From: Tubulanus polymorphus
Taxonomy: Eukaryota; Animalia; Nemertea
NCBI RefSeq assembly: GCF_964204645.1
Contig: NC_134033.1
Span: 1,260,131 to 1,324,130, forward strand
Direction of reading: 5' to 3'
Length of the DNA: 64,000 bases
Of the stretch, positions 1 through 64,000 are shown in pieces (positions within the stretch are counted from its first letter, which is position 1; every line of letters starts with the position of its first letter). The notes under the pieces are model-generated. The model was given only the letters and a program-made list of their open reading frames with translations. It made no database searches and was not told where the DNA came from. The position numbers and the translations under genes are program-made.

Positions 1-218
1 GCGTCATTCTCAAAGGTTTTCTGCGCAAGTTACTCACAGGACCCGCATTTGCGTAGGCACATAAAAAATTCCACTTTCTGAAATTCGAACTCAGACAGAG
101 AGAGGAGGTTTGTGTTACTGCAGAGTCACTGCTTACAAGGTGAGAGACTGAAGGGAGAGAGAGAGAGAGAGAGAGGCGGAGAGGTTTGTGTTACTGCAGA
201 GTCACTGATTACAGGTCT

Positions 219-1316
219 ATGAGCTTCAACATGAATTCTACCACAATCTCAACGACTGCTGCTCCACGATGGTGCAAGGACCTGTACCCACCAGAACGAT
301 GGAAACACGTTTTCAGTTATAAGATTTACTTGTACGGATATTTTCCGGCTTCAGTTTTCGGAATGATTCTGAACTCTGTTTCTATTCTAGTATTCAGAAA
401 GATCGGTCGCGACACTTATCAAACTATAATCATTCTTGCCTGGTTTGATTTACTGTTCGTATTTTCAGTGTTTCTTCTTTATCCAATTCGAATATTCCTT
501 ATTTACCTTCAAGATCGTAAACATGTTCTCGGCCGTTTCGATGACTGGTTTTTTGGACACGAAATTATAATTTGGGTTCTACCACTGTTTCATACGTTTC
601 AAATGGCAAAAAATTGGGCCGTAGTTATAGTAAATTTTGAAAGACTTCTGGTAGTCGCGAGTCCGCTGTATTTTAGACGATTCTGGAGCAAAAAACATAT
701 CATTTTTCTGTCGGTTTTAAACACAATTTCTTCCGCAGTTTGTTTCTGGCCGTATTATTTTCCACTGAATTTACCCGGAAGGGCCACACGACGCTGTTTT
801 CTTCATTTATATACAATGGGAGCTTTTCGTGCGAAAAAAATTCGAACACCATTTATTTATAGGCCTAGCGTTGCATCCAAGTCCGTTTCGGATTCCTATA
901 TTCTCATGACTGTTCTTGTACCTTTTATTTTTCTAATTGTGATAAATTTAACTTTGTTCGGAATTATGATATTTAGAAAACTAAATCGAAAGAAACAATT
1001 TCACGCGGACGCAGCGGTGCGCGGTGGAAAATCTACCGAATTCAAAATGTTAAAAGGGGTTCTTATAATTGTAGCTATATTCTTTATCTGTGAAATTCCC
1101 GCATCACTGGACCGTGTGTTACATTACTTCAGAAAGGAGTTTGGATTACGTAACGGTCTAACTGGGGATGAAATGATGGTCATGCGTAAAGTAGGAATTC
1201 TACTCAGTGTTTTTGACTCATCCGCAAATTTCTTCATTTATTGCGCAACAAACGGCGCCTTTAGAAAAAAAGCTAAACACATTTTACTGATAAATTATCT
1301 GTGTGATTCTAAATAG
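219..1316 (+). CDS. Intronless rhodopsin-class GPCR, FMRFamide/peptide-receptor-like (invertebrate expanded group)
   Basis: ORF 186-1316 (first ATG at 219, alt 231) with 7 hydrophobic segments; TM1 G..LN, TM2 LA.FD, TM3-end FERL (DRY-equivalent) followed by V..PL, TM6 FFICEIP (CWxP-equivalent), TM7 SSANFFIYC (NPxxY-equivalent) and helix 8 FR; N-terminal NST sequon. Confidence 0.9.
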   Translation: MSFNMNSTTISTTAAPRWCKDLYPPERWKHVFSYKIYLYGYFPASVFGMILNSVSILVFRKIGRDTYQTIIILAWFDLLFVFSVFLLYPIRIFLIYLQDRKHVLGRFDDWFFGHEIIIWVLPLFHTFQMAKNWAVVIVNFERLLVVASPLYFRRFWSKKHIIFLSVLNTISSAVCFWPYYFPLNLPGRATRRCFLHLYTMGAFRAKKIRTPFIYRPSVASKSVSDSYILMTVLVPFIFLIVINLTLFGIMIFRKLNRKKQFHADAAVRGGKSTEFKMLKGVLIIVAIFFICEIPASLDRVLHYFRKEFGLRNGLTGDEMMVMRKVGILLSVFDSSANFFIYCATNGAFRKKAKHILLINYLCDSK

Positions 1317-1595
1317 AATAGAAAAAATTAGATCATGACAAGTGATAAAAACAACATAAACCAATGCCATATCTTTTATTTCTCATGTATTTTTCATATA
1401 CAATTATTAAACAGCAACCCGGTATCACGTGTTACTGTTAGTACGTTCTCTTATCAACCACGTTATCACTGAAAATGAATAACAAAATTTCTTTATGTAA
1501 GATTTTTGAGCGAACGCAAATGTTATCAACATTGATGCAAGTTGGGTAATCTAGAAATCATCCACAAATCAACCCCTAAACCCTGCGCCCTAAAA

Positions 1596-2099
1596 CTTTC
1601 AAAAACTGATCGTCCACACTTCACACGTGTTCAGTACCTCACCTGAGACATTTTTAATTGAAAATGAACTACAAACACCAGACATTAGACATTTTATCAG
1701 CACACTTTCAAAAACTGATCGTCCACACTTCGCATGTGTTCAGTACTTCACCTGAGACATTTTTAATTGAAAATGAACTACAAACACCAGACATTAGACA
1801 TTTTATCAGCTCACTTTCATCAACTGATCGTCCACACACTTCACATGGTGAAGCACTGAACACATTTGAAGTATGGACGATCAGTTTATGAAAGTGTGTT
1901 GATAAAATGTCTAATGTCTGGTGTTTGTATTTCATTTTCAATTCAAAATGTCTCAGGTGAAGCACTGAACACATGTGAAGTGTGGACGATCAGTTTATGA
2001 AAGTGTGCTGATAAAATGTCTAATGTCTGGTGTTTGTAGTTCATTTTCAATTTGAAATGTCTCAGGTGAAGTTATGAACACATGTGAAGTGTGGATGAT
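1596..2099. repeat. 109-bp satellite in fold-back (inverted) arrangement
   Basis: About 2.3 units in one orientation then about 2.3 units reverse-complemented, junction at 1846/1847; same unit as 58260-59140 and fragment 15258-15315. Confidence 0.9.
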
Positions 2100-2177
2100 G
2101 AATAATTGTAATAATGATGATATTAGAAATACACGCATACTCACCATTGAGCGTTGACTGATTTAAGATTTACTCTT

Positions 2178-2456
2178 TTAGCTCTTTTTACTCTTTTTGC
2201 TCTTTTTACTCTTTTTATTCTTTTTGCTCTTTTTAGCGTCTTGTTTAGATTGAGTCTGTTTGCTCCTTCCGCTTGACTTTTTGTTCGCTGCAGATGTCTG
2301 TCGGTTGTTTACTAATTGTCTTAACGAATTGGCGTCAAACAGGGACAATTTAGTCAAACTGACCACAGCTGAATCTACTTCCTGTATCGGTAATACTACA
2401 ATCACTAACAGTGCAGCCCCCACAGCTGTCATCGCTAATGCCCGGTAGCTGGTCAT
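2178..2456 (-). CDS. Small secreted, highly basic Lys/Ser-rich peptide (92 aa precursor)
   Basis: ATG in AAAAATG context 12 nt after a pyrimidine-rich acceptor (tttcgtttcgttttag, exon starts 2468); hydrophobic signal peptide with likely VDS-AV cleavage; C-terminal (KKS)n; GTGAGT donor at 2144 shortly after the stop; candidate upstream noncoding exon donor AG|GTAAGC at 3234. Confidence 0.6.
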   Translation of the reverse strand: MTSYRALAMTAVGAALLVIVVLPIQEVDSAVVSLTKLSLFDANSLRQLVNNRQTSAANKKSSGRSKQTQSKQDAKKSKKNKKSKKSKKSKKS

Positions 2457-3322
2457 TTTTAGTTTATTCTAAAACGAAACGAAAACTGGAATTTTACTTG
2501 AATGAATTGAATTCTTTCAGACTATAGACTGAGAACCACGAGAATGGATTCTTCACCGAGATCCTTAGTATTAAACTATTACAACTAGTTTATTTACTCC
2601 ACAATTATACAATTGCACAGAGAACAAAATTAATTTACAATAAACATTGCAACATTTAACATTAGAAATGTATTAAACATTTGCGTATATACAACGCCAG
2701 TTTTTCAAGGGTTTGGCAATTTGAGTTGAACAAATTATACAACTCTACGTTATTGGGGAATCTCCAATAACGCTCCGGGATGTATCTAGCTCTGGATTCC
2801 TGGGCAGTACGGGCAGACGAGTAAAAAGTGATATTCATGTATTTTAATGTACCACGCCGGTACCGAGTGTAGGGTTGGTCTACCAAGTGGTGGTCGCACT
2901 AAGGATCGCGAGCGACTGCGGGAACGACCACTTCCAGGACGAAACGGCTTCAAGATCAATATTAGGTGGTGGGGACCTTAGTACTGTTTCGCGTTATCAG
3001 GGACACTCTGACCAAACGATGGCCAAATGAATGTTTAGAAAGGGGGGTCTTGGGGGGGGGGGAATCTGCTGTCCTTTGAAATTTTGAAACACAATTACCA
3101 TCATGAAAAATTGCTGTCAATCTTTTAATAGGGGAGATGGGGGTCTCTTTTGAGGGTGAATCTAATTTAACAGGTTCGAGCATTATCACCGCATCGAAAA
3201 AGGATATAAGTAGAGTTTACTGAATGTAGCTTACCTTTATTTTACCAGTCTGTACACAACGACCAGAGGCTGATAAGCTGATATACAAATCTAACTGTGA
3301 TAAGTCGTAGCTGTGATGGTAC

Positions 3323-3989
3323 TGTGCTCACAGACGCGTCTCTTATGAGTGTCGATTCTAGGAGTAATCTGACCGAAGGTCGCAGAGATGATGACACCAG
3401 TAACGGCAGCCGGTCAAGTCGATACGGCGGAAAATTCGCCCTGACAAAGCCTTACATTGTTCCTACAAACTCAACATATGTCTTGTTCAATGGTAGAATC
3501 AAGATTTTACAATAGTTAAATTAGTTTGAATGAGAAATCATCAATGAGTCCTGTTGACATGACAGTCGCTTGAAAGAACTCCTTCGTTCCCATCTGCCAG
3601 ATTATATCTTGTAAACTACTCTCAGGTCAGGATAAGGACACGTTCTCAATTCGGAAATGCTGTAAATATATAACGCGTTCAATCCTTGCATGCGCCTGAT
3701 ATAGAGGTCCTAGCTCAGAAGTAAGAACTACGGTTAATAGTTGGAAAATGTAATTTTATTGTAGTACTCAAAGTGAGAGCTGGGTGTAAGTGACCACGAG
3801 TCAGTGAAAAGAGAGAGAGTGACGTGTGTCTCTGGGTTTTATACCCACGAGGACCACGTCATCAGGAGTGTTAAAACAATAGCCAGAAGGCTAGACATAT
3901 TATCATTATTATCAGTACTGACCATATGACCAGCACACAGGACTTTGATTGATCAGGTCATGTGTCCTGAGCACTCGTCTTACGGAACA
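3323..3989 (-). mobile_element. Solo LTR (Gypsy-like, 4-bp TSD)
   Basis: TG...CA ends with imperfect terminal IR (tgtgctcacagacg / cgtcttacggaaca), GTAC duplicated at 3319-3322 and 3990-3993; minus-strand TATAAAA at about 3843-3837 and AATAAA at about 3760-3755. Confidence 0.7.
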
Positions 3990-4159
3990 GTACTGCCTAT
4001 AAATTATTAACATATATTCTATATATCAAGCCTCTAGAAATGCCGTGTATCAATGATAAAAAATGCAATGAATGTATCACAAGGCTTTTAACCAGTCCTA
4101 TAAGTGGTTGTATCCACACTGATCTGCGTCGCTCTGCGATCCTTGTCTCTTTAGACAAT

Positions 4160-4450
4160 ATAACCCCCTGTTTCGCTCCCGGCATGTGTGGTGGGCCTGT
4201 AAGGGACACTCAATCGAAAAAATCAAACGAAATTTACCAGCCAAATAAATAAATGACCGGGACAATCCCTATTTTATGATCAATACAAACTAGATATTTC
4301 TAAACGGTTCAAGTTAGGATAATTACAATACAAAGATGATTAATTACACACGATTTAAATCACTAATATCTTTAGGGACACTCAATCGAAAAAAATCAAA
4401 CGAAATTTACGACAGCAAAATAAGTAAATAACGGGGACAAGCCCTATTCT
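4160..4450 (+). repeat. Dispersed repeat family (ccctgtttcgctcccggc...gggacactcaatcgaaaaa), partly duplicated locally
   Basis: Related copies at about 22850-22980, 25505-25570 and 36200-36250. Confidence 0.75.
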
Positions 4451-4685
4451 AAGATTACAAAAAAAAAGATTCTCGGTGAACCCCTTTCAGTTCGCCCAGT
4501 CCTGGAAGTGGTAGTTTCCACAGTGATCTACGTCGCTCTACGATCCTAGCGACAGTAAGGTTCTCGGTGAACAGTAGCCATTGAAACAAACCCCTGCCAC
4601 TATATCAACTCGGGTTGGACGACCAAAAACTTGGAAGGTTTATAATACCAGCGCACCGGATTACCTCGTTTGTTGGGGCGGTGGG

Positions 4686-4844
<159 letters not shown>

Positions 4845-6479
4845 GTTTGAGGCACAACACTAAATTTACAGATTTTTATAACACGGTAGAAAATTTACAA
4901 ATTCAATAACAAGATAAATTTTTTTTGTTGTAAATTTGAATTAAATTAGTAACTAATTTGGACTATTATATATCCACCACCTCGACTGAGTCTCCCCCTA
5001 CCGGTCGTGTGCCAGACCGTTCATTGGGGTCGCGGTCATTCTGCAAGCACGAGATTTATAAATAACATCACCAGAAATGACCAGTTCGAAAAACCAGTTG
5101 GGTTTCTTTATTCATGGAATATTAGTTGTAAAAAAATATTATCGGCAAGTTGAGAACATTTTGTTGAAATAGAAGCCGCGAACACGAGGACAAGTAAATA
5201 GATAGCGGGAAAATCGGGAAACATGAATCCAAAGCCAAAGAAAAAATACTGAAAAAAAAACAGGTTCAGGTCAGACGGCTTGGTCGAAGTGGATATTGTC
5301 GGGCGTTGGCGAATTCTCAAATTCCCAATTTTGGATTTGTAAATATCAATAGAAATTCTACTGACTCACACCGTGTTGTACTTGGAGATTCGGGTCACCA
5401 GAAAATCGTATTCATTTCTTCATACAGTTACATAAGGACCTTATAAATAAATCACTGATCCAGTGACCGTATTATTACAACAAGCCGCTTCCAACCTGAT
5501 ATCGGGCGAGAGACCTCGGTTATTCGCTGCAAGTCGAGTGGATACTGCCAACATGAAATAACCTATTTGTAAGTTGACAATTTTACAAATTTGAAATGTC
5601 ACGTCGCGCATTCAACAACTAATGTCTTTTTGACAATGTTAGTTTGTTGTTTTAAAAAGGTAATTGAACTAACTAATCAATTTTCTCACATATTCCATTC
5701 ATTCATTATTTCAATGTGGCTTGAACCATTTCTATTTTCGTGTCAGGTCTATATTTCATACTTGGTCTCAGGGGAGAAATCCACCGCTGGGCTTTACGGA
5801 AACGCATTGATATTAATATTGGGTTTGGTGTACGGGCAATCTAACGCCAACTAGCCAGGAGAGACGTTTAGATATCGTATGGTAACACATTGGAATATGT
5901 ACCGGGTTTGGTAGAAACTTTAAGGCGCGCGGTCATAATCAACAACATGGTTGAAACTGGATATAGTTCATTCTTCATGGACTTTTTCGTTTTAGAGCAT
6001 AGATGATTCATTGTGAAAATAAAAGACAATTGAATTATCGAGGGCATCTTTAATTCAATCATTATGATTGAGTATTTTTCTAGAGTACATTCGTGGAAAC
6101 GGTAGTTGCGTTTCTCGCATTCCTAAACCCATTGAATGTGGCTTAAGCCATTTATATTTTCGTGTCTGGGTTATATTTCGGATAATTTAGATCAGCTTGT
6201 TCATGAGAGACGTTTACCACTGGACTCCGTGCCTGGTAACGCATTGGAATATGTTTGGGTGGTAGACAACTTTCAAATCTTATCCGCGTTGAATTACGAG
6301 AAATTCCCGTTCGATTCCAGTTGGACACTGGTTTCACTAATGTCTCGGTCAAATAGATAAATAACAGGTTAGCCTGGCTGTATTGCGCAATATAGAATTC
6401 AGTTGTACATGTATCATCATCAGGGTGACCGAAACCGGTTCTGTCCAGTTCAGGTCATCATTAGCTATGCGAGCCACTT

Positions 6480-6530
6480 GACCAATCAGAATTACTTATT
6501 GCGTCCCGCATCAATTATGCGGCCAATCGC
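6480..6530 (+). promoter_or_regulatory. Candidate promoter with two CCAAT boxes
   Basis: gaCCAATcag (6482) and ggCCAATcgc (6523) in a CpG-rich patch, followed by an exon-like segment ending in AG|GTGAGT (6703). Confidence 0.45.
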
Positions 6531-8729
6531 CGGCGGCGATGACCAGCCGCGCACGAGCCGAGTGCAAAGCGAGCAAGAAACCCGCTCCATTAGAATCCGT
6601 CACCACCGCGCTTAAAACAACATCATAAAACACGAAATTAAACGATAAAAAAACAATTCAGAAACGATATAACTGATACGGATAAGATGAACGCGATTGT
6701 TAGGTGAGTTTGTCGAGGTTTTCGCATCGCAAATTTCTAGATATTTACGTGAAAAAGTGATTTGATTTTCACACGTGTAAAACCCGGCAATGTAAACGGT
6801 ATATGAACTTCTACTCGTTACTTATAGACTATTCAGATACAAGGGTAGATGCAGGATTAATTTTTAGGGGGGGCAACATACGTGGGGTACCTTTTCGATT
6901 ACTAGGGGCACCCCCCGTAAAGCGAGTGCAGTGAGGCGCGAAGTTGTGAGGAGTTTTTGCCCGGGAAATGAATTTATCGGTACTTCGACTAAGTGGTTGT
7001 TTGAATTTCTTCGTTATTTTATTTTTCAGGCTTCACGGAATTCGGAATGGAATCGATTCAATCGGAGTTCAAACTAATTCAGGATTATTGTGACATTATA
7101 ACAAACTGCGCTCATAAAAAACTGTGAACTGTTATCGAAAACACGAGGATAAAAACTGACTATAATTCTGAGGATCCCTGGATTCATACATTACACACAC
7201 AGGATTGGATAAACTGTGAGTTAGAAAAACATTAACAGCTGAAATTATGTTTTATAGGTTTAGTTAGTTTAGGAACTTATTCGGTGAGTTAGTAAGTTAT
7301 AGAAATGCATGAATATTAGTACAATCTTAAATAATATGTGTAAGTTTAAGTTAAGAAATTTGGGTGCTATTTGCGTCATGGTCCTGTGGGTCTCTGGGTC
7401 TGACGGAGAAGCTGTCTGTTTATTTTGATGCCTAATATCTTTATTTCAGGATCCTGTATTTCATGCTTCTATTTCCAGGGTTTTTCTATATTTTCAGGTG
7501 TTTTCCTTTCATTTCAGAATTTCCGTTTTTTGAATCTTTTATTTTATAAGACAACGACTTTTATGTAAAAACGTTTAGTTGAAATAAACATGACAATTTC
7601 AGGGTCATCGCTGAGACAAGACCCCAGAAGACTTGGCCACAGAGTACGTGTCTTCACCCCCAGCACACAACAGAGTGGCCCGATTCAGGTGCGAACTGTA
7701 TATTCTATTTCAGTGTGAAGAACAAGACCCCCTAGTCACAGAAGATTGAACCTGAAGTTGATGATGATGACAGAGTGACTGAAGAATTCAGGTGTGACCT
7801 GTATAACATGTCTCTATTTCAGTATCCCCCTCCCTAACCCCTAAACCCGAGCCAGAATAGGTGGGCCGAATATATAGGTTAGGTTAGAATAGTTAGTTGA
7901 TAGATCTTTGAATTAAAACATAATTTCAGCTGTTGATATGAAATACAGTTGTAATTTCAAGTGGAACTTTTTAACAGTAAAAGTTGCATTTATTTACAAT
8001 TGAACTGGTTTGAAAATGTTTGACAGTTTGTGAGTTAAGTGTGATTTGATTAAGATGAAGAGTTGAACTGTTGAACTCTACTTCTTATAAAATACAAATG
8101 ACATTTACTTACGTACAACTGGTTTCAGGTTCAGACAGCACCCACGCCACCCCACCCGGTCGGGTCCTATTCCTGTGGTACCTGGGTTTCTGGTTTATTT
8201 GGTTGAATTAATTTATTGATATTTGTGCTGATTTTGGGCGCGCGCTGTTTGTTTTGATGTCGATATTTTTCGCGTTTATTTTTTGCGGTTTTAACGATGA
8301 AATTTGGTTTAATTGTAAATTCGCATCATTAGACGATTAGAACCCTGTACGGTACAGGTCAACTCGCGCCATATCATTTTTGAAGTTATTTCGCGCGATT
8401 TTCTCACTGACGACATCGCGAGGTTCACATGAAATATACCGCTGTGAAAGGGATGCTGGAAAATAGAGGTAGAATATTCTATCCGAGTTTCAAAACTGTG
8501 TTTTATATTGTAATAACTGTTTGTCATATATTGTGTATTTATAGTTTTGTAATATGCGGAATTCTGAGCGGACACGCGTCACGTCGACCCGGGGCCCAAA
8601 CACCTGACTGGACACACGTCACGCCGACCCGAGGCCCAAACACCTGACTGGACAAACAGATAGAACAGTGTAAGTGATAGGTGACCTGTTTATTCTGCGG
8701 TCACAATGAAAATTCTCGCGCCATTTTCA

Positions 8730-9132
8730 TTACAGGTTCAACTCCTGCTGCCATTTTCAGTACAGGTTCAACTCCTGTCATTTTCAGTACAGGTTCAACT
8801 CCTGTCATTTTCAGTACAGGTTCAACTCCTGCCATTTTCAGTACAGGTTCAACTCCTGTCATTTTCAGTACAGGTTCAACTCCTGCCATTTTCAGTACAG
8901 GTTCAACTCCTGCCATTTTCAGTACAGGTTCAACTCCTGTCATTTTCAGTACAGGTTCAACTCCTGCCATTTTCAGTACAGGTTCAACTCCTGTCATTTT
9001 CAGTTCAGGTTCAACTCCTGTCATTTTCAGTACAGGTTCAACTCCTATCATTTTCAGTACAGGTTCAACTCCTATCATTTTCAGTACAGGTTCAACTCCT
9101 ATCATTTTCAGTACAGGTTCAACTCCTGTCAT
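8730..9132 (+). repeat. 27-bp minisatellite (aggttcaactcctgYcattttcagtac), about 15 copies
   Basis: Direct reading; produces the TGSTPVIFS repeat ORFs. Confidence 0.95.
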
Positions 9133-9365
9133 TTCATTTTTGAAATGAATGATCTTTTAAAGTCGTTTTATCCGATCATTTTGACTTGACGAAGATTCGA
9201 ATCATAAGAAATAGATAAATCTCGCGCCCTTTTACTGGACAGGTCAACTAGCGCGCCATTTCGCGCCGTTTCCTTTTGAAGTCATTTCGCGACATTTTAT
9301 TTTGTAGCAAGAGAGTCTTTGGGTGTAGGGTGGGTTTTACTGATTTTGTCTTTATAGGGAAATGA

Positions 9366-10407
9366 CTAGTATCACTGGTATTGTGGAGACTGGTGTCACT
9401 GGTATTGTGGAGACTGGTATCACTGGTATTGTGGAGACTGGTATCACTGGTATTGTGGAGACTGGTATCACTGGTATTGTGGAGACTGGTATCACTGGTA
9501 TTGTGGAGACTGGTATCACTGGTATTGTGGAGACTGGTATCACTGGTATTGTGGAGACTGGTGTCACTGGTATTGTGGAGACTGGTGTCACTGGTATTGT
9601 GGAGACTGGTATCACTGGTATTGTGGAGACTGGTATCACTGGTATTGTGGAGACTGGTATCACTGGTATTGTGGAGACTGGTATCACTGGTATTGTGGAG
9701 ACTGGTATCACTGGTATTGTGGAGACTGGTGTCACTGGTATTGTGGAGACTGGTATCACTGGTATTGTGGAGACTGGTATCACTGGTATTGTGGAGACTG
9801 GTATCACTGGTATTGTGGAGACTGGTATCACTGGTATTGTGGAGACTGGTATCACTGGTATTGTGGAGACTGGTATCACTGGTATTGTGGAGACTGGTAT
9901 CACTGGTATTGTGGAGACTGGTATCACTGGTATTGTGGAGACTGGTGTCACTGGTATTGTGGAGACTGGTGTCACTGGTATTGTGGAGACTGGTATCACT
10001 GGTATTGTGGAGACTGGTATCACTGGTATTGTGGAGACTGGTATCACTGGTATTGTGGAGACTGGTATCACTGGTATTGTGGAGACTGGTATCACTGGTA
10101 TTGTGGAGACTGGTATCACTGGTATTGTGGAGACTGGTATCACTGGTATTGTGGAGACTGGTATCACTGGTATTGTGGAGACTGGTATCACTGGTATTGT
10201 GGAGACTGGTATCACTGGTATTGTGGAGACTGGTATCACTGGTATTGTGGAGACTGGTATCACTGGTATTGTGGAGACTGGTATCACTGGTATTGTGGAG
10301 ACTGGTATCACTGGTATTGTGGAGACTGGTATCACTGGTATTGTGGAGACTGGTATCACTGGTATTGTGGAGACTGGTGTCACTGGAATTGTGGAGACTG
10401 GTGTCAC
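9366..10407 (+). repeat. 24-bp minisatellite (gtatcactggtattgtggagactg), about 43 copies
   Basis: Direct reading; open in several frames, explains the ORFs at 9248-10639. Confidence 0.95.
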
Positions 10408-11156
10408 AGTTCATCTGAAATATACCGCTGTAAAAGGGATGCTGAAAACTAGAGGTAAAATATTCTATCCGAATTTCAAAACTGTGTTTGATATTGTAAT
10501 AACTGTTTGTCATGTATTGTGTATTTATAGTTTTGTAATATGCGGAATTCTGAGCGGACACGAGTCACGTCGACCCGAGGCCCAAACACCTGACTGGACA
10601 CGCGTCACGCCGACCCGGGGCCCAAACACCTTCATCTGACTGGACATTCAGACACACTGGTGTAAGTATGAACTCACAAGTGGTTTCCATATTGAAAGCC
10701 ACTGTGTAGTGACCAGTGTATGAACGCTGTCGACAGACGACATTGCGTTCAGTGTCATTCATCACATAAATCAAACTAATGTTTGAATGGTTTCTTTTCA
10801 CAGCGGGAACAATGCGCGGAGAACTCAACTATACCGGGGACAGAGGTTCAACCAGAACTCAACTATACCGGAGACAGAGGTTCAATCAGAACTCAACTCA
10901 ACCGGAGACAGAGGTTCAATCAGTACAATCGCGTTTTCCAGAAGGTCAGTTTCAAATACAGCTTGAATTATTACACAATATCTCTTAATATCTTCTGTTA
11001 TCAAGTTTAAGATTGTTGTATCTTTATTTTCCAGTTTGGCGTCGAACAGCGCATCAGTATTCCAGATTGACAGGACCAGAAGCATCCCGGACTAACAGGA
11101 CCAGCATCATCCCGGACTACCAGGACCAGCAGCACTCACTCTAGTTGTGGCATCCC

Positions 11157-11945
11157 GGGCGCGGTTCCGCGGTCCTGATTCTAAGTTGAACTCGAGGGTT
11201 TATGAACTGAATTAAACTCTCTGAGTTGAATTTTGACTCATAACCGCGGAACCGCGCCCTCACCCATCACTGACACACACAGACAGACGACTGATGTATG
11301 TCCACGTGACTCCGTTCGCTTCATCATCGTTCAGCTCGAGATAAGATAACCAAAATAAATCAGCAGGGCCCAGTTTCACAAAAAAGTTTAACTCAAAATT
11401 TTGGTTAATTGTAACATTGGCCACTTCATACAACAATTCAAACTCAATTCAAATTTTGGATTATACTTTTTCGTCAAACTGGGTCCAGGGGCTGCAGTTG
11501 CTCAAACGTTGGGTAGAGTTTACACGTGACCAATCATACTTAAAATCTAATTTCAATCGTCACCATATCATCCATCCACGAGTTAACCAGTTGACCAGGT
11601 AACCACCTTTTGAGCAACTGCAGTTTGAGAGACTGTTTTAACTTAACTGATTTGACTAGAACCGTTCTGGATTCAAGTTAAGACCGGTTTACGAAGCTGG
11701 ACCCGGTTCATCAAAGTCTCGGTGAAAATCTGACTCCTCATGGTCTCAACATCCTAATTGAACTAATTCTAACCAGACTTATGAAATCGAGCATCGTTAA
11801 AACTAGAGGCCGGTTGCATAGTCGTGGCTCAGACTTAAGACCAGTCTAAGACCAACTTAGTTCTATAGCCAATCTAACAACTTAAGATCAGTCTTTAGAT
11901 TTAATACCATTTTCGGACTTAAGTCACGACTGTGCAACTGGGCCC
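11157..11945. mobile_element. Cluster of back-to-back MITEs with GGGCC(C/G)GTT-type TIRs (PIF/Harbinger-like)
   Basis: 11157-11259 perfect 17-bp TIR gggcgcggttccgcggt; 11367-11485 flanked by CAG duplication; 11489-11623 ctgcagttgctcaaa TIR; 11808-11945 ggccggttgcatagtcgtg / cacgactgtgcaactgggcc. Confidence 0.8.
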
Positions 11946-12406
11946 AAAGGTCGTGATCCCAAAATGATCAACGTTTCCTACGACTATTGAGAGCCCACTA
12001 TATGCAGATTTAAAAGTTTCAAAACCAAGAATCAATTTAAGTGACGCAGCGTCTCGAATTTTCACTAGAAATAATCGTCTGACCTACCTGACGATAAAGC
12101 GTCTTAATTCTTGTTGTTTGAATAAATACTTGATTTTAAAACTTTTAAGAATTGTTTGTATATTTATGTTAAGAATTATTGTAAAGTAAATAAATCGATT
12201 TTATCTCTTAATAAAACGTAATTTTATTGTTTACAAAGTAAAGGAAAAAAATATGTATATAAAACATGTTTATATATTTATTACATTTTTGAAGTGAAGA
12301 AAGACTCAGCTCAAGTCGTATCTTTAGGGACCATGAACCTTGATATCCCAGTTGGATGAAACGACGAGAATCCCACATATATAATGTGAGACTCAATATA
12401 TCTTAA

Positions 12407-12764
12407 AGCCTAGCGCGCATCGGCACTGCGATTGGAGACAACTAGTTGCAAGGCAGTTTTCGGCGCATGAGAGGAACTGGCTGGATACGATCAGTTGCTT
12501 GAATGTGTCGATGTGAGCGAGCTTACGATTGGTAAGCGTCGATCTATCTCCAGTTCCGGCCAGTTGCCCATGTTCTACTTTTGAGCAACTGGTTGTACTC
12601 AATCGCAGTCATATCCGTCGATGTGCGCGCTCTGGATCTCGACGATCGACACGCGCCATGCAGTTGCTGCAACTGACCGGTTGTAACTAGATTTCGATGT
12701 GCGCGGGGTAATCGTTCGGTAGCAACTAGTTGTCTCCAATCGCAGTGTCGATGTGCGCTAGGCT
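12407..12764. mobile_element. MITE with about 45-bp TIRs and TTAA target-site duplication (Kolobok-like; Harbinger not excluded)
   Basis: agcctagcgcgcatcggcactgcgattggagacaactagttgc ... gcaactagttgtctccaatcgcagtgtcgatgtgcgctaggct; TTAA on both sides; removing it restores an inverted copy of the 69-bp unit. Confidence 0.9.
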
Positions 12765-12784
12765 TTAATAGTCATCTTTGGGAA

Positions 12785-13440
12785 TGACTATTAGGATATA
12801 GTCGAAACGTTGAATAAACTTAATAACACTAGCTCAAGGAATACAGTATTCCTGAAGATGACTATTAGGATATATTCTAAACGTTGAATAAACTACACTA
12901 GCTCAAGGAATACAGTATTCCTGAAGATGACTATTAGGATACAGTCGAAACGTTGAATAAACTACACTAGCTCAAGGAATACAGTATTCCTGAAGATGAC
13001 TATTAGGATAAAGTCGAAACGTTGAATAAACTACACTAGCTCAAGGAATACAGTATTCCTGAAGATGACTATTAGAATATAGTCGACACGTTGAATAAAC
13101 TACACTAGCTCAAGGAATACAGTATTCCTGAAGATGTCTATTAGGATAAAGTCGAAACGTTGAATAAACTACACTAGCTCAAGGAATACAGTATTCCTGA
13201 AGATGACTATTAGGATAAAGTCGAAACGTTGAATAAACTACACTAGCTCAAGGAATACAGTATTCCTGAAGATGACTATTAGGATATATTCGAAACGTTG
13301 AATAAACTACACTAGCTCATGGAATACAGTATTCCTGAAGATGACTATTATGTATAGTTGAAACGTTGAATTAACTACACTAGCTCAAGGAATACAGTAT
13401 TCCTGAAGATGACTATTAGAATATAGTCGAAACGTTGAAT
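12785..13440 (+). ncRNA. 69-bp tandem array of minimal hammerhead ribozymes, array 1 (about 9.5 units)
   Basis: Unit ctgaagatgactattaggatatagtcgaaacgttgaataaactacactagctcaaggaatacagtattc: CUGAAGA core, stem II GACUAU/AUAGUC, GAAAC, GUU cleavage triplet, stem I UAUUC/GAAUA. Confidence 0.85.
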
Positions 13441-13704
13441 GAATAACTGGATTTAGAAAATATTTCCGGACTTTGTCTCTCATTATCATTATGTGGGATT
13501 CTCGTAAATTTATCGTCACAACTTGAATATAGTGTTTTTATCAATATGGTGATCCCAGTTGGATATTTTATAATTCACTTCAAGTGTCATCATTACGATA
13601 TTGGATCCAACTTGAGCCGAGTCTAACGATAATCCATCAGCCGTTGATACTATCGACTATAAGCGAGATTCGTCTACTCCGATCTGATTCTCATGCGTTT
13701 ACTA

Positions 13705-14003
13705 CCGCTAGATGGCGAATGCTTCGTGTTATGTGATATGAGGGACTGTTTTGTAGTCGTTTTTGTGTACACTTTCTACCGCTAGATGGCGAATGCAACC
13801 TGTTAGTGATATGAGTACATTTTCTACCACTAGATGGCGAATGCATCGTGTTAGTTGTGCGAGTAACCGGGTCCGTCTTGTAGTTGTTTTTATGTGTACA
13901 TTTTCTACCGTTAGATGGCGAATGCGTGAAGTTGTTTTTAGTACGCACGATCACTAATAGCAACTTACAGTCGTTTATTTACACAAGGAACCGATAGATG
14001 GCG
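13705..14003 (+). promoter_or_regulatory. Cluster of five CTCF-like motifs (ccRYtagatggcg) in a degenerate tandem repeat
   Basis: Motifs at 13705, 13779, 13827, 13908, 13991 resemble the CCACYAGRKGGCR consensus. Confidence 0.5.
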
Positions 14004-14038
14004 AGCTCGTGCACACCAGACCGCGAGCACCTTTACTT

Positions 14039-14356
14039 CTAGTAAACAATGGTGGTAAGTTGCTGTGGTTGAAAGGTCGGTCGTCTCCCTTGGCAACACG
14101 TGGTACGGCAGCATACACTGTACTGGACCATAGCAACAATCAGCTCCACCCCACCGAGCACAGCCTCGATACAGAACGCCACCCTTAAACCATGGATGTA
14201 ATTACACAGAAACTTCAACAGATCAATGAATGGCAAGCTGCTACTAATTCTAACCCCGCCGACAGCTCCCTGCATTACATCGGCCAAACCAGTCAACGTC
14301 TCGGATGTGTCGACGACTTTGTTCACAGCTTTAATACACACATTATCGTCAACATA
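14039..14356 (-). CDS. MS4A/CD20-like tetraspan membrane protein, last coding exon
   Basis: Acceptor ttatattacag|TAT, phase 0; YVDDNVC...TM4 EAVLGGVELIVAMVQYSVCCRTTCC...VY*; AATAAA on minus strand at about 13979-13974. Confidence 0.8.
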   Translation of the reverse strand, partial: YVDDNVCIKAVNKVVDTSETLTGLADVMQGAVGGVRISSSLPFIDLLKFLCNYIHGLRVAFCIEAVLGGVELIVAMVQYSVCCRTTCCQGRRPTFQPQQLTTIVY

Positions 14357-14567
14357 CTGTAATATAACAAACACAACGTGTTAATAAACATCAAACTAGC
14401 GCTTCTATTCTAGAGGAAATATCTCAATGAATTCTACTACTTCATTTCGTTGTCTCACTTTATGACATGCTTGAGAGCTTTCTTACAGTCGTTGAAATGC
14501 CCAAACACTGATAGGTGGCGGGACTTTTTTGAAATCCTTTCTCTCCCGAAAAGTCGCAAAAATATTC

Positions 14568-14826
14568 TCCCTCTCCCTCTCCCTCTCCCTCTCCCTCTCC
14601 CTCTCCCTCTCCCTCTCCCTCTCCCTCGCCCTCGCCCTCGCCCTCCTCCTCGCCCTCTCCCTCTCCCTCTCCCTCCCTCTCCCTCTCCCTCTCCCTCGCC
14701 CTCGCCCTCGCCCTCGCCCTCGCCCTCTCCCTCTCCCTCGCCCTCGCCCTCGCCCTCGCCCTCGCCCTCGCCCTCGCCCTCGCCCTCGCCCTCGCCCTCG
14801 CCCTCTCCTTCTCCCTCTCCCTCTGT
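14568..14826. repeat. (CCCTCT/CCCTCG)n hexamer microsatellite in MS4A-like intron
   Basis: Direct reading; source of the PS/RP/GE low-complexity ORFs. Confidence 0.95.
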
Positions 14827-14837
14827 CCTATACTCAC

Positions 14838-15034
14838 CGATGCAGCGTACGCCGCCACTCCCATCAGTACTGCGCAGCCGAGCGCTACAATCGACGCGAA
14901 TATCGACAGGACCATACAGCCGACTATTGGACAAGTTGTTTCCGAACAGCACGATATCAGAGCGAATATACCGGCGAATAGAAACAGACCGCCAGCCCAG
15001 AAATTGTGGTAGGTTGGTTCAATGAAACCAGCTC
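14838..15034 (-). CDS. MS4A/CD20-like protein, middle coding exon
   Basis: Acceptor tattctag|GA (phase 1), donor TCG|gtgagt (phase 0); FWAGGLFLFAGIFAL (TM2) and CMVLSIFASIVAL (TM3) match the MS4A pattern. Confidence 0.85.
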
Positions 15035-15428
15035 CTAGAATACATATAACCATAGTCACAATTAGTTAATACAGGTATCAATTAGTAGCCAGGATCCTGC
15101 AACCTCCTAACTGAATCCTGCAACCTCCCAACTGGATCATTCAACCCATCAATTGAATCCTACAACCCATAAACTGGATCCTGCAACCCCTCAACCCCTG
15201 CATGCAACCTCCCAACTGGTTCCTGTAACCTCCCAACTGAATCCGACAACCACCTCATTTCAAAAACTGATCATCCACAATTCACATGTTTTCAATATAT
15301 ACTTCACCTGAGACTTTTTCTATCAGGACACAAACTGATCATCCATCACGTGTATTCAGATTTTCAGGCTTCAGATTTTATGTGACAATATTTTATGAAT
15401 CTCTCGTGTCTCGTGCTTTGATACTGAC

Positions 15429-15681
15429 CTACGATATAATACATTCCGGTCCCCAGATATGTGAGACCGATAAATAACTGAATGAGACCACATCTCAACT
15501 GAGTACCACGCGCGAATCTGTAGCGATGTCCATCGTCGTCAACTGGAGGGGCTGGAGCAGGAGTTTGAATAATAGTGAGTCCTCCAGGACCTCTGGAGAA
15601 ATTTTCTCCTCCAACAACGTCCAATTCGTGTCCAGCTGGGGGATACTCCGAATTCACCAGTACCAGATTATTGCTATCCAT
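15429..15681 (-). CDS. MS4A/CD20-like protein, first coding exon (spliced product about 255 aa)
   Basis: ATG 15681; Pro-rich cytoplasmic N-terminus then GLIQLFIGLTYLG (TM1, MS4A G..Q...G motif); donor GTA G|gtcagt; 253+197+318 nt = 256 codons in frame. Candidate upstream noncoding exon donor at about 16772. Confidence 0.8.
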
Positions 15682-15796
15682 CGCTAATTACTGTGTTACC
15701 TAATTAATAGATTAGAATTATGGAAAAATTTCACCCCAAAAATTTCAACCTTTTAAGTGTCTTAGATTCGACAGATGTTGGTAATGTAAGTCACCG

Positions 15797-15919
15797 GGGG
15801 CCGGTTGCATAGTCATGACTTAGATTTAAGACCAGTTTAAGACCAATCTAACAACTTAAGACCAGTCTTAAGATTTAAGACCACTTTTTGGACTTAAGTC
15901 ACGACTGTGCAACTGGCCC
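15797..15919. mobile_element. MITE, same family as 11808-11945
   Basis: gggccggttgcatagtcatg ... cacgactgtgcaactggccc; further copies about 36920-37049, 53505-53665, 57738-57855. Confidence 0.8.
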
Positions 15920-16590
15920 CAGAACCTTTAAAGTGACCGAATGTTGATAACGATATAAAAGTCAATCTGGATGAATTCGCTTAAGTCGGACTTTTCAGGA
16001 TCGTGAAAACTTGTCAAAGTGTCGTACATGATGTGTTCGATGTATTTCATCATGATATTTCAACGAACATCAGATTTAAACAGTTTTCTACGATTTCATC
16101 AGATACGACCCGAGCGCTCGAATCTTCTATGCATTAAACAACATGAAATTATTTTAATCACGATTGGATTCAATTATCATTGACAGCAATCATCGATTAT
16201 ATAAAATTATAGGCTATAGTTGAGTATTAAGGCATCAATTTATTGGATATGAAAAATGAATGCATTAAAACCTACATGAAAAATATGTATTTTTGAGTCC
16301 AATTCAAACCGACGTCTGCAAATACCAGCATTATATGAGTAATTCTCTTGAGGCCTAGGAATTTTATAGACACAAAAACAACCCTCTATCGACCTAGTGT
16401 ATGTTATATAGAGAACCAGTCTTAGACTCATTATAATTCAACTGCTACTCCTGGTGAAACACACAATACGTGGTTTAACTACCGAGTGTTAGACACATGT
16501 TTCATAAATCAATCTGAACAAAGGATTGAATACTTTCACTTTCAATAACCAAAAAAAATATCATTTTAAAATCTAATTTGCTTTTAATCA

Positions 16591-17295
16591 AATTCGATCA
16601 CAGCTATAAACATGTTTATGTTGTTTATTCGAAATCCTTCGAAAGGAAATATCACTGGATTCCGATTTCTATAAATCTAGTTCTTTAAGCGAGTCCAAAA
16701 AATCGCGACCTAAAAGGCGAACCAATTTAGAAAATGATTCGAAATAAGGAAAATAAATGTATGTTTTTATACCTTATAAAATTATAGATCCGGCACAAGC
16801 TGTTGTGATAAAATGGCCGTTGTCTGTCGTACTACAACTCGATGTTGTCAGCGTTACGACGTATTGATATTGTTCCGTCTGTACGTGGTAATAACATTAC
16901 GTCACGGACTGACTCCGCGTTGTATTGGAAATTGAAAAAAAAAACAACGACATATGTAGTTCATAGAATATGTATTCGAAGCCTCAACTCGACGAGGGGC
17001 GCATAGTGTGAATTCCAGCCCATGAACAGACGGGGATAGAGAGAAGCGAGAGGGAGGAGAGGAGAGAGATGATGAGTGATAGAGAGGGTCGAGAAGGGGG
17101 GAGAGAGAGAAGCGAGATCAGCGGCTAGAGACTGGGAGAGAGATAGGGAAATTCGATCACGGCTGTAAACATGTTTATGTTGTTTTTTTCCCGAAATCTT
17201 TGAAATGAAGTATCACAGTATTCTGAATTCTATAAATCTAGTCCTTAAACGACTCCAAGAAATCGGCCTAAACGGTCAACCAACTTAAAAAATGG
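16591..17295 (+). repeat. Diverged direct duplication (16591-16736 vs 17150-17293)
   Basis: aattcgatcacRgctRtaaacatgtttatgttgttt...ctataaatctag...ccaaYttaRaaaatg in both. Confidence 0.8.
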
Positions 17296-17376
17296 GACCA
17301 CGATCCTCACGTTCAAGACATACGTCGTTTTAGTCGAATAGATAACCGGGGACTGTCTTACAGTCGTTCTGTTCTA

Positions 17377-17613
17377 TAGGAGACAACTCTCCAAGTCTGA
17401 ACGGTGTCTTCTTATAGGTAGGAGACCACTCTCCCAGTCTGGACGGTGTCTCCTAATGGGTAGGAGATCACTCTCCCAGTCTGGACGTGTCTCCTAATGG
17501 ATAGGAGACCACTCTCCCAGTCTGGACGGTGTCTCCTAATGGATAGGAGACCACTCTCCCAGTCTGGACGGTGTCTCCTAATGGGTAGGAGACAACTCTT
17601 CCAGTCTGGACGA
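17377..17613 (+). repeat. 42-bp minisatellite with internal hairpin taggagac/gtctccta, about 5.5 copies
   Basis: Direct reading. Confidence 0.9.
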
Positions 17614-18360
17614 TGCAGTCATTTCCGCTTCTAAGGATCGAAAATTAGAAATGACTGCTTCAGAGCTTTTATTCAAGCTCCCCGGCGCGCCAGCCCGCAG
17701 TATCGCATTAGTTCATAGCAATTCCACTAGGTGGCCGCGCAGTGCTGCCGCAAGGTTCTTACCGATAAGTCGACTGAAATAGGAAGTTCACTTCCTGTAC
17801 GCTAAGTCACGATGATTTTTTTTCCTCGGATTTTAGCAAGAGCAAATTCAATTTTTTGCAAACATGGAAAATTCTGATTTTTTTTTCTTAGTATCTCCCC
17901 GGGTGAAATGTTTGAAATGTCAACAGACCCCGAATCGGCGACAGCAGTTTAAGAGACGCGGAAAACCGAAAACCGAAAACTGCCGCCGGTGTAAATGCAG
18001 AATTTAAACTTTTTATCGAAATCCTCGCGTTTCGTAGCTAAAGATCAAACATTTTCGAGTTCAGAGTCGCGCGTCAGGAATGAATTCAAAACGTTCCATC
18101 GAGAAGTCAAGTGGTTTTAAAACTGACTACTCGGGGAATGTGTGGTAATCCAGTTTCTCAGCCTCTCGACCTATCACCGCCGTCATCGCATTGTCTGAAT
18201 TCCTCTTAATGCGCAAAGACAGCGATTAAAAGAACATTTGGAATCGGAAGATATTTGAGGGTTTACATGAAATCCTACTCTAAAATGAAAAATACAGTTC
18301 ATAACGTTCCCGTGAGCTATCACTAGTTTCACTTCACTAGTTTCTCCTCATAATTTTGTT

Positions 18361-19877
18361 ATTCCTAATGTCTATTAGGATATAGTAGAAACGTTGAATA
18401 AACTACACTAGCTCAAGGAATACGGTATTCCCGAAGATGACTATTAGGATAAAGTCGAAACGTTGCCAATAAACTACACTAGCTCAAGGAATACGGTATT
18501 CCCGAAGATGACTATTAGGATAAAGTCGAAACGTTGCCAATAAACTACACTAGCTCAAGGAATACAGTATTCCTGAAGATGACTATTAGGATATAGTCGA
18601 AACGTTGAATTAACTACACTAGCTCAAGGAATACAGTATTCCTGAAGATGACTATTAGGATATAGTCGAAACGTTGAATAAACTACACTAGCTCAAGGAA
18701 TACAGTATTCCTGAAGATGACTATTAGGATATAGTTGAAATGTTGAATAAACTACACTCGCTCAAGGAATACAGTATTCCTGAAGATGACTATTAGGATA
18801 TAGTCGAAACGTTGAATAAACTACACTAGCTCAAGGAATACAGTATTCCTGAAGATGACTATTAGGATATAGTCGAAACGTTGAATAAACTACACTAGCT
18901 CAAGGAATACAGTATTCCTGAAGATGACTATTAGGATATAGTCGAAACGTTGAATAAACTACACTAGCTCAAGGAATACAGTATTCCTAAAGATGATTAT
19001 TAGGATATAGTCGAAACGTTGAATAAACTACACTAGCTCAAGGAATACATTATTCCTGAAGATGATTATTAGGATATAGTCGAAACGTTGAATAAACTAC
19101 ACTAGCTCAAGGAATACAGTATTCCTGAAGATGATTATTAGGATAAAGTCGAAACGTTGAATAAACTACACTAGCTCAAGGAATACAGTATTCCTGAAGA
19201 TGACTATTAGGATACAGTAGAAACGTTGAATAAACTACACTAGCTCAAGGAATACAGTATTCCTGAAGATGACTATTAGGATATAGTCGAAACGTTGAAT
19301 AAACTACACTAGCTCAAGGAATACAGTATTCCTGAAGATGACTATTAGGATATAGTCGAAACGTTGAATAAACTACACTAGCTCAAGGAATACAGTATTC
19401 CTGAAGATGACTATTAGGATATAGTCGAAACGTTGAATAAACTACACTAGCTCAAGGAATACAGTATTCCTAAAGATGATTATTAGGATATAGTCGAAAC
19501 GTTGAATAAACTACACTAGCTCAAGGAATACATTATTCCTGAAGATGATTATTAGGATATAGTCGAAACGTTGAATAAACTACACTAGCTCAAGGAATAC
19601 AGTATTCCTGAAGATGATTATTAGGATAAAGTCGAAACGTTGAATAAACTACACTAGCTCAAGGAATACAGTATTCCTGAAGATGACTATTAGGATATAG
19701 TCGAAACGTTGAATAAACTACACTAGCTCAAGGAATACAGTATTCCTAAAGATGACTATTAGGATATAGTCGAAACGTTGAATAAACTACACTAGCTCAA
19801 GGAATACAGTATTCCTAAAGATGATTATTAGGATATAGTCGAAACGTTGAATAAACTACACTAGCTCAAGGAATACA
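18361..19877 (+). ncRNA. 69-bp tandem array of minimal hammerhead ribozymes, array 2 (about 22 units)
   Basis: Same unit as array 1; many units (e.g. cores at 18642, 18780, 18849, 18918, 19263, 19332, 19401, 19677) have intact CUGAAGA/GAAA and both stems. Confidence 0.85.
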
Positions 19878-20464
19878 TTTATGATTCTATATTATTCGTT
19901 CGCAATGTTGGATTGCCTTTATCATTATCGTCACAACAATGGTTAATCAATAGGTACATTGTCGGACATCATGTCACCAAATTTCAAGAGGTTTCGCCCA
20001 CTGGTTCAGTCCTGTTTGTCCGATAAATATGGCCGCCAGTCAGCCATCTTGAAAGGTTCTTTGCGAGAGATTTGCTTTCTAGGTTGCTGAGAATGAACGC
20101 GACGGAAATCAAAACTTGTTGCCTGTTTTCCATACCCTGGTAAGCGAGTGTGGATTGTATCAGGTGATATAGTGCGCACGGTGTAGACCAGCGGCGGCGT
20201 ATCGGTAACGAAGTTATTCACGCATGCGCGCAAATTAACCGGACAAAGAGACGAAAATCGAATCGACGGCAATAAAATGAATCAATCGCTTGTGATCTTT
20301 TCATGTCTGACACGTGACTGGAGACTGACTGTGGCAGTGGCTTACAGCTGGTATTGAACCAGTGTCTGTACCGCTAGTTTCCTCGGGTTGCATTTTATGG
20401 CATTGAAACTATAATACGGCGGATCTGGGGTCTGGTTAAGGGAGGGATGCAACCCCAAAATAGG

Positions 20465-20670
20465 GCAGGAATTCAGGCAGCAGGAACTCGGGCAGCAGGA
20501 ATCCAGGTATCAGGAATTCTGGCTGCAGGAATTGAGGCTGCAGGAATTCAGGCGGCAGGAATTCAGGCAGCAGGAATTGAGGCGGCAGGAATTCTGGCTG
20601 CAGGAATTCAGGCGGCAGGAATTGAGGCTGCAGGAATTGAGGCTGCAGGAATTCAGGCTGCAGGAATTCG
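20465..20670 (+). repeat. 15-bp minisatellite (gcaggaattSaggcD), about 13 copies
   Basis: Direct reading. Confidence 0.9.
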
Positions 20671-21682
20671 AGGAGTTCATTGACTCGTTTAAATCCACCG
20701 GCCTCGTTTTCGATCTCTGAGCAGCAGGCGTCTTTTCTCCTCGCGACCGGAACTATTTTCACCGAGTAATAATCGCTGCGCGACCGGTTCACATCCTGGT
20801 CCATGTCGCGTATCGATAATTGACAGGAAAAAACCGTGACTCCGAGTTGCTATCCACGATATCTGGCTATTTCCGGTCTGATTACCGGATAATGCGCCCC
20901 CTAGCGATGATAGAACGAACTCGCGCCATGGAACTCTCCCATCTTAACAAATACTCCTATTAAATCTAATAAGATTGGTTGAATAATAGCGGCTTATGCT
21001 TCTTTAGTATTTTGAACCACTGAAGATGACCATTAGGATTTGGCCCAAACATTGAATATAAACTACTAGCTCAAGGAAAAAGTCGAAACGTTGATTAAAC
21101 TATACTATTTTGAGGACAGATTTTAGAGTAATCTTCCTTTTTGTCAGGCGTCAGGGGATTGGGTATAAAACCTGGCATAAACGAAGAAGACCTGCCCAAC
21201 TCGTTGCCGCCATCTTGTGACGTCACTTCTGCTTTGTCTGAAGCATGCATATATATACACAGACTATATATAAAGATTCGATCAATCGGAATCCCATTAT
21301 GATGTCATCAGAGGAAACCCCAGTTAGTGAGAAGTCTAGTTGAAATCTGCAGTAAGTTAAGCTACATAAATCCAGTGAAAATAAGCCTAAATGATTCAAC
21401 TGAAGAAACCTGGAAACTGATGAATCTACAAAATTCTATAAGATTCAATCAATTGCCGCCATTGCCTTCGCCGCGCGCTGGCAAGTGAGGATTGATGATA
21501 TGGGATATTGGGTAAACACTCAAACAGCTCAATGGAAACTCTCACGATCAATGGACGACTATTATTTACGATCGTAAGACGAATCTCTGCAAGTTTCCGT
21601 CGACAAAAGGCCGCATTAATTTCGGACCCGCTGTCCGGATATCGATGGTAATTGCTCGCGATATGAATACGGGTTAATTGAT

Positions 21683-21990
21683 CAGAGAGAGAGAAAGAGA
21701 GGGGGAGAGGGAGAGAGAGAGGGGAGGAGAGAGAGGGAGAGGGGGAGAGAGATAGAGGGAGGGGAGAGGGAGAGAGAGAGGAGAGAGAGAGGGAGGGGGA
21801 GGAGTGAGAGAAGAGGGAGAAATAAAACAGGGAGACGCCGAAGAGGAGAGGGAGCCAGAAAGGGAGGGAGAGAAGAGTGAGAGGGGACGGACGAGGAGAG
21901 AGGGAGTAGAGAAAGAGAGGCAGGATAGAGTGAAAGGTTAGGAGAAAGAGGGGGGAGAAAATAAAGAGTGTAAGAGGCAGGGGGCGACAA
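21683..21990. repeat. GA-rich polypurine tract (similar tracts at 17030-17150, 28495-28632, 44715-45245, 54060-54450, 56520-56790, 57055-57150, 60435-60870, 62560-63000)
   Basis: Low-complexity GA/CT sequence; generates the E/R/G and L/S/P ORFs. Confidence 0.9.
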
Positions 21991-24900
21991 AAAGAACGAC
22001 AGAGGGTAATGATAATATTCGACGCCAGACCGGTTGAGCTGACAGACGAAATATCCCCTCAATGGCGTCAGATCGCCCGAAAAAGGCAAACGGTTAATAT
22101 TGTTTTTTGTTTATTCTCGTATAATAGATTGATTTTCATATCGATAGAACTCGTCTGCTGCACGCGTCGCGCCCGGAGATGAAGCGAAAAATACGGTTAA
22201 TTGCGTTTCGGCTTGTCGCTCGTCGATCGTCGATTCGTTCGTCGGTTCGGTAAACGATTTAAGACGTAAGACGTTAGACATTCGATAAACTTTAAGTAAA
22301 TATTCGTCGTCGGGAGATGAAATTAGACAATGTGTAGAGTTTTTGTGCCAGGTAGAGATTAACGGCAGTTGAGATTGAGAGAGAGAGAGATTGAGAGTTT
22401 GTTTTGATTTGATAAATTGACAGATTGAGACTCGACTTAGATGGAGTCGCACGTTGTGAACGCTGGATTCATGGATCACTGTTGCCAGAAAAAATATATC
22501 CCCCAATCAAAAGTTTAGGCATACGGCCATTATATATCGGCACTGTTGCATCTTCATCAGTCGAAAAGTAGTAGTCTTAATTCGTACAACTGATCTTAAA
22601 GTGGTAAAATTGACAGAACTGAAATTAGTATAGACCGGTCTTGTCGTGTTGCTGATTCGTTTCAGATCAGCTTTAGGTCGGTCTTCTGCTGTTAGATTAG
22701 TTTATATACTATATAGAACTAGAATGAGCTTAGACTGATCTTAAGTTGTTCGATTGGCTTTAGAACCAAAATGAGCTTAGACTGGTCTTAAGTTGTAAGA
22801 TTGTTTATAAAACCAAAAAGGCTCGAGCTTTAACAACTGGTCTTCTGGTCTTCGATTTCCGATTTCAAAATCAAACCCCCTGTTTCGCTCCCGGCAGGTG
22901 TGTTGGGTCTGTAAGGGACACTCAATCGAAAAATCAAACAAAATTTACCAGCAGAAATAAATGAATAATGGGGACAAGATCAAAACAACTGGTCTTTAGT
23001 CGTAAGGTCGGTTTGAGAAGCAAAAACGATTTTTTAGACTCGTCTGTAATAACATTGGCTTTTTTCATAGACTTTTTCTTAGTTGTCATTTATGAGCGAT
23101 TTTTCACGCAGCATTTTAAGATTTTCATCGCGTTTAATGCAGAGAAACCCGCGCGTACACAGCTGTGACGTCATCGCGTATTCATTTGCATATTACCGAG
23201 ATCCAGTAGGTGGAGCTAAAAACAGCGACATTTTGCGCACATTTCGAACGCTTTCGAGTGGGTTATAAAGGAAATGTTGACGACATTCTTATGTCGCTCG
23301 TCGCACAGAAGGCAGATATGTCTATCGCCGCCTATTCAGATATAAAGAGATATAAATAGTTTTTAGCGGGATCGATTACATAAAACAGCCCGAAGCCGAA
23401 AGACAAAACCCGATCTGATATAATATGATTATCATTGTTACACGTGGAACTCTAAAAAAATATCCAGCTTTGAACATGGGCGTGTCTGGGTTTGACAGGC
23501 GTGTCCGTCTGGTGACGTGCGTGCGTGGAGAGCTTAAAGTAGTATTCACCTCCCGATGTAGGCCTACAGCGCTGTAGAGGTCATCCGTGCAAAGATTATC
23601 AAATTCCACGAATTTATTGTCAATCTAAACTCTGTAGCGTCTTGCAATCCACATTTTGCTGAGTCATATCGATAAATCTTTTAATATTATGTCTGTACAT
23701 ATATAGGTTATTTTGTTTTGTTTTTTGTGTGTGTGTGGGTGCTAGGGTTAGATATATTCATTTTCATCGGATATAAATCGTACAAAATTGATCGTTACTG
23801 ACATTGACATCTAGCAATTTGAATAATACATCAGCTGAGGGATACAGTGCAAGCCTAAATAAAGGCTGTTGAGGTTAAAGCGGTCTTTCTGGCTTTGCGC
23901 GGCCTGTGTGGATTGTATCTGTATACTTTTCTATAGAAATTAACTTTGAATTTAAATCTATGACGTAATTTTGGCCGTCAAACGCAAAGCGCCTTACTGA
24001 AGTTAAGTCACCGATGTAACGTACGGTGAAAGCGTGTCGTCTGTGTTGTATCGATGTCCAGTTGACGGCCATTTCACGGCCGTTATGACGCGAAGACGGC
24101 GCCAGCGGCCATTGCTGAAGCAGAAAGTCATGGTTCACGGCAGTCTGATCAGTTCTGACCGATCAATGTGACGCCAAATATTCAATAAGCTTCAGAACAC
24201 GGCGACCCTTTAAATCACCATGCCAAAACTCACATATAGCTCGTCACTTTTTAAATGAATTCATACACGTGTGTTGTTTTTAATGTCAAAGTTCTCCCTG
24301 CGCTGCCTGTAAGGCGGGCCTGTAGCGCTGTTCAGGTATAATCAATAATTCATCGAGTTCGTTCGAGTTCATTGTACAGAACTCCCCCGCGGTCTGATGA
24401 CACGCAATCATACCTAATATGATAATATAACGATTGTTTTGTGTTAAAGTTTTCGTGTATATGCTCGACTTTGTAATTTTCGCGCGTGCTAAATTACAGG
24501 CCTGAACGCGCGTCACTCGAACTTCGCCGTAGGGTTCGAGTCCTGGATTATAACTGCAGTGCGAGTCAACGCGTCGAGCCGGAAATATCGCATATCGATA
24601 TGCAAAGTTAGCTTAGAAACGTCGAAACTAGTTTAGATAAGTCGGAATGAGCTCAGTGGAGTCAAGATTGGGCGTGTAGTGGTTAAATGATCTTAGGAGC
24701 GGTGAAAATAAGTAGCTTACTAATTACAAGAGGAATTAGGCTTGGCGAAATCGGAGGGACATTTTGAAGCGGTTGAGCTTCAAGTAGTATCATAGAGTTA
24801 CAGATATTAAGGGCGATTCCAGGATCAACAATAGAGGGCAGCACAACTTAAACTAAGGGCACAATCAATGAACTAATGCTTTTTGTGCAATTTCCAAACG

Positions 24901-25139
24901 AAGTCAAGGGCACCAGCGAAATACCGCCTGCTGCCGAGTCGACTTAAAATAGTTCTGCTAATTTTGTTCTTCCAGTTCTCGCGTTGGCTTCTTTCTACCT
25001 CGCTTGCCAGGGGATACTAGTCGGATTAGCTCACGAAAATATAGCGGAAGCCCGATGAAGTTCCGTGTAATATTGGGTTGATTAACAATAGCTCTCGGTG
25101 GCGCTGATTTTGCCGTCAGTCGCTTCGCGGATCGATCGG

Positions 25140-26345
25140 TCTGATAAGCGGAAGTGACGTCATATATTGCTTACGTTAAATCGATAAGAATATATCACGC
25201 GACTCGATTAAGCGTTCCCCTGGTAGTCATTGACTGATTACTCCAAGGACAGGCAAACATTCCTTCTACGGGTGAACAGAGTTCCGCCAGGGTGCGCTAG
25301 CGCGTGGTTCATTTGCATATAAGTTTTGCATAATATATAGATTTACAAAATGGAAGCCAAGATCTCAAACCGTCCGTCACTTACCGGTTCAGACTGGCTG
25401 GAAGATTGTTTGAATGAACTGGAACCGTAATGCCCAATTTATGTTCTTCGATTTAAACAAAAATACAACTGTAAATTTGACCGCCGATCACACAACTATA
25501 TTTGTACTTCGATTTCCGATTTGAGAGTCAAACCCCTGTTTCGCGCGACCGGCAGGTGTGGTGGGCCTCAGGATAAATAGAAAAAAATTAAAAGAAATCT
25601 ACCAATCATAACAAGTCAATCCCTAATTTAAGAAAAAAAAAACGAATTCGAAGACGGCTATAAAAAAAGATAAACTAAGCATCGAACGAATTCGAGTTTT
25701 TTTTTCTCTATGGACGGATCGAGTTCTGGCGAAGCAGAGAACATGGCCAAACGGTCGTGTTTGTCATGATGAGAATCTCCTGTTAGGCTGTTTTCCGCAT
25801 TTAGATCCGTGTTTTCCTGGTCGCGTTCATTCTTCCGCCGTTTTTTTTTTCTACCGCCGCTCTCTCGTTCGTTCGATCGACGCTGGGAGCAGACGACATA
25901 CGCACCGCGACTGCAGCGCCACCCCTCCGCCGCCTGCTCACTCGACGACGGAACCATCGATCCAGCGCTCGATGGAAACAAACTGTCTATTTATCAGCGC
26001 TTGTCGATATCGCGTTAGCTTCATTCCCGCGTTAGAACGCGCGGTGAGCAGACGAGAGATCCAGCGTCACGCTAAATACCGACCGATAACGATCTTAATT
26101 ATCAGTTAATCCTAAGTGTGGATTTTAGTTCTCTGATACTTAGAGCGGCTAAAGTAGTAATCGGGATTATTTTCTGTTGTAGTTTCTGGTTCGGTTTAAC
26201 CGGCGCGATGCAACGCGGTCGGATTCGTCGGCGGGTGTCGGACGGAATTCCTCCCGATGATAAAACATCGTCGGTCTTATCAGGTTAACACGGGTCTTAT
26301 CACCTGGAACTGGATGCGCAGGGGTATTTACCGGTGAACGTAAGG
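25140..26345 (+). promoter_or_regulatory. Candidate neuroligin promoter and 5' noncoding exon
   Basis: CpG-rich region 25700-26340, ETS-CRE CGGAAGTGACGTCA at 25149, octamer ATTTGCAT 25311, Inr-like TCATTC about 26022, donor AAC|GTAAGG at 26340; the coding exon at 31098 begins with an acceptor, so an upstream noncoding exon is required. Confidence 0.35.
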
Positions 26346-26967
26346 CTTACCGATACTTATCTCTCTCTCGCCGAGAAATGGTTTTCCGGGTTGTTACCGG
26401 TCCAGCGAGAATGTCGACGATGTTCGAAACTAGCATACTCGTACACTATCCATCCGGTTAAAGGATTTTAAAAAAACGATAGCGAAATATCGAGAACAGA
26501 TTATTTAGGCGTCTAAATTTCGAGTGGAATTTTTGCGAGGATGATCGCTACGGAATTCGGTGATTTTCTGAAATAGTCCTGTTTTCTGTGAAAAAAAATG
26601 AGGAAATTCTGATCATAGGAAAAATAATCGTGAAATAGGAATTCAGTGATAAGGACAACTCCGGAATTTTACCGAGCATTATAGAACATTTAGGTTGGTA
26701 TTTTTGGTGTTGTTGTGAGTGGTGTTGTGAATGTAGTTATCGAATTAGCTCATCTACCGTTTGCTTACTCGACCATTAAGTTTATCAGTTAAACTGATTT
26801 ATCTGATGAAGTTACTCTAAGCATTCTAGAAGCGAAAGCTCGTAATTTCATTCGGAATCATTCAACATACCACGTACACACAGTTTTCACACTTTGAATA
26901 GTTTTCAAATGTTGACGTTTAAGTTCGTATCAAGTGTGAATAATAAATGAATTGTTGCAAACAATCG

Positions 26968-27077
26968 GGATCCAGTTCCACAGTTGTGAATTAGAGTTAA
27001 CTCTGAGTTAAAATCAGTTCATTTTCAATGTTTTCACTCAGAGTCAAGTGTTAACTCACGACTGTGGAACTGGGTCC
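26968..27077. mobile_element. MITE with ggRtccagttccacagt TIRs
   Basis: ggatccagttccacagttgtga ... tcacgactgtggaactgggtcc; copies at 32477-32581 and 50712-50813. Confidence 0.85.
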
Positions 27078-27461
27078 TGATCCTGTTATGGAGAATTTAG
27101 ACTTTTTGACTTCTTGAATACAATCAGCTATTTTCAAAAAGCCCTTACTGTTTTTTTTTCTGATTTTTTTTTGTTTAGAAATGGCTCGTAGCTTTAAGAG
27201 TCGAAAACGTCAAAATCTCCTTTTCTTCAGATTCTGGGTTGAATTGGGCAAATCACTTGAAAACCAAAAAGTCCTTTCAATGTTATTAGACGCTACATGA
27301 GTGTGAAGGTCCTCGACTGAATTAGAGACAGTCATTTCTTGTCTATAAAAACGAACATGACTCAGGACCTGTTCCACTCGCTCGCCAAGTTTTATATTTG
27401 GAAGCTTAGTGTGACTCACTGTGTCCAGATTTCTGCTTGGTCGGTGATGGGAGGGGCTTGC

Positions 27462-27745
27462 CAGGGGCGGATCCAGGGGCTACTTGTGAAGGACTTGACA
27501 AATCCTAAATGGGCACTTTGATGTCCAAAAAGGCAATTTATTGCCTATGTGTACCCCCGCACTGAGATGTACCAATTATCTTCATTGATAAAGGGCAACC
27601 AGAAAGATGTGATGGACTTGTAGAAGTCTCACCATAAGTCATAAGCCATGGATCCGGCCCTGGACCCGGCTCTGGATCTGGCCCTGGACCCAGCCCTGGA
27701 TCTGGCCCTGGACCCGGCTCTGGATCTGGCCCTGGACCCGGCCCA
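27462..27745. mobile_element. hAT-like MITE (CAGGGGCGGATCCAG TIR) followed by 24-bp tandem expansion of its right end
   Basis: caggggcggatccagg at 27462, ggatccggccctg ending 27662, then (ggacccggctctggatctggccct)n; related copy about 35331-35488. Confidence 0.65.
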
Positions 27746-29468
27746 GCTGCAGTCTCTTAAACGTTAGTCGCGAAGTTGGTGTAAACTGCATTCCTTCCAT
27801 AGCGTTCGTCTGGATGGTGAAATTCTGAGCCAAACTTTACAAACAAAACGTAGTTTGACGCAGTGATTAAACTCATCGGAACCGAATCCCGAGACCCCTT
27901 TAAAAAGTTCATTGGCATTTATCAGGCGGTTATCTTGAACCAGGAACCTCCCTGCTTGAACCAACTTTTGAGCAACTGCAGCCCTTGTTCAATCCACAGT
28001 GTTGCGTCATGATTAGCTAATCTCCAACACTCCACTGTGGAACCGTGTCCACTTCCACCGTGGAACTGTTGCTCAATATCAGTCGTTTGTTACGGGAACA
28101 ACTACCGGCATTTTTCCTAAATTTAATTTTCACTCGGTTTTGCTTCGTTAGGTCTAATCTCCGACACAGCGCAACCGTCAAGGGAACAAACTACCATCAA
28201 CAGCCGTATATATTCAAACGAAACGTACCCGATGATGTTAAAATGAAATAGAGATTATCTGAACTTCAGTTTTACCAATATCAAACTACGGAAACGGATA
28301 CAAAAGGACGTGTTTAGGGGAAGATAACCTTTTTGTACCGACAGTAACGAGGCGGCTTTCTCTGTATCCGCACGAGCTGAAAGTGCGGAGTTTAATTTGT
28401 CATCGGGGACAGGAAAGTTCACCTGGAATCCGGTGATAAATTCTTGTCATCCTCGGAAAAATGAGGAAATTATCCATTTGTTTAAGTTAGTAAGAGAGGG
28501 CAAGAGAGGAGAGGGGAGAGAGGAGAGAGAGAGAAAGAGAAGAGAGAGAGGGGGAGAGGGGAGAGAGAAGGGGAGAGAGAGGAGAGAGAGTGAGGGGGAG
28601 AGAAATGGGAGAGAGAGGAGAGAGAGAGAGAATCGATCTGTCCAATGACAGCGACATGAGTTGCTAGCAGCAGATACTGCGGAGCAGACGAGAGAATCGA
28701 ATTACCATTACTTACTGTGTGATGTGAACTGATAATTCAGTTACGCAATCTCGCAGTCTAAATACGCATGAATTTATAGATAACTTCTCTTGATAAGATG
28801 CATTGATAGAAAATTAGTATCGAGAATTGATTACCCAACGAGTCCGGTCCCGCAATTGCGAGTTAGATCTGAGTCTAGCGTTTAAGAGATATTTACAGTG
28901 TTTGGTTTGATGATATAAAATCCTACACCTAAGCATTAAAGATTGAGTCTGAAATGAATTGTGTCTGAATTACTCGTACTAGTGGTTTATCCGACGTTTT
29001 TGACTTTGCTAATCTCATGGAGACTCACTTATTTTCTGGGAGTGCCTTACCCCCTACTCGAAAAGAAGGCTTGACCTCCCGTAATACGCAAAACCGTAAT
29101 CAATCATCTATCGACACATCGGTCGTCTGCCCCCAGAATGCAATCAGTATAAACTTCCGGTAGATTTACTCTTTAGAATTCCGCACTTCTGTATCAATAC
29201 AACGCGTACAAGAACGAATCGGTTCATAGATACAAATAATTAACGTAATTAATTACGTACTATTAATTAGCAATGAAACAAAAGCTCTGAATCGATGGTC
29301 GTGTTCAGGTTGAGTACATTGTCGTGTCGGTTTCTAGTCGTAGTGACGTTGAAGATCGAGTCATTGACTCCCTGAGTCAAATTGGTATCGTCTTCAATGT
29401 GTGTGGACCAGGAAAGCGAAAATAGGTGTCACATCGGTACGATAACCACACTCAAACGTGCTGAACAG

Positions 29469-29593
29469 ATGATAAGATAAAAACAATCTAAAACTGAAGA
29501 ACACGACGTTTCGATCTCAAACTAGAGATCATCGTCTCACTCCTGACGATGATCTCTAGTGTGAGATCGAAACGTCATGTTTTATCTTATCAT
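29469..29593. mobile_element. Inverted pair of Penelope-type hammerhead motifs (pLTR-like fragment)
   Basis: Plus strand CTGACGA-T-GATCTC tagtgt GAGATC-GAAAC-GTC (29543-29576); near-identical inverted copy 29505-29537; outer IR atgataagataaaa. Confidence 0.7.
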
Positions 29594-30297
29594 TAGGTGT
29601 CACATTGATCTTGAAATAGGGATTGACCCTGTTATTTGTTTGAACTTCCTACGCTGGGCGGGGAAATTATGACAAATCTATTTCAACTAGAATCATATTT
29701 TAAGCTATATTTGTTAATCAAACATAGCATCGATATATTGTTAAAAAACTGAATATATTTTTCCATTAGTTTTTTTTTCATCTCTGAATGAAGGCTTTGA
29801 AATCGCTGATTGTTTGTATAGCATATAAAGGTCATTTTGGCCTCATCGAATTTTGCAAATAATTCTCAGACCGGGGGAGCTGCGTTCTTTTTGAAAAGAC
29901 AAATATATAAAGGTCGCTTCGGACTCGATGACATTACGACTCAACTATACAAAAAAGACTAGAATCTAAAAAAAAAAACTGATAATCGATATTTGAATGC
30001 GAATTGATTGATTGATTTTTCTGTCAAAAATAGAAACAAGATGAAAAACGATGATTTTTTAATGATGTCTCAATTTTATTCGGACGAAAATACGGGCAAA
30101 TGATCTCTATAAAGAGACTGTAGAGAATATTGGCGGGGTCCGCAATAAGAAGAAGGACATTTCTTTATGAAACCATCGCCGGTGAAGGCTGCAAGCTGGA
30201 GTCCTCGAAACCTCGGTGTAATTTCTGAGAAAATGATTGTCAAATTTGTAGGTTTTAATGATTTGACTTGACTAGAAGGGCAACCTCGATGCTGGTG

Positions 30298-30556
30298 GAG
30301 AGTTTGTAATCTGTAAACCTGATACAAGTGGCCGGTAGAGAGTTTGTAATCTGTAAACCTGATAGAAGCAGCCCCGGTAGAGAGTTTGTAATCTGTAAAC
30401 CTGATAGAAGCGGCCCCGGTAGAGAGTTTGTAATCTGTAAACCTGATAGAAGCGGCCGGTAGAGAGTTTGTAATCTGTAAACCTGATAGAAGCGGCCCCG
30501 GTAGAGAGTTTGTAATCTGTAAACCTGATAGAAGCAGCCGGTAGAGAGTTTGTAAT
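30298..30556 (+). repeat. 40-42-bp minisatellite (ccggtagagagtttgtaatctgtaaacctgatagaagc), about 6 copies
   Basis: Direct reading. Confidence 0.9.
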
Positions 30557-31140
30557 CCGCGAATTGCCGTTTCATTTCGGATGAAAATTCAATACAACTT
30601 TTGCCGAAGAATTCTAACCATATTGTGTTTAGTATGCGTGCCAGGGTATAGGTTCCGCAGGCACCATTTTGATTAATGGTTATCCGATGTAATTATTCTG
30701 TTGGCGGCAGAGGAGTAGGAAGTATCTCCGTTGATCGCGACACATTTTATGCTATGCTTAGTTTAGCATCGAAAACCAACCGATGGATATTCTGCTGTTT
30801 GCGACTGATACTAAAACTTTAGGATTTACGCGAATTTTCAGAAAACAAAAACTAAATTGTTCTCGCGATATAGACGCCTTATTAACGTTTAAGAAACTCA
30901 ATGAAACAATAACTATAAATTCTGTTTCTTGACATTTCACGAAGAGGTTTTCTACCCATCTTCGATGCAAAATGGAGTTTGCAAGTTTGAATTCTTGAAT
31001 TGTTTCTTGGGCGCCTCTAAGGCCGGTTTAAAACCTCTTTGTTGGCCGGATTTAAGTTGAAAGGTTGGTTTTAAAAATGCGTACTTTATCTTTTCAGATC
31101 TGATTTAGAATCGGTGAAAGTATAGGAATTCGTGATAACG

Positions 31141-31594
31141 ATGGCGTTCGGTTGTGCGCAGGGTTTTTACACGTGGAATAAAGCCTTTACGTTACTGCTT
31201 TTGGCGTGGTTTGTCGACGACGCCAGGGGGCGCGTCTACCCGAGACAGACGAGCGATACGGTGATTCAGACTCGATACGGAAAACTGAAAGGTCTACTCG
31301 TCGAAATTCCGAACAAAAAACTGAAACCGGTCGAAGTGTACATGGGATTACAGTACGCGTCGGTACTCGGAGGGGATTTACGATTCATGCCGCCCACGAA
31401 TCCGATGGAAAAGTGGGACGGCATGCGAGTGGCGGTCGCGCACCGGCCCGTCTGCCCGCAGAAGATACCCACGGACGACGAGCTCGAACGCACGATGCCC
31501 AAAGGCCGAATCGATCACATCAAACGAATTATTCCGTTTATTAGGGATCAGAGCGAGGAGTGTTTGAATCTGAATATCTACGTGCCTGCGAAAG
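31141..31594 (+). CDS. NLGN: Neuroligin-family (cholinesterase-like adhesion protein), first coding exon
   Basis: Acceptor ttttcag|31098, ATG 31141, signal peptide, then TRYGKLKG, VEVYMGLQYA, LRFMPP, PVCPQ, and DQSEECLNLNIYVP (carboxylesterase type-B signature with the neuroligin-style MPKGR..HIKRIIPFIRDQSE segment); donor AAA G|gtaaga. Downstream exons not found in the window. Confidence 0.9.
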
Positions 31595-33220
31595 GTAAGA
31601 CACATTATTTCATGATGATATTTCTATGCATCTTTTTGTCACTTTTTATTGAAAGTTTAGCTTTGATTTGCTCGAATAAAAAGAAAACGTGACAGGAAAT
31701 AGTATTTGTCACCGTTCCCCCGGGACCGGTTAGGTAGAGATTTCACAAAAAAACCCATTTCAAGTCGTTTTGCCCATAGCGATGCGTTTAGGATTTTGGC
31801 TGTATAGAAAGTACAGTGTGATAGGTTATCGAGGGCTTATTCTGGGTTAGTTTGCCAATTTCCATGGTAAAATGCAGATATATGCAGATAGAAATCTGGC
31901 GTTAGGCAAGGAGTATGGATGACAGTCAATCGATTTTAGTAATATGGAGACTGGTTCCGGTACGACGTCTGGTCGAAATGTTGCCGTGACCTTGACTTGA
32001 TTTTTGCATCGAATCCAAAAAACTCCGGTGGTGTAACGTGTCGCTATGACGTCACCGGTTTAAGACCGACTGCCCAATCAGCGGGCGTCGATATCGCGCA
32101 GTCGCCGTCGCTGTAATTAAATAGACGAGGTGTCCGGTTTTTTATGTGTACCGGAACCGGACGTGACGTGAATAAAGCGACATTGAGAACGGCAGAAGAT
32201 AAACGGATTTATTCGTAATTCCTGCAGTCTTTCTTAACAACATTACTCGCTGGTTCCCTTTCCGTTCTACTACGTCACCGATCTATTGTCAGAGTGCAAA
32301 TAAAAAAAGGTCTGTGCCGAAGATAATATATTGAGTTAATAAATAAATATCTTACTTATCAGACATGATACAATGCAATATAGGTTCTTGAAAAATGAAA
32401 AAGTTTAAGCCCAAAACGGTTAAGTTTGAATTGTTGTCCTCATTGAAAACATGAAGTAATCAATGGCAATTATACACCAGTTCCACAGTTGTGAGTTAAG
32501 ATTTGGCGCCGAGTTAACTCATCGAAAATGAACTGATTTTTAACTCAAGAGTTATCTCTAACTCACAACTGTGGAACTGGATCAAAAGTTTGAGTAGGGT
32601 TTTTTTTGTAAGGTCTAACTGTGCAATACTGGGTTCCACCAGAATATAGTAACTTTATTCTTTGAAGATTTGTGACCGTAAAACCTACGTTCTTGCGGAT
32701 AACTATTTATTCTCTGTACGCAACTCGGATCCGCTCGGCAGTTCGTAGAGGCAGCTTCATTCATACTGTCGCGAAATTGAATTAGTTGATGCGCTGATGA
32801 GCGATTGGTGAACTGAGACAAGAGACTGGAGGTAGAAGGCATCACTTTTCCCGACGCTGACTTCATCTGACTTCATCTGTTCCATCGACAAACGGTAGTA
32901 GTAGTAGGTTGCGCGCGCGCGTCAGTCGATAAAACTGTACCTGGTAGAAAATACGCGTTGATGATACAATATTGACCGTTATTTTTGAATTGATTTGACG
33001 TGTAGGATATTCGTGTGTGTAGTCATTAGCAGCGCAGACGAACAATCTAATTGATTACTTGTAAGAAATAGATGACAACCACCCGAGTAGGATCTCTTAC
33101 TGTTCGAGTAGTTTGCTAGATAGATTACCTTAACAAAAGTCAATACAAAAATGTATTTTGTTTTCCCTCTTGACAAATTACACGGATTGTGGAAGGGATC
33201 TAGACTATTGCCGTTTGTGT

Positions 33221-34228
33221 GGGTAGAATCTTACCGGTCTCAACCGCAGTAAGAGACAGAGTCTACTGTATTTCACAAACTCTTACTCTGTATTTGACAC
33301 CAACTCGGGGTAGAATTTTACCGGTCTCAACTTTACCGCAGTAAGAGACAGAGTCTACTGTATCTCACAAACTCTTACTCAGTATTTGACACCAACTCGG
33401 GGTAGAATCTTACCGGTCTCAACCGCAGTAAGAGACAGAGTCTACTGTATTTCACAAACTCTTACTCTGTATTTGACACCAACTCGGGGTAGAATTTTAC
33501 CGGTCTCAACTTTACCGCAGTAAGAGACAGAGTCTACTGTATCTCACAAACTCTTACTCAGTATTTGACACCAACTCGGGGTAGAATCTTACCGGTCTCA
33601 ACCGCAGTAAGAGACAGAGTCTACTGTATTTCACAAACTCTTACTCTGTATTTGACACCAACTCGGGGTAGAATTTTACCGGTCTCAACTTTACCGCAGT
33701 AAGAGACAGAGTCTACTGTATCTCACAAACTCTTACTCAGTATTTGACACCAACTCGGGTAGAATCTTACCAGTCTCAACTTTACCGCAGTAAGAGACAG
33801 AGTCTACTGTATTTCACAAACTCTTACTCAGTATTTGACAACAACTCTGGGTAGAATTTTACCAGTCTCAACTTTACCGCAGTAAGAGACAGAGTCTACT
33901 GTATTTCACAAACTCTTACTCGGTATTTGACACCAACTCGGGGTAGTATTTTACCGGTCTCAACTTTACCGCAGTAAGAGACAGAGTCTACTGTATTTCA
34001 CAAACTCTTACTCAGTATTTGACAACAACTCGGGGTAGAATTTTACCGGTCTCAACTTTACCGCAGTAAGAGACAGAGTCTACTGTATTTCACAAACTCT
34101 TACTCAGTATTTGACACCAACTCGGGGTAGAATTTTACCAGTCTCAACTTTACCGCAGTAAGAGACAGAGTCTACTGTATTTCACAAACTCTTACTCGGT
34201 ATTTGACACCAACTCGGGGTAGTATTTT
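33221..34228 (+). repeat. 87/92-bp satellite, 11 units, with dimeric higher-order period
   Basis: Unit starts 33224, 33311, 33403, 33490, 33582, 33669, 33760, 33852...; contains gagtctactgta (reverse of TACAGTAGACTC). Confidence 0.9.
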
Positions 34229-34556
34229 TTGGCAGCAGGCCTGTATAGGTCTCAACGCTGACCGGGTATCTGATCCCAACTCGACGATTGGGCAGAGATT
34301 TATCTAAACTTAACGAAGCAAATCTCTCGTTCGCGATGAGATTGATGAATAACCATTTCGAATCTCTCGGAGACGGACTCAAAAATCATAACTGCATCAA
34401 AGTACTGGAACTATATCGAGTTAACGCTGGTGACTTGATTGATGTCGCAAGCTCTGTCGATGACCCGTACACTATTAGCGCTATGTACGCTTTGACAAGT
34501 CCGGTTAATCTTACGTCAAACGTCGAGAAAATGGACGTTACTCAATGTCACTTTTC

Positions 34557-34632
34557 TGCAGCGACAGCAGCAGTAGCAGCAGCGGCGGCAGCAGCAGCAG
34601 CAGTAGCAGCGGCGGCAGCAGCAGCAGCAGCA
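34557..34632. repeat. (CAG/CGG)n trinucleotide repeat (smaller ones at 36501, 43905, 44441, 50837)
   Basis: Direct reading. Confidence 0.9.
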
Positions 34633-37600
34633 AGGAGAAAAAACAGCCGCCCTTGTCAGCGGCTATTGCAGAGCTACTGTGCGTAGAGAATAGTACATGT
34701 ATAAGACTCGATATCAGTAATTGAATTAGTGATCGGAGCTCGGTCAAAGCGAAGTTAACGTCATTTTCCCCTCAGCAGCAGCCCTACACACGTGTAAAGA
34801 TAAATACAGCATCTCTTCATCTAGGCGGTTAAATGCCACTGGAACGACATTTTGTTGAGAGCGTCTGTCAACGCCGCAAACACATCTCACACGTCGCTAT
34901 ATCATAACGATGTGAAAAATAATGTTTAATATTTTTGTTTCGCGTCGAATTCTCGTCAGTTTACATACATACAGAATTGGCAATTAAGATTATGTATAGA
35001 CGTAGAAATATACTGAGCTATTTATACAACATTTCTATTAGAAATGTGAACTTAAACATAGACAAATAAAACACTTCAATTATTCTATTAGAAATGTGAA
35101 TGTAGATAAAGACTTAAAAAAACATTTCAATACTTTTTTTTATATATAAGAAATGTGAGTTTAAGGATCATCTGGTAGAAGGGACTTCCGATCTCGGATG
35201 CATTTGGGCAATGAATTCCCTGAAGCAGGAATTGTGCGCAGGTTTTAAACCATTTTTTTGAATTATAAGAATTTCTTCTTCGTGATTGGGCTCTTGACCA
35301 ATTACTTGTCCGAATCTGGAGCGTCGACGGAGGCGGATCCAGAGGCCAATTTTGGAAGGACTAGTCACATATTTGTCGTCCAAAAGGCAATATTATTAGG
35401 CATACATTTGAAAAAGGGACATTCACGGTGATAACTTGCACGCAAAAGACTCGTACAAGTTACATAAGTCCTCCCTGGACCCGTCAGTGGTCGGAAGAAA
35501 ACCAGTCGTTACAGATCAGCTGGTAAAATCCATCTATCTCCATGTTGGTAGCAATTACAATAAATGATGTTGGTTTTAAAAGTCCTGTGATATATATATC
35601 CGCGCGCGTTTTGCAGGATCGTAAAATTGACACTAAATCTGTTAGTGCGACATGTGAAATATAAGTTCTGACTTGTGTGACGTCATAATGCTCTAGATGT
35701 TTCGGTCGTAAACGCCGGATAATGGTTAAACGATGATGAATCTCTCGACCCGTGCAAGGAAGCCAACCCGCTGGGTCAGGATCTGCGCTCAAAAGTGTCA
35801 GGGAGACCAAGGTGACGGATAATACTAAATAGGCCTATGCGGGAAACAAGGTTATGACCCAAGTGATCAAAATAGAAATCGTACTTCTGTTCGACGGGAT
35901 GCTCGATTAGAAATGATCGCCTTGGGATTTTATAGAAGCGAGGCGAAACGAAATGTGTGATCATCAATTTACGTGGCCAGGCCTGTGTAGTCTGCGAGAT
36001 CGTGGGTCGATACGGCTAACGGACCTTCCACGGACCACTCACGGCGTGATGTATAAATACTGTGACCAAATAACGGTCACTTTTTGATTGTTTATCAAAC
36101 CGTTGAACGAATAGTGTCGGAACCTATTGAATCTATACCCAATATCACTGATAAAAAAACAGTTCTCCTAATTCGACCAATCATCCTAATATCTGTGTTC
36201 TTCGATTTCCGATTTCAAAATCAAACGCCGTGTTTAGTTACCGGCAGGTGTTTGTGTGTGTGTGTGTGACTAGTGGGTTTGTACGAGAGACTACCACGAA
36301 ATCAATTAACGTATGAAATAAGATTGTCAATCATCTGATTTTCAAATGTATATAACAGAACTCCGTTGTTGCTCCGCTGGTGTATCGTAACCGCACGCCT
36401 AACAGAAGGTGTTTCACGGTGACGGTGCGGATATATGTTTAACGGCTCGATGTTAAATCTTCTCGATGCGATGCGACTCGACGCAGGAAATTAATTGTCA
36501 CTGCTGCTGCTGCTGCTGCTGCTGGTGGTATGCGGTTTGTAGATGTTAGTGATACTGAGTACAGCTACCAGCCATCCATAGTAATTGTGGCTTCGTCCAT
36601 TCTCTGAGGATTGTGACTGAATGTCGGGAGAGCTTTCTAGATATTTCGGAATCTTTGTGCTTAGAATGGGGGAGGGGGGGGGGGCATTTAGGAGTCGAAC
36701 TCACAGGAAGTAGCCACCTTGTTTAGCAGTGGCGGATTTCCCAGAAATTTTGGATCGACCTTTTTAGCGCATTGTGTCTTGAAATATTTGTTTTGTTCCC
36801 CTGTGAAAGACAAGAGGTCTCACGTATAGAATTCAATGTTCTCACGACAAATACCTTTTGAGAGATATGAGAAACTCCAGAAACTCGAGGAACTTCAGGA
36901 TGCCCAGAACTCCAGGGGCTGGCTGGTTGCGCAGTTGTGTCCAAAAGTGGACTTAGATCTTAAGATTGGTCTTAAGTTGTTAGATTTGCTATAGAACTAA
37001 GTTGGTCTAAGACCGGTTTTAACTCTTAGCCGTGACTATGCAACCGACCACAGGAAGTCCAGGAAGCTATCTTCATCGAAATTGGTATCATTGTTCTCTG
37101 CAATAACATCTTCAAATACTCGATACGCCTGCATCCAATCGTTACAATATTCATTTTTCCTGGTACCAGCGCAATATATGTATAGCCCACAATTAGGGTA
37201 ACTGGGGATTCGATTCTGTGAACCGCGAGATGAAAATAATATACAGCATCTTATATCGTTGGCGTGGTCGTCAGTTGATGGATATAGTTTGTATTATCAT
37301 TAACAAACCGCAAGCATATACCACAATACAATCGCCAGCATACCATAGAACGCTAGATCTCATTCATATCGTCTGCCAACGACTGGCAACTGGTCCCGCG
37401 AGGGCGTCGTCCATTTTTCACGTCATTCTTAGTCCGATTTTCCTATATAAAAATATAATAAGCCATTCTCCGGATATTGTATGTATTATATATATGTAAT
37501 GACATATTGGCTCCGATGTTGACACGAGATGTCGCCAGAATGTTAACATGGAGTACGATTCTGTTTGTACGAATAGGGCATAAATTGTGTCGTATTTTTT

Positions 37601-39512
37601 TTTTCGACGACGCTGTTCTGTGTGGAATTCTAATGACGAAGATTTGCTCCAGTTTTTGTTAAATGACTCCGTTGTCTGATGGTACTCGGACATAGCTCTG
37701 CAGTCGCGAGTTGGATGTTTACAGTTGGATTTAGTTCATCTTTTGGTTATTTCGATCGCTTTTAAGTTGTCGAGTTTTGAATTCGGTGTATTTTCAATCG
37801 TTCGACTCAAGATAAGCGAAGTCCGATCAGAACTGCGAAAAGCGAGGCCTTTATTTCCGAGAAAGGGGTAAAACCAAATCCTCACGGTTCTTTGCGAAAC
37901 ACAAAACCAAAAAACGTACACGAGGCCAAAATTCGGCTTAGTTATCCCGTAAGACCATCTATGACCAAGCTAAAATTAAAATACTTCTAGATATCCTTTC
38001 GTTCCAAGTTCTAGATTTTTTAACATTTTTTTTTCAGGAAAATAAACCGTTCTAGGGGTAACCCGTAAAATCACATGCTAATTCGGACTTCTTTCATTTG
38101 GAAGATCTGCGCGTACTAATTAACCTCGTGTCAGTACGGTAGGTGTGAACAGGCTCGACCGACACACCTGTTGCATATCCATACGCGCAATCCCACGTAC
38201 TATTTCTTTAACCCGGTCGGTCTCGATGTTACGTTACAGATATGATGTATTGGTTAGAATATACACACATATATATTTGTTTGTCGAGGAGAGACAGAAG
38301 AGACGGAGTACTGATGTCCAATTAACCCGAAACGGCCGAGAACGGCGTCTGTCTTCGTTTCACACGGCAATTATCATCTTGCTGATAGACGGTTATTGGG
38401 TCTTCGGCGGCAGACGACAGCAGATAATTACCAGCACCGCCGCATCATCGTGCGCACTAAATAAACTACCTTCCTCTCTATCCGCCGGAGTTTTCTTGTC
38501 GTATCAATTAACCGCCATTTTGTCACCTTTCCGTGCGTACATCGTTAACCGAGAAATGACGAAGTCGCTTCTGTTTTACGATTCTATCCATATCGAGACT
38601 CGTTGGGAGAGAGAGACCCGTTTCTACATTTAGTTTTGTCAGTTTGAATTTGTGGTTGTTGTTTTTTATCTTGTTCTACGTCGTTAAGATCTTGGTTTCC
38701 ACAACTGTGTCTCTATTTGATTGTTCATATTTAACCACACGACGTATTTTCCGTAGTGTGAACGCAGATTCGGCGCTTAGCTAGCCGCGTATTCACATCC
38801 TCGTAGTACAATACACTTAGCACTAGTTACACTGCCCTCTATCGGCACACCGGGTGACTACTATACTGAGCTTACTAAGCGCCGAATCGCCGACTCTTAG
38901 TTTGAACGTAACTGGCTGTATAAGCGCCGTATTTTGGTGAATTCGGCACCAGCTAAGAACTATACTTCGTAAGCGCCGAGAATCAGTGTTAACGCGTCTT
39001 ATATGTAAATTATGTATTTATATGTGTCCATATCTTATTACATTACGATATGATATATGATATGATATGAGGCGGACAAAAAGTTTCGTGACAATCTTTC
39101 AAATTTTTGTCTCCGTTGCCATTAGTTACATCAATATTTCAATGGAGGCATTTCATCGTATCTTTCCTTTAAAAGTCTCGTCTCAGGAAAAGACCCCTCC
39201 ACCCCGGCTCAAAAATATCCGACTGGAATGTGGAACTGGATCCGGTTACTCAAAAGATGGTTCCTTCCGATGAATGCCGTGGTAGAATATACTTTTAATT
39301 ATCATTATATCAACTATCAAATGGTTAACTTTAACCGACTTTTGAGCAACTGCAGCCCGAACTGTGTCCAGTTACTGTGAACTGGGTCCAGTAAATATGG
39401 CTGCAGTTGCTCAAAAGTTGGTTATAGAATTAGCTATTGGATAGTTGACATTGAGACAATTAAAGGTATATTTTAGCGACGAATAGTGAATCACATTATA
39501 ACCAAGGTATTC

Positions 39513-39705
39513 GTGAGGCAGTGGCCGAGTGGTTTAAGCCACCGGTCACTGGTCACATCGATCCAGGTTTTCAAACGCTGGTGGCGACAGAGTTTCTTGG
39601 TCGAAGGTTCTTCTCCGGTCTCTACTCCATTGGGAAAAAGAAACATCGAACCCGCTTATAATGCCCTGCGTGGCGCTTAGCGGGTTGAGGGTGTTTAATA
39701 ATAAT
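39513..39705 (+). mobile_element. tRNA-derived SINE nested in a MITE (39399-39748)
   Basis: A-box TGGCCGAGTGG, degenerate B-box GGTTCTTCTCC, (TAA)n tail; flanked by ctgcagttgctcaaaagttgg and ccaacttttgtgagcaactgg MITE halves. Confidence 0.6.
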
Positions 39706-40224
39706 CAGGCAGTTATCTTAATCCAACTTTTGTGAGCAACTGGTCCCACATCTTTGGAAATCAACAGTTTTTATAACTGTGGAATCAGATCCTAAAATTC
39801 ATGACAGTGACAGTAGAAATCGATGCGTACGTTTCCCGGCAGTTTCACTCCGACACGCCTATTTCCGTTTCTCGTCCGGCAGCCGGCTGTGGCCATAACG
39901 TGACCGATCGTCTGTTACTAATCTCGTATAAACTCGACTGTTGTACGTCCGCTGAATACAACTACACAAATCCGCGTCTGTAGCCGCCTCGTTATGGGAT
40001 TATAATCGTTATTGTGAGATGGATAGGTTCGTCATCTGTGACTGACGTGCGTCGTCAACTCGTCGACAACTCGACGCGTCGCACGCGAAATCCAAATCAC
40101 TGTACGATTTTATTATCTAATTGTTTCTGCTACTTTCTTCTCGCTGTCAATTTTAAATGTCAATATGTTGACTCAATAGTGATTTGATTTCTTTTAGTCA
40201 ATGGTAGAAATCAATATTTGTCGG

Positions 40225-40445
40225 CAAGATTTCTATTTGACAGTTCTTGTTGCAAGATATCTATCTCCATTCACTGTTCCTTGTGTCAGATTTCTATTTA
40301 ACTGTTTTTGGTTGCAAGGTCTCCAGTTGACTGTTCCTGGTTGCAAGGTCTCTATTTGACTGTTCCTGGTTGCAAGATCTCCATTTCACTGATCTTGGAC
40401 AAGATTTCCATTTGACTGTTCTTCGGCAGGATCTCCATCTAACTG
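40225..40445 (+). repeat. Degenerate about 30-bp tandem repeat (caagatYtcYatttgactgttc)
   Basis: About 7 diverged copies. Confidence 0.7.
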
Positions 40446-40977
40446 TTTTACCACAAGCCCATCTGCAACTAGCCTGTCTCTGTCTCTAGTCCACTAGTCA
40501 CCCTCGGTCAAATAGTCTAGACATCATTATCAGAAATATCAGAATTCATATATTTCGACAATTGATTAACGTTTCGAATTAGCGGCGAATAGTGAATCGG
40601 GGTTGGCGTCTAAACGTATCACGGCGGTGGTGTGTGGTGCCGTACCAACAGTATATAGCTGAAACCACATTAAACCCTCTCTCGTCGATGTTACAAATTA
40701 AACCGTAGATATCATGACGTCTCTAGTCATTGATGTCGCATTCATCCGTTAATGGTTTCAACTCGTCGTTGTTGGTTTTGAGTAGTCATCAATCTATCTC
40801 GTCGATCGATACTATCGATATTTAATCTGTATCTACACACAGTATTTATATACGAGTGGCTTTGAAATATCGTTACCAGTCATTCAACGCAACCAGCCCG
40901 GTGTGAGAACTAGACGTATTTCAACTTCGAAATCGAAATCTATAACGCAGTAAATTCTGCTCAAATAGAGATTTCTC

Positions 40978-41380
40978 CGACTTGAGATTGATATTTGAGT
41001 TGGATGATACAGTAGACTCCGCTCAAGTCGGATCTTTTGACTTGAGAGTGATATCTGAGTCGAATGGTACAGTAGACACCGCTCAAATCTGATCTTTTGA
41101 CTTGAGAGTGATATCTGAGTTGGATGATACAGTAGACTCCACTCAAGTCTGATCTTTTGACTTTAGAGTGATATCTGAGTCGGATGGTACAGTAGACTCC
41201 GCTCAAATCGGATCTTTTGACTTGAGAGTGATATTTGAGTTGGATGGTACAGTAGACTCCACTTAAGTCGGATCTTTCGACTTGAGAGTGATATTATGAG
41301 TTGGACGGTACAGTAGACACCGCTCAAATCTGATCTTTTGACTTGAGAGTGATATTTGAGTTGGATGGTACAGTAGACTT
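40978..41380 (+). repeat. 60-bp satellite containing TACAGTAGACTCCGCTCAAGTCGG, about 6.7 copies
   Basis: Direct reading; period equals line width. Confidence 0.9.
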
Positions 41381-44300
41381 CACTATTGTTAGAGATCTTT
41401 AGGACAATGTCCGGACTTGTATTAATAATGGTCGCTGATATTTCTATTTTTAATGGCTCTTGACGTCGACGCTGATTTCACACAGAATCAATAAACGATA
41501 TAAAATATCTATGTTAAAGGTAACTGAAGACCTACTCTTGTTACTCTGGTAGAGATGACAGCATGGATATTGCCTCCCTCCCTTTTTCTCCCTTTCACTG
41601 ATTACTCTGCCCCCGACTGAGGAGACAATGTGTCATGACGTGCCAGTTTAATTACACAACTATCTCCTGCCGCGTGTGAAACTATTTCAGCTGTGATGAT
41701 AACGTGTTTTTTTCGAATGTCTGGCTCCGGAGAGTTTCTCGTTCAGCGGTTCCTGTCTGGCGCGCTTCCGCTCCGTGTATGGCTCCACACGATGCCAGAC
41801 CTAACGAACCCATAGCATTGCCGATTCACCGGAGCACTCCGTCTTCGGTAACTACTCGTAACCAGTTATATTCTAGACTGGTCGCCTGTCCAATTCTGCG
41901 CCACCTGCATTCGCAGTCAGAATTTCAGTCGCAATCTTACTGAAGGTAGACCCCGGCAACCAGACTAGTTATTTTCACGTTCACGCGTTAACGTAGTGGT
42001 GGTATTCACCGCGAGCAGGTTCGAGTCCCGACGATCCGGCCGATATTCTCGATAAACTGTTTTTCGAAGCCGGATGGGTTTATTCGTGGTATGATATACG
42101 CGATGTCCGCTACACCATCAAGTAAACACTATTCGCCGGTCAGTCATTCCGTGCCGTATATGTTATCCGATCCCCCGTTCGGCGGTGACGAGGAGACATT
42201 CCCCGCTTGCGTGCGCATTGTTATTTTCAAGCACTGGACACTCAGTCATACCTGCGAGTGGAGGGGGGTAGTTTGACTAATGGCGGCACTTCTAGAAGAG
42301 GTTCGTACTTAGATACGTGTTTTGTGGCGGTCGGAATCGAGACGTCCTCTAAACTAGTTGAAGACTCTGATAGCGGCTCCACGCGTCCTCGAGATGGAGA
42401 GAAAGAGAGTCTCGGCGCGTTCCAGTGGTTGCTTCGCCAAGTTCTGTTTGCACTGAATGCCTGAATCGGGGATTCAGTTATTAGAGGTTTTCAGCTTAAG
42501 AAGTGTACATGTATATATACATGTTCATCTAACGAGCTACAATACAGAGCAATACCTCCACTAGGTGTCGCCAGTTACAAATAGTTAAATTTAAGAAAGC
42601 CTTCCACGGAATTCACTATAATCAAATATAGAATATAGTTCATTGCCCTAAACACTGCAGGTGGGACATAATGTATCGGTTCTTCAGGAAATTTGATATT
42701 ATCTATATACCAATAGGTGATAAGATCCCATCCTGATGAAAGAGAGCTCGTCACGCCATCTGGCGGATCGGAATAGCTGCCGGTGTTGCGCAGTTTCTGC
42801 GGTAAGGACCGCGACGGACGGATAATCGTGTTATTGCGATTTGATAAATGTTCGGCGGTCGCCGTCCCGCACGATCTCGTGTTTATAATGAATCCCCTCC
42901 CCTCAGGATGAGACTCTCGCGCAACCGATTTTAACGATCCAACAACGACGAAAATTACGAGCGTCACGTGACGTCACAACCGTTCGTCTTCATTCAAAAA
43001 CGATTCTCGATGTTTTTATTGATTTTTGCGTAAATTACGGGCGCGCGCAATGTCATACAGAATAATACAGATAGATTTGTGTGCGGTGGAGGGATTGTTT
43101 GTCGTTCCCGCGCGGCACGGATGGGTCGATACTATTTCAACAATAGCGACAGGGACACACTCTCCCCCTACCCCCTCCCCCTCTCACTCCCTCGAATCCG
43201 TCGTGAAGATTTATGGTGTTTACGAGATTTGTCGACGCAGATAAAACAACATTCGCAACCTCGACGCAAACAACTCGTTCCACAAACCGCTGCAGCAATT
43301 GATTTAAAATAGAAATGATTAATTCTTTAATCGATGGCTCATCCTTGACTTATAACAACGAACCGTTGCAAAGATATGACTGTGGTGCGGACTACAGTGT
43401 CTGGGTCCGCCTGCGATGGGGATTCCCTCGTCGGAACATGGGTGGGGATATCCCGATCTCGTGACGTCGTAGTCACATTGTCAGGGGATTTACGAACTTC
43501 TGGGGTCCGCCTGCGACGGGGATTCCCTCGTCGGAACATGATGGGGGAGAGAGGAAAGAGAGAGAGGGACGTCGTAGCTACATTGTCATGGGATTTACAA
43601 ACTTCAAGAGTCAGTCACGTTTGTGTCACCCGATATGCCGTACTACTGCCTGACGACGCCATATTTTCCTCTTAAACTCGTTTTGACAATAATCTGACGT
43701 TTTATTCATTAGATTTGAACGAAACGACGTGTATTTACAGCCGCTCAGCGCTCGCGCTGTTTCGCCGTGTATGTTTGCTTAAATCTAGATTAATTTGAAC
43801 TATTGATACTTAATAATTCACGATCCGAGCGGGTTTCGTTTCGTTTTCTCCCCTGCGGATCATCAATTTATAACGGCGGGTTTTATGTAGGTCTCGCAGT
43901 GTTGTAGCAGCAACAGCAGCAGCAGCAGCGGCAGCAGCGGCACAGAGACGAGTAAATTCTAATTCAAATGTTTACAAAGTTTGATTACAACGCATTAAAA
44001 AACCCGGATCGCTTTATCATAACGCATTATTGTCCTCACTTGCCAGAAGTAGCTCGTTAAGTCAATAATTCTACCGTACACCCAAAGTTAGTACTCTGAT
44101 TGCCCTAGAGCGCGAGGGGCTTGTGATACGCTGTTTAGCACGATCGAATTTATGGCGTTTGACCGACATAACGCGGCGGATTTTAGACGGGTTACCGGTT
44201 GACGGTGGATTTTAGACTGGTTAAACCGACCTATAGTAGACTGGTTGCCTGTCGTTAGAGACCGGTAACCAGTCTAGGCATGAAGCGGATACTAGACGGG

Positions 44301-45118
44301 TTATAGCGGCATATAGCGGATTCTAGGTGGTTTATATTAGGTACTAGCGGTCGTGTTATGCGAGGATGTAGTATAAAGTACGCGACAATTGGAGCATAAA
44401 ATCAGGATAGATCATTCTGAGTTGAGTGACTACCACCACCGGCAGCAGCAACAGCAACGACAGCAGCAGCAACAAGCCAACAATGAATCCTCACAGGAAA
44501 CGTTACAGTTAATGAGATTGGCGCTATTATTTCTCGTCGTCTGTTGGTGTGTCTGTGCGGTGCGGGTGGTTGCTGCTATAAACCGAGTCGCGCGCATGCC
44601 ACCGCTTTCCATTATTAAACAGTCGTTTTATGGTGAAAAGAAAAAATATCGCGTGCGAAGAAATCATTGCTTTAATGGGAAGATTTAATGCCTTAAGTGC
44701 CTTTTTTATTTATCAGACTCCCCTCCCTCCCCCTCAACTTACCCCTTCATCTTCCTTCTCCCTTCCCTCTCCTCCTCTCTCCCCTTCCTCTCCCATATCC
44801 CTCTCAGCTCCACCCTTCATATCTCCCCTCTACTCCATCTCTCTCCCTTCCCTCTCTACCTCTCTCGTCTTCCTCTCCTCTCCTCTCCTCCCTCCATATC
44901 TCTGTCTCTCCCTTCTTACAGTTTCCTCCCCTTCACCTCTAACCTCCATTTACCTCCCTCTTCCAATTTCCCATCATCTTCTTGCACTATATCCCCTCTC
45001 TATCTCTCAAATCATTCCTCGTTACCTCATCATTTTCTCCGACATCTTACCTCTCCTCCTTTATCACGTTCCACCTCCTTTCCTCTCATCTCTCCCCTCT
45101 CCCATAGTTTACCCCCTC

Positions 45119-45212
<94 letters not shown>

Positions 45213-45855
45213 TCTCTCTCTCCCTCCCTCTCCCTCTCACCCACTCATACCGATAACAAAGAGATGAAATCGTTAGGAAGCCGTTTCCATCTGCTCTGCT
45301 GCTGCTGCTGCTTTGTGTCGTTTTCTTTAATTAACGGGTTTTGTTTTCGAACGCGTCCCAAGTGAAAGGTTCCATGTGTTCGGTATGGTCTGACAACCTG
45401 ACGAACTTCCCACGACGTGTGAGGCGATTGATGACGATGGCGCTTCCATTCTGAATCTGATTAGAGACGATTGTTTATGTTTAATTCGCGCGGATAGTTC
45501 ATTCTTCATCTACTCGAATTCCCGACTCGATCTGATGACGATTTTCTCCGCGTGTCACTCACCACACATGATACGCCGGGGTTGTATCGATCGGTTTTAC
45601 CTCCCAGGAACGCTGCTGGCTTTGATGACATTTTAAAAATAACCGTCATATTCCCTCTGGATGTATGTATGGATGGGTGCAGCTCTGACGAGCAAGTGTC
45701 CACCTTAAAGCCGTGTTGACAATGGGAATAAAACCATCTGCCCGTCCCTGGCACAAGGAGTGTTCATTTTTAGTAGTGGGTGTACTGTTTCACGTAAAGC
45801 CTTCGTTTTTGGCAAGGAACTGAAGGCTGGATTCTAGGAGCGGGGAAAATAGATT

Positions 45856-46141
45856 TCGTAGACAGGTTATAAATCTAAGCCATACATGTACAGGTTATAA
45901 ATCTAAGCCATACATGTACAGGTTATAAATCTAAGCCATACATGTACAGGTTATAAATCTAAGCCATACATGTACAGGTTATAAATCTAAGCCATGCATG
46001 TACAGGTTATAAATCTAAGCCATACATGTACAGGTTATAAATCTAAGCCATACATGTACAGGTTATAAATCTAAGCCATACATGTACAGGTTATAAATCT
46101 AAGACATACATGTATGGCTTAGATTTATAACCTGTCTACGA
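45856..46141. repeat. Palindrome with left arm amplified as nine 28-bp units
   Basis: tcgtag(acaggttataaatctaagccatacatgt)x9 then atggcttagatttataacctgtctacga. Confidence 0.9.
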
Positions 46142-48071
46142 TCTTCTTAGTTCTAAAGCTAATCTCATTGAACCAGCTTCTGGTATGTATTCCTAGCGAT
46201 CCTAATACGTTACATACTTTCATGATTCGTCACCGTGGAGGGAAATTAACGAAAAATAAAAAATAGCCGCAAGGCAGCGATATCGGGTTTAAGATGAATA
46301 CTTTTCACATTCAATGAAGTTTAAGACCGGTTTTTAATCTAAGCATAAACTGTGCAATTTATATAGGTCCCGGGGTTAATTTCGATTATCTATAGATCAT
46401 CGGGGTGATAACAAAGAGTGATGGTGAAAAAAAGTCAATGATAAATATCGCCGCAAAGCAGCTAAAACGATTTTCTGCACTGGTCTGGTCCGTAGAGAAA
46501 CAATAATGGAAAAACAATCCTAGGACAATGTGATGATATCAACGAGTGAAAAATAGTTAATAACAAACACAAACATCGCCGCAAAGCAGCTAAACTGGTT
46601 TTCTGCACCCGGGGAAAAAATAAATGAAAAAATAATCCTAGGACAATATGATGAATATTGATGATTAGATAACGGTCTCCCTTTGCTATTATTAATTCTA
46701 GTTTATCGGCGAGTTGTATCTTTAATCGGTATCTAATACACACTCTCTCCCGGACGACGGACGGAACGGCGCGCGCGCCGAATCCGAGATGATGCCGTAT
46801 CTCTGGTACGGATCTACATTTAATATCGGTTGATTAGTTTTACTAGTCGCGGCGTCGTTTAACGGAATTACGAACTGATCGTCTGCGAATTCAGTACAAA
46901 TAGAGAACGGATTACATTTATATTACATACAGATGTACACAACGGCTGTATATATCAGAGATATCAGTGATATATCAGTAACTGACATCGATCGTCTTCG
47001 TAACAGTAACGGCTGCAAAATGGCTTCAATCGTGTTTATTTATGTTACACGTAGTATAGACAGTATTACAGTAGACCGTGTCACCGGTTTATATCGACCA
47101 GAAAAAATCAGTGTCCAGGATGATCAACCTTATATAAAACAACACGTGGAACTCGAGTATAGAGTACGGCTATTATAAACCGTACTATGCTGGGTTGATT
47201 AGACTCTTTGAACTCAGTGCTGACTCTGGATCCATCCAGATCCACTCGTGACCTAAATCGGCTGAAATGGTGGATTTAGATCGTCCTAGTTCTAGCGTAA
47301 ACGCTCGACTTACTTGTAGACCCAGTTCCACAGTTTACACTGGATTCAGTTCTGATTTACGTAGGTCCTAGGACCCACCCAGTTAACCTGGACCTATTTG
47401 TCTACCCAGTTCTGCTGTTAACTCTAGATCCAGTTCTACATTTCTGGATCCACAGTTCTACAATTCTAGATCCAGTTCCACAGTCAACTCTGGACTCAGT
47501 TCTACAGTTTACTCTTGGTCCAGTTCCACAGTTGACTCTGGACCCAGTTCTACAGTTGACTGTGGGCGCAGTTTCCAGTCAAACTCTTGAACAGACTCGG
47601 TTCACACGCGTAGCGTACCATTTTCTGTGGCATCCATTATCGCGTGGTCACGCATGATTGGTCGACTGGATAAAGTGTTGCCAAGCGATGATCGATTGAT
47701 AACCGAAAAATATCGATTTTTTTGCGATGTGTGTTGACTGAACGTGGATGAGCTCACAGTCACACCGAGCCACCAGACTCAGACCTTTCAAAGATGACGA
47801 GTTGAAAGGCTGTCTCTTTCTCTTTCCTCTGATGTATTTCCCAATCAACGATCCATCATTCTGCAGTTCACAGGTTTTGACGGGTTTTTGTTTTTGTTTA
47901 ATTAATCATAAAAACGAATTTTCGTCGAAACAAAAGACGCCACTAAGAGGTCGCGACGTTGACAGTTTTGAGTGACGTTTCTAGCGTCGAAAATATTTCG
48001 TCAAATTCTCAGTGAAAATATTCTGACAGTAGTTTTTTTCGAACGAATCTTTTAGAAATTTTTCAGTCCTT

Positions 48072-48375
48072 AGCTTAGACTGGTCTTAAGTTGTTAGATT
48101 GGTTATAGAACTAAAATGAGCTTAGACTGGTCTTAAGTTGTTAGATTGGTTATAGAACTAAAATGAGCTTAGACTGGTCTTAAGTTGTTAGATTGATTAT
48201 AGAACCAAAATGAGCTCAGACTGGTCTTAAATTGTTAGATTGGTTAAAGAACCAAAATGAGCTTAGACTGGTCTTAAGTTGTATGATTGATTATAGAGCC
48301 AAAATGAGCTTAGACTGGTCTTAAGTTGTTAGATTGGTTATAGAACTAGAATGAGCTTAGACTGGTCTTAAGCTG
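48072..48375. repeat. 47-bp minisatellite derived from MITE interior
   Basis: gagcttagactggtcttaagttgttagattggttatagaactaaaat; reverse-orientation array at about 54915-55350 and degenerate one at 22610-22830; matches interior of the 11808-11945 MITE. Confidence 0.9.
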
Positions 48376-49454
48376 TTGCAAGTCAAGTCATCATTTTAAA
48401 TTCTAAAGAACCATCATTTAGAACCATTGCAATAATAGAATATCAATTATAAATTTGCCTGAACTCAACATCACGAACAAACAAATCACTGGTCAAAAAC
48501 AACGATAGAAAATTGCATGCATTTTGACGCCGAGACTTTCTTAATAAACGATGACAATTTGTTCGCTCAAGATCAAGAGTTTTGCAATTAAATTCTCCGA
48601 CTTTACGAGACTCGTGGGACCGAACGACTGTGCGTCTTGTGAAACAGTCGCGCGTATCAGCGGTAATACATCGGACATTAACGCTATACCTTAGGGAAAC
48701 CAACGTAGCGGTTAAACCACAACCGCCATGGCCGCCGTATCACAGTCGACTGCCCTAGAGTAACGGAACCGATTATCACGTGCCCCGCCTCTTGAAAAAT
48801 GTTTACAAATTTCTCATTTCCAAATCAGATGATAACGTGACCGATCTTTGCCTTTCCGATGCTCTGAAATTCACTTCTCGCCTCGCCGAGAATAGCTACC
48901 AGTCCCGCGAGATATCGCGGTGTCGAGTGTCCTTTCATTAGTGACGTGTCATTGAAATATATCCAAATGCCGGACGACGAAGGCCAGCGGGCGTTTACAA
49001 AAAAATACGAACTCGTTTGTAAATGTTAATGTCAGGTGCGATACTGCAGCTGATGAGTCATTGATATTGAAATGGATAGCGCTTATGCCCGTATTGCAAG
49101 CGAGCTAATCAAATGCTTTTGAAGGTGTGATGAAAGGACAGTCTGGATATTACGTGCGTTAGTTATTATAGATCCAGTCGCTTTAAGAAAGAATATATCG
49201 TCTAGACTCGAGGCTCCTGGCTGCAGGATGTTGTATTGTACCGGTTGAAGTTGGCGACGTTCTGTAATTGCCGGTACGGGAACAAACTGTGTTTGAAGTC
49301 GCTTTGCTTGTGTTCGAATACGTCCATATTTTTATCCAATTTGGGTTAATCTTCACTCGAAATTACATTTTTACAAAAGGGACTTAAAATATTCATCTAT
49401 TATCTATATATATATATTTACATCAATATTGAAACAAATTCATTTATTTTTCCA

Positions 49455-49620
49455 AAAGACTTCACGACCGGACACGAGTAGCAGCTCTTCCCTAGCAGGA
49501 CTCACTCGTGACAGCCGGATCCCCACCACTAACTTGGCTATAAACCTAGCTACTAGCAGGACTCGAACCTGCAACCTGTGGTACCCTAGCGGAGAATGCT
49601 AACCACTAGACCATAGACCA
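49455..49620 (-). mobile_element. tRNA-derived SINE (tRNA-like head)
   Basis: Minus strand A-box TGGTCTAGTGG, T-arm GCAGG-TTCGAGT-CCTGC; acceptor and anticodon stems do not pair. Confidence 0.65.
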
Positions 49621-52600
49621 GAGGTGACTGACTATGTTTGTAAGTTTGCCTGGTCTTTGCGGTGACCATTCATCCGTGGTGACCATTACCAGCTATCAGT
49701 CTCTGTTTCACCAGTCTCTGTTTCCTGGGCAACGTCTTCTTATCAATTCGAGAAATTCATCCACGTAAACAAGCGAAACTAGAACATCACAATGATTCGA
49801 TATTAACTCGCGGAAGATGAATTTAGTCTCGAATTATCTCCAGGAAACTTGTGTGTGACTTTTACAAGTGCATAAACTCTTTTGAGTGCCCTTTTTCATT
49901 TTGTCGTCAAAGAGAATTGATTGTTATATTTTCACGGAACGAAATAATTTGGCTCTCATTCCAACTCGTGAAAGATTTTCGTCTTCGGCGTTTGAACCTC
50001 TGACTCCTGAAATTCAAACGCGAAATCAATTTTCTTATTCAAACGGAATTTTCGAGTGCGAATTCATGTTTTCGGCGATTTTTATTCGAAACCTTTCTAG
50101 AATGAAAACTTTCCGTTTTAAACAGCATCGCACATTACACTCGCATGGCGTCTTTAATCATTCTCAGAGCAGTACACACGTGGAACCCCCCTCCCCTCCC
50201 CCTCCCCCTCCCCTCCCCAGCCCCTCTCCCTTTCACTAATTGAGCAGCATGACAAAGTACTTTCCCAGTTCAAGGTCGATTGATAATTACGATTTACAGG
50301 AACGGGACATGTTTTTTGGAAGCAGATTTTCTTTTCTGGTATTATTTTCAGTAGGGCTTTGATTATTCAGGAGCCGAGAGTTTATTGCCTGTTTGCTTTT
50401 TAACTTTTTATTCAAAGGACTGAATCTGAATCCCCGTGCACGCCCCGCTTTCGCCCCACACTCGCTCTCCCCTCATCCTTGTCGGGCTTATAGGTTATTG
50501 TCGTCACGGAAAATGAATGGAATGAAAAAAAAAAGATCGCGAAAAAGAAAATAGTCGATCGAACGTAGAAATCTCGGGAAAATGAAATCCAAGCAAGACA
50601 AAAAAAAAGATTTTCTAGACATTTATGAATATACAACAAAAACACCTGATCAAAAGAAAGTCCCTCCTAAAATCGTTTTCAACATTACCCCGATTTTTCA
50701 AATTCACCATTCTGGTTCCGTAGTTGTGAGTTGAAAGTTAACTCGGAATTATAATCAGGTAAAATGTTCGTTGTTTTACTAGTCAAATTTACCGCAGAAC
50801 TGTGGAACTGAGGGTCCTCTTGATCGCGTAGAATACGGCGGCAGCGGCAGCAGCAGCAGCAGCAGCGTCGGGGTAATAATAAAATAGGTTGTTTAAATGT
50901 AACTGTACCGAGGGAATTAAAGCAATTTGACGATTATAACTTGAACGGTAGACGAGAATTAACTCGATCAAACAGATGTGGATTATTGAGGGGTTGTTAT
51001 TATCGAGTCATTCTCGCGGCGGATCCCGCCAGCCTGTCAGCCAGCCCGCCCGCCAGCCCGCCCGCGACGTGTTAAATTAATATCGAAAAAAGGACTTTAC
51101 GAGTTTTCGTGCTATAGCAATGCGGTAATGCGTGTTGTTAGAAATATAAGATTCTTAATCGGTCCCTGAACACTGTTACCGAGCAGTTCAATCAGTACAG
51201 GTTATAGTGCACCGGTAGAAAACGACTGAACTCAGTTCCACAGTTGTGTGTGGGTTTAATTTGGTTGAACCCAGTTTTACAATTGTGTGGTTTTAATTTG
51301 GCTGAACCCAGTTTTACAGTTGTGCGGCTTTAATTTGCCTCTAGACCCAGTTCAACATTGTGTAGATTCTTTTTTATTTCTGGACCTAGTTCGACAGTTG
51401 GATGGGTTCATCTGGATTGAGTTCGACAGTTAATATATGGGTTGACTTTGGACCCAGTTCCACGTGCATTTATGACAGTTTTTTGGGTTTTATTCGGTTG
51501 TGCACCCAGTTCCACAATTGTTTCGATTTCATTTAACTCTTAACCAGGTTCCGCATCACAGATGCACTATTCACCATAAACAAAGATACGCCATACTTAC
51601 TTGACGATCAAAATGCAATCAGCTTGTGTCGAGTTCAAAAAGGCTTTCAATTCGATTAACACAAAATACAAATACACGATACCCCAAAGGCCTTCGACAT
51701 TATTCAATAATGGCATTTCTAAACCTGAACAATAATTACACCCTTCCGTTTTGGGTATCTTATGTACCAATAATCTTTGCATGAATTCAATTATTACGTT
51801 TTGTTTGTGTTGTATTTATACAAAACATCGGTATTTTTCTTTTCAAAATAATATAGATTGACTTCGCGTCCGCCCACATAATTGGCTCAAGGGGTGAAAA
51901 TCTAATAAATCAATTTTTTGTTTGTTTGTATGAACTTTTATTACTTTAAGGGATTTAACATTGTACTGTATCGGTGCATAGGTTCAAATAGTTTAAATCG
52001 GCGTACCTCAAGGGTGAGAGCATGGGGTCACTTCGAATTTCCTTTCTATCTCTTTTGCCAATTTTTGTCAAAAGCGCAATAGATTTCAGTTGTTTTGTTT
52101 TGTTAAGGGCTGGAATTAAGGATCAGACGTATTGAATTCATAATCAAATAATAAAACGGCGTACCTCAAGGTCGAGAGCATGATTAGTATTAAAATTCTA
52201 GAGCCTGTGGTGTTTTTATTAGTCAAACGTTGATTAGGTACTTCATTAATCATTACGCAACGACGTGAGACCCCCCTCCCCGATATTGAGTTGTTTGTCA
52301 ATCGGACCCAGGTGAGAGGTTCCGTCCTGTACACGGTACACGCGTTGTATGTTGAGACGTCTCAATTTGCAGCCATTGTTAATAACTTGCCAAACGGATA
52401 ATCAACGATTCATAAGTGATCACACGTTTGGGATTCGGTATAACGGGATGTATTATTGGGATGTTGTCCCCGGCAACCTGAGCTCTCAGTGCGCTTTTCA
52501 CAGTGTAGCCTCAATCTAGTTATTTACAAGAATATGTATACAAAATACAAATAACAGCGCTTAAACTGCTGCTGCTGCTTTTTGGAATTTTGCTGTTATC

Positions 52601-52675
52601 AATTGCCATCTCACTTCTCACGAATATTATGGTTACTGCTGTCCAAATGCCCAAGACACCTGATGTATCCCAAAT

Positions 52676-53722
52676 AGCGACACCTGGTGGATCCTCTATT
52701 GTCGCAGTAGTTGATATCCTACTGTACACCGGTGACACCTGGTGGATCCTCACTTGCCACAGATGGAATTTATGTCCCACTACACACTAGCGACACCCGG
52801 TGGATCCGCACACGCCACAAGTGGAATCCTCTATTGCCACAGCAGTTGATGTCCTACTGTACACTAGCGACACCTGTTGCATCGCTTACGAACGGAATCC
52901 TCAAATGCCGCAGAAGTTTTGCCGGTGTCTGCGGATCGGTGTCCGGTGTCACGCGGTGAAACAAAAGCTCAGAAATAAATGCGCAATTAATTAATTCAAT
53001 ATTTATTCGGCGGCGAATTTGACAAATATCTGCTATCAAAGTAAACCTTCGATTCTGTGAACGATTTCAATTCCGCGCAATCGACCTCTGAACGTAGATG
53101 GTTGGGCGCGACAGCGGTTAGCAATTACCGCACGCGTGAGGGGTGACACAAGAGGAGATATTGGGTACGTTATTGATCTATAGGTCGAACGTGCCTCATA
53201 CGGTGAACTGTAGCAGACGCGAATTCTCCTCGCGTAAACTTTACAGTAATTATTCGCTAATTATTTTCTAAAGTAAATAAAGATTAACACGATTTCATTA
53301 TCATTGATGCGTGTTCCGACAACTCCACCAGGTGTCGCTCGTTGTTTGTTGACACGATTTCATTATCATTGATGCGTGTTCCAACAACTCCACCAGGTGT
53401 CGCCTGTTGTTTGTTGACACGATTTCATCATTTTATTGATGCGTGTTCTGATAAGTCAGTCCACTAGGTGTCGCTTGTTGATTGTTGACACGATTTTATT
53501 ATTCAAGTCCAAAAATTGTCTTGAATCTTAAGGCTGGTCTTAAGTTGTTAGATTGGCTATAGAACTAAGTTAGGCCTTAGACCGGTCGTTAGTTACTAGA
53601 TTGGCTATAGAACTAAGTCGATCTTAGACTGTTCTTAAGTCTAAATCATGACTGTGCAGCCGGTCCCTGGGTTACGGTCATCCAAGATCATCGTGGTAAT
53701 AGAAGATCCACCAGGTGTCGCT
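52676..53722. promoter_or_regulatory. Two divergently oriented clusters of CTCF-like motifs (tccacYaggtgtcgc)
   Basis: Minus-strand motifs 52676, 52731, 52789, 52866; plus-strand motifs 53324, 53389, 53460, 53707 (65-bp tandem unit). Confidence 0.45.
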
Positions 53723-56700
53723 AGTAGTTTGTTCGTCTTCTGTGCTCCAATACATAGCTTCATTTTAATGGGGATCCAGGCTTTTTCGCCTGTGGCAAGC
53801 AAGAATTCCGCTAAGTCCAAATAGTCCTCACGACTCTGTTTTTGGAAATACATGTGGATATCAATGAACTATTTTTGCCATATCGTCACTACTACCCAGG
53901 AACTATTTTCGCAGTCAGTGTTGTCTGTTGTATTCATACGTACTTACATCAAGCAGACGTAGATTAAGGTCCCGGATGTGCGTTACCGCTGCGAATCAAA
54001 AAGTTTCCTTTTCTTGTCTTGTAAATGGTTCGATGATAGAATATTGGATTGCGTGACGTGGAGAGACGAGAGACGAGAGGCAGAGAAGTGAGAGAGAGAA
54101 GAAAGGAAGAATGGAGAGAGGGAAGAGGGAGAGAATGGGAGAGAGAAGAAAGGAGAGAGAGGGGAGAGGGAGAGAAGGGAGAGAGAAGAAAGAAGAGAGA
54201 GGGGAGAGGGAGAGAAGTGGAGAGAGAAGAAAGGAGAGAGAGGGGAGGGGGAGAAGGGAGAGAGAGAGAAGAAAGAAGAGAGAGGGGAGAGGGAGAGAAG
54301 GGGAGAGAGAAGAAAGGAGAGAGAGGGGAGGGAGAGAAGGGGAGAGAGAAGAAAGGAGAGAGGGAAGAGGGAGAGAAAAGGAAGGGATAGAGGAGAGTGA
54401 AGGGAGGTGAGCTGAGAGTGAGAACAAATAAGAGGGTTGGAGAGAAGAGAGGTAAGGCTAGGGCGTAACTTATCTTTGAAACTGTAACTTCAGATATACG
54501 TTTTCCAAACACTATTGATCGGCAGTCATTAAGTGCTCGATCAATCTTTACAGACAGGTAGAAAAAAACTAGCGACATTTTTCGATTCGACAATTGATTT
54601 CAGAACGAATTCGTTTTGACCCCCGCAGTGAATAAGCGTCGTGTGACTCTTTGTAGATGGTTGAATTAAGCATTTATAATTAAACAGTTTAACTCGCTTT
54701 AATTAGATCAAAGCGGTTTTTTCAATTTAGCCAAAGGAAATCGTGTTGTACGCGTGACATTTTGATTAATTGAATCGTCTGAAGCTTCTTGAAGCTGTTT
54801 TCGAGAAACCACCGAGGACCAGGTGCACAAGGCAAGACCAGTCTTAGCGAAACAACAAAACGAAATAAAAACCGGTCTAAGCTCACTTTAGTTCGAACAA
54901 CTTAAGACAAACTCACTATGGTTCTATAGCCAATCTAACAACTTAAGACCAGTCTATTCTCATTTTGGTTCTATAACCAATCTAACAACTTAAGACCAGT
55001 CTAAGCTCATTTTGGTTCTATAACCAATCTAACAACTTAAGACCAGTCTAAGCTCATTTTGGTTCTATAACCAATCTAACAACTTAAGACCAGTCTAAAC
55101 TCATTTTGGTTCTATAACCAATCTAACAACTTAAGACCAGTCTAAACTCATTTTAGTTCTATAACCAATCTAACAACTTGAGACCAGTCTAAGCTCATTT
55201 TGATTCTATAACCAATCTCACAACTTAAGACCAGTCTAAGCTCAGCTTAGTTCTATAGCTCATCAAGCAACCTAAATACCAGTCTAAGCTCATTTTCTAT
55301 TACCAATCTGAAAACCTAATCTAACAACTTGAGACCAGTCTAAGCTCATTTCAATTTAATACGACCCTCCGATTTAAGACCAAATTAGACCTGATCGACT
55401 GTTAATTCGACCAGATTCAGAGATAAATGAATTTCAATCAATCCATTTGAAATATTCAAACTACCGTCTGCTGTTGGGTTCACAGTAATATGAAACCTAC
55501 ATCAGTTACCAGTCATCAATTAAATATCATTCAGGCACAGTGAAATATCGAAATGTATATTCGATATTTGATATTTGATATCGTCGTTTAAATTCCTAAT
55601 AGCAGCAATTATAGAAACTGTTTGAAACCGAGGAAGCGGCAAATATCGATTATCATTTTGGCAAGATGTCTGCCTCCATAAATCCGCGCATGACATCACC
55701 CAAAATGACCTACTACATCCCATATCTATACCATATACCCCCTATGACATCATCAAGCAGATACTATAGTCTCTTCATTACAAGATGGCTGCCTTAATAA
55801 AACCCCCCTATGACATCATCAGTACAGAGTACCCCGTCTTGTATATTTCTCTTTGGAAATTCCCCGTTAGGAGAAATCATTCCAGCAAACATGGCTGACT
55901 CCATCAATCCCCTTATGACATCATCGTAGATTTGATTTGAAAAATCCTTTCCAGATAAATGACCGCCTTCGTAAATCCCCCTCCCCGGGTGAAATCTGTG
56001 AAATGGTCAAATTGCGCAGGGAATCCCTTCCAGACGAGATGGCTGCCTTCATCAATCACCCTATGACATCATCATATTGCGCAGGGAATCCCTTCCAGAC
56101 GAGATGGCTGCCTTCATAAATCACCTTATGACATCACCAAGATGGACAATACATCCTGACCATTGATAACATACTGCATGTAATTAGTGCCTATTTAGCG
56201 CAGTGTTTAGCGATGTCGGAGTCCAATCCCTTCTACAATATTATTTCGTATACTTCTCGGTGATTTCGAATATAAAAAAAGAACATATCTTTCTCGAAAT
56301 TTCTGAAAAATAATTTCGCAATCAATGCCGTTATTTGTTTTTGTTAAGTAACACAATACACGCTCGGTAAAAGCTGTCGTGTTTTTGAAACTGAATACAA
56401 GTCTCCTGAATTCGCTGCACGCAACATGAGGAATCTTACTGATTTTGCAGTTCATGGTGTTTCTGCATCATATTTATCATGTGGGCGAGATGATGGAAGC
56501 AGTAGTGATATCGGCAAAGGAAGGGGAAAGGGGGAGGGAGGGAGGGAGAAAGAAGAGTGATAAGAGTGAGGGAGAAAGAGGGAGAGGAAGGGGAGAGAGG
56601 AGAGAGATGGAGTGTGAGGGAGGGAGGGATAGAGTGAGATGGGAGAGGGATAGAGGAAAAGAAAAAATTTTCCGTGGTTTGGGGAAGGTTGGAGCTACTA

Positions 56701-58259
56701 TAGGGAGAGGGAGGGAGGAGAGGATAGAGGAGAGAGGGGAGAGGGAGAGAGGGAGAGAGGGAGAGAGAGGGGAGAGGGATAGAGGACAAAGAAACGATTT
56801 TACGTGATTAGGGAAGGGCTACTATACAGGGAGAGGGAGGTAAGGAGGTTGCAGATCATTGTGGCAAAAGGGAAAGGATGGTTGTTTTCGAGGTTAGATG
56901 AGATAGCATGAATTGAGATAGCGAGAGAGTGGGAGTTGTGACATATAAGAGATGGGGAGGGTTGACATATAAGTGGGACAGAGTGTGACGGGGAAAAGGT
57001 GAAAAGGAGATGAACGATGACAGTAAATAGAGGATGCGAGTAGAGGAGTGGTATAGGAGAGGAGTGAGACGAGAGAGGGGGAGAGGAGAGGGAGAGCAGG
57101 AAAGAGGAGAGAGAGAGAGCAGGAAAGAGGAGAGGGAGAGCAGGAAAGAGGTTGTTGACAAATTGAGTGCGTGGGACGCAAAACGAGAACTAATCAATAC
57201 TTTTTTATATCGATTTTGGATCAATCAATATCGATAGTGATCAGATACGATTAGAAATACACCCCGTATAACGCACAGGCACACACATATACATACACAT
57301 AGAGCCGTTTATCTGGTTGATGTCAACGTGAATTCTTACATCAGCGGCCAACAGCAGCAGCAGCAGCCAATAATAACAGCAGAAATTCGTGAAATCTCGA
57401 TGGACATCGCGAAGATTTTTCATATTGCCATCTATCGATTTGAGATCAATTTTCGGCGCCTTTTTTATTCGCGATAACACAAAGGAAATCACGTTGGCGT
57501 TTACGAGAGAATGTTCTGTAGCCATGGCTTTGACTTAAGATCATTGTTTAAGCTCGTTTCGCTTCTAAAAGCTTATAACTCAAGTTTTATCTTAAGATTC
57601 AAAGTTGCGACTTAAGGTCTAAAGAGTGATCTTAAATCTGAAGACTAGTTTCGATTTATTAGGTTTTCTTCTAGAACTAAGAAAGTTGAGATCTTAGACT
57701 TGGACTCAAATCTAAACTAGACTCTGCAACTGGGCTTAGGGTTGCACAGATGTAACTAACGTCCAAAAGTCGTCTTGAGTCTTAAAACTGGTCTTAAGCT
57801 TAGCTATAGAAATAAGTTGGTCTTAAACTTAAGTCATGACTCTGCTACTGGATCCAGGGTTCAGCTTAGATCTGAGACCAGTCTCGCCATTTTATTATTG
57901 ATGATATTAGAAAATGCAGACAATTTTTCATCTATTCAATTATTGCTTTTCTTGTTTCGTCTTGTCTGCGATGAGACCGCTTAACTATGTATCCGTCGTC
58001 TATCTATATACGTTAACGGGATAATCCGTTACTAATCCGCGTAAATCCTCGTAAATCCTTTGTGTCGACAGGACGGCGACATTGCAGCGATAACTCATAA
58101 CTTCCGCAGCTTTCAGACATCAACACAGAAAGAGACTTTGAGATATTCAATATGTTTCCATTATTACGATTTAATTACTTGAAATGAGTAGGCCTACGTT
58201 TTGAATCCGTCAACCTTAATACAGAAATCTGCTGCCTGGAACCTACATCCTCTTTAGAT

Positions 58260-59140
58260 TGTGGACGATCAGTTTGTGAAAGTGTGCTGATAAAATGTCT
58301 AATATCTGGTGTTTGTAGTTCATTTTCAATTAAAAATGTCTCAGGTGAAGCACTGAACACATGTGAAGTGTGGATGATCAGTTTGTGAAAGTGTGCTGAT
58401 AAAATGTCTAATATCTGGTGTTTGTAGTTCATTTTCAATTAAAAATGTCTCAGGTGAAGCACTGAACACATGTGAAGTGTGGACGATCAGTTTGTGAAAG
58501 TGTGCTGATAAAATGTCTAATATCTGGTGTTTGTAGTTCATTTTCAATTGAAAATGTCTCAGGTGAAGCACTGAACACATGTGAAGTGTGGACGATCAGT
58601 TTATGAAAGTGTGCTGATAAAATGTCTAATATCTGGTGTTTGTAGTTCATTTTCAATTAGAAATGTCTCAGGTGAAGCATTGAACACATGTGAAGTGTGG
58701 ACGATCAGTTTATGAAAGTGTGCCGATAAAATGTCTAATGTCTGGTGTTTGTAGTTCATTTTCAATTAGAAATGTCTCAGGTGAAGCATTGAACACATGT
58801 GAAGTGTGGACGATCAGTTTATGAAAGTGTGCCGATAAAATGTCTAATGTCTGGTGTTTGTAGTTCATTTTCAATTAGAAATGTCTCAGGTGAAGCACTG
58901 AACACATGTGAAGTGTGGACGATCAGTTTGTGAAAGTGTGCCGATAAAATGTCTAATGTCTGGTGTTTGTAGTTCATTTTCAATTAGAAATGTCTTAGGT
59001 GAAGCACTGAACACATGTGAAGTGTGGACGATCAGTTTTTGAAAGTGTGCTGATAAAATGTCTAATGTCTGGTGTTTGTAGTTCATTTTCAATTTAAAAT
59101 GTCTCATGTGAAGTGCTGAACACGTGTGAAGTGTGGACGA
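58260..59140. repeat. 109-bp satellite, about 8 copies
   Basis: Unit starts 58341, 58450, 58559...; same family as 1596-2099. Confidence 0.95.
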
Positions 59141-59454
59141 ATATTCAGCTATTTAAAAGACTTTTCGGTTTAAAGCTATTAAGATGTTTAGAGTTAATGG
59201 AGTTTGAATAAGTAACGATTTTGTATTCAGCTTCGGCGACGCGTCAAATAAATTTCCATCGGATAAACCTGTTGCGACTGGAGGGTCGCGTCGGCGCTTG
59301 TTCTGCCCGGGGCTAATCAGATTGTAGTCGTTCGCGTTAAGAAGATTTATTCAAGGTGAATACAAATTGTTGGCGGAAAGAATTCTATTAGATAAAACTT
59401 GTCTCAGTGTTATACACTTACTCAGTACACTGATGTCTCTTGTTGTGGTTGTTT

Positions 59455-59700
59455 GTGGAACTGGTACTGGTTATCAAACCCACACAGCTGTTGAACTGGA
59501 TCCACAGTCAAGTTAAAACCACACAACTGTGGAACTGGGTTCAGAGTCAAATTAAAACCAATAAAACCGTGGAACTGGATTCAGAGTCACAAATTAAACC
59601 CACACAACTGTGGAACTGGGTTCAGAGTCAAATTAAACCCACACAACTGTGGAACTGGGTTCAGAGTCAAATTAAACCCACACAACTGTGGAACTGGACC
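59455..59700. repeat. 39-bp minisatellite from MITE terminus (cacaactgtggaactggg)
   Basis: Reverse-complement degenerate array at 51230-51550. Confidence 0.85.
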
Positions 59701-61459
59701 CAGGCCACACTATACAAATGTCATAGTTTTGATATCTTTAATCGTCACTGAACCACTTAAAATTCTCGACAGCAGATTCATACAAAGTATCGATACCCAA
59801 TTTACTTGGGAAAAAATTATTTGAAATCGGATAATCAAACATTATCTGGAATTATAAAACAGAGTGACTTGTTGTTCCATTCCAAAGCCTTCAGGGCACG
59901 AGCGCTTTTGAAGTCATTTCGAATTTATTTATCTAACGAATCAGTGTCTAAAAGTCACCCCTCCTCAAACCGGTTACAATTCTCACCGATATTTACCGAC
60001 GACTTTTAACGGTTTAAAGAATTAGAATAAATTCTTTGTTTCGACGTCGCTTTTATTCATGTTCGATTGATGGATGGTGTTTTAAAACTCGACGCCGCCG
60101 CCGCCTGCCGCAGCGACTATAGCTAATTTGCATATTCATGAGCTGTGTTCCGTCGTCATGGTGGGCTGACGGCCAGATTTGCGTACATTGTTGTTGTTTA
60201 ACAGATCTGTTTTTCGCGATAAAAGCCGCCAGTTTTATTCGGGTTTAATGGCCGCGACGACGTTTCGGGTTTCCTGGCAGTGCTCGCCGTGTACCTCTCG
60301 AGGTTTTTGTCGTTTTTAGGACTCCTACGGGAAACCTGCGAGTTCGATCGCGCGGGATTTATTTCTACCAGCCGGGGTATAAAATACATTAATTATTTCG
60401 TGAGACTTTGCACCGAATACACCGAGATAAATGAGGATTGAGAGTGTGAGGGGAGGGGTGGGGGAGAAAAGTAGCGGTAGAGCGGGGAAAAAGAGAGGAG
60501 AGAGAGAAAAAGGGAGAGAGACGGAGAGAGAGGTAAGAGGTGTGAGGGAGAGGAAGGAGAGAGAGGGGAGAGGAGAGAGGGGTGATCAGGGGAGAGAGAG
60601 AGAGGGCGAGAGGGGGGAGTAGAGGGGAGAGAGAGAGTAGAGGGTAGAGAGGGGGAGTAGAGGGGTGAGAGAGATAAGGGGAGAGAGAGAGAGAGGAGAG
60701 GGGTGAGGGGAGAGAGAGACAAAGAGAGAGGGAAATAGAAGTGATAAGGGAGCAGGACAGAAGGAGGTCAGATAGAGGGAGGTAAGAGAGAAATGCAGAG
60801 AGGTAGTGAAAGCAGGGTAAGAGGGAAATATATATTAAATGAGGGGGGAGGGAAGGAGCGACGGACAAAGATAATAGGGGACAGGGAGCAGAGTAATGAG
60901 TCTAGGAGACTAGAAGTGTTTGAATAGAAGAGATCCTGGATTGAATGATTAAAAATACCGCTTTACCCAAAAACGTTCGCCTTGATTTATGTCTAACTGG
61001 AAAATGAAACAGTTTGTTCTGTTATGGATTTTTAATTATTTGAACTCTCTTTATCGGTATAGAATGAGTTACTTGAAAATGCGGGGCGGCTCCACTTCAG
61101 GGTTTTGGCAACTTGTGTCGTCAATATTTGATATGTGTAACTTAAAACAGCTCCATCGGCGTCAAACGGAAACTTGGAATTCGCCGAATACATTTCAAAC
61201 GGTGATCTCAAAATGGCGCCCAGCCAGCGCTGCTTAACTTGACAGCAGAAACAATCGATTTGTCGTTTGGATATTTCTCAAATCGCGTGCACGTTCGGTG
61301 ACAGCAGCTAACGGCGCGATATGACCTTTAAGGTCGTGTGGAGGAGGTGGTTCCCGATAACAATCGAATAGCGATAGACGAGATGTCAGACGATAAATCA
61401 TCACGAGATACATGAGCAGAATCGGGTCGAAATAAAATCAGCAATGAGTTTAGAGTTTC

Positions 61460-62020
61460 TACAGTTATTACTCTCTGTACCCAGGTCTAACAGTTATTAC
61501 TTTCAGGACCCAGTTCCACAGTTATAACTCTCAGGACCCAGTTCCACAGTTATTACTCTCAGGACCCAGGTCTACAGTTATTACTTTCAGGACCCAGTTC
61601 CACAGTTATAACTCTCAGGACCCAGTTCCACAGTTATAACTCTCAGGACCCAGTTCCACAGTTATTACTCTCAGGACCCAGGTCTACAGTTATTACTTTC
61701 AGGACCCAGTTCCACAGTTATAACTCTCAGGACCCAGTTCCACAGTTATAACTCTCAGGACCCAGTTCCACAGTTATAACTCTCAGGACCCAGTTCCACA
61801 GTTATAACTCTCAGGACCCAGTTCCACAGTTATAACTCAGGACCCAGTTCCACAGTTTAGGCTCTCTGTACCCAGGTCTAACAGTTATAATTCCCAGGAC
61901 CCAGTTCCACAGTTTAGGCTCTCTGGGCCCAGTTCCACAGTGTTATGACTCTCAGGACCCAGTTCCACAGTTTAGGCTCTCTGGGCTCAGTTCCACAGTT
62001 TAGGCTCTCTGGACCCATGT
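61460..62020. repeat. 28-bp minisatellite from MITE terminus (tcaggacccagttccacagttataactc)
   Basis: About 19 copies; related degenerate array 47320-47580. Confidence 0.9.
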
Positions 62021-64000
62021 CTACGGTTACATATGGCCCCGAGACCCACAGTAAGTGGGGAACCTATATTCTTACAATGAATCCAGCTCTCTTAAACCTG
62101 AGTTGTTTAGGTTTGATTTCCTCTCAGGAACCACTTATACAGTTTGGGGCTCAAAATAAAACTCATTTGGACGAGAAAAAAAAACAAACATTACAAACGC
62201 TTTATTTCCGATATGTTTGTACTGCAATGATCTCAAATCCGCGACTGGCGGTAAATTTCAAAATTCGATTGTGAAATCGAAATTTAAACAGACGCAAATG
62301 TGCACAGTTTTTTCTTTATCGACGAAAAGTTTCCAAATGTTTATAGATTCCTGTCGATTGATTTTCATTGACATTTTGCAGATAGTGAGTTAGAAAATAC
62401 CGCAGGGTATGATGCGTTACGAACACCGCCATAGTGTCTGTCTCCTTACATAGGGCGCCGTGTTATCTGTGATGTTGTATTGAAGTTATTTATGCCTTGA
62501 TGATTGGGGAAAATTCATAAATCAAGGACTTTTCAACTTCAAACTTCCAAAATTCTTTCCTCTGCCCCAGCCTCTGTCTACTGTCTCTGTTTCTATCTCT
62601 ACCTCTGCCTCTTGTTCTGCCTCCGCCTCTGCCTCTGACCCTACCTCCGTCTCTGTCCCTACATCTACCTCTGCCTCTGTTTCAGCCTCTGTCTCTCCCT
62701 CTCCCCCTGACCCTACCTCTGTTTCTGCCCTTGCCTCTGTCTCTACCTCTGTCTCTGTTTCTGACTCTGTCTCTCCCTCTCCCCCTGACCCTGCCTCTGT
62801 TTCTGCCCTTGCCTCTGTCTCTGTCTCTACCTCTGTCTCTGTTTCTGACTCTGTCTCTCCCTCTGTCTCTGTTTCTGACTCTGTCTCTCCCTCTCCCCCT
62901 GACCCTGCCTCTGTTTCTGCCCTTGCCTCTGCCTCTGCCTCTGTTTCTGCCTCTGTCTCTCCCTCTCCCCCTGACCCTGCCTCTGTTTCTGCCTCTTCCC
63001 ATTTGCTTTCGACATTGTTTCAAATAAATAACATCTTCAAAGATTGTGATGAAGAGTTGACGTGTATATAGCGATCTGAGACTGTGACACTCAGACGCAT
63101 CGAATCCAGTGATATATAGTAGTACATTGTAGGCTACAATTCAATCACTGTTAATCAACTGATTTAAGTTGATTGCGTAGTTGTTGAGTGTGGAACGTTT
63201 AATAATGTTTGTGGAGTGTTTAGCGGGTTAGACGACAATCTCGCCCGAGGGAGGCGGGAGAGGACAGCGGGAAGAAAGACGGGTTATCAAAGTTCAGCTC
63301 GAGCCTCACGTTTCTAAAAGGGTCGCTTGATGAATTCGATGTTCTCGAATCTCTCATTCGTTCAATGAATATTCTTGTCACTTTTCGTGACTCAGAAAAC
63401 AGACACAGTGTAACACGTGAGTAAACTTCGAGTTAGAATTATTTACCTGGTGAAAGGGAACGAAATAATCGTTTCGCGGGAACGAAACGCTTTTCGTGGG
63501 ATTCATAATCTTTTCGTTGGATGGACTACGAAATGTTCCCCCGAAAATAAAAAATCGATGTATTCTTTCACCATGTCATCGCCGTACATTTCAACACGAC
63601 CGGACTGTGGACTTGGATCCAGGATTATAGACTATAGTTCCTTAAACTTTTCCATTCTTTTATTATTTGTAGTTTGAAAAATGAACTGGATTTAGAGCTA
63701 TAATTCGCAACTTTGGAGCGTCGTCTAATCTTGCGCGTCTTCGATCTAAAATCTAAAAACTTAAAACACGTATGAAAATATGGAAAATATCCCTAGAGGA
63801 GTCAGTTTGAAGTTTTTTTTTCGAATTTAGAGTCGCCTTAAGCAGCCGTTTTCTACGATCGTCGCAGACGATGGGAAAGAAACGGTTTTGACTTTCAAAC
63901 GTATGGGGAGACTTTTAAAATCGCGTGTTCAGTCAGTCAGTGCCGGTATTTGAAATGTATCGTCGTCGTCGTCGTCGTCGTTGTATCCCCGGGCGACGAT

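Follow-up and report, generated by a model that had tools for sequence, protein, structure and literature searches.

Newt satellite 2 and the Sm-alpha repeat of Schistosoma consist of units of about 330 bp, whose hammerheads have a helix III loop and canonical loops 1 and 2. Minimal hammerhead ribozymes are reportedly cleaved as dimers, a result ascribed to Lunse et al. 2017 (cited in PMC7761336). In Penelope-like elements (PLEs) such minimal hammerheads lie in the pLTRs, mostly as single motifs or spaced by the length of one element (Cervera and de la Pena 2014, PMC4209133); in vitro they cleave poorly, and only as dimers (PMC4209133). PLE insertions include partial tandems and may have an inverted copy next to their 5' end and a tail extension at one of the ends; non-autonomous PLE derivatives have been described whose 3' ends are common to autonomous families (Craig et al. 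2021, PMC8557442). The classical non-LTR retrozymes, 150-450 nt in length, contain canonical hammerheads with loop-loop contacts, and both linear and circular RNAs have been demonstrated for them (Cervera and de la Pena 2020, PMC7229834). A recent preprint argues that non-LTR retrozymes are themselves non-autonomous PLE derivatives (Li, Clavereau and Pollet 2026, 10.64898/2026.07.22.740005); it reports consensus lengths of 51-972 bp, with 75% of the families having seven repeat units or fewer.

We have analysed a stretch of 64,000 nucleotides from the nemertean Tubulanus polymorphus (hereafter the window), which contains arrays of a 69-bp unit built around a minimal hammerhead, together with the related arrays and elements elsewhere in this genome. 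In our judgement the 69-bp arrays are probably non-autonomous PLE derivatives, which would have been dispersed in trans as cassettes and then expanded locally in a manner independent of the ribozyme. This origin is supported by the class membership of the motif, the presence of a PLE partner, the homology of the flanks, the architecture of the insertions and the amplification of arrays with dead cores.

Tandem Repeats Finder (TRF) gives a period of 69 bp for both arrays of the window, with 9.5 copies and 94% matches at 12784-13440 (array 1) and 21.8 copies and 97% matches at 18368-19877 (array 2), and all of the 69-bp units are on the plus strand. TRF and the sequence itself thus bear out the 69-nt period, the numbers of about 22 and about 9.5 copies and the decayed copy at about 21020-21100 that had been proposed in the initial annotation. 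The unit consists of UAUUC (5' strand of helix I), the core CUGAAGA, an extra U, helix II (6 bp, GACUAU/AUAGUC, with the 6-nt loop uaggau), GAAAC GUU and GAAUA (3' strand of helix I), followed by a 25-nt spacer. Two array elements and one older insertion can be delimited as follows, R1 being the covariance model described below.

12340-12402, minus strand: upstream arm of element 1, an inverted and internally deleted copy of the 3' tail (inverted repeat and sequence reading)
12784-13442, plus strand: array 1, about 10 units (TRF; ten R1 matches, E 5e-12 to 6e-7)
13443-13565, plus strand: element 1, 3' tail; its homologue in the autonomous PLEs is the pLTR segment that separates the hammerhead from the 3' end of the element
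18225-18340 (approximate), minus strand: upstream arm of element 2, a degenerate inverted tail with part of the spacer (comparison with the reverse complement of the common tail)
18357-19878, plus strand: array 2, 22 units, first unit position TATTCC (TRF; 22 R1 matches, best 51.7 bits, E 2.4e-13)
19879-19956, plus strand: 3' tail of element 2, copied from the pLTR 3' segment but diverged (alignments)
21014-21170, plus strand: old decayed insertion of the array family, about 1.5 units and a tail (weak R1 match at 21020-21053, E 0.045)

The inverted repeat of element 1 has its arms at 12355-12396 and 13473-13514, which are 71% complementary. The upstream arm is broken on the right by an unrelated TTAA-flanked insertion (12403-12768), after which 10 nt are left of the 5' part of the inverted hammerhead (12769-12778). 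The insertion measures 366 bp, has terminal inverted repeats of 47 nt that are 96% complementary and TTAA on both sides, and looks like a small TTAA-targeting MITE. The arm of element 2 was read against the common tail of three other loci (L012, L015, L019); model R1 found no minus-strand hammerhead there, and this arm is thus partial. Array 2 contains an internal duplication of seven units (483 bp), 18982-19188 being identical to 19465-19671. Units share the stem II variant GAUUAU, previously described as recurrent, and the core variant CUAAAGA by descent through this duplication, and neither arose by repeated mutation. The window is also unusually rich in distinct minisatellites (95 TRF rows). 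For instance, a 109-bp satellite (1595-2099 and 58260-59140) has direct copies with inverted ones right beside them and recurs at a distance of 56 kb, and a 47-bp satellite is found at three sites, one of them inverted (22712-22818, 48072-48377, 54912-55351).

The hammerhead motif is present in the window far beyond chance. A strict descriptor, which demands an intact core and paired stems, accepts 19 of the approximately 31 units of the window; it has no match on the minus strand of the window and none in 200 simulated 64-kb windows. The remaining units have core changes, among them CUAAAGA, CCGAAGA, GACAC and UAAAC. The consensus unit has the core CUGANGA ... GAAA ... UH in type-I order, a U bulge between A9 and 10.1, no helix III loop and the palindrome ACGU (15.2-16.2). 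Rfam hammerhead families (types I, II, III, HH9 and HH10) had no match at gathering thresholds, nor was there any at E up to 10 in 18300-19950. We attribute this silence to the loop-less helix III; it would be a limit of the models and is not evidence against the motif.

The pairing of the stems was assessed on other families of the same genome, since stem variants inside the 69-bp family are uninformative, nearly all of them being single-step changes. A pattern in which N7 is not A, which leaves out the 69-bp family, and in which pairing is not required has 1,671 matches in the genome versus 8 with the reversed control. These matches group into families with a common core, the bulged U and CGAAACGU, whereas their stems are different and fully complementary: helix II is GGCUGUU/AACAGCC, GGCUAAC/GUUAGCC, GAUCUC/GAGAUC or GGCUAA/UUAGCC, and helix I is CCAC/GUGG, CAC/GUG or CGC/GCG. 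In an alignment of 13 sequences from five families of the genome, 84.6% of the paired cells are complementary versus 27-55% with slid partners, both partners have changed in 10 of the 12 stem pairs, and the covariation score amounts to 0.679 versus at most 0.22 for the slid controls. The G10.1-C11.1 pair is invariant in 13/13 sequences, and the core and the bulged U are fixed as well. The covariance model R1 was built from families A-D only, the 69-bp family being left out; it nevertheless finds all 32 array units of the window (22 in array 2 and 10 in array 1) at full length, with 22-51.7 bits and a best E of about 1e-13, and its matches to array units are on the plus strand only. On these sequence grounds, each unit is assigned as a true member of the PLE minimal-hammerhead class. 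The initial claim of a minimal type-I hammerhead of Penelope-like class is thus upheld by R1, by the covariation between families and by the motif bracketing ORFs with RT and GIY-YIG domains (see below). The claim that every unit is a hammerhead is overstated in view of the strict descriptor, even if R1 finds all 32 units. Two further hammerhead pairs lie in the window: a head-to-head pair of a different minimal family at 29505-29582 (helix II GAUCUC/GAGAUC, tails on both sides; R1 49.7 bits on the plus strand and 37.8 bits on the minus strand) and a weak, decayed pair at 12042-12118.

The genome contains autonomous elements with the same ribozyme. At locus L079, two same-strand hammerheads 2.86 kb apart bracket an intact ORF of 796 aa with RVT_1 and GIY-YIG domains, one hammerhead being located about 110 nt upstream of the ATG. 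Candidate PLE ORFs were found at no fewer than 1,586 places in the genome, many of them intact, and belong to at least three lineages, with 100, 68 and 57% identity to the query. The many frames intact at 99% identity suggest that PLE activity in this genome is very recent or ongoing. PLE ORFs also occur as tandem and head-to-head pairs (L079:5313-7703 and 8326-9930; contigs C5 and C12). The protein collection searched had no exact match to the PLE protein. The exact 34-nt hammerhead of the unit has 1,321 matches in the genome versus 0 for the control. On the contigs listed, this 34-mer lies on either side of intact ORFs of 833 aa of the 68% lineage, 139 nt upstream and at a distance of about 330 nt downstream, the RT and GIY-YIG domains having been confirmed on the related ORF of L079; three tandem copies spaced by 2,858-2,863 bp are found among the elements that it brackets. 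The check proposed in the initial annotation, to look for an autonomous Penelope element that bears the motif, was positive.

The flanks of the arrays lead to the same elements. Locus L068 is a 5'-truncated pLTR of the 68% lineage. About 50 nt of the 5' flanks of two arrays (L041 and L043) are nearly identical to the upstream sequence of this pLTR, and the 3' ends of the arrays at L002 (long end) and L040 (short end) are nearly the same as its tail, this tail dimorphism being seen at a few loci only. The tails of the window arrays align to the PLE pLTR segment as well; in the alignments of the element 1 tail, the blocks ATTGTGGGATT and ACnnGnATATnGTGT are common to L079 and L068, with identical spacing. 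The link from the partner to the arrays is drawn from coordinates and from this one 5'-truncated pLTR. A TATA-like motif, TGTATATATA, is found in the pLTR about 30 nt upstream of the first base of the hammerhead (L068:1100-1145, and the 5' flanks of L041 and L043). Its position would put a putative transcription start at the very place where most arrays and solo copies begin.

A genome search with a three-unit query gave at least 195 candidate places, from which 37 arrays of 4-31 units, on at least eight contigs, were examined. Their usual layout is an inverted partial copy upstream, a number of direct units and a common 3' tail. About 28 of the 37 arrays start at unit position TATTCC, and the inverted copy, where present, abuts the array head-to-head at that position. 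No PLE coding sequence was found adjoining the arrays, and no target-site duplication was evident by eye at L015 and L019. The term satellite, used for them at first, has to be revised: these are not free satellites, but short dispersed arrays in Penelope pLTR sequence, with an inverted copy and a common tail. Among the best candidates, scored 69-bp arrays are tentatively located mostly in distal contig parts (C3, C5, C6 and C8-C12) and scored intact PLE ORFs in central ones (C1-C4).

The inverted sequence on both sides of many arrays is reminiscent of a MITE or foldback DNA transposon, with terminal inverted repeats around an internal satellite and an incidental likeness to hammerheads. This was our first reading of the flanks, and it was dropped on account of their pLTR homology and of the PLE ORFs. 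We now find it hardly credible: the inverted arm varies in length among the 37 loci and is often absent, the flanks are homologous to the pLTR of elements encoding RT and GIY-YIG domains, the motif covaries with other PLE hammerheads and matches a model built from these, and inverted upstream copies are known for PLEs (PMC8557442).

The variation among units bears on how the arrays arose and spread. Units differ at 2.46 positions within arrays versus 3.70 between arrays, which indicates local homogenisation, and there are array-private variants carried by most units of an array. Among the 34-mer matches listed on contigs C1 and C2 (n=100), none is in 69-bp register with a neighbour, 60 are alone and 40 have a neighbour on the opposite strand at no more than 1.5 kb. 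The homogenisation, the private variants, the seven-unit duplication inside array 2 and the fact that all 100 of these listed hammerhead copies are single or head-to-head could all be accommodated if each locus were a 5'-truncated, single-hammerhead PLE copy that had expanded by its own slippage, the arrays never having been mobilised. Such an in-situ minisatellite is nonetheless very unlikely in our view, because one novel unit junction, AAGGAA|TACAG, and one 25-nt spacer are common to all arrays examined, on at least eight contigs, and because the variant 20C recurs in first units between loci (10/74 of the first-two units versus 7/388 of the other units). The single junction and the first-unit variant argue that the arrays arose once and were then dispersed as cassettes of several units.

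Data from another species indicate that the hammerhead type is shared across species as single copies. In another organism (run X7, library type unspecified), 97 contigs cover only the hammerhead part (19810-19851), are mostly 90-95% alike and then diverge; the spacer and the tandem form were not seen in the contigs of this run. Single low-depth tandem contigs were noticed in two other organisms (C and D); they may be due to cross-contamination and were left out of account.

The arrays might alternatively be ultra-small retrozymes, in which double hammerheads cut after GUU and release 69- or 138-nt RNAs, and these are circularised and copied by the PLE enzyme in rolling-circle fashion into new arrays. 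The units are indeed bona fide PLE-type hammerheads in tandem, their ACGU palindrome permits a nested double-hammerhead fold, and private variants in most units of an array would fit the birth of that array from a one-unit template. A rolling-circle route has moreover been proposed for non-LTR retrozymes and PLEs (PMC7229834, PMC4209133). The layout of the arrays speaks against it: every array ends in a tail that lies outside the 69-nt circle, and most arrays begin at a fixed position other than the cleavage site.

The mutations give no sign of constraint on the core. Over 424 units from 37 loci, we counted 5.2 independent changes per site at the 11 core positions versus 3.8 in the spacer, the hottest sites being the CpG at C11.1 and C15.2. 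The core has thus mutated as freely as the spacer, an outcome that the initial annotation had itself named as counting against its interpretation. Free mutation of the core is, however, what is expected of neutrally decaying transposon copies, and so provides weak evidence against self-cleavage. The core positions A14 and A6 are essential for hammerhead catalysis. One array (L031:1572-3169; 23.9 copies, 98%, 67-bp period) is fixed for GACAC (A14C), and another (L039:1500-2380; 12.8 copies) is fixed for CUGUAGA (A6U). Arrays with dead cores have hence reached 24 and 13 units, which implies that array growth is independent of catalysis.

Folding of two units points in the same direction. The nested double hammerhead has an energy of -12.3 kcal/mol, or -16.9 kcal/mol for the best enforced fold, versus -29.7 kcal/mol for the minimum free energy (MFE) structure; the active fold is thus about 13-17 kcal/mol worse than a competing hairpin. 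In the MFE fold, the spacer sequence GGAAUAC pairs with the helix I 5' strand and with C3 and U4, and the ensemble probability is about zero for helix I and about 0.70 for this hairpin. As nearest-neighbour energies ignore Mg2+ and tertiary contacts, these values are indicative only. It is the tandem junction that gives rise to this hairpin, which the single-copy pLTR lacks. In the tandem form, the new spacer would be predicted to sequester helix I, and any self-cleavage may be expected to be weak. Efficient self-processing into tiny RNAs is unsupported and would be disfavoured according to these in silico folds. Of the sequencing runs in which this sequence occurs, none is registered as RNA.

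Published experiments weigh mostly on the same side. The in vitro activity of PLE minimal hammerheads is low (PMC4209133); eight of nine Xenopus retrozyme dimers were not cleaved in vitro, although one was cleaved strongly (10.64898/2026.07.22.740005); and hammerhead cleavage is dispensable for PLE insertion in vitro, with no RNA-seq ends at the cleavage site (PMC11167929). We consequently regard the ultra-small retrozyme as unlikely. A related scenario seems quite unlikely, in which read-through, or pLTR-bearing copies such as L041 and L043, would yield transcripts of intact arrays, and double hammerheads would cut these into 69-nt RNAs that circularise, the spacer hairpin guarding the monomer from re-cleavage. 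Were such circularising 69-nt RNAs real, no natural self-cleaving circular RNA or retrozyme would be smaller, and they would hardly exceed the ribozyme that they contain.

Returning to the derivation of the arrays from PLEs, the following scheme can be proposed. A 69-bp slice of the pLTR of one PLE lineage, with the 44-nt minimal hammerhead, about 20 nt downstream and about 5 nt of junction, would have been duplicated head-to-tail once, creating the junction AAGGAA|TACAG. A promoter-less cassette of several units with the pLTR 3' tail would then have spread to dozens of loci, presumably by the action in trans of a PLE reverse transcriptase and GIY-YIG endonuclease. Transcription would start at TATTCC, about 30 nt downstream of the TATA-like pLTR motif, and this is our sole account of the fixed 5' start. 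The resulting insertions would have a head-to-head inverted copy upstream, a defined 5' start and a short or long 3' tail end. At each locus, the copy number would subsequently have been altered by expansion and homogenisation at the DNA level, without ribozyme activity; cleavage by the minimal hammerheads could in principle occur only where two adjacent units form a dimer via the ACGU palindrome.

One genome thus harbors three stages with an identical 34-nt ribozyme: intact autonomous PLEs, 5'-truncated solo copies made of a hammerhead and a tail, and dispersed arrays of the hammerhead segment. It represents a concrete intermediate for the proposed descent of animal retrozymes from PLE pLTRs. 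The arrays fixed for A14C or A6U and the spacer hairpin that competes with helix I constitute natural controls for the action of minimal hammerheads in vivo. These arrays also call for caution, as tandem hammerhead arrays can grow without catalysis.

Compared with known systems, the motif resembles the PLE minimal hammerheads (PMC4209133) in its core, its loop-less helix III, the palindromic 15.2-16.2, the unpaired nucleotide between A9 and G10.1 and the G10.1-C11.1 pair, as well as in the lengths of helix II (6-8 bp) and helix I (4-5 bp). Further similarities are the many consensus families per genome, the covarying stems, the opposite-strand pairs and the pLTR location at elements with RT and GIY-YIG domains. 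In contrast to these PLE hammerheads, the hammerhead segment is here iterated head-to-tail with a 69-bp period, adjacent motifs being 25 nt apart. The insertions share with PLEs their common 3' ends, head-to-tail copies, 5' inverted copy and optional tail (PMC8557442, PMC4209133; Frangieh et al. 2024, PMC11167929). Unlike in the non-autonomous examples of Craig et al., which are Chlamys elements of green algae (PMC8557442), the repeated unit is a 69-bp internal slice of the pLTR and not the whole element. By description, newt satellite 2 and Sm-alpha are similar in their tandem or dispersed type-I hammerheads, weak helix III and dimer action, but the unit described here is only 69 bp long and has no helix III loop. 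With non-LTR retrozymes the arrays have in common dispersed, short tandem arrays of type-I hammerheads, low GC, co-occurrence with PLEs and kinship to PLE pLTRs. They deviate from the classical retrozymes in that the hammerhead is minimal and the monomer is 69 nt, with neither the canonical loop contacts nor the length of 150-450 nt; a PLE 3' tail is also retained, in many cases together with an inverted copy, and processing of their RNA would be disfavoured in silico. The initial view that a 69-nt monomer is shorter than those of known retrozymes is superseded by the range of 51-972 bp now reported (10.64898/2026.07.22.740005), and the 69-bp unit is probably not the smallest reported. Among known elements, the metazoan non-LTR retrozymes come closest to the arrays, which do not amount to a new class.
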